Both the position numbers and the translations under genes were made by a program. The notes below the pieces were generated by a model. It was not told the origin of the DNA and did no database searches. It worked only from the letters and a program-made list of their open reading frames with translations. Below, piece by piece: positions 1 to 32,000 of a DNA stretch of 32,000 nucleotides. Numbering within the stretch: the first letter of the stretch is position 1; every line of letters starts with the position of its first letter. The stretch comes from Sinorhizobium meliloti (GTDB lineage Bacteria > Pseudomonadota > Alphaproteobacteria > Rhizobiales > Rhizobiaceae), in contig NZ_JAGIOS010000004.1 of assembly GCF_017876815.1 (NCBI RefSeq), forward strand, positions 90,001-122,000, read 5' to 3'.

Positions 1-839
1 AGGAATTGCGCGAGGCGATCGCTGCGGGCGACAAGGTCGTTGAACTCAATCCCGCTCTCGTAGAGGTCTCATTTATTCGGGATCGCATACCGCTCGAAGG
101 GGATCCGCAATTTGACGAGCTAAAGGCGTCGATCGCAGACAGCGGCCAGCAGGTGCCCATCCTCGTCAGGCCGCACCCCACTAGGACGAGCAACTATCAG
201 GCGGCATACGGCCACAGACGTCTGCGTGCTGCAGCCGACCTCGGCCGGCCCGTCAAGGCGATTGTTCGTAACCTGACTGATGAGCAAGTCATTCTCGCAC
301 AGGGCCAGGAGAACGGCCCTCGTGTTGACCTCAGTTTCATTGAACGGGCTCTGTTTGCACGCCGTTTGGAAGAACACGGGTTCGACCGCGATACGATTGC
401 CAAGGCATTGTCTGTCGACAAGCCGGAGATCTCCCGGCTGTTGCAAGTTGCTGAAGGTGTCCCATCTGAAATTATCCTGGCTGTAGGCCCGGCCCCGAAA
501 GTCGGGCGGCCGCGCTGGCTGGCTTTCGCCGAGAGGCTGAAGGATAGCGAGTCGACCAAACGGCTCGAGAAGGAAATTGAGGCGCCTGATTTTTCGGCGG
601 ACGAGACCAACAAGCGATTCGATCGTCTATGGAAAGCTATGACGGCAACCGAAAAAAGATCGAAGGATGTCGAAGCGGTGCGAACCAAAAAAGGCTTACC
701 TCTCGCATCAATCGAACGCAATGCCCGCGGTTCGAAGATCACGGTGACATCGGCAGAGTTCGCAGAATTCCTTTCCTCACACATGCATGAGTTAGTTGCG
801 AGGTTTGAGCAGGAAAAACACGGAACATCAGCGGACTGA
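1..839 (+). CDS. repB: RepB plasmid partitioning protein (ParB-like), 5' end cut by the window edge
   Basis: The translation has ParB/RepB-type blocks (QQVPILVRPHP, AAYGHRRLRAAADLGRPVKAIVRNLTDEQ, QGQENGPRVDLSFIERA, PEISRLLQVA). It lies directly upstream of repC. The reading frame is open to base 1, so the TTG at 6 is not the true start. Confidence 0.85.
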   Translation, partial: ELREAIAAGDKVVELNPALVEVSFIRDRIPLEGDPQFDELKASIADSGQQVPILVRPHPTRTSNYQAAYGHRRLRAAADLGRPVKAIVRNLTDEQVILAQGQENGPRVDLSFIERALFARRLEEHGFDRDTIAKALSVDKPEISRLLQVAEGVPSEIILAVGPAPKVGRPRWLAFAERLKDSESTKRLEKEIEAPDFSADETNKRFDRLWKAMTATEKRSKDVEAVRTKKGLPLASIERNARGSKITVTSAEFAEFLSSHMHELVARFEQEKHGTSAD

Positions 840-843
840 TTAA

Positions 844-859
844 ATTGTCAGCTGACAAT
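844..859. promoter_or_regulatory. Perfect 16-bp palindrome ATTGTCAGCTGACAAT, candidate parS centromere site
   Basis: The palindrome starts 5 bp after the repB stop. It matches 14 of 16 positions of the repABC parS consensus as I remember it (GTTNNCNGCNGNNAAC), and the two mismatches are the symmetric outermost bases. Confidence 0.45.
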
Positions 860-885
860 CGGAGCAAGTAGGAGATTAGAACCGC

Positions 886-941
886 AAAAGAAAAAGGCCC
901 CCCAAACGTCGCCGTCGTGGAAGCCTCTCTCATATCTAAGC
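886..941 (-). ncRNA. Candidate repABC counter-transcribed RNA (ctRNA) antisense to the repC leader
   Basis: The minus strand has CTTGAC (977-972), an 18-nt spacer and GATTCT (953-948). The predicted start is near 941. A stem AGGCUUCC/GGGGGCCU (926-919 pairs with 902-895, including two G-U pairs) is followed by UUUUCUUUU running to about 886. The predicted length of about 56 nt fits known repABC ctRNAs. Confidence 0.5.
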
Positions 942-1035
942 AATCTGAGAATCGCATTTCCCCGAATCCCCGTCAAGAGTCTTTGGCGCCGTTTTTGGTG
1001 AGCGGATTTCTTTTGCCTTCTGAAAGGTGAAGGAA

Positions 1036-2250
1036 ATGCAGGTTGGAAATGTGACGACGCCCTTCGGGCGGCGGTCGGTTACGCTTGCCCAAATTAAAGG
1101 GCAGATGCGGACGGCCGAAATAAAAGCCGGCAAGAAAGCCGACAAATGGAAGGTGTTTCACGACGCTTGCGATGCGAGGGCGGTGCTCGGCATCCAGGAC
1201 CGTGCTCTGGCGGTCCTGGATGCGCTGTTGACGTTCTACCCGGACAACGAGCTTTGCGAGGAGCGGGGTCTCGTTGTATTCCCGTCGAACGACCAGCTTT
1301 CGGTCCGCGCACACGGCATCGCCGGCACGACTCTGCGCCGGCATCTTGCCGCGCTTGTCGACGCCGGCCTGATCCAGCGCAAGGACAGCGCCAACGGTAA
1401 GCGCTACGCCCGGAAGGACGAAACTGGCGGAATCGAAGAGGCGTTCGGCTTCAGCCTAGCGCCGCTGCTTGCGCGCGCCGAGGAGCTCGCGCACGCCGCG
1501 CAGCAGGTGGCGGCCGAGCGCAAGCGGTTCCGCATCACTAAGGAAGCGCTGTCGATCTGCCGGCGCGACGTCCGCAAGTTGATCAGCGCTGCGGCAGAGG
1601 AGGGGGCTGCCGGCGACTGGGGACACATCGAGGAGATGTTCCTCGGCCTGACCGGGCGTATCCCCCGCACGCCGACGGTTGCCGACCTACAGCAAATCCT
1701 CGAGGAAATGGAGATGCTGCGCGAGGAAATCATCAACCGGCTGGAAATTCAGGAAAATTCCGAAAATATGGACAGCAATGCTGTTCAAAATGAACGTCAC
1801 TTACAGAATTCAAATACCGAATCCAGCAATGAACTTGAACCTAGCTCCGGAAAAGAGCAGGGGGCGAAATCGAGCCAAGCCATCCGGCCGACAAAAGAGC
1901 CGACAAAGGCATTTCCGCTTGGTATGGTGCTGCAGGCATGCCCAGGTATCCGCGACTATGGGCCGAGCGGTAATGTCGAAAGCTGGCGAGACCTGATGTC
2001 GGCTGCGGTGGTTGTCCGATCGATGCTCGGCGTCAGCCCCAGCGCCTATCAGGACGCCTGCGAGATCCTTGGACCGCAGAACGCCGCGGCGGTTGTCGCC
2101 TGTATCCTCGAAAGGGCAGGGCACATAGAGAACGCCGGCGGCTACTTGCGCAATCTGACACGCAAGGCTACCTGCGGCGAGTTCTCGCTTGGGCCAATGT
2201 TGATGGCGTTGTTGCGGGCGAACGGCGCCACGGGCCGTAAGGCTTCGTAG
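1036..2250 (+). CDS. repC: RepC replication initiator
   Basis: The N-terminus (MQVGNVTTPFGRR) and internal blocks (DKWKVFHDACDARAVLGIQDRALAVLDALLTFYP, VVFPSNDQLSVRAHG, TLRRHLAALVDAGLIQRKDSANGKRYARKD) are typical of RepC. ATG 1036 is preceded by AAGGA; an in-frame GTG at 1027 is an alternative start. Confidence 0.9.
   Translation: MQVGNVTTPFGRRSVTLAQIKGQMRTAEIKAGKKADKWKVFHDACDARAVLGIQDRALAVLDALLTFYPDNELCEERGLVVFPSNDQLSVRAHGIAGTTLRRHLAALVDAGLIQRKDSANGKRYARKDETGGIEEAFGFSLAPLLARAEELAHAAQQVAAERKRFRITKEALSICRRDVRKLISAAAEEGAAGDWGHIEEMFLGLTGRIPRTPTVADLQQILEEMEMLREEIINRLEIQENSENMDSNAVQNERHLQNSNTESSNELEPSSGKEQGAKSSQAIRPTKEPTKAFPLGMVLQACPGIRDYGPSGNVESWRDLMSAAVVVRSMLGVSPSAYQDACEILGPQNAAAVVACILERAGHIENAGGYLRNLTRKATCGEFSLGPMLMALLRANGATGRKAS
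1741..1845. other. AT-rich tract inside repC, candidate oriV
   Basis: A roughly 100-bp stretch (ctggaaattcaggaaaattccgaaaatatgg...cagaattcaaataccgaatccagcaatgaacttgaac) is far more AT-rich than the rest of the GC-rich gene. It contains repeated GAAAATTC/GGAAATTC/GAATTC motifs and a GAATC site. In repABC plasmids the origin has been mapped to an AT-rich segment within repC. Confidence 0.4.
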
Positions 2251-2256
2251 CGTCCC

Positions 2257-2937
2257 CTACGTCTTTGCGCCAGTGCAGATGGTTTCCAGGAGTTCAATCG
2301 TCATTGACTGAGCCACGCGCGGAATATCGGAGAAGCCCTCTCGGTACAGAAGTCTCGTCATGATGGTTTCCGCGAACCGCGGGTTCATCTGGCGAGCAAC
2401 TTTTAGCGCCGCCTCGCATTTATCGTGGAAGGCCTTTAAGGCCTCATCGAGGTACTCCACGCCGTGAGTTTTCATGACGCAAGCGATGTCGAACATGTCG
2501 CGGGGCTGCATCGCGGCACCGCGGTAGTAAACCTTCTTGGCGATGATCTCGCCGGGGGTCTCGAGCAGAACGTGTCGTCCGCGCACCTCCGCTCTCACCG
2601 TCGGATTGCCGGTCAGGCTAGGGGCACAGATAAAGTCGATTTCGCCAACGTTCTCGAAAACAATCTTCAATGTCCGCGATCCATCGGACTCATAGCCGTC
2701 AGGGTTGATGTCGAGAGCGTATCCCTGTGTCTTCGGATTCAGGTATGGCAGAAGTTGCGGATCATCGAGGAAGATGTCGACGTCGAAACTCTCACGGTGA
2801 TCGATCTGGAGCATCAGGGCTGTACCGCCCCCAAAAGTCCAACTGTCGATCATAGCAAGTTCGGAGTTTGCTTGTTCGATGATGCGGCAAGCCTGTTCAA
2901 ACAGGTCGCTCCATCTGCTGACCGGGTGTTCGACCAA
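2257..2937 (-). CDS. Nucleotidyltransferase AbiEii/AbiGii-family toxin (DUF1814-like, type IV TA / abortive infection)
   Basis: The minimal NTase signature is present in WTFGGGTALMLQIDHRESFDVDIFLDD (GG[ST]AL then hRxSxDvD). Length is about 226 aa. Only a TTG start is available, immediately after the stop of the upstream small gene. Confidence 0.7.
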   Translation of the reverse strand: MVEHPVSRWSDLFEQACRIIEQANSELAMIDSWTFGGGTALMLQIDHRESFDVDIFLDDPQLLPYLNPKTQGYALDINPDGYESDGSRTLKIVFENVGEIDFICAPSLTGNPTVRAEVRGRHVLLETPGEIIAKKVYYRGAAMQPRDMFDIACVMKTHGVEYLDEALKAFHDKCEAALKVARQMNPRFAETIMTRLLYREGFSDIPRVAQSMTIELLETICTGAKT

Positions 2938-3207
2938 CTACGCCGCCCGCGCCAAAGGGAGGGAATAGCCAGCAAGTGCCGAGAACTTCCGCGCTAGATC
3001 GGAGGCGGCCATGGGATCAACGTGCATTTCGTCCAGAAACGAGATCTGAAGACTTTCGTCGACCTCGGAAAAGAAGGAAAATGCTGAAGGATCGAAAGAG
3101 ACTGCGCTGGCAGGATCGGAAATCTTCGCCGCCAGCTGCTCAGCCGAAAGGGTCGTCCCATAAGGGGCGTTGACAGTGGACAGAACCTTTACTGCAACGA
3201 TCGACAT
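2938..3207 (-). CDS. Small hypothetical protein (89 aa) abutting the AbiEii gene, candidate non-canonical antitoxin
   Basis: ATG 3207 is preceded by AGGAAG. Its TAG stop is directly followed by the toxin start. I see no recognisable wHTH or AbiEi domain. I trimmed it from the 200-aa ORF 2938..3540, whose N-terminal 111 aa look like non-coding shadow. Confidence 0.4.
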   Translation of the reverse strand: MSIVAVKVLSTVNAPYGTTLSAEQLAAKISDPASAVSFDPSAFSFFSEVDESLQISFLDEMHVDPMAASDLARKFSALAGYSLPLARAA

Positions 3208-3252
3208 CTTCCTGAACCATAGAACACCTGGAATTCTACATATACCGCGGCG

Positions 3253-3576
3253 ATGTTTGCGAAACAAGGATCGCAGGTGAGGAGGTCGACTCCGGCGAAC
3301 TTGAGTTCTGTCGGGGCCGCACGCGACGGCGCAGGCCAGGCCGAGCTGGAGAGCTTGAAAGCACAACTGGAGGCGGCACGACACGCAGCCGGCGAGGCGA
3401 TCGGCGTGTTCTACGATCCCCGCCAGAACGCCGAGCACGCCGCCGACCTGCAACGCTCGCATAGCTTGAGGGAAGAGATGGCGTCGCCGATGCAGCGTGC
3501 TGAGGCCTGGGGCAGGGCAGCATCGGGTGCTGACGAGCACGATAGATCGGCGGCGGAAGCGGAGCCGGAAGAATAG
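3253..3576 (+). CDS. Hypothetical Ala/Glu-rich protein (uncertain)
   Basis: The ORF has a coiled-coil-like segment (AELESLKAQLEAARHAAGEA). An in-frame GTG at 3277 has a better AAGGA ribosome site than ATG 3253. No family was recognised. Confidence 0.2.
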   Translation: MFAKQGSQVRRSTPANLSSVGAARDGAGQAELESLKAQLEAARHAAGEAIGVFYDPRQNAEHAADLQRSHSLREEMASPMQRAEAWGRAASGADEHDRSAAEAEPEE

Positions 3577-3624
3577 GGGTCGTTTGAGAACCGAGCCGAT
3601 GCAGTCTTCGGGGCTTAGTTACGC

Positions 3625-4782
3625 TTAGACGATCAGCCGGGCCGCCCGTCCATTCTTTCGTTCCGCATTGTTGTAATAGCTGGCCGCCTGGGTCACCGAT
3701 TTGTGCAGCGACTGCTGCATCGCCTCTGGAAGAGGGATGCCGCGGTTGGCAGCCTCGGTCAGATAGCCGGATCTCAGCCCATGGGCCGAAAACAGCGCCG
3801 GATCAAGGCCGGCCTGTTCACAGCGTGCTTTCAGGACCAGATTGACAGACTGCGGCGTCAGCGCCCGTCGGTCGATGTTGCCCCACTGATCGATGCGCCG
3901 GAACACCGGGCCGTCCTTGATTTGCGCGTCGGACAGCCATCGCTTCAACACGGTCACCGGCCGGCCGATCAACAGCACATGTTCGTTCTCATCGGCGGTC
4001 GTCGTCTTGGTGCGGCCGAGGCGGATCGACAGGCAGGGCAGGGGAGGGGAGTTTTCGTCGGCGGGATTGGCGCGCACCGGCTCCTCGTCGGCGAGATCCT
4101 CGACGCGCAGCGCCGCCACTTCCGAACGGCGCCGGCCGCCGGAAGCGAAGGCGGCTAAAAGCAGTGCCCGGTCGCGTGCATCCACAAGTCTATCACCGGC
4201 GCAGGCCTCAAGCAGTTTCGTCAGGATATCGAGGGTTACCGCCTTCTTGCTCTTGCGCTGGCGCGGGCGGTTGCTCGCCTTGACCGCCAGCCTCACTGCG
4301 CTCTTCAGCGACGGTGCACCGAAGGCGCCGGTGAAACCGCGCCAACGGGTGAGGATCGACCAGGAGGTCAGCCGCCGCCGCACCGTGCCCGGCGCGTGTG
4401 GCCCGTCGGCCCTGAGCAGGCGCTCGGCGCGCAATCCGACCTCGACATCCGCTGGCATGCCATGGCTCGAATCCTCGGCGCGCTTGACCGGATCCCAGAG
4501 GTGATGGGCGACGAACTTCAGGAGCAGTGCTTCCGGCGCCGGCCAGGGGAGGGGGTCACCGGTGGCGAGGCGGCACCAGGCCTCGAGGTAACCGAGGTCG
4601 GAGGCCAGCGCGCGTAGCGTATTCTCGCCCATGCCCTCCTGCGCCAGGTGTTTGAGTGTGGCGACGTCGTCGTCAGTCAGCAGCGCGGCGAGCTGGTCGC
4701 GGCGGTCGAAGGGCAGGATGGCGTCGAGCGCGTCGAGTTCTTCGGCGCGGCTGGCAATGGGTGTCGATGGCACGATCGTCAT
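3625..4782 (-). CDS. Tyrosine recombinase / site-specific integrase
   Basis: The catalytic pattern is present: GGRRRSEVAALRVEDL (Arg), HGLRSGYLTEAA (HxxR) and LHKSVTQAASYYNN (His and Tyr). The start overlaps the upstream stop as ATGA (4779-4782). Confidence 0.85.
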   Translation of the reverse strand: MTIVPSTPIASRAEELDALDAILPFDRRDQLAALLTDDDVATLKHLAQEGMGENTLRALASDLGYLEAWCRLATGDPLPWPAPEALLLKFVAHHLWDPVKRAEDSSHGMPADVEVGLRAERLLRADGPHAPGTVRRRLTSWSILTRWRGFTGAFGAPSLKSAVRLAVKASNRPRQRKSKKAVTLDILTKLLEACAGDRLVDARDRALLLAAFASGGRRRSEVAALRVEDLADEEPVRANPADENSPPLPCLSIRLGRTKTTTADENEHVLLIGRPVTVLKRWLSDAQIKDGPVFRRIDQWGNIDRRALTPQSVNLVLKARCEQAGLDPALFSAHGLRSGYLTEAANRGIPLPEAMQQSLHKSVTQAASYYNNAERKNGRAARLIV

Positions 4783-5117
4783 CGCGGCAGCCTGTCTTCG
4801 TCATAGAGATCATCGTGCGCCGACGTCATATCATGTTCCCGCCTCGGCTTTCCTTCCGCAGCGAGCATCCAAACCGCGTCGACCGAAGAGACTTTTCCAT
4901 CCTCAACCAGTTTGCTGCCCGGGCGGTGGGCCGTGTCAGGAAGAGTCCCTGCGATTTCATCTGAGGGGGAATCATCCCCTCCCGAAAAGAAGCTGAGCTG
5001 AGCTATAGGCCATCCGGCCCGGCACACATAGACTTCGTCCTGCCGGCACGCCAAATCGATCAGCTCTTCCAGCCGTTCTGCCGCCTCCTCGACGTCTATG
5101 AATATCTTCATCGGCAT
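4779..5117 (-). CDS. Phd/YefM-like antitoxin-domain protein with no toxin of its own
   Basis: The N-terminus MPMKIFIDVEEAAERLEELIDLACRQDEVYVCRAGWPIAQL has the antitoxin fold pattern (helix, then xVxIxRxGxPVAxL). The acidic tail ends HDDLYDEDRLPR. ATG 5117 lies 2 nt after the VapC stop (5111 is an alternative). The 3' end overlaps the integrase ATG. Confidence 0.5.
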   Translation of the reverse strand: MPMKIFIDVEEAAERLEELIDLACRQDEVYVCRAGWPIAQLSFFSGGDDSPSDEIAGTLPDTAHRPGSKLVEDGKVSSVDAVWMLAAEGKPRREHDMTSAHDDLYDEDRLPR

Positions 5118-5119
5118 CG

Positions 5120-5497
5120 CTACCAAACCCGTTCATGCAGCACCGCATCGAAGGCGCCGTCGACTGAAACAAGGGCGCAATGTTCGAGCCGCGCCTGTGC
5201 GGCGAGTATGCGGTCCCACGGATCGCGGTGATCCCATTCGAAAGCGGCCGCCAGTTCGGCATGCAAATCGGTGATGGCAAGGGTCTGCAAACCGCTAACC
5301 GAGACTGCGGCACGCAACTCCTGTGGTTTGAGATCAAGCTTTTTCAGCCGCATCTTGTTGTCCAGCTCGTAGAAGGAGACAGCGCTGACAAGGATGGTGT
5401 TTGCCTTGTCCTCAATCAGCGATCGTGCCGTTAAGGAAAGGCGGTCACTGCCGATTGTCCACCAGTAGACCGCGTGGCTGTCGAGCAGCACCTTCAT
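5120..5497 (-). CDS. vapC: PIN-domain ribonuclease toxin VapC
   Basis: MKVLLDSHAVYWW supplies the N-terminal Asp, SFYEL the Glu, and HRDPWDRILAAQA the typical DPFDRxLxAQA block. Length is 125 aa. It overlaps the upstream antitoxin as ATGA. Confidence 0.8.
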   Translation of the reverse strand: MKVLLDSHAVYWWTIGSDRLSLTARSLIEDKANTILVSAVSFYELDNKMRLKKLDLKPQELRAAVSVSGLQTLAITDLHAELAAAFEWDHRDPWDRILAAQARLEHCALVSVDGAFDAVLHERVW

Positions 5498-5784
5498 TTG
5501 GAGGTCTCGCGGCCGTCGGGTCCGCCCCGCCAGATGCCGACATCGTCATTCCAGTCGCCGGCGTCGATTGCAGCCTGCTCAGCGTCGACCTCGTCGAACA
5601 GGTCATCAGGCAGACCGCGCTGGCGAAGGAGGCCGAAGGGGCGTTTTCCGCCATCGGCCGGCCCGATGCGTGCATAGACTTCGTTGCCGCGCATAATCGT
5701 GATTTCCTCGCCCTGGTTGGCGCGTTCGAGCACCTCGGCGAAATGCTTGCGGGCTTCACTGATCTTGTACGTGGTCTGGGGCAT
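5494..5784 (-). CDS. Phd/YefM-family antitoxin
   Basis: KISEARKHFAEVLERANQGEEITIMRGNEVYARIGP followed by RPFGLLRQRGLPDDLFDE is a typical Phd/YefM layout. It is the first gene of the operon. Confidence 0.8.
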   Translation of the reverse strand: MPQTTYKISEARKHFAEVLERANQGEEITIMRGNEVYARIGPADGGKRPFGLLRQRGLPDDLFDEVDAEQAAIDAGDWNDDVGIWRGGPDGRETSK

Positions 5785-5814
5785 CAGGGCCTCCGTCGTT
5801 CGACGCGTATGGCC

Positions 5815-5886
5815 ACCATATCAATGGTTTGAGAAGCGTACAACCACGATGTACATCGCACTATCGATACTTGAATACTATCGATA
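5815..5886 (-). promoter_or_regulatory. Candidate TA-operon promoter plus tandem operator repeats
   Basis: The minus strand reads TTGTAC (5843-5838), 17 nt, then TATGGT (5820-5815), about 30 nt upstream of the Phd ATG. Just upstream are two copies of ACTATCGATA (5860-5869 and 5877-5886, 17 bp apart). Each contains the palindrome TATCGATA. Confidence 0.4.
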
Positions 5887-6127
5887 ATGATCGCATGCGG
5901 GAAATCGGCGTCCGTGTGGCGGAAGCATGAGGCGGGATAGCTTCCGTTTGTGAAATTTGAGGCGTCAATTCACGTGCTTAACGATACGTAGAACCTTCCC
6001 GTCTTGGCCTTTGACGAAGTGCCGGTCAATGAATTCGGTGACGGTAGCAGGGGTGCAGGTCTGGCTACCCAAGGTCGTGAAATTAATGCAGTAATGGTGG
6101 GAACTGGGCCAGCGAGGGGGCGGAGGA

Positions 6128-7606
6128 ATGGCTACCTATTTTCACGAATACTTCGGCGTAAGTCGCGATTCCGTAGACGACTACGGCGCGTTCAATGTGT
6201 CGATCATCAACGATCTCCCCTTGTTCATTGACCCATTTTTGCTCTTCCATAGCTCGAACGCGGAGTATCAAAACCTTCACGAGTCCATCCTCCAGTATAT
6301 TCGGTTCCTGCGGGACGAGGTCGTCGCCGGCAGAGTGAACCGTGACCGGATCAAGGCTTGGTTTCATTTTCCGGAGGTGCGGCAAAACTGGCTGGGATTT
6401 TCCTTGGTCGGTAACGGCGGTTCTGGGCTCGGCAGAGCATTTGCTAATTCGCTTAGCGAGAACCTTGCGGAACTTTTCGCGGATTTTGGCGCCGAAAAGG
6501 TATCGAAGAGCAGCCATCTTGAGAAAGTTTGCCTAGTTCGGGACGGCGTGGGCCGCGACAACATCAGCGACTTCACCACTAACCTAATTATGGACTTCCT
6601 GTGCCGCTATACGGAGACATTCGCAGTCGCCAACATCGACCCCAAGCTGCTCAGGAAGGTGTGGGTCAACAAGGCGATGTTCAACTACGGTACAGGCACC
6701 TGGCAACGGCGACAGTATACCCTTCCGTGGCTCGCCCGTGAAAACGACTTTGTGCTGCTGACGCCCAAGGACATTCTGACTCGCGAGGAAAACTGGATAA
6801 ACCGCACAGATATGATCCGGGACTTTGAAGAGATTCCAATGGCCATCCCAGACGCCGAGCTCCGTGGCCAGGTCTTCGCCTATTTCGAGAAGGAGCTTGC
6901 GAGGCCGGCGGAAGGTGAAGTTACGCAGCGCCAGCTCGACGAGGCAGCCGCCAAGACGTTCATCAAGTTTCCGCTCCTGGTGGACTACTACATAAAACAC
7001 AAGGAACAGACCGGCCAAAAGGCCGTCAACATCAGCTCCGACCGCGTGAGTGAAACGCGCTTGGTTTTCGAGGAGCACGTGCGGGAAATGCAAAGGCTCC
7101 TCGCCGAAGTAACCGGTTTCTATACCTTGCCCGGGGGCACCTACGAGGAAACACACCAGCGACTGGCGTTTCTAAAAGACGTCATCGAGAACAAGGGCGG
7201 GCACCGGATTTTCTGGCACAACGGTAAGGCCATTCAACGGGAGCAGGATCTGCATGTGCTGACTCGCCTCATCTGGTTTGGCTCCCCATCGGATGTCGGA
7301 GCAGAAGCCAACGACGGCCGCGGCCCGGTCGACTATAAAATATCACGTGGCGCCTTCGACAAGACGTTGATTGAAATGAAACTCGCCAAAAACACCGCGC
7401 TCCGGCGCAACCTTGAAAAGCAGCTACCGATCTACCAAGCCGCCAGCGACGCGAAACACGGGATCAAGGCGATCATCTACTTTACGTTAGAGGAAAAAAT
7501 GCGGGTCACTGCCATTCTGAAGGATCTCGAGATCGATGGGCATGCCGACATTGTGTTGATTGACGCCCGCATCGACAACAAACCTTCAGCGTCGAAAGCG
7601 GCGTAG
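6128..7606 (+). CDS. Uncharacterised 492-aa protein with a C-terminal RecB/Cas4-like PD-(D/E)xK nuclease motif set
   Basis: This is a long clean ORF with a G-rich ribosome site before ATG 6128. Ordered motifs are REQDLHVL (E), GRGPVDYKIS (D, codon at 7331), LIEMKLAK (ExK, 7373-7381) and KQLPIYQ (QxxxY, Y at 7433). About 13 residues separate successive motifs. I cannot assign the N-terminal roughly 370 aa to any family. The gene is visibly AT-richer than its neighbours. Confidence 0.75.
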   Translation: MATYFHEYFGVSRDSVDDYGAFNVSIINDLPLFIDPFLLFHSSNAEYQNLHESILQYIRFLRDEVVAGRVNRDRIKAWFHFPEVRQNWLGFSLVGNGGSGLGRAFANSLSENLAELFADFGAEKVSKSSHLEKVCLVRDGVGRDNISDFTTNLIMDFLCRYTETFAVANIDPKLLRKVWVNKAMFNYGTGTWQRRQYTLPWLARENDFVLLTPKDILTREENWINRTDMIRDFEEIPMAIPDAELRGQVFAYFEKELARPAEGEVTQRQLDEAAAKTFIKFPLLVDYYIKHKEQTGQKAVNISSDRVSETRLVFEEHVREMQRLLAEVTGFYTLPGGTYEETHQRLAFLKDVIENKGGHRIFWHNGKAIQREQDLHVLTRLIWFGSPSDVGAEANDGRGPVDYKISRGAFDKTLIEMKLAKNTALRRNLEKQLPIYQAASDAKHGIKAIIYFTLEEKMRVTAILKDLEIDGHADIVLIDARIDNKPSASKAA

Positions 7607-7682
7607 GCGGTCTTTCCCGTATTCTACCCGCGCCGGCTTCAACAATTACTTGACGATCCTGCGAGCTGCGAAGAGCAGTCAA

Positions 7683-9022
7683 GGTTGTGTGCGTCAAGTT
7701 CTGCAAAATTGGGCGGTCATGCGTGCTGGTCATGCGGCTTGACGGAGTGCGAGTTTCTTGTGCTCTCGCAGGTCGTCCATGTTGATGTAGCGATTGGCCT
7801 CCATCCAGTTTTCGTGGGTTTCGACGGCGAGCGCGCGGACGAGGCGTAGGCAGCTCTCGGTATTGGGAAAGATGCGCACGACGTAGGTTCTGCGGCGGAT
7901 TTCCTCGTTGAGGCGTTCCAGCATGTTGGTGCTCTTGAGGTGCTTGTGATGCTGGCGCGGCAGACGAAAGAAGGTCAGCGTCTGCTCGATGGTTTCCTCA
8001 ACCCAGGAGGTCAGGCGCGGATAGCGGACCGACCATTTTCCCAGCCACGCGGCGAGATCGGCCTTCGCCTCATCAAGGTCGCGGCGATCATAGAGCCATC
8101 GAAGCTCCTGCAGGCAATCGTCGCCATGTTTGCGCGGCAGGTGATCGAGGGCGTTCCTGAGGAAATGCACGTAACAGCGCTGCCAGGCAGCTTCCGGGAT
8201 CACCTCGCCAATTGCCGCGACGAGACCGGCATGGTCGTCGGAGACCACCAGTTCGACGCCCTTCAAACCGCGCCCTTTCAGCCTGACGAGGAAGTTCTTC
8301 CAGGCGCAACGGCTTTCACGGCCGGCCATCTCGACCGACAGGATCTGCCGCCGTCCGTCCCAGTCGATGCCGACAGCGATCAACACCGCCTGGCTCATCA
8401 CCACACCGGCCTCGCGCACCTTCTCATAACGGGCATCGAGAATCAGGTAGGCAAACGGCTCTTGAAGCGAGCGCTCGGCAAAGGCCTTCAGGCTCTCGTC
8501 CAGCCGCTTGTTGATCGCCGAGATCGATGACGCCGAGAAGGCATGGCCGCACAGCTCCTCGGTGATCGCCTTGACCTTCCGCGTCGACACCCCTTGCACA
8601 TACATCTCCGCCAAGGTTGCCACCAGCGCCCGCTCGGAGCGCTGGTAGCGTTCGAACAATTCGGTGGAGAAGTGCCCCGAGCGATCCTGCGGCACCCGCA
8701 GCTCGAGCTTGCCCACCCGCGTGATCAGCGTGCGGCCATAGTGGCCCGAACGGTAGCCGAGCCGCTCCGGCGTGCGCTCGCCTTTCGCAGCTCCCAGCGC
8801 CTCGTCCATCTCCGCTTCCAGCACCTCCTGCATCACCGTGCGGATCACCTCGCGCAGCCCATCGGGGTTCGAAAGCAAAATGTCTTTGACGGCGGCGCTG
8901 GCTGTCTTACCTTCAGTCTTGGTCATGGTGGCGTTCCTTCCAGGGAATCAGGTGACGTCAACATCACCAGCCTGCCATGACCGCCTCTCTCAGTGAATTT
9001 GCAGAACCTTCAGCACACTACC
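7683..9022 (-). mobile_element. IS256-family insertion sequence, 1340 bp
   Basis: The imperfect terminal inverted repeats are GGTTGTGTGCGTCAAGTTCTGCAAAAT (7683 onward) and the reverse complement of 8996-9022, GGTAGTGTGCTGAAGGTTCTGCAAATT (21 of 27 identical). They bracket a single transposase gene. Size and organisation fit rhizobial IS256-family elements (ISRm5-like from memory, unverified). The flanks GCAGTCAA and AAGGTTTG show no 8-9 bp direct repeat. Confidence 0.8.
7730..8926 (-). CDS. IS256-family transposase
   Basis: The 398-aa product has typical blocks: RLGYRSGHYGRTLITRVGKLELRVPQDR, ALVATLAEMYVQGVSTRKV, YLILDARYEKVRE, VVSDDHAGL, WQRCYVHFLRN and STNMLERLNEEIRRR. Confidence 0.95.
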   Translation of the reverse strand: MTKTEGKTASAAVKDILLSNPDGLREVIRTVMQEVLEAEMDEALGAAKGERTPERLGYRSGHYGRTLITRVGKLELRVPQDRSGHFSTELFERYQRSERALVATLAEMYVQGVSTRKVKAITEELCGHAFSASSISAINKRLDESLKAFAERSLQEPFAYLILDARYEKVREAGVVMSQAVLIAVGIDWDGRRQILSVEMAGRESRCAWKNFLVRLKGRGLKGVELVVSDDHAGLVAAIGEVIPEAAWQRCYVHFLRNALDHLPRKHGDDCLQELRWLYDRRDLDEAKADLAAWLGKWSVRYPRLTSWVEETIEQTLTFFRLPRQHHKHLKSTNMLERLNEEIRRRTYVVRIFPNTESCLRLVRALAVETHENWMEANRYINMDDLREHKKLALRQAA

Positions 9023-9228
9023 AAGGTTTGCGCTGATGGTCTTTGCAGGGCCGACTTCTTCGGCTCCAGCCCCACACCTGCATCTCCCCTCGTCGGCCGG
9101 CATCCTTCGCCGGCAGGTCCGCAGATCGTGTCTTGCGGAGGAACTGCCGTGGTAAATGGTTGGCGATCAGGAAGCGGCCAATCTCATCGCCGTCGTGGCA
9201 TCGCCGGCGCGATCGGCGCGCGCGCTTT

Positions 9229-10106
9229 TCACCGACATGGTTCAAAGAGACCGGCCTGTTTCGGTATCTGGAGTACCGCGGCACCGACCCCCAAAAGCCC
9301 GAGAACCTCGTCCCGCAGACGGATGAACTCGCGGCTTGACCGGTCTTGGCGTGCTTGCTCGGGATTCGAAAGAATCGTGGCATGCGGCCGGGGTGAGGCT
9401 GCATGACAACGATCCGGTGCCCGACCGCCTCGTCGACGTCATGCGTCACCAGCAGCGCTGTCGTCCCCTCATGTTGAACGATGCGCTTGAGTTCGTCCTG
9501 CAGTCTGAGGCGCGTCAATGCGTCCAAGGCACCGAGCAGCTCGTCAAGCAGCAGGAACCGCGGCCGGTTGACGAGCGCCCTGGCAATGGCAACACGCTGG
9601 GCCATTCCACCCGACAGCTGTGCCGGGTAGGATTTCGTAAACTGTGTCCGGCCAACGAGCTCGATATGCTCGCGCACCGTCTCCTGCTTCGCGGATCTTG
9701 ACAAGGGGCTGCGTCGAAGGGCAGCTGCGACATTTCCCTCGACCGTCAACCAGGGCAACAGTCTGTGATCCTGAAAGACGATCGAGCGATCGAGACCAGG
9801 CCGACGGACGGGCGCGCCGTCGACCAGGATATCCCCACTGTAGTCGAGATCGAGGCCGAGAATAAGCCGCAACAAAGTAGACCTCCCGCAGCCGGACGCG
9901 CCGACGATCGTGACGAACTCTCCGGACTTGACGGAAAGATCCACACCGGTAAGCACCTTCAGCTCTCGCCCTGCGACGGTGAAGCTCTTGTCGAGATGAC
10001 GGATTTCAAGGGTCGGCGCGACATCAACCTGAAAGGTGCGCGATGGGTATCTCTCGTTCATCTCGTTCTTCTCCTGAGGCCGCGCCCGTAATGTGTCAAC
10101 GGTCAT
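9229..10106 (-). pseudogene. ABC transporter ATP-binding protein (SsuB/TauB/NrtD-type), frameshifted
   Basis: Walker A (GASGCGRSTLL), signature (LSGGMAQRVAIARAL) and Walker B (FLLLDE) are intact. After ...VVMQPHPGR (about 9375-9385) the family-typical C-terminus (DRSSREFIRLRDEVLGLLGVGA, stop at 9229-9231) continues in another frame. The annotated frame runs on as nonsense to 9018. Confidence 0.75.
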
Positions 10107-10919
10107 GGCGCGCCTCCGTCTTCCACGGCTGGATGAAGTGTTCCAGGTATCCAAGGACGGCGTTTAGCGACAGACCAATCGCTGCGATGACGATCATGGC
10201 GACGATGACAAGTTCCAGCTGGAAGAGCTGGCGGCCCCAGGTCATTAGATAGCCGAGCCCGTCGAAGGATGCGAACAGCTCGACAATCACCAGGCTCTGC
10301 CACGCGTCGGCCAATCCTTCGCGAACGCCGGTGAACAGAGACGGCAGTGCGGTCGGCAGGACAATTGCTGATACCGCTGCATCGGTGTGAAATCGAAGAC
10401 GCGACCGAGTTCCACAAGGTTAGGGGAGACACCGGCGATGCTGCGCTTGGTCGCCAATATCACCGGTATCGCCGTCGACCACGCGATGCAGACATATTTG
10501 AGCTCCTCGTCGATGCCGACGAACAAAACGAGGAGAGGCAGCCAAGCCAGCATGTTGACCTGTGCAACGGCGGTGAAGACCGGCCAGACGAATGATCTGA
10601 CGACGGGCAGGAGTCCCAGGGCGGCCCCGGCGAGCAGACCGGACAGCGCTCCGATCGAAAAACCCACGGCGACGCGCCGCAAGCTTACAAGGGTGTGCTC
10701 GATGAGTGACCCGTCACGCCACAGCTCGACGATGGTCGCCCAAACCACCTCGGGAGCGGGCAGTATCTGCTGAGGAAGCCAGCCGAAACGCGACGAAAGT
10801 CCCCATGCGAGCAACAGGACAAGTGGCAAAGAGATCGTGTAGGCCACGTTGGCCAAAAACGGCAACAGGTTGGTCAGTCTTTGCTCTACGGGCCGGGGAG
10901 CCGAAGCGGTCAAGGTCAT
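10096..10919 (-). pseudogene. ABC transporter permease (SsuC/TauC-type), frameshifted
   Basis: The N-terminal 180 aa are in ORF 10287..10919. After ...FDFTPMQRYQ the expected AIVLPTALPSLFTGVREGLADAWQSLVIVELFAS... continues in the frame of ORF 10096..10314. A 1-nt indel near 10360-10372 explains the switch. Confidence 0.75.
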
Positions 10920-12040
10920 CTAACGCCCTCATTGGCAAAGGTCCGCCCGCGCCGTGTGGCGCAGGCGAGCTCGATGATATCCAGTTGCTTTGCTTCTTGT
11001 TGAGATCGCCGAGCTTGGCGATTTCGCCGTTGGCGTCGTAGCTTGACCAGTAGTTAACCAGCTTCAGGTCCTTTAGCGCCTGCTGCAGGTATTTCGGCTC
11101 CAGCCAGGCATCAACGTCGACGTCGCCCTTGATCAACCCATAGGCCTTAGCCCGGGCGACCTGGTCCTTGTAGCGGGCGATGATGAAGTCATCGATCAGC
11201 GGGTTGAGACGGTTGGCAAGCGTATCGGCCTCGATGTCACCTTCGAAGGCATCCTTGGGGAAACCCGAAAGCGACCAACCGTCGAAGACCTCGTCCTTAT
11301 TCGCGGGATCGGAGGCGAAGGCGGCTGCCTTAATGAAGGTGGTGACCACGCGCTGCGTCACATCAGGATGGGCCTGTTCGAAGGCGGCCGTGACCAGATA
11401 GGATGTGTGGCGGCCGAGTGTCGGATCGTCGCCCTTGGTGGTATAGGCGATCTTCACGATCCCTTTCTTCGCCAGCGCCAGGAATTCCGGACCGCCAAAC
11501 ACGGCGTCGACATTGCCGGAGGTGAGGGCCGCTGCGGCAGCGCTTGTGTCGAGATTGATGAAACGGACGTCCTTTTCCGTGAGGCCGTGGGTGGACAACA
11601 CGCGATCGGTGGCGAGCTGCAGATTGGTTCCTTTGAAGAGGGCAACCTTCTTGCCCTTCACGTCGTCGATCGACTTTATATCGCTGTCGATCGGCACGGC
11701 GAGATAGATCGGTTCGTGGCTCCAGCCCGCGCGAGCGGCCAACGATTGCTGGCAAGTCGCCGAGCAGGAAGAAATCGAGCTGCTTTGCAGCAACGGCTTC
11801 GTTGAGCGCAGGACCAGCACCACGGAAGTAGGTCCACTCGACCTTGATGTCCTTATCGGTGCGGAATTCCTTTTCGATGAGCTCTCGGGCCCGCGCATAG
11901 GACGTGGCATCCCCTTGCAAATATTGCCTGTTGTCAAGGCCAGTTCCTGGGTGGCCGAAGCGGATGGTCAATCCCTCGGCTGAGACCGAGCTAAGCGAGG
12001 CGAGAAGTGCGGCAAGCGCCGCGGCGATACGAAGTTTCAT
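10916..12040 (-). pseudogene. Periplasmic substrate-binding protein (sulfonate/NMT1-like), frameshifted
   Basis: The signal peptide and first roughly 95 aa are in ORF 11363..12040. The remainder (EPIYLAVPIDSDIKSIDDVKGKKVALFKGTNLQ...) is in the frame of ORF 10714..11937, with the switch near 11715-11760. That frame has no stop before it runs 200 nt into the permease, so a second 3' shift is likely. One alternative frame ends in an ATGA overlap with the permease start. Confidence 0.7.
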
Positions 12041-12990
12041 GGTCTTTCCCCCTGTTCAGCGCCGCTCACGCTGCCTTCGCCGCCGGTTTGGCCGTCTTGA
12101 CATGGGTTACGGCGACCGTCGACACTAACCGGCACGTCACCGTCAACGGTGGCGCGGCGGACGACCCGGTGCTGGTCACCATAGTCGTTGACCGCATAAT
12201 GCTGGGTGGCTCGATTATCCCATATGGCGACATCGCCTGCCTGCCAGTGCCACCGCACGGTGTTTTCCGGGGCCGTTACGTAGGATTGGAACAGCTCGTA
12301 AAGTTTTGCGGAATCGCTCTTGGACAGGCCGACGAGGCGCTGCACGAAATTGCCGAGCAGCAGCGACTTCTCCCCGGTTTCAGGATGGACGCGGACAACC
12401 GGATGCTCGGTCTCGTAGATCGTCGAGGTGAAGACTTCCTCGAAGTGCTTCTTCTCCTCAGCGCTGGCGCGAGGGCGCACGGCCGCGTAGTCGTAGGCAT
12501 TGCTGTGGATCGCCCAAAGATTGTCGGCCAACAGTTTCAGTGGCGCCGGCAGGCTCTCATAGGCGGCGTGGGTGTTGGACCAGATCGTATCGCCCCCCGC
12601 CGTCGGAATGACGACGCCACGAAGAACCGAGAATTTCGGATAGGCATCGACGAAGGTCACATCGGTGTGCCACTGGTCTGCCCGACCGCCGCCGCGACTG
12701 GAATCGAGATTGAGGATTGAGGCGGTGCCGGCAGTCGGTCCCTGTGTGGGATGAGGGACAAGGTCACCCAGACGCCGCGCGAACAGTTCCTGTTCTACCT
12801 CGTCGAGATGTTCCTGGCCGCGGAAGAAGATGACCTTGTACTTCAGAAGCAACTGGTTGATCGCTGCTATAGCTACGTCGGAAAGGTCTCCGCCAAGGCG
12901 GACGCCTCTGACTTCGGCTCCGACACGGCCGGTCAGCGGTACAACGTCGGACTCAGGGATGGTCTGATTGACAAGGACTGGATTGCTCAT
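12037..12990 (-). CDS. TauD/TfdA-family Fe(II)/2-oxoglutarate dioxygenase (taurine or sulfate-ester dioxygenase type)
   Basis: It has the WHTDVTF HxD motif and DNRATQHYAVNDY with the distal His. ATG 12990 has a GGAG site 7 nt upstream. The stop overlaps the binding-protein ATG as ATGA. Confidence 0.85.
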   Translation of the reverse strand: MSNPVLVNQTIPESDVVPLTGRVGAEVRGVRLGGDLSDVAIAAINQLLLKYKVIFFRGQEHLDEVEQELFARRLGDLVPHPTQGPTAGTASILNLDSSRGGGRADQWHTDVTFVDAYPKFSVLRGVVIPTAGGDTIWSNTHAAYESLPAPLKLLADNLWAIHSNAYDYAAVRPRASAEEKKHFEEVFTSTIYETEHPVVRVHPETGEKSLLLGNFVQRLVGLSKSDSAKLYELFQSYVTAPENTVRWHWQAGDVAIWDNRATQHYAVNDYGDQHRVVRRATVDGDVPVSVDGRRNPCQDGQTGGEGSVSGAEQGERP

Positions 12991-14014
12991 GGGAATCTCC
13001 GGTTGATAGTAGAAGAAGACAGCGGTCATATCTGGCCAGCGAGACGTCCGCCGGGCACTGAGTAAATCTCGTCGCCGATGCCCGACGTAGCTATCAAAGA
13101 GGACATCTGAGGGAATCTATAGAGATAAGGTTCTAACTTTACATGGACCCACGAAACAACGATCTCCGTTGCTAGCGCCTGGGTATCGAATTCTCTAAGG
13201 CCATCCAACTCAGGTTCTCCACAGGCGGCACATGGCCTCAGCGTTCAGCCGTGCCTGCCCGCTCGGGTCGCAGCAATCACGGAGCAACGACGCCCGGCCG
13301 GCCGCCTGTCCTGCAGGCGATCCTCACCCTCCCGCTTGAGATTGACGCCATTCATGTCGGTTGGAATTCAAAACACGCAGCCCTTCTGCGGTCCCGGAGC
13401 GGCAGCTGGCGGAGATCGTGTCCGTCGAGATAGAGCGGATCAAGACAAAGAAGCCTTCGTGAGAGTCATGCAGCCTGGGTTTACGGTACGGCCAGGCGCG
13501 CGTTGCAATGCGCTTCAGATCGCCCTTTTTTGTCAAACAGGCAGGCGCTGCCAACGTCGGGCAGGGCTATGTTTACGATCCAGTGCTCGAGGCGGCCAAC
13601 GCTCGCTATATCTCCGGCGACATTACCACGGAAGAGGTTCGAGAAGAGATGCTGGCGCGCTTAAAGCGCGCCTGATCTTCGATCAGTGATTTGAACAAGC
13701 CGCCTGCATTCTGAACTGACCCCCGAAAGTTGCACACCCGATTGTGGTGACGTGTTCGTGCTCCGACCCAAGCGATGCGATCGCTTGCGATGCATTTAGG
13801 GGATGGCGATGGCATGATCCTAGCGACGAAATGACCGGAGCAGAGCAGAAATGGCCGTGTCGTAATATAGCTAGATATATCTTGACATATATTCTGAAGA
13901 TGGTTGAGTGTTCGCAATGATATCGCCGCTACCCTCTCAGCGGCGCCTAATATATATCCCGATATATTCTCCTGACTCTTGCTTATCCAAAAGGCTTCTA
14001 TTAGACCGCTCTCT

Positions 14015-14908
14015 ATGAAAGAGAAGAGACAACGCCTCGAGGCGGAGAGCATCGAGATTTTCCGCGAGGTTGCCGCCAGTTTCGCGCGCCCGGTGATGAT
14101 GTATTCGATCGGCAAGGATTCCTCGGTGCTGCTGCATCTGGCGCGCAAGGCGTTCTATCCGTCCTCGATTCCGTTCCCGCTGCTCCACATCGATACGACC
14201 TGGAAATTTTCCCAGATGATCGGCTTCCGTAACCGGATGGCAGAGGAGTACGGGTTCGAACTTCGCGTTCACACCAATGCCGATGGCGTGGCACAGGGGA
14301 TCAATCCCTTCGACCACGGGTCGGCCTATACCGACATCATGAAAACCCAAGCCCTGCGCCAGGCGCTTTCGTCCGGCGGGTATGACGCCGCCATTGGTGG
14401 CGCGCGGCGCGACGAGGAAAAGAGCCGCGCCAAGGATCGCATCTTTTCCCACCGCAACGCCCATCACGCCTGGGACCCCAAGAACCAGCGCCCCGAACTC
14501 TGGCGCTTGTTCAACACACGTCTGGCGCCCGGCGAGAGCATGCGGGTGTACCCGCTCTCCAACTGGACCGAGCTCGACATCTGGACCTATATCTATGTCG
14601 AGGACATCCCCATCGTGCCACTCTATTTCGCCCGCCCGCGCCCGGTGGTGGAACGCTCGGGCACGCTGATCATGGTCGATGACGACCGCTTCCGCCTCGA
14701 TAAAGGCGAGACGCCCACCGAGCAGGTCGTGCGCTTCAGGACGCTTGGCTGCTACCCGCTGACCGGCGCGATCCGCTCCAATGCCGCCACACTCGCCGAG
14801 ATCATCATGGAGATACAGGGCAGCCGGACCTCCGAGCGCGAAGGGCGTCTGATCGACGGCGATCAGGCCGGCTCGATGGAAAAGAAGAAGCAGGAGGGGT
14901 ATTTCTGA
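14015..14908 (+). CDS. cysD: Sulfate adenylyltransferase subunit 2 (CysD / NodP type)
   Basis: The product shows near-colinear similarity to NodP/CysD as I remember it: [69 protein letters not shown] and the C-terminal [15 protein letters not shown] 14015 gives 297 aa. Confidence 0.92.
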
Positions 14909-16818
14909 TGAGCAGCGCCACCGCCCCGGCTCCTTGCGCCGATACCGATATCGACCTCTGGCTCGCCCGGCAGACCGGCAAATCGCTGCTGCGCTTCCTG
15001 ACCTGCGGCTCGGTGGACGATGGTAAGTCGACGCTCATCGGCCGACTGCTCTATGACAGCCAGATGATCCTCGACGACCAGTTGGCGTCGCTGAAAAAGG
15101 ACAGCCGCAACAGGCATGTGGGCGAGGAGGGCATCGATTTCTCGCTGCTGGTCGACGGTCTCGTCGCCGAGCGCGAGCAGGGCATCACCATCGACGTGGC
15201 TTATCGCTTCTTTTCCACCGACCGGCGAAAGTTCATCGTCGCCGATACGCCCGGCCACGAGCAATACACCCGCAACATGGCGACCGGCGCCTCCAACGCC
15301 GACGTGGCGCTGCTGCTGGTCGACGCCCGCAAGGGGCTTTTGACCCAGACGCGCCGCCACAGTTTCATCCTCTCGCTGTTTGGGGTGAAGCACGTGGCGC
15401 TGGTGGTCAACAAGATCGATCTCATGGACTATTCCCAGGAGGTGTTCGCAAGGATCGAGGCCGAATACCGCGCCTTTGTTACCGAATTGGGTTTCGCCTC
15501 CCTTGCCGCAGTCCCCATCTCGGCCCTGCGCGGCGATAACATCGTCGCCAAGTCGGAGCGCACGCCATGGTACACGGGCTCGCCGCTTCTGTCCTACCTC
15601 GAAGATATCGCTGTCGATGAAGACCGCACGCAAACCCCGTTCCGTTTTCCGGTGCAGTGGGTCAATCGTCCCAATCTCGATTTTCGCGGGTTTTCGGGTA
15701 CGGTCGCCTCGGGCACGGTCAGGGTGGGTGACGAGATTCTGGTCTCATCCTCCCGCAAGCCCGCCGCGATCGCGCGCATCGTCACCATGGACGGCGATCT
15801 TCCCGAAGCCGCCGCCGAACAGGCCGTAACGCTCGTCCTCGACCGCGAGATCGATATCTCGCGCGGCGACGTGCTCACCCATTCCGGCCAGACGCCGGAA
15901 TTCTCCAACCAGTTCCAGGCAGAACTCGTATGGATGGCCGACGAACCCGCCTATCCCGGGCGCTCCTATCTTTTAAAGATCGGCAGCCAGGTGGTGCCCG
16001 CGACTATTACCGACCTGAAACACCGCACCAACGTCAATACGCTGAAAAAGGCCGCCGCCAAGCGGCTCGAGCTCAATGAGGTCGGCACGGTTACCATCGC
16101 CACCGACAGGCCGATTGCCTTCGATCCCTACAACACAAATCGGCTGACCGGCGGCTTCATCCTCATCGACCGCATTCACAATCTCACCCTTGGCGCGGGC
16201 ACCATCGCGTATGGCCTGCAACGGGCGCGAAACCTTTCCTACCAGTCCTTCGACGTCAATCGCGAGGTCCGCGCCGGTATGAAGGGGCAGACCCCGCAGA
16301 TCGTCTGGTTCACCGGCCTGTCGGGCTCGGGCAAGTCGACGGTCGCCAACCTACTCGAAAAACGGCTCACCGCTGAAGGCAAGCATGCCTACATCCTCGA
16401 CGGCGACAACGTCCGGCACGGGCTCAACAAGGATCTCGGCTTCACCGACGCGGCACGTGTGGAGAACATCCGCCGTGTGGCCGAGGTGGCGCGGCTGATG
16501 GCCGATGCAGGGTTGATCGTCATTGTCTCGTTCATCTCCCCCTTCGCCAACGAGCGCCGCATCGCCCGCGAAATCGCCGCCAACATCCGCTTTCTCGAAG
16601 CCTACGTCGACACCCCGCTGGAGGTGTGCGAAGCGCGCGATCCCAAAGGGCTCTACGCCAAGGCCCGGGCCGGCCAGATCACCAATTTTACCGGCGTCGA
16701 CAGCCCGTTCGAAGTGCCGCAGGATCCCGATATTACGCTCCGTGGCGCAGTCGCCTCGTCTGAGGAAATGGCCGACATCATCTACGAAAGGGTAGTTCGA
16801 ACTGATCAGGCGAAGTAA
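14908..16818 (+). CDS. cysN: Bifunctional sulfate adenylyltransferase subunit 1 / APS kinase (CysN-CysC fusion, NodQ type)
   Basis: The N-terminal GTPase domain has GSVDDGKSTLIGRLL, DTPGHEQYTRNM and NKIDL. The C-terminal APS kinase domain has WFTGLSGSGKSTVA, LDGDNVRHGLN and FISPF. The start overlaps the cysD stop (TGATG). Confidence 0.93.
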   Translation: MSSATAPAPCADTDIDLWLARQTGKSLLRFLTCGSVDDGKSTLIGRLLYDSQMILDDQLASLKKDSRNRHVGEEGIDFSLLVDGLVAEREQGITIDVAYRFFSTDRRKFIVADTPGHEQYTRNMATGASNADVALLLVDARKGLLTQTRRHSFILSLFGVKHVALVVNKIDLMDYSQEVFARIEAEYRAFVTELGFASLAAVPISALRGDNIVAKSERTPWYTGSPLLSYLEDIAVDEDRTQTPFRFPVQWVNRPNLDFRGFSGTVASGTVRVGDEILVSSSRKPAAIARIVTMDGDLPEAAAEQAVTLVLDREIDISRGDVLTHSGQTPEFSNQFQAELVWMADEPAYPGRSYLLKIGSQVVPATITDLKHRTNVNTLKKAAAKRLELNEVGTVTIATDRPIAFDPYNTNRLTGGFILIDRIHNLTLGAGTIAYGLQRARNLSYQSFDVNREVRAGMKGQTPQIVWFTGLSGSGKSTVANLLEKRLTAEGKHAYILDGDNVRHGLNKDLGFTDAARVENIRRVAEVARLMADAGLIVIVSFISPFANERRIAREIAANIRFLEAYVDTPLEVCEARDPKGLYAKARAGQITNFTGVDSPFEVPQDPDITLRGAVASSEEMADIIYERVVRTDQAK

Positions 16819-16933
16819 TCCAACGTCGACTTGGTGAGCGGCCCCAAATCTGACGCTCTGTTGCCGAAGTACGCTGGATCGGCGACGAGAGCTATTACAG
16901 CCCGGATAGTTTCAATATCGGAGTCAACATTTT

Positions 16934-17644
16934 ATGATCATCTCACATCGCTACAAATTCGTATTGCTGGCACCGTGGAAAACAGCCAGCTCAACTGCGC
17001 ATGCTCGCCTTGAAGCTCTCGATGAAAGCCCATACAGCCGATTTTTCTACTTTAACCCATTTCTAAATCGTGTAGTTCATCAACACCTTACGTACGCCGA
17101 ATTCGCAACGCTCCCTGAAAGTAAATTAGGCTACAAGGTTGCCGCGTTTGTCAGAAATCCATACGACAGGGCGTACTCGGGATTCTTGCAGTTACAGCGG
17201 GATATTAAGCATCAACCATCGCTTGAATTCCCATCCGAATGGATCAAGGCTTTGGTATTGAAACAGCTGTCCGATAATCAAAATAAGCTCATTGATGCGC
17301 GGTATGACTTCGATCTCTGGATTCAACTATTACAAGAATTCGAAGTTTTCGAGGTGGGACGAAATACAAATTTGCCTCTACACCCGGCGAACTACTGGAC
17401 ACACTATAATTCTATGCAGGCAGTCGACTTCGTCGGGAAGGTGGAAGAATTCGAAACTGATTTCGCTGCATTCTGCCGCTTCGTGGACATTGATGTTCCG
17501 GAGCTGGTCAACAAAAATCTCTCGGAGCAATTTGTCGAAGGAGACGGATACAGGTACGCAGCACAGATGTGTTCGTCCAGTCGTTCGAGAATAAATACGT
17601 TGTTTAAATCCGACTTCGATCTCTTTGGATATACTCGATTTTGA
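16934..17644 (+). CDS. Sulfotransferase family 2-type PAPS-dependent sulfotransferase
   Basis: The 5'-phosphosulfate loop is APWKTASST and the 3'-phosphate motif is VRNPYDRAYSGF. The product is 236 aa with no signal peptide. The gene is markedly AT-richer (mid-40s percent GC by eye) than cysDN upstream. Confidence 0.8.
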   Translation: MIISHRYKFVLLAPWKTASSTAHARLEALDESPYSRFFYFNPFLNRVVHQHLTYAEFATLPESKLGYKVAAFVRNPYDRAYSGFLQLQRDIKHQPSLEFPSEWIKALVLKQLSDNQNKLIDARYDFDLWIQLLQEFEVFEVGRNTNLPLHPANYWTHYNSMQAVDFVGKVEEFETDFAAFCRFVDIDVPELVNKNLSEQFVEGDGYRYAAQMCSSSRSRINTLFKSDFDLFGYTRF

Positions 17645-18267
17645 TGTGGCGTGCGCTACGAGAAGCATCATCGTAGGCGCGGAAACGCCACTGTGTATCA
17701 CCGAAGGTGGCCAAGCTCTAGGAAAACCGGCTATCGGAGGTCGCGGCGCGCTGGGTCGAGCGCTTCTTGTATCAGGCCCCCCGCCGGCAAGGAGGATCGT
17801 TCGTCCCGGCCGAAGACGAGCCCGCGCCGGACCCCGGAGCGGCACTGCCTCGCTACGCCGCCGGCGGCTGACGGGCAAACACAGCGCGACCGAAACCCGC
17901 TTGTGGGCAACCATGTTCAACCGGGTCCTCAAGCGGTCTCGACGTTATCCTGGAGAGGATCCAATATGAGGGCTGAAGGTGGGCGTGAGTGTGGACGTTG
18001 GCATCGCTCAGGCCTGGGCGCGGGCAATGCCACGCGCCGCTCACGCCGGGAACGGCAACAAACGCCTGAAATCCAGAGAAAAGACTGCCCACCCGCTCCA
18101 AGGACGCTCAAGCGCGGAGTTCCAAGAGATTGGGAATATTGCGCTGGCTTCTTTCCGCCGCGGGACCGACCCCTCGTCAGAGAAGAAAGCGAGTAATGGC
18201 AAGTTAATAGCCCGGCACGCTTCCCCCAAGCCGCAAGCTGCTCTCACATTGATTTCTGCGGCAGGGT

Positions 18268-19047
18268 TTGTCCAGGTGGTGCAGACCGCTTACAGTGCTC
18301 ACCCCGGAGATCGTCATGAGTTATATCGAGTTGCGTGGCACCTTTCGATGGCTCCGCCGACAGTGGCAAAAAGCGATGTGCGGGTTGGTGCGCGCATTCC
18401 TACGCTACTTGCATCTGAAGGGCCTCATTTCGGGAGCCTTGGCCGATCGGGTGCGGGCGACTTGCTACTCTAAACTGCCAACCTTCCTGCCGCCACAGAA
18501 AGTTCAGCAGGTTCTCGATGCCTGCGATCGGACGACGGCATTGGGACTTCCGGACTATGCGGTTCTGATGATCCTGGCCAAGCTCGGATTGCGCGCGAGC
18601 GAAGCCGCGGCCCTCAATCTTGATGATGTCGAGGCAGTCATGCACGATCGACTCCACGGCAAGGGTCGGCGGCAAGCGATGACGCTGCTACGCCCACGAC
18701 GTCGGAACAGCAATCGTCGCCTATACCCGGCATGGGCGGCCAGCTTCAGCGTGCCGTCGGCTATCTCTGCGGACGCTTGCGGCGCACGTGGGTTTGGCTC
18801 CGGCTGCGCCATCACGGTGATGGCGAAGCAAGCACTCGAACGGGTTGTCAGTGATGGCGCGCACCACGGCGCCCACCTCTTTAGCCACAGCCTTGCGCCC
18901 GACCTGCTGCTGTCGGGCGCAAGCTTCGCGGCGATTGGCCAATTGCTCTGCCACTCAAGCACCGATTGTACAAGGATCCGTGCCAAGCTCGATTTCGGGA
19001 AGCTGCGCCAACCGGGCGTGGCCGGAAGGTCCCCAATGACCCTCTGA
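18268..19047 (+). pseudogene. Decayed tyrosine recombinase (XerC/D-like integrase)
   Basis: Recognisable blocks are LPDYAVLMILAKLGLRASEAAALNLDDV, HGKGRRQ, GAHLFSHSLAPDLLLSGASFAAIGQLLCHSS and TRIRAKLD. The middle part (HDVGTAIVAYTRHGRPAS...) reads in another frame. The HxxR Arg is Ser, and the catalytic Tyr position reads Arg. Confidence 0.65.
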
Positions 19048-19344
19048 CGGAAGTGCCCCGCGACGCCATGTGGCCGGCGCGTCACGATCTGCACCATAAC
19101 GCTGCCGAGCCGCGCAGCGGCGCGCGAGCCGCCATCATAGATCGAAGCAGCGCCAGCAGACGCCGCGCCTGGCTGGTACTCCTCGTTTTTCTGGCCAGAA
19201 GCCGCGGCCTTTCCGCATCAAAGGCCGCTCGCAAAGAAATCGCTGAACCCATCGCAAATCTTCAGTTTGCGCCATCGGTTCAAATTCGTCGGCTTTTGAG
19301 AATCCCCAGAGTCAACTTCAATGAGGCTTGGTATAAATCGTCTC

Positions 19345-20256
19345 TCAGCGCTCCACTCCGAGCTTAGACCCAAAGGCGAGTTCGATCTTCAGGATTTCCG
19401 CCAAACGCTTGACGATCGGGTAGCGGGCCGTGGAGCTTCGTACAGACACTCCTACCTCATAGGCGTGAAGAGGCGTTTCAATCGGATAGGCAACGGCGCC
19501 CGACGTTTCGACGATTGGCTGGAATTGGTTCGGCACGATCATCGCATATTTTCCAGCGGCGACCAGTTGCAAGGCGGTGTTGAACGAACTCGTCGACACC
19601 GCGAGCGGTGGAGGTTGCAATCCATAGGCATGGAAGAAGTTGGTCAGGGCGGGCTCGGGCTCGATGCTCTCGCTGTAGCTTATCCAGGCGAAATCCAGGA
19701 GATCGGCGGCGGTCGGCGGGTCGTGAGCGATTCCCTTCCTGTCCCCAATTACCAAGCAGTGCTCGAAGGTTGCCAACGTCGTCGAGGTGATCTTGTCGGA
19801 AAGGTGCTCGGCTTCGATCCGGCCGACAACGACATCGAGATCCCCCGCGAGCAATCTTTCATTATAGGAGGAGTTCGCGGGACTCGAAAGAATGAGCCGG
19901 GTCTTCGGGAACTCCGACCTCAGTTGATCGAGAACACGCGACATGTACAGCAGGCTGAAGCTCGGACCGGTGCCAATACGGAGCAGGTCGACGTGGCCGG
20001 TCTTGATCGCAACGATCTCCTCCTTCGCTTGGCTGTACGATCTGTCGATCTCGATGGCGTGTCGATAAAGGGCTTGTCCGTAGTTCGTGAGCCGCATGCC
20101 GCGCGGCAGGCGTTCGAACAGGGGTGCTCCGAACTCGATCTCGATTTGCCGCAGTTTCTTAGTCAGAGACGATTGCGCCATACCAATGTCGCGGGCCGCG
20201 ATCGTTACATTGCCGTGCTTCGCGATCGCGATGAACGCGCGGATACTGCGATCCAT
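19345..20256 (-). CDS. LysR-family transcriptional regulator
   Basis: The N-terminal wHTH is MDRSIRAFIAIAKHGNVTIAARDIGMAQSSLTKKLRQIEIEFGAPLFERLPRGMRLT, followed by a LysR substrate-binding domain. ATG 20256 has a GGAGGA site. The gene is divergent from the sulfatase gene. Confidence 0.9.
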   Translation of the reverse strand: MDRSIRAFIAIAKHGNVTIAARDIGMAQSSLTKKLRQIEIEFGAPLFERLPRGMRLTNYGQALYRHAIEIDRSYSQAKEEIVAIKTGHVDLLRIGTGPSFSLLYMSRVLDQLRSEFPKTRLILSSPANSSYNERLLAGDLDVVVGRIEAEHLSDKITSTTLATFEHCLVIGDRKGIAHDPPTAADLLDFAWISYSESIEPEPALTNFFHAYGLQPPPLAVSTSSFNTALQLVAAGKYAMIVPNQFQPIVETSGAVAYPIETPLHAYEVGVSVRSSTARYPIVKRLAEILKIELAFGSKLGVER

Positions 20257-20282
20257 TCCATTCCTCCGAACATGCATTCTGT

Positions 20283-20310
20283 CTTCATTACTGGCCTGAC
20301 GAGGATGAAG
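20283..20310. promoter_or_regulatory. Inverted repeat CTTCAT-N16-ATGAAG in the LysR/sulfatase divergent intergenic region
   Basis: The perfect 6-bp arms are seen directly in the sequence. The position fits a LysR-type operator, but the spacing is not the classic T-N11-A. Confidence 0.25.
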
Positions 20311-20464
20311 TTCTGTCGCTCGAAGTCAAGGAAAAACCCATTCCAAAAGGCGATCACAGAGGTACGCCTAATTCATTATACATCGCTTTGCCACTGTTTC
20401 ATCGTTATCGGCAAGAAAAACCGGGCAGCCTGGTCGGCTGTCCCTCCGCGGCGTGGAGCTATGC

Positions 20465-22072
20465 GTGCGAACCGTCTTTGTCCTCTTCGACTCCCTCAAT
20501 CGCCTGGCGCTGGAGTGCTACGGCGGGCAGGGCATCCCGACACCGCATTTCAATCGTTTCGCCGAGCGCGGGGTCACCTTCGACCGACACTATGTTGGCG
20601 GGCTTCCATGCATGCCCGCCAGGCGAGACCTCCACACCGGTCGGCTGACATTTATGCACCGCTCCTGGGGTCCGCTGGAGCCGTTCGACAACTCGTTCCC
20701 GAAAATCCTTTCGGAACACGGCACCTATTCTCACATGATCTCGGACCACCAACATTATTTCCAGGAGGGCGGCTTCGGATACATCAACACGTTCGACAGC
20801 TGGGAATTCATCCGGGGACAGGAAGACGACACGTGGGTGGCCATGGTCCAGCCGCCATTGGAGCGCTTCAGGGAGATGTTCGACGACCGGCACTATCCTT
20901 TGTCGAGGATTCCCAAGAGAGCCAAAACCATCACCCGGGGAAACACGCCATGGAAAGCATGGAAGCACCTCAGCAACATCAAGAACCGAGAGCGCTACAA
21001 GGAAGAGGCCGAATTTCCATGCGTAAAGTGCTTCACCGCCGCGTTGGAGTTTCTGGACGGAAACAAGGACGCCGACAACTGGTTCTTGATGATCGAGACC
21101 TTCGATCCTCATGAGCCGTTTCATGCTCCAGAGCGGTTCAAGAAGCTTTTCGCGACCGGCTACACGGGGAAGATTCTGGATTGGCCGGTCTACGAGAAGG
21201 TTACGAATTCCGCGGAGGAAATCGCCGAGATCAGGGCGAACTACGCGGCATTGGTCGCGATGTGCGACGACCAGTTCGGCAGGCTACTCGATGCGTTCGA
21301 CGAGGGCGGGCTTTGGGAGGACACCGCGCTGGTCGTCACCACCGACCACGGTTTCCTCCTTTCGGAGCATGACTGGTGGGGCAAGAACCGGACACCGTAC
21401 TACGAGGAAATCTCCCACATTCCCTTGATGATTTACCACCCGGACTACGCTGCCAATGGCGGCGAGCGCCGCAGCGCGCTCACCCAGCAGACAGATCTCA
21501 TGCCGACCTTCCTCGATTTCGCGAGCGCGGAAAGACCCCTGGAGGTCACGGGATGCTCTCTACGAAGGGTGCTGGAGGCGGACGAACCGGTGCGGGATGA
21601 TCTCATACTGGGCATGTTCGGGGGGCCGATCTGCGCCACGGACGGTCGCTACACCTACTATCTCTTTCCAGACTCCCTTACGGGCGAAGGCTTCAACGAA
21701 TATACAGTGATGCCGACCCATCTGCGATCCTACTTCGACGTGCGCGAGTTCGAGGGCGCGGAGATGTCCGAGCCTTTCGAGTTTACGAAGAACATGCCCG
21801 TGATGAAGATCAAGGCACGTGATTTCGCGGAGCGGATACCCTGGATGGAGCAACAGGGTGGTTTCGCCGATGTCGGCACGGTGCTCTACGACCTCGCCGC
21901 AGACCCGAAACAAGAGCGCCCCGTGGAGGTTCCGGAGATCGTGGCGGCGCTGAGACGATCGATCGCGCGGCACCTCGCGCGCCACGACGCGCCGCGGGAA
22001 GCCTACGTCCGCTATGGTCTTACGCAAGAAAAATCGGCGATGCAGCGCGAGCGAGTTGGAAAGGTCATTTGA
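20465..22072 (+). CDS. Cys-type sulfatase (formylglycine-dependent), apparently cytoplasmic
   Basis: It has the CxPxR motif in GGLPCMPARRDLHTGR, N-terminal metal-binding VLFDSLN, and TTDHGF with the downstream sulfatase core. No signal peptide is visible. GTG 20465 has GGAG 6 nt upstream; GTG 20453 is an alternative start. Confidence 0.85.
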   Translation: MRTVFVLFDSLNRLALECYGGQGIPTPHFNRFAERGVTFDRHYVGGLPCMPARRDLHTGRLTFMHRSWGPLEPFDNSFPKILSEHGTYSHMISDHQHYFQEGGFGYINTFDSWEFIRGQEDDTWVAMVQPPLERFREMFDDRHYPLSRIPKRAKTITRGNTPWKAWKHLSNIKNRERYKEEAEFPCVKCFTAALEFLDGNKDADNWFLMIETFDPHEPFHAPERFKKLFATGYTGKILDWPVYEKVTNSAEEIAEIRANYAALVAMCDDQFGRLLDAFDEGGLWEDTALVVTTDHGFLLSEHDWWGKNRTPYYEEISHIPLMIYHPDYAANGGERRSALTQQTDLMPTFLDFASAERPLEVTGCSLRRVLEADEPVRDDLILGMFGGPICATDGRYTYYLFPDSLTGEGFNEYTVMPTHLRSYFDVREFEGAEMSEPFEFTKNMPVMKIKARDFAERIPWMEQQGGFADVGTVLYDLAADPKQERPVEVPEIVAALRRSIARHLARHDAPREAYVRYGLTQEKSAMQRERVGKVI

Positions 22073-22130
22073 ACCCGGGGACGGGTTCGAAGCCAGCCGG
22101 TCGGGATGGTGGGTCAATCGGGAGGAGACA

Positions 22131-23438
22131 ATGACAATTCTAACAAGGCTGCTCGGAAGCTCGGCGCTCCTTGCATCTACTGTGCTGGCAACCCAGGCGC
22201 TACCGGCAGAGCCGATAACAATCTTGATCAATACCTCTCCATGGTACGGAGGCTTCGAGGCGCTCGTCGAAAAATACGAGGCCGACACCGGCAACAAGGT
22301 AAGCATTGACGCCGTACCGCTGGGCGGACTCCTCGAGAAGGCGCGCAACGCTGTCCGTGGGCCTGCCGGCAACTACGACATCGTCAATCTTTCGAACGCC
22401 TGGGTCGTTGAATTCTACGCGGGCAACTATCTGACCCCGCTGACCGACATCGATCCGACCTTCAGCTTCGGCGACAACATCATTGATGCCGACGGCCTGC
22501 TCTATTGGAACAAGGACAAGCAATGGCCCATGAAACATGGCGGTGTTCCAATGGCGTTCTCGCCAAATGCCAATACCCATCTCTGGTATTACCGAACCGA
22601 TCAGATCGAGAAGCCGCCGGAGACCTGGGACGACGTCCTGAAAACGTGTCGGTCGAAGGGCGGGGAGGTTGATTACAGTGTCGTCGTGCGCGGGGCGCGC
22701 GGAAATCCGATTCGATTCGCGTTCTCCACTTACATGCTCAGTTTTGGCGGCAGCATCGAGAAGGATGCGCCGAACGGCGACTTCACGGTTACCTTCAACA
22801 GCCCGGAAGTGAAGCACGCCCTCGAGCTCTATATCAAGCTCGCAAAGGAATGCGGTCCGCCGAACCCCGGCTCGATCGATCAAGGCGAGATGATCCAGTA
22901 TCTCGTCTCGGGGAAAGCTAAACAGGCGGGGATTGTCGTCGCGGCCCAGGCGCAGATGGACGACCCGGAGAAGTCGGCCGTGGTCGGCAAGATCAGTTAC
23001 ACAGTCACGCCGCGCCCGGCGGACGGTGCGAACCGGGATGTGTGGGGTTCCTGGCAGATGGGAATCCCGGCCAATGTCCCGGCCGAGCGAAAGAAGGCCG
23101 CGATGGAGTTCATCAAGTATTTCCAATCGGACGATGCCCAGACCTACTACGCGGAGGCCGGAGGAATTCCCGTGAGCCGCACCGTGCTCGAAGGGCCTCT
23201 TTCGGAGCAGGAGAAGTTCAGGTGGATGAGACCTTACTCACAGGCTTCGCGGTATGCGAAGCAGCTCCTCCAGTACCAGGAAGGCGCAGAGATCGAGCAG
23301 ATCATCGGGCTCCGCTTGAACCAGGCCCTGATCGGCGAACTCTCCGTCGATGATGCGCTGAACACCGCGGCAACCGAGATTCACGACGTGTTCGTGCGCA
23401 CCGGCCGCAGGACCGGTCTGTTACCGCCGCTCCAGTAA
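22131..23438 (+). CDS. ABC transporter extracellular solute-binding protein (family 1, carbohydrate type)
   Basis: ATG 22131 follows GGAGGAG. The signal peptide is MTILTRLLGSSALLASTVLATQALPA. The 435-aa product has family-1 sugar-binding-protein length and composition. Confidence 0.85.
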   Translation: MTILTRLLGSSALLASTVLATQALPAEPITILINTSPWYGGFEALVEKYEADTGNKVSIDAVPLGGLLEKARNAVRGPAGNYDIVNLSNAWVVEFYAGNYLTPLTDIDPTFSFGDNIIDADGLLYWNKDKQWPMKHGGVPMAFSPNANTHLWYYRTDQIEKPPETWDDVLKTCRSKGGEVDYSVVVRGARGNPIRFAFSTYMLSFGGSIEKDAPNGDFTVTFNSPEVKHALELYIKLAKECGPPNPGSIDQGEMIQYLVSGKAKQAGIVVAAQAQMDDPEKSAVVGKISYTVTPRPADGANRDVWGSWQMGIPANVPAERKKAAMEFIKYFQSDDAQTYYAEAGGIPVSRTVLEGPLSEQEKFRWMRPYSQASRYAKQLLQYQEGAEIEQIIGLRLNQALIGELSVDDALNTAATEIHDVFVRTGRRTGLLPPLQ

Positions 23439-23504
23439 TGATCGACCAGGCATTGTCCGAGCCGGCTGCCACGAGGCACTCGGTCGTCAACCTACGGTGA
23501 TGTG

Positions 23505-24464
23505 ATGGCGTCAACTTTGGTTTCAAAAACGGCCGTGCCCGGCCGCGCACAGCAGCAAAGCGCCGCCTCAAGCCGAGGAACCCGTGTTCTCGACTTGTTC
23601 GACAGGCATTTCCGCCTGATCACCATCGCGCCGGCGGCGCTGCTGATCCTGTCACTTACAGTCGTTCCCGCGATCGAGCTCGTGCGGATGGCGGGAGCGA
23701 AAATTGCATTCACGAACGACGGCGTAGAACGCACTGCCGCGCTTGCCGAAAATATCGGCCGTCTGGCGAACGACTGGATTTACTGGCGTGCTCTGTTGAA
23801 CACCTTGGCCTTCGTCATCACGTCGACATTGGCGGAACTGGTTCTCGGTCTCGTGCTCGCGCTCGCGGCGCAACGAATGACGCGCGCCAAAGGCATGGTC
23901 CGGACCTTGATGTTGATGCCCATCCTGATACCGCCCGTCGCGATCGGCAATATGTGGCGGCTGATGTACAATCCAGAATTCGGCATCATCGCCCACCTCG
24001 TCGACCAAGTCGCCGGAGTGAGGCTCGACATGCTTGGCTCGACCTCCACGGCGCTCCTTGCCGTCATCATTGTCGATGTCTGGCATTGGACGCCGTTCAT
24101 GTTCCTGATCCTGCTAGCGGGGCTGGAGGGTCTCCCCGAAGAGGTGATGCAAGCCTCCCACCTCGACGGCGCTAATTCGCTTCAACGGCTTCGGTTCATT
24201 GTCCTACCGATGCTTTGGCCCGCCATCGCCGTCGCCTTCGTCTTCAGGTCGATCGGCGCCTTCAAGGTGTTTGATCAGATTTACCTGCTTACCTCCGGCG
24301 GACCTGGCGTCTCCACGGAAGTGCTGAGCCTCTATGTGTTCAAGGTGTTCTTCCAGAACAACGAGCTCGGCTACGGAGCGCTCCTCTCGCTGGTCACCAT
24401 CGCCATCGTCTGCAGCTATCTCGCCGTATTCCGGATCGCGCAGCGCACGAAAGGGGCCTTGTGA
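23505..24464 (+). CDS. Carbohydrate ABC transporter permease (MalF/UgpA-like)
   Basis: Multiple transmembrane segments are present, with the EAA-type loop EEVMQASHLDGANSLQRLRFIVLPML. GTG 23502 is an alternative start. Confidence 0.88.
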   Translation: MASTLVSKTAVPGRAQQQSAASSRGTRVLDLFDRHFRLITIAPAALLILSLTVVPAIELVRMAGAKIAFTNDGVERTAALAENIGRLANDWIYWRALLNTLAFVITSTLAELVLGLVLALAAQRMTRAKGMVRTLMLMPILIPPVAIGNMWRLMYNPEFGIIAHLVDQVAGVRLDMLGSTSTALLAVIIVDVWHWTPFMFLILLAGLEGLPEEVMQASHLDGANSLQRLRFIVLPMLWPAIAVAFVFRSIGAFKVFDQIYLLTSGGPGVSTEVLSLYVFKVFFQNNELGYGALLSLVTIAIVCSYLAVFRIAQRTKGAL

Positions 24465-25291
24465 TGGTCACCAGTCCGTCGAGGGCCTGGCTTGCCTTCG
24501 CCGTTGTTGGGCTTTCACTCCTGTCGATCCTGGCGCCGTTCATATGGATTGTCGGGGTGTCGCTGAAATTTCAGATTGACATCCTTACAGGGGCGTTCCC
24601 GTTCGAACCGGTCGCCGTCAATTTCGGCCGGGTGCTGTTCGGCAAGAGTTCGGACTTCATCGTTTACGCGGGCAACAGCCTGATCGTGGGTCTCTCAAGC
24701 ACCGCCCTCGTGTTGCTGATCGGCGCGCCTGCCGCCTATTCACTCGCATGGCGGAGGTGGTCTAAGCTGTTCAGCGCTCTCTTCCTGGGCTGGACGCTTG
24801 TCTTCCACATGATCCCGCCGATAACGCTGGTTGGCCCCTGGTACCTGCTGTTCCGCGAAATCGGGCTCTACAACACCCTGACGGGCTTGGTCCTGACCCA
24901 CGTCGTCATCAATCTTCCCCTCACGATCTGGCTGATGATGTCGGCCTTCGAGAACATCCCGCGCGAGCTTGAGGAAGCCGCGGTCGTGGATGGATGCCGC
25001 AGATCGACGGCCTTTTTTGTGATCCTTCTCCCGCTGGCCCTACCGGGACTGATCGCAGCGGGACTGCTGTCGTTCCTGTTCTCGTGGAGCGAGTTCTCCA
25101 TCGCTCTCAATCTCACGACGAAGGAGACCTATACGATACCAGTAGCGATCGCGTCGTACGCGGGCGAGAACGAGATTTTGCACGGACAAATGGCAGCCGC
25201 GTCGGTGCTCTCGACCATCCCCGCCCTCATCCTGATGTTCTTTGGTCAGCGTTTCATTCTCGGCGGTCTAACCGCCGGAGCCGTAAAATAG
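24461..25291 (+). CDS. Carbohydrate ABC transporter permease (MalG/UgpE-like)
   Basis: The EAA loop is ELEEAAVVDGCRRSTAFFVILLPLALPG. The start (GTG 24461 or ATG 24464) overlaps the upstream stop. Confidence 0.88.
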   Translation: MMVTSPSRAWLAFAVVGLSLLSILAPFIWIVGVSLKFQIDILTGAFPFEPVAVNFGRVLFGKSSDFIVYAGNSLIVGLSSTALVLLIGAPAAYSLAWRRWSKLFSALFLGWTLVFHMIPPITLVGPWYLLFREIGLYNTLTGLVLTHVVINLPLTIWLMMSAFENIPRELEEAAVVDGCRRSTAFFVILLPLALPGLIAAGLLSFLFSWSEFSIALNLTTKETYTIPVAIASYAGENEILHGQMAAASVLSTIPALILMFFGQRFILGGLTAGAVK

Positions 25292-25294
25292 GAG

Positions 25295-25541
25295 ATGGGA
25301 AGGTTGAAGTTGTGTCTCTCGCGAATCCGTAAGTCCTATGGTGCGCTCGAAGTCCTCCACGGTATCGACCTTTGTCAGCGAAGTCGGTTCATCGTGTTTG
25401 TCGGGCCCTCGGCTGCGTAAAGTCGACTTGCTGGGGATGATAGCGGGACTGGAGTCGGTGACGGCAGGCGTGCTGCGTATCGACCGCCGCGTGGTCAACC
25501 AGGTCGAGCGGCGCGCGCGGGAAATTGCGATGGTTTTCCAG
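25295..25541 (+). pseudogene. N-terminal remnant of a MalK/UgpC-type ABC ATPase (frameshifted and truncated)
   Basis: The reading [17 protein letters not shown]...FIVFVGPS hits a stop inside the Walker A (25418-25420). It continues in another frame as [35 protein letters not shown]. Homology ends near 25541, and the signature, Walker B and regulatory domain are absent. Confidence 0.7.
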
Positions 25542-25713
25542 GGCGTGATGCGGAATGCGGCTCTTCTTGGCCATCATCCTCCTCATCATTCGTGCGTGCA
25601 ACGTTAACATCCAGACGGGAGTTCCAAGCTCCGCTTACACCGACCAGCGTTTTCCGCCAGCTTACGGCATGTAAACTGAGTCAAAGAACCACCTTGGCGC
25701 ACTGTGAAGCTGC

Positions 25714-26526
25714 TCAGAAACCATACCGAAGGAGGTGCCCCATACGATAAGGGATGGTGCTGAAGAGCTGCAGCGCCATCTGGGCGGGCGGTGACATCCG
25801 CGCCACCTGGCCGACGTCCCAACCCGAACGATCCTCAATGAGCTGCAGCCCCGGCACCTGCCGCTCCAGCTCTGCCGGGTCGTCGACCGCCCATTGCAGT
25901 CGGGCTCCGGTGGCTCGGATCGCCGGATTGAAGCGCAGTAGCCGGATCGCGATACTGCTATAGGCATCGAAAGCTATCTCGCCTGACGGAAAGTGCCGTG
26001 CGATCCGCCGCAGAACCTGCGAAACCTGGTCGTCCTCCAGATACGGCAGAACGCCCTCGGCGATAATCAAAGTCGGTCTGTCGGCGGGAAGTCTCTCGAT
26101 CCAGTCGCGCTCGACAATCGAGCAGGCGATCGTTACGCAGCCCGTACGGTCGGGATAGACCCGTTCGCGCAAAGAGATGACATCGGGAACATCCAGTTCG
26201 AACCAGCGAACTCTCGGCCCGGGATCGATCCGGAAGATGCGACTGTCGAGACCGCAGCCGAGATGCAGAACAGTGGCCCCCTCCGGGAAGCGCTGGAGGA
26301 ATGCCTCGGTCCAGCGATCAAGAATATAGGCCCGCAGCGCGATGCCGATAGTCATGTCGTGACCAATCTCAAGGTGCCGACTATCCGGATCGAGACGGTG
26401 CAAAGCATCTGCGGCAAAACGATCTCGAAGCAGTGAATCCGGCATGGCGCTTTCGGCTGCCTTGGCCTGGAGCGTGATGAGCAGGGTCTCTCTTGCGCCT
26501 GTGAGGCGGATTTTCTCCGGATGCAC
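25714..26526 (-). CDS. Class I SAM-dependent methyltransferase (leucine carboxyl / TcmP-like O-methyltransferase family)
   Basis: It has EKIRLTGARETLLITLQAKAAES, VLHLGCGLDSR (motif I) and IIAEGVLPYL. GTG 26526 has GGAGGAA 3 nt upstream; the TTG at 26538 in the ORF track is less likely. Confidence 0.78.
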   Translation of the reverse strand: MHPEKIRLTGARETLLITLQAKAAESAMPDSLLRDRFAADALHRLDPDSRHLEIGHDMTIGIALRAYILDRWTEAFLQRFPEGATVLHLGCGLDSRIFRIDPGPRVRWFELDVPDVISLRERVYPDRTGCVTIACSIVERDWIERLPADRPTLIIAEGVLPYLEDDQVSQVLRRIARHFPSGEIAFDAYSSIAIRLLRFNPAIRATGARLQWAVDDPAELERQVPGLQLIEDRSGWDVGQVARMSPPAQMALQLFSTIPYRMGHLLRYGF

Positions 26527-26539
26527 GGCTTCCTCCAAG

Positions 26540-26675
26540 TTACGCGGCCGTCCTGGTTTGCGAAGACATTCACCGCCGGGAATTCCAGCGCCCTTGCGGC
26601 GCCCCGGCTCACTTCGTCTTGGAAGCGGCGTATGTTGCGGAAAGGATCTGCGCCATATAGCATTCGTGCGACCAT
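26540..26675 (-). pseudogene. N-terminal fragment of a small heat-shock protein (Hsp20 / class B-like)
   Basis: A strong GAGGAGGAG site precedes ATG 26675. The product MVARMLYGADPFRNIRRFQDEVSRGAARALEFPAVNVFANQDGRV matches sHSP N-termini (DPFRxxxRxQDE...FPxVNVW). The alpha-crystallin core (AELPG...) is missing, and similarity stops where the methyltransferase gene begins. Confidence 0.55.
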
Positions 26676-27023
26676 GGTCTCCTCCTCAGAAGGCCGCCCC
26701 CCCAAGGCCCTCGGCTTGCCTCGATACCACGTGGGCCATCCGCTCTTCACCGCCGGATGGCCTGACGTGTTGAAGATTGCTCCCAAAGGGCGGGTTTCGC
26801 AAGATCGAACCCTCTTGACATACTTCGCCATTTGCCCCCCTCTCGAGGATACGTTAAGTCGCTGCTATGGCAATCGAAACCGGGCGATCATGGACGGGCG
26901 CGCCCGTGGTGCAACGGGCCCACCATCGACACGATGATCGTCCGGACCCACTTTGGCAAAATGTCGCTGCATGCCGTGCGTAGAGCGTGAATGATTTTGG
27001 CGATTGCGGTTATGCTTGCGGCA

Positions 27024-27046
27024 CCGCCCCCAGGAGGTGGGGGCGG
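27024..27046 (+). promoter_or_regulatory. GC-rich hairpin CCGCCCCCA-GGAGG-TGGGGGCGG in the cbpA leader
   Basis: This is a perfect 9-bp stem with a 5-nt GGAGG loop. An ATG at 27048 follows 1 nt after the stem and opens a 29-codon ORF out of frame with cbpA. The hairpin lies 45 nt upstream of the cbpA ATG. Confidence 0.3.
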
Positions 27047-27090
27047 AATGGTCGATATGATTGAGGCGCGGTTGCGATGGGATCAGGTGC

Positions 27091-28008
27091 ATGAAGGACC
27101 CGTACGAGACGCTCGGCGTAACTCGCTCTGCGACTGACAAGGAGATTAAGGACGCATTCAAGAAGCTGGCGCGCAAGTTCCATCCCGATCTGCATCCGAG
27201 CGACAAAGAGGCCGAAGCTAAGTTCAAGGACATCTCGGCTGCCAGTGACCTGCTCAAGGACAAGGAGAAGCGGCGGAGGTTCGATGCGGGCGAGATCGAT
27301 GCCAGCGGAGCGGAGCGACCGCAAGAGCGGTTCTATCGCGACTTCGCCGACGGGCCCGTCTACGCCTCGCATGCAGCGCAAGACGGGTTTGCCGGTAACG
27401 AGGACCTGGAAGAATTTCTGGCGCGCGCGTTCGCGGCGGGGGGACAACGGTCACAGGGCACTTCGCGGGCGCGCGGCCAGGATGTGAGTTACGTGCTGCC
27501 GGTTCGGTTTCTGGAAGTGGCCAACGGCGCCGCTCGCACGCTTATGCTGCCTGAGGGCAAGACGCTGCAGGTGACTATTCCGGAGGGTGCCGACGACCGG
27601 CAGATGCTGCGGCTGAAAGGTCAAGGAATGCCGGGCTTCGGCGGCGGGTCGGCGGGAGACGCCTACGTTGAGCTTCATGTCGAGCCGCATCCGTTCTTCC
27701 ACCGCAAGGACGATAACATTCACGTAGAGGTTCCGGTCACTCTGAAGGAGGCGGCGCTGGGCGCGCGAATCGAGGTTCCGACCATAAGCGGCCTGGTGAC
27801 GATGACTATCCCGAAGGGCTCGAACACGGGCAAAGTGATGCGACTGCGCGACAGGGGCATTCGCAACCGCAAGACCGGGCAACGCGGACATCAACTGATC
27901 ACCCTGAAAGTCGTTCTGCCCGCAGCCGACGAGCCTGAGCTGACAGGGTTCCTGGAGACCTGGCAGCCGAAAGTCGCACAGGAACCGCGCAAGGAGATGT
28001 TCACATGA
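27091..28008 (+). CDS. cbpA: DnaJ-like co-chaperone without a zinc finger (CbpA type)
   Basis: The J domain is DPYETLGVTRSATDKEIKDAFKKLARKFHPDLHP with HPD. There is no CxxCxGxG repeat. The C-terminal substrate-binding domains include GQDVSYVLPVRFLE and GDAYVELHVEPHPFF. Confidence 0.85.
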   Translation: MKDPYETLGVTRSATDKEIKDAFKKLARKFHPDLHPSDKEAEAKFKDISAASDLLKDKEKRRRFDAGEIDASGAERPQERFYRDFADGPVYASHAAQDGFAGNEDLEEFLARAFAAGGQRSQGTSRARGQDVSYVLPVRFLEVANGAARTLMLPEGKTLQVTIPEGADDRQMLRLKGQGMPGFGGGSAGDAYVELHVEPHPFFHRKDDNIHVEVPVTLKEAALGARIEVPTISGLVTMTIPKGSNTGKVMRLRDRGIRNRKTGQRGHQLITLKVVLPAADEPELTGFLETWQPKVAQEPRKEMFT

Positions 28009-28355
28009 TGCGCGTTGATGACCTTGTTACAGCGATAGCTGCGCTGCAACGCAGCGATCTCGAAGCCTGGATCCGCGACGAACTTGTTGTGCCGCGGCAG
28101 GAAGTCGGATCGTTGCTCTTCACGGAGATGGAATGCGCGCGTGTCCGCCTGATCTGCACGCTGCGCTATGAGCTCGAGATCGACACGGACACGCTCCCTA
28201 TCGTAGTGTCGCTGATCGACCAGCTCTACGACACCCGCCAGCGCCTGTTGTCACTGACCGCCGCCATGGCGGCGCAGGACAAGACCGTTCAGGCCGCGAT
28301 CATCGCTGCGCTGGAGCGGGATGAAGGGAGTTCTACGGCACGAAATGTGACCTGA
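28005..28355 (+). CDS. cbpM: Chaperone modulatory protein CbpM-like (MerR-type fold)
   Basis: It is about 116 aa, overlaps cbpA as ATGA, and has blocks FTEMECARVRLICTLRYELEIDTDTLPIVVSLIDQLY typical of CbpM partners. Confidence 0.7.
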   Translation: MMRVDDLVTAIAALQRSDLEAWIRDELVVPRQEVGSLLFTEMECARVRLICTLRYELEIDTDTLPIVVSLIDQLYDTRQRLLSLTAAMAAQDKTVQAAIIAALERDEGSSTARNVT

Positions 28356-28531
28356 TCCGCCAAACGTTGGACCTGAGCCGTGCTCGCCTGCGCGTCCTCG
28401 ACCAGCTTGATAATCGGGGACAGGGCGGTGTCCTTTCCGACGCGCGTCGCCGTGAAGCACAACAGACCGCTCTGATTCAAAGTGCCGCCAATCAGATTAT
28501 GACCAAGCGTCTTTTCGACCGGCATCGACAG
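28356..28531 (-). pseudogene. Fragment of a heavy-metal P-type ATPase (CopA/ActP-like, actuator/TM4 region)
   Basis: SMPVEKTLGHNLIGGTLNQSGLLCFTATRVGKDTALSPIIKLVEDAQASTAQVQRLADQV matches the conserved ESMPVEK...GGTxNxxG...VGxDTxLxxIIxLVExAQ...QRLAD stretch. Both ends are cut, the 3' end by the cbpM stop region. Confidence 0.65.
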
Positions 28532-28871
28532 CTGGCAGTACGCCGAGGTAGACGGCCAGATTACCGACGACCCGGTAGTTCTCGTCTTCGGACCCAGCCG
28601 AGGCGTGAGATGACGCGAATGCGGTCATGAACGCGATGGCAAGGAGAGTCAGCAGGTATTGCCGCCACACCGACCGATACTCGCGCGCCAGAGCAACTGC
28701 GGTCGCTTCAGTCCGGTATCCTGCTGAATGCAGCATGTCCGTTCTCCTCATCGAAAGACCCGGCATTTGGCGAAACCTCTGCTATTTCCTCAGCTTTCAA
28801 CGTCTCCACAATGAACCTGAGTTTTGGCAGGCAACTTTGATGCCGATCAAGAAAGCGCCCCGCTCGGGACG

Positions 28872-28982
28872 GGCGACTGCGGTTGCGGTGCGCTCATTGT
28901 CGCCCGTCAGGAGGATGACCTCGATCCCTTCGCTGCGCAGTGCCGCAATCGCCTCTTTCGCCTCGGGCTTGAGCGTATCGGC
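28872..28982 (-). pseudogene. Second P-type ATPase fragment (P-domain, TGDN hinge)
   Basis: ADTLKPEAKEAIAALRSEGIEVILLTGDNERTATAVA is the conserved region around the TGDN motif. It is not contiguous with the fragment at 28356-28531. Confidence 0.6.
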
Positions 28983-29039
28983 GACGGGAACCAGTGTCAC
29001 CGACAGCAGCGCGGCGGCGGCCATCGCAAACGTTTTGGT

Positions 29040-29195
29040 AGAGGCGAGCGGACCAAGACGCCCCACGGAAGGCGATTCTGTGCGACATTCAGATATTCCC
29101 AGCACGCGGCTGCGTGCCCAGTAGGGACCGGCGCCGTCGTCGAAGATCACATAGACGAAGGAGAAGCCGCGCACGCCCAAGGTACCGGCAACCAT
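29040..29195 (-). pseudogene. Fragment of a CusA/CzcA-type RND heavy-metal efflux pump
   Basis: GFSFVYVIFDDGAGPYWARSRVL...GRLGPLA matches the conserved N-terminal periplasmic-loop block of CusA-like pumps (FGFSFVYVIFEDGTDxYWARSRVLE...LGPDA). It is fused in frame to unrelated fragments. Confidence 0.55.
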
Positions 29196-29314
29196 CGCGG
29201 TGCCGTCGCGCTTCGAGTGATACTTGCCGACATCTGCGGAGCGCCTTCTTGACCCATGTCATGGTGTTGGGATCGAGGCCATGCTACGTTTCAGTTATAG
29301 AGGTGGAGCGAGAC

Positions 29315-29626
29315 GTGGAAAGCAAGTCCTTGGCATCATCTGAGTGGTACTCCTATTTTGCCGGTGTTGGCAAAACTTTGTACGGCAAAAGGGTTCACAT
29401 CGAAATCGTTGACGCCGCCCTGGGCGACCAGGTCCTCGTGGGCTCTTTGTTGTTGGTGGGAATAACGTATGAGCCGAAACGAAATATGCTTGAGATCCTC
29501 CTGGAGGGCCTCGACCACCTCATCGAGAAGCCCAAGGCGATCTCGGTCCAAGAAGATAGCGGAACGCCGGTTGCCTTGGAGATTATCGATCGGGAGGGCC
29601 GGCATCAGATCGTGACCCTCGCCTGA
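29315..29626 (+). CDS. DUF5335-like small protein
   Basis: SEWYSYFAGVGKTLYGKRVHIEIVDAALGDQVLVGSLLLVGITYEPKRNMLEILLEGLDHLIEKPKAISVQEDSGTPVALEIIDREGRHQIVTL follows the DUF5335 pattern as I recall it. GTG 29315 is preceded by GGAG; GTG 29303 is an alternative. The upstream part of ORF 29114..29626 is Arg-rich shadow. Confidence 0.65.
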   Translation: MESKSLASSEWYSYFAGVGKTLYGKRVHIEIVDAALGDQVLVGSLLLVGITYEPKRNMLEILLEGLDHLIEKPKAISVQEDSGTPVALEIIDREGRHQIVTLA

Positions 29627-29701
29627 AGGTGGCGGTTTCCTGCGCGCAAGGCGTCGATAGACCGCGATGTATGGAACCTTCCCTACTCGGAAAACGATAC
29701 T

Positions 29702-30192
29702 TTATGCCTCCCCGTTACGCTCAAGATCGTACTGTCCGACAAGCCAGACGACCGGCTGACGGCATTCGTCAAAGCGTCGGAACTCGGGCCGCGACTTGCG
29801 GATTTCGTCATCGTCAACATACTTCTTCCGCCCCTTGTAGACGCCTTCAGCTTTCGCCGCGTCGATACCTGCTCTTTGCCGGTCCTTGATGAACTTGAGT
29901 TCCATGTCGGCGACCATGCCGAGGATGGTGATGACCATTCGCCCCATGCTTCCGGCCGTCGTGACTTCGGGTTCAAGGACACGAGGGATGCGCCCTTTTT
30001 GTCAAGCTCATGAACGAGATTGAGAACGTCGCGGGTGGAGCGGCCAAGCCGATCAAGCCGCAGCACCACCAGCTCGTCGCCCGCATGCAGAAACTGCATG
30101 ATGGTTTCCAACTCGGACCGGCCCTTTCGGGACAACGGGCCGGACATAAATCCCTTCGAGGAATAGAACGGGCGAGCTCTGCATCCATTCAC
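29702..30192 (-). pseudogene. Decayed serine recombinase (resolvase/invertase family)
   Basis: GDELVVLRLDRLGRSTRDVLNLVHELDKKGASL is in one frame and MGRMVITILGMVADMELKFIKDRQRAGIDAAKAEGVYKGRK in another, with the shift near 29950-29970. The catalytic-Ser N-terminus is interrupted by a stop, and the C-terminal HTH is also out of frame. Confidence 0.7.
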
Positions 30193-30472
30193 ATAATCAT
30201 GTCGCGAACCGGCGTTTACCTAGTCAATCCCACAAGCGATGTTCGCACAACGTTCTTCGAGTTGGCCAAAATCAGCTTCGGGCCGACTGGGCCCATTAGC
30301 ATGGACAAAGTGACGGGGCGTGAAGCGCTTGTGAGTTAGTTCTTTGTCAGGCTGCTATTCAGCGAATGGCCTCGAACCATGGGCTTGCGGAATATGGTCT
30401 ACCTGCTCGACCCAAGGTAGCCAGCAGAATTGTCATTCGCCCGAAGACTATCTGATGCATGCGCCAACGAAC

Positions 30473-31048
30473 CTATATGTTCCGATCGATGAGAAGGCCT
30501 GCGAGCAGGTCGATCTGTTGCTGCTGCTTTTCAACCAGCGATTTTAGTTCAATGTCACGCATCTGATCCAGCTTGTCATGCAGCGCCATGATCTCAATTT
30601 CCGCCTTCAGATTGACCTCATAATCGTGTGCCGCATCGACCCTGTCTTTGACCGAGTGCCTATTCTGGCTCATCATGATCACGGGTGCCTGAACGGCAGC
30701 CAGCATCGATAGAATGAGATTGAGAAAGATGAAGGGATAAGGATCGAAGGCGGGGGTAGTTGCAAGTAGATTCACACCGACCCAGAGCGCGAGTGCCAGC
30801 GCGAAGATCATGATGAAGGTCCACGAGCCGCCGAACTCGGCCACTTTGTCCGCCAAACGCTGCCCGGACGTCAGCTTCTCATCAAAAGAGCGATTCGAGT
30901 CCCGCGTTATCGCGCGCCGGGCGACGTGGCGCCGAAAAACTGCGCGTTCCCGATCGGTAAGCAACTCGACCGGCCTTCCCAGATAGCGGCTCGCACTGTC
31001 GGCAATCTCTTGCGGTTCGTCGATGTTGTCTTCTGTTTCCATGGACAT
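30473..31048 (-). CDS. DUF1003 family membrane protein
   Basis: The blocks FGGSWTFIMIFALALALWVGVN, FDPYPFIFLNLILSMLAAVQAPVIMMSQNR and DYEVNLKAEIEIMALHDKLD match DUF1003. ATG 31048 has GGAGGAA 3 nt upstream; ATG 31060 is an alternative start. Confidence 0.8.
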   Translation of the reverse strand: MSMETEDNIDEPQEIADSASRYLGRPVELLTDRERAVFRRHVARRAITRDSNRSFDEKLTSGQRLADKVAEFGGSWTFIMIFALALALWVGVNLLATTPAFDPYPFIFLNLILSMLAAVQAPVIMMSQNRHSVKDRVDAAHDYEVNLKAEIEIMALHDKLDQMRDIELKSLVEKQQQQIDLLAGLLIDRNI

Positions 31049-31211
31049 AGCTTCCTCCATGCCGTCGTCTTAGGCGCACCACCAATTGCAGCCTAAATCG
31101 CCTGTTCCGCAACGGCGCAACAGTCGCACGCAAAACGATCACTCCAATGCTTGAACCATTACTCCACCAGCCTTTTGCGTCAGGTTGGCGATGATCCGCG
31201 CAAGGAAGGAA

Positions 31212-31242
31212 GATCTGAGCCTGGTTCAAAAGGGCTCAGATC
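31212..31242. other. Perfect 10-bp stem-loop GATCTGAGCC-N11-GGCTCAGATC
   Basis: The stem-loop is seen directly, in the intergenic region between DUF1003 and groEL. No adjacent U-run is present on the plus strand, and a C/U-rich run follows on the minus strand. A near-palindrome GTAAAATTGGAATTTTAC follows at about 31247-31264. Confidence 0.35.
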
Positions 31243-31537
31243 AGCACGGTAAAATTGGAATTTTACTCCGCTTTTCAACCGGGTAATCCGGACTCAGTGA
31301 GGTTTACCCGAATGAGCTGCGCTGATGCGATCGAGAGGCGGTGGCGATTTGACAATTTGAACATTATCCCGCCGGCGTTTATCTCGAGGTGAATACGGCA
31401 GCCGCAGGAACAGATTCTCGAAACGCTGGGCGATCGATGTCTTGCTGCTGCTCTGCAAGGCCACTGGAATTCTCCCTGTCGGTTGCTGTTGGGCTCCGCC
31501 GCCCGGCCGTGCTGACCGAACGGTTCAGGGACTGTTC

Positions 31538-32000
31538 TCAGTATCCCATCCCGCCCATGTCGCCGTTACCGGCCGACCGGGCAGATTCTCTTGAGGGGAT
31601 GTCGGCGATCATCGCTTCGGCAGTGATCAGAAGTGCCGCGATTGAGCCGGCGTCCTGCAAAGCGGTCCGCACGACCTTCGCCGGGTCGACGATGCCGGCC
31701 TTGATCATGTCGACATAGGTCTCCGTCTGCGCGTCAAAGCCCTGGTTGTAATCCCTGCCGTCGGTGAGTTTTCCCACGACGATCGAACCTTCGACACCGG
31801 CGTTCTCGGCGATCTGCCGGATCGGGGTTTCAAGCGCCCTGAGCACGATCGAGATGCCCGCCGTGACGTCCGCATTCGCTCCGGCCAGTCCGACCAGGAC
31901 CGACCTGGCGCGTAACAGGGCAACGCCACCGCCAGGAACAATGCCTTCCTCAGCCGCGGCGCGCGTGGCGTTCAGCGCATCGTCGATGCGGTCCTTCTTT
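31538..32000 (-). CDS. groEL: Chaperonin GroEL, C-terminal part (continues beyond the window)
   Basis: [31 protein letters not shown]...[27 protein letters not shown]...[33 protein letters not shown] and the GDMGGMGY tail are unmistakable. The frame is open to base 32000. Confidence 0.95.

Follow-up and report, generated by a model that had tools for sequence, protein, structure and literature searches.

The 492-aa protein encoded at 6128..7606 of the window (the whole stretch of 32,000 nucleotides of Sinorhizobium meliloti DNA that was analysed) is a credible candidate for a defence system made of one protein, in which a new sensor module is joined to a nuclease. We estimate the probability at about 0.6 that the gene encodes a self-contained immune protein, in which a DUF8370 sensor/regulatory unit is combined with a DUF8371 Mg2+-dependent DNase effector. 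The computational results show where the domains begin and end, that the C-terminus is of the PD-(D/E)xK type, that both sites are strictly conserved, that relatives exchange the effector, that there is no partner gene and that the gene lies in a defence hotspot. A first-pass annotation had proposed a single-gene defence system at this position. This core claim is supported, since every computational test that had been proposed for it came out in its favour.

The gene and its plasmid slot

The open reading frame is the one described in the first-pass annotation, with an ATG start, and the purine-rich tract GAGGGGGCGGAGGA is located immediately 5' of the ATG at 6114-6127. An identical protein of pSmeSM11a (WP_012881185.1) is annotated as 'hypothetical protein'. 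The gene had also been described as visibly AT-richer than its surroundings. This is true only modestly, with a GC content of 54.7% for the gene compared to 59.2% for the window, and the GC3 of the gene (0.70) is near the values of neighbouring genes. The features of the locus and of the protein are listed below.

2257-2937, minus strand: AbiEii toxin, left backbone
2938-3540, minus strand: unassigned 200-aa ORF, left backbone
3625-4782, minus strand: tyrosine integrase, left backbone
5120-5497, minus strand: VapC/PIN, left backbone
5494-5784, minus strand: Phd/YefM antitoxin, left backbone
5859..7682, plus strand: 1.8-kb cassette made of the gene, 269 bp upstream and 76 bp downstream
5860-5869 and 5877-5886: direct repeat ACTATCGATA, two copies at the left cassette edge, read from the sequence
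6128..7606, plus strand: complete gene, 492 aa and stop, ATG start, member of the DUF8370+DUF8371 family
6128..6826, plus strand: subdomain 1 of the N-terminal module, aa 1-233 (PADLOC match, conservation)
6827..7132, plus strand: helical linker part of the N-terminal module, aa 234-335 (AF2 secondary structure)
7133..7603, plus strand: PD-(D/E)xK nuclease domain, aa ~336-492, DUF8371, predicted topology H-H-H-E-E-E-H-E-H-E
7241-7243: catalytic codon, E372
7331-7333: catalytic codon, D402
7373-7375: catalytic codon, E416
7379-7381: catalytic codon, K418
7421-7423: catalytic codon, Q432
7433-7435: catalytic codon, Y436
7683..9022, minus strand: ISRm5, an IS256-family element that abuts the cassette and has terminal inverted repeats of 25 nt
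7730-8926, minus strand: ISRm5 transposase

The neighbourhood of AbiEii, integrase, VapC/antitoxin and IS256-family element had been read correctly. On the repABC plasmid backbone the gene occupies a variable defence slot, and the block from AbiEii to the antitoxin (2257..5784) is the conserved left border of this slot. Another S. meliloti plasmid has the cassette 5859..7682 in common at 98%, and the cassette is absent from sister plasmids with the same backbone. The direct repeat ACTATCGATA at its left edge is possibly an operator or a recombination site. In pMl1 of S. medicae, the slot on the same repABC/AbiEii/integrase/VapBC backbone contains Gabija (GajA 1e-274, GajB 3e-240) and additionally a methyl-directed REase (mREase). 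A sister S. meliloti plasmid encodes the identical protein followed by Mokosh (MkoB 7e-54, MkoA 6e-243); homology with this Mokosh-bearing locus stops at the ISRm5 element, and no target-site duplication was found at 7683..9022.

The C-terminal nuclease domain

The C-terminus is, as had been claimed, a PD-(D/E)xK nuclease domain (~155 aa), and this assignment is based on motif conservation, predicted topology and recurrent Pfam matches. The motif series consists of E372 (REQDLHVL), D402 (GPVDYKIS), E416-x-K418 (LIEMKLAK) and Q432-xxx-Y436 (KQLPIYQ), with 13 residues from D402 to E416 and again 13 residues from K418 to Q432; both the residues and the spacings are where the first-pass annotation had placed them. 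Within the PD-(D/E)xK superfamily, this order and spacing of E...D...ExK...QxxxY is that of the RecB-like motif set. We evaluated conservation in 57 full-length homologues from many phyla having 30-77% identity to the protein. The motif residues rank among the most conserved of the domain in this sample (E372 in 56, D402 in 52, E416 in 51, K418 in 56, Q432 in 49 and Y436 in 50 of the 57), and E354 (57/57) and K350 (54/57) are further conserved positions.

The AF2 model of the domain alone has a pLDDT of 90.5 and a pTM of 0.85 (pLDDT of 87.2 for the whole protein). Its predicted secondary structure begins with a helix at 372-381 with E372 at the helix start, continues with strands at 389-391, 403-406 (D402 directly before it) and 412-419 (containing E416 and K418), and ends with a helix at 425-440 (containing Q432 and Y436) and a strand at 444-451. 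At the secondary-structure level, the predicted core is the canonical alpha-beta-beta-beta-alpha-beta of the PD-(D/E)xK fold, with D, ExK and QxxxY placed as in such a core.

In order to relate the domain to known families, we scanned 45 diverse members individually. Pfam PDDEXK_9 (PF08011) was matched by 22 of the 45 (best E = 5.5e-6) and DpnII-MboI (PF18742) by 10 (best 1.8e-4), and any other family was matched by at most 2 members. These matches range from sub-threshold to significant; the window's own protein does not reach the Pfam gathering thresholds, with no better than E = 0.097 versus DpnII-MboI. Solved nucleases gave no significant match in PDB sequence/profile searches or by Foldseek, where the best PDB value for the nuclease domain was E = 0.017 with TM <= 0.37, below significance. 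The weak PDB and BFVD fold matches are mostly to REase-fold proteins (N.BspD6I, SfsA, Cdn1, Can2, CdiA-CT, PspGI, ACE1, NucS/EndoMS, Mus81 and viral Mrr or PD-(D/E)xK nucleases), with Rossmann-type methyltransferases and AAA+ proteins intermixed in the PDB list. Local BFVD matches to viral restriction/PD-(D/E)xK nucleases have probabilities of 0.95-1.0 but E >= 5e-3.

The domain had been called RecB/Cas4-type. What stands of this is the QxxxY motif, located in the helix after strand 3; no PDDEXK_1, RecB or Cas4 profile matches the protein at E <= 10, and PDDEXK_1 and Cas_Cas4 are outside the 25 families most often matched by the 45 domains. Moreover, there are no cysteines in aa 331-492, so there is no Fe-S cluster of the four-cysteine Cas4/AddB type. 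Membership in Cas4 was rejected on these two grounds (profile and cysteines).

The N-terminal module and its exchangeable effectors

Profile searches against Pfam, PDB and PADLOC returned no characterised family for the whole protein. It matched 0 Pfam families at E <= 10 in a copy of the database without the DUF8370 and DUF8371 models; NCBIfam and PDB sequence searches, with the single sequence and with profiles, gave nothing usable; and Foldseek, with the whole protein and with the domain alone, gave no match at E <= 1e-3 in PDB and BFVD. The precomputed Pfam annotation of a 100%-identical full-length protein consists of DUF8370 (PF28123) and DUF8371 (PF28130), and precisely these two domains are annotated in all 120 best homologues. 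Both Pfam entries are 'domain of unknown function' placeholders. A literature search returned no paper on the DUF8370/DUF8371 family, PDC-M36 or WP_012881185.

The N-terminal three quarters of the protein had been presented as novel. This holds in so far as the N-terminal ~335 aa belong to no characterised family, with no match in Pfam (the same copy), NCBIfam, PDB or BFVD and no structural relative by Foldseek in PDB and BFVD; it does not hold in so far as the newest Pfam includes DUF8370 and the first part of the module matches a PADLOC profile. That profile, PDC-M36A, was the sole match returned by PADLOC and covers aa 22-233 (E = 8.2e-22, profile positions 23-225 of 457). As judged from sequence similarity, subdomain 1 (first ~230 aa) is distantly homologous to this PADLOC candidate. 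An Acinetobacter plasmid encodes subdomain 1 by itself, in a protein of 304 aa. Together with the helical linker, in which a long helix is predicted by AF2 at aa 296-328, subdomain 1 makes up the Pfam DUF8370 region, which is kept in all effector-swapped relatives; these align with aa 3 to ~390 of the query. Short-form relatives bear PF28123 only, which identifies DUF8370 as the N-terminal module.

The signature DDENHEKDSDNT of the module is retained in essentially all of 78 proteins. Subdomain 1 contains a near-invariant polar set (D29, D35, E83, N96, H130, E132, K133, D144, S147, D148, N152 and T162) and a Gly-rich loop (G90, N96 and G98), which may suggest a ligand or metal pocket. A strictly invariant, acid-rich signature of this kind resembles a catalytic or metal/ligand site more than it does a typical protein-recognition surface, and 'sensor' may therefore be the wrong word for the module.

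The part of the protein that varies is the effector. Among the 78 proteins, the N-terminal module is fused to TIR_2 (9), caspase (3), CHAT (3), EAD7 (2), SIR2_2 (1) and PNP_UDP_1 (1). The TIR, SIR2, CHAT, caspase and EAD7 partners are modules shared with validated immune systems; EAD7 has an adaptor role (PMC7159879). Of 43 canonical forms, 38 have an intact catalytic tetrad in the nuclease; among the 10 forms whose added effector was verified individually, only 1 does (Fisher p = 4e-6). This indicates that the nuclease is under selection exactly when it is the sole effector. In 13 of the 78 relatives, however, a dead nuclease occurs with no effector in cis, and the simple sensor-effector model leaves these 13 without explanation.

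We infer that the N-terminal module is the sensor, DNA the substrate and defence the role. In the uninfected cell the nuclease would be kept inactive. The conserved acidic pocket of the N-terminal module would perceive an infection cue, this would result in a conformational change or in the assembly of an oligomer, and the activated nuclease would then degrade DNA, either that of the invader or indiscriminately (abortive infection), which would block propagation of the phage or foreign plasmid. Activation by induced assembly is suggested because induced proximity is the general mode of activation of TIR, caspase/CHAT and SIR2 effectors.

The cyclic-nucleotide sensors of CBASS, type III CRISPR and Thoeris carry nuclease, TIR, SIR2, CHAT/caspase and PNP-type effectors, and they likewise combine one sensing module with interchangeable effectors (Cap4, Can2/Card1/Cdn1, ThsA, TIR-SAVED, CHAT-SAVED). 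The N-terminal module might accordingly bind a small molecule or nucleotide and gate its effector in functional analogy to CARF, SAVED, SLOG or STING, with the signal coming from a generator in trans, from the phage or from host metabolism under stress. The equality of the two effector sets, the CARF-nucleases Cdn1 and Can2 among the best (non-significant) fold matches of the nuclease domain, and the putative ligand or metal pocket described above are all consistent with this. However, no similarity of the module to CARF, SAVED, SLOG or STING was detected by Pfam, PADLOC or Foldseek, and a cyclase, CD-NTase, Cas10 or TIR signal generator is not conserved beside the gene in 79 homologue loci. 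We consider this explanation unlikely.

A further reading, which we offer tentatively as a possibility and which is to be taken as one joint claim, is that the DUF8370 module is an unrecognised domain for immune sensing or signal processing that has a fold of its own and drives whichever effector is attached to it. The near-invariant pocket and Gly-rich loop would then bind or chemically act on an infection cue, namely a small molecule, metal-nucleotide or nucleic acid produced in infection, and effectors in trans would receive their signal from the 'dead-nuclease' short forms.

Distribution and relation to known systems

The family was found in at least 593 species genomes from many phyla at ~50% identity (185,579 species genomes searched). 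It has more than 6,000 protein clusters and ranges from Proteobacteria to CPR bacteria. Twenty plasmid records contain it, compared to none of 50,697 phage records, and a phage origin of the family was rejected on this basis. This distribution also bears on whether the protein might instead serve in housekeeping, as a nuclease of DNA repair or recombination, or be a relic without function. Many repair enzymes are PD-(D/E)xK nucleases, and SfsA, NucS/EndoMS and Mus81 are among the weak fold matches. The family is nevertheless patchy (hundreds of the species genomes searched) and variable in location, it is polymorphic for presence among near-identical plasmids, its ORF is intact with ~50% identity held between phyla, and relatives are fused to TIR, SIR2 and caspase. 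The distribution has largely refuted a repair enzyme or relic, and we regard either as hardly tenable.

We then clustered 666 neighbour ORFs from the 79 loci and found no conserved partner gene, the commonest neighbour family occurring at only 10 of the 79. The description of a lone gene is thus confirmed; the homologues in Bradyrhizobium, Methylobacterium and Mesorhizobium are monocistronic, with unrelated genes around them. A crude census by raw counts gave Hsd or SNF2 genes at most 5 genes away in 10 of 79 loci and recombinases or T4CP nearby in 14, with 56 loci having no recognisable R-M or mobility neighbour; several homologue loci lie among metabolic genes. Two of the ten loci with Hsd or SNF2 genes have co-directional HsdR-HsdM-HsdS-gene arrays. 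A homologue of 50% identity has DrmD (9e-198) on one side and a type III-like MTase (3e-203) on the other. Gabija is adjacent in at least 2 of 38 loci (PADLOC neighbour scan of the first half of the loci), a lower bound, since the PADLOC summary table was swamped by redundant Gabija models. By raw counts, the family recurs in defence islands or hotspots or is embedded in known systems. The defence neighbourhood postulated in the first-pass annotation, and the association that its homologue survey was to reveal, are borne out by Gabija and Mokosh at this plasmid locus, by homologues in DISARM-like and type I R-M operons and by the swapping of effectors.

Some of this context could also fit a mobile-element nuclease serving maintenance, entry exclusion, inter-element competition or recombination, and not immunity. 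At 10 of 79 loci a large serine recombinase is encoded 1-5 genes away, and other loci have tyrosine integrases or T4CP genes; here, the gene lies on a plasmid and has an integrase, TA modules and IS elements as neighbours. Integrases commonly have defence genes as adjacent cargo, however, so this context does not discriminate. Linkage to recombinase or transfer genes is inconsistent (at most 13% of loci), many chromosomal copies have no mobility gene nearby, and the effector repertoire of the relatives is of the immune type. Such a role appears highly unlikely to us.

In a different alternative, the protein would be a restriction-type enzyme comparable to MspJI, Mrr and other enzymes of type IV or type IIM: the N-terminal module would read a feature of foreign DNA (modification, end or structure), the PD-(D/E)xK domain would cut and the host would survive. 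The architecture of reader and nuclease is compatible with this, as are the Pfam matches to the DpnII/MboI REase, the BFVD matches to Mrr and other restriction endonucleases, the methyltransferases and R-M genes adjoining homologues, and the methyl-directed REase in the same plasmid slot of pMl1. Exchange of the nuclease for TIR, SIR2 or caspase/CHAT, though, is the logic of abortive infection and atypical of DNA restriction, and the N-terminal module is net acidic (-9 over aa 1-335) and has no known DNA-reader fold. We consider a restriction-type enzyme decidedly unlikely.

Returning to the immune-protein reading, a related candidate is PDC-M36, which has been found inside BREX, DISARM or type I R-M systems, and homologues here likewise occur within operons of the DISARM-like and type I R-M kinds. 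The PDC-M36 cassette comprises three genes in the order A>>B>>B (FAM_01399>>FAM_00303>>FAM_00303; PDC paper's supplement), whereas our gene is solitary and has its own nuclease. The alignment to PDC-M36A is only partial, as given above, and PDC-M36 is itself a candidate. We also considered whether the short relatives with a dead nuclease could be PDC-M36A with B partners and rejected this: their match is confined to profile positions ~8-268 of 457, their E-values are similar to that of the query, and at one such locus the downstream genes are not PDC-M36 components.

The comparison to Shedu made in the first-pass annotation is valid as an architectural analogy, that is, a single protein with a variable or regulatory N-terminus and a C-terminal PD-(D/E)xK nuclease found in defence islands. 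Membership in Shedu was rejected, with no match to DUF4263 (Pfam) or SduA (PADLOC) at E <= 10. In addition, the N-terminal module here is strongly conserved and not hypervariable, and it is the effector that varies.

If confirmed, the immune-protein reading would add a widespread defence family that current tools do not call, PADLOC giving a partial match to a different, multi-gene candidate and Pfam two DUFs. The family also constitutes a natural experiment, with one conserved sensor module, at least six effector types, and an ancestral nuclease that decays when a new effector arrives. The trigger and the activation mechanism of a new sensor fold would thereby become testable with point mutants. 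If the more tentative reading of DUF8370 were true, the family would be a new and very widespread one of partner-less single-protein immune receptors, with a logic comparable to that of CARF, SAVED or STAND sensors, yet unrelated to them. For the organism, a variable defence slot adjoining the integrase and VapBC of repABC accessory plasmids bears on the phage resistance of inoculant strains and on plasmid compatibility.

Nuclease identity of the C-terminal domain

The catalytic motif residues named by the first-pass annotation were found at their reported positions in the window protein, and the spacing is as it described, with 13 residues between D402 and E416 and again between K418 and Q432. 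In an alignment of 57 full-length members (30-77% identity), E372 is kept in 56, D402 in 52, E416 in 51, K418 in 56, Q432 in 49, Y436 in 50 and E354 in all 57. AlphaFold2 modeled the whole protein with pLDDT 87.2 and the isolated nuclease domain (residues ~336-492) with pLDDT 90.5 and pTM 0.85. E372 is placed at a helix start, D402 directly ahead of the second core strand (403-406), E416 and K418 within the third strand, and Q432 and Y436 on the next helix, after which come two more strand-helix units. The predicted topology is that of the canonical PD-(D/E)xK core.

The window protein itself had no match in Pfam (in a copy without the DUF8370 and DUF8371 models), NCBIfam or PDB sequences, even at E <= 10. 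The most useful independent test of nuclease identity was to scan 45 diverse C-terminal domains individually against Pfam. PDDEXK_9 was matched by 22 of these (best E = 5.5e-6) and the DpnII/MboI restriction-endonuclease family by 10, while any other Pfam family was matched by at most two. Neither the full-length model nor that of the isolated domain gave a significant Foldseek match (best E = 0.017, TM <= 0.37). The sub-significant ranking was mostly of restriction-endonuclease fold (N.BspD6I, SfsA, Cdn1, Can2, CdiA-CT, PspGI, ACE1, EndoMS/NucS, Mus81), and the BFVD counterparts of the nuclease matches were viral 'restriction endonuclease', Mrr and PD-(D/E)xK proteins. Because of the motif conservation, the predicted topology and the per-member Pfam matches, we accept that the C-terminus belongs to the PD-(D/E)xK superfamily. 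The narrower label of RecB/Cas4 type holds at the motif level only; there is no PDDEXK_1 or Cas4 profile match, and the domain has no cysteine and therefore cannot hold a Cas4-type Fe-S cluster.

Several members of the homologue alignments A1 and A2 have Trp at conserved glycines of the nuclease hairpin, e.g. NNWRWPVDFKVSKW. Their genomes probably use code 25, with UGA for Gly, whereas the translation was made with UGA as Trp.

The N-module and its exchangeable effectors

Residues 1 to ~335 (the N-module) are mostly helical in the AlphaFold2 model; the helices include a long one (296-328), and there is a single long beta-hairpin (175-202). No relative of this module was found in Pfam (copy without DUF8370), NCBIfam, PDB sequences, PDB profiles, Foldseek-PDB or BFVD. 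The N-terminus had been called unassignable, and it indeed matches no characterised family; it is, however, already labelled DUF8370 in the precomputed annotation of the newest Pfam (the C half being DUF8371), and it is partly matched by PDC-M36A, component A of a PADLOC phage-defence candidate (residues 22-233, E = 8e-22), in an alignment that spans only positions 23-225 of the 457 in that profile. The PDC-M36 cassette has three genes and occurs inside BREX, DISARM or type I R-M systems; the gene here stands alone, which makes it related to this candidate without being an example of it.

A near-invariant polar set (D29, D35, E83, N96, H130, E132, K133, D144, S147, D148, N152, T162) is accompanied by a Gly-rich loop. 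These features are more suggestive of a metal-binding, ligand-binding or catalytic site than of a normal protein-binding surface. The protein could be a ligand-gated effector, by analogy with CARF or SAVED proteins, but no signal generator is linked to the gene and we consider this unlikely.

The N-module is the fixed part of the relatives and the C-terminus the part that can be swapped. Added domains counted in 78 proteins were TIR (9), caspase (3), CHAT (3), EAD7 (2), SIR2 (1) and PNP/UDP-phosphorylase (1). EAD7 is an effector-recruiting adaptor of bacterial conflict systems (PMC7159879).

Individually verified architectures of homologous proteins
N-module + TIR: P0158, P0159, P0160, P0165, P0173
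N-module + CHAT: P0168, P0132
N-module + caspase, with or without EAD7: P0138, P0163
N-module + SIR2: P0149

In the fused relatives the new effector is usually separated from the N-module by what is left of the nuclease domain, which has lost its catalytic residues. Of 43 canonical ~490-aa proteins, 38 have the complete E372/D402/E416/K418 tetrad, against only 1 of the 10 whose added effector was individually verified (Fisher p = 4e-6), while the N-module signature is retained in essentially all 78. Such a complementary pattern fits a canonical form in which the nuclease serves as effector and the N-module controls when it fires. We did not find effector swapping with nuclease decay described in the searchable literature. 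The simple sensor-effector model leaves unexplained 13 of the 78 relatives, in which the nuclease is dead and no effector is present in cis. These could not be upheld as true PDC-M36A proteins with partner genes.

Both halves also occur separately. An Acinetobacter plasmid (p3AsACE, locus L099, 4998-6766) encodes a 304-aa protein consisting of the N-subdomain alone, with two small ORFs after it and divergent HTH and ImmA/IrrE regulator genes ahead of it. On the B. thuringiensis plasmid pKK1 (locus L098, 4428-5606), an unrelated N-terminus precedes the DUF8371-like nuclease of a 392-aa protein.

On a mobilisable element (locus L090, 6001-11330), a short form (DUF8370 only, with a dead nuclease remnant) comes after a type II R-M pair (RE_NgoPII and C5 methylase) and a Fic gene. 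Downstream of it, in the same orientation, are three genes lacking Pfam annotation that encode 169, 276 and 634 aa; these may act as partners in trans. In another protein, P0215 (479 aa), a fragment of the RuBisCO large chain (Pfam E = 8e-18) is joined to the N-module; the fusion is most likely a chimeric artefact of assembly or gene calling rather than a genuine architecture.

Plasmid locus and genomic context

The gene was confirmed as described, at 6128-7606 (+), with an ATG start, 492 codons and a purine-rich Shine-Dalgarno-like tract upstream (6114-6127). A full-length match at 100% identity is WP_012881185.1, a 'hypothetical protein' of plasmid pSmeSM11a. Because the window also carries repB and repC, it comes from an accessory plasmid of the repABC type in Sinorhizobium meliloti. 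The annotated flanking genes bear out the reported neighborhood of AbiEii, TA/integrase genes and an IS element:

2257-2937 (-), AbiEii
3625-4782 (-), tyrosine integrase
5120-5497 (-), VapC
5494-5784 (-), Phd/YefM antitoxin
7683-9022, ISRm5, IS256-family element with 25-nt inverted repeats

The gene had also been called visibly AT-richer; its GC content is lower than that of its surroundings (54.7% vs 59.2%), although the difference is only modest.

Directly upstream of the AbiEii toxin gene and adjoining it is a 200-aa ORF (2938-3540, -), where an AbiEi antitoxin would be expected; this ORF has no match in Pfam or PADLOC. Elsewhere, 13979-17644 looks like an accessory sulfation module (gene names by position from the pSmeSM11a annotation), with cysD/cysN (sulfate adenylyltransferase) and then a markedly AT-rich family-2 sulfotransferase gene (16934-17644, about 45% GC); sulfatase and sugar ABC transporter genes lie further along.

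The strongest evidence on genomic context is the local slot comparison. The repB-repC-AbiEii-integrase-VapBC backbone recurs in sister plasmids at ~95% identity, with homology ending at ~5,890-5,990. The 1.8-kb cassette holding the gene (5859-7682) is common to another S. meliloti plasmid at 98%, where a Mokosh system (MkoB, plus MkoA split in two) comes after it. In S. medicae pMl1 the equivalent slot holds a methyl-directed restriction enzyme and Gabija (GajA 1e-274, GajB 3e-240) instead of the gene. From this comparison, the gene's position is a variable defence hotspot.

Contents of the slot past the VapBC/integrase module
S. medicae pMl1 (locus L097, 13037-18681): mREase_II + Gabija
GCA_033713495.1 (compare locus L001, 10001-18118): DUF8370/71 gene + Mokosh
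Window (~5790-7682) and pSmeSM11a: DUF8370/71 gene + ISRm5

Homology with the Mokosh-bearing locus ends exactly at the left inverted repeat of ISRm5, and the sequences flanking this copy (7683-9022), AGCAGTCAA and AAGGTTTGC, do not match as a target-site duplication would. Together these suggest an IS-mediated deletion or rearrangement downstream of the gene, not a simple insertion. A 10-bp direct repeat, ACTATCGATA, is present at 5860-5886 as two copies 7 bp apart, each containing the palindrome TATCGATA; because it falls exactly at the left boundary of the cassette (5859), it could be an operator or a recombination site.

The gene had been described as lone, and this extends to its homologues: when 666 neighbor ORFs from 79 genome loci were clustered, no family occurred in more than 10 loci, so that no conserved partner gene was found. 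Recurrent neighbors are large serine recombinases (10 of 79 loci), HsdM, HsdR or HsdS and SNF2 helicases (10 of 79), tyrosine integrases and coupling proteins (T4CP). Co-directional HsdR-HsdM-HsdS-gene arrays occur at two loci (L037, L060), and complete Gabija systems flank the gene at at least 2 of 38 loci. One canonical homologue, P0121 (50% identity), has a DrmD helicase gene (E = 9e-198) on one side and a type III-like methyltransferase gene (E = 3e-203) on the other, with all three running in the same direction. By a crude census, 56 of the 79 loci have no R-M or mobility neighbor. A mobile-element maintenance or competition function appears improbable.

On Bradyrhizobium, Methylobacterium and Mesorhizobium chromosomes the gene is monocistronic in unrelated, mostly metabolic surroundings. 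The family comprises more than 6,000 protein clusters in one search, 2,237 matches among 1.84 billion representatives, and at least 593 species genomes; it is present on 20 plasmid records and absent from 50,697 phage records. About 50% identity is held across Proteobacteria, Firmicutes, Acidobacteriota, Chloroflexota, Cyanobacteria and CPR bacteria, and such identity between distant phyla indicates horizontal spread under strong purifying selection. A housekeeping repair role, or a non-functional relic, is very hard to credit.

Proposed mechanism and relation to known systems

The best-supported reading, with a probability of roughly 0.6, is a single-polypeptide immune protein in which DUF8370 would perceive an infection cue and then license the DUF8371 PD-(D/E)xK DNase. 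TIR, SIR2 and caspase/CHAT effectors are typically activated by induced proximity or oligomerisation, and kill or arrest the cell. As these alternative effectors act in this way, the N-module may drive trigger-dependent assembly, and the canonical form may work as an abortive-infection-type nuclease.

The protein has functional analogues in Shedu, the CARF/SAVED nucleases and the type IV restriction enzymes, and belongs to none of these groups. The defining features of Shedu, Cas4 and PDC-M36 were tested and not found. The proposed likeness to Shedu stands as a functional analogy, a single-protein sensor-effector with a PD-(D/E)xK nuclease, and not as membership. A type IV-like restriction enzyme, with the N-module reading foreign DNA, seems quite doubtful.

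We found no paper mentioning the family. It is not unseen, since it is catalogued as two DUFs and distantly linked to PDC-M36. The modular single-protein sensor-effector defence gene with a PD-(D/E)xK nuclease is a known kind of system; what is new is its candidate sensor module, which matches no described fold or functional family. The gene is not a categorical surprise but a well-supported, readily testable defence candidate.
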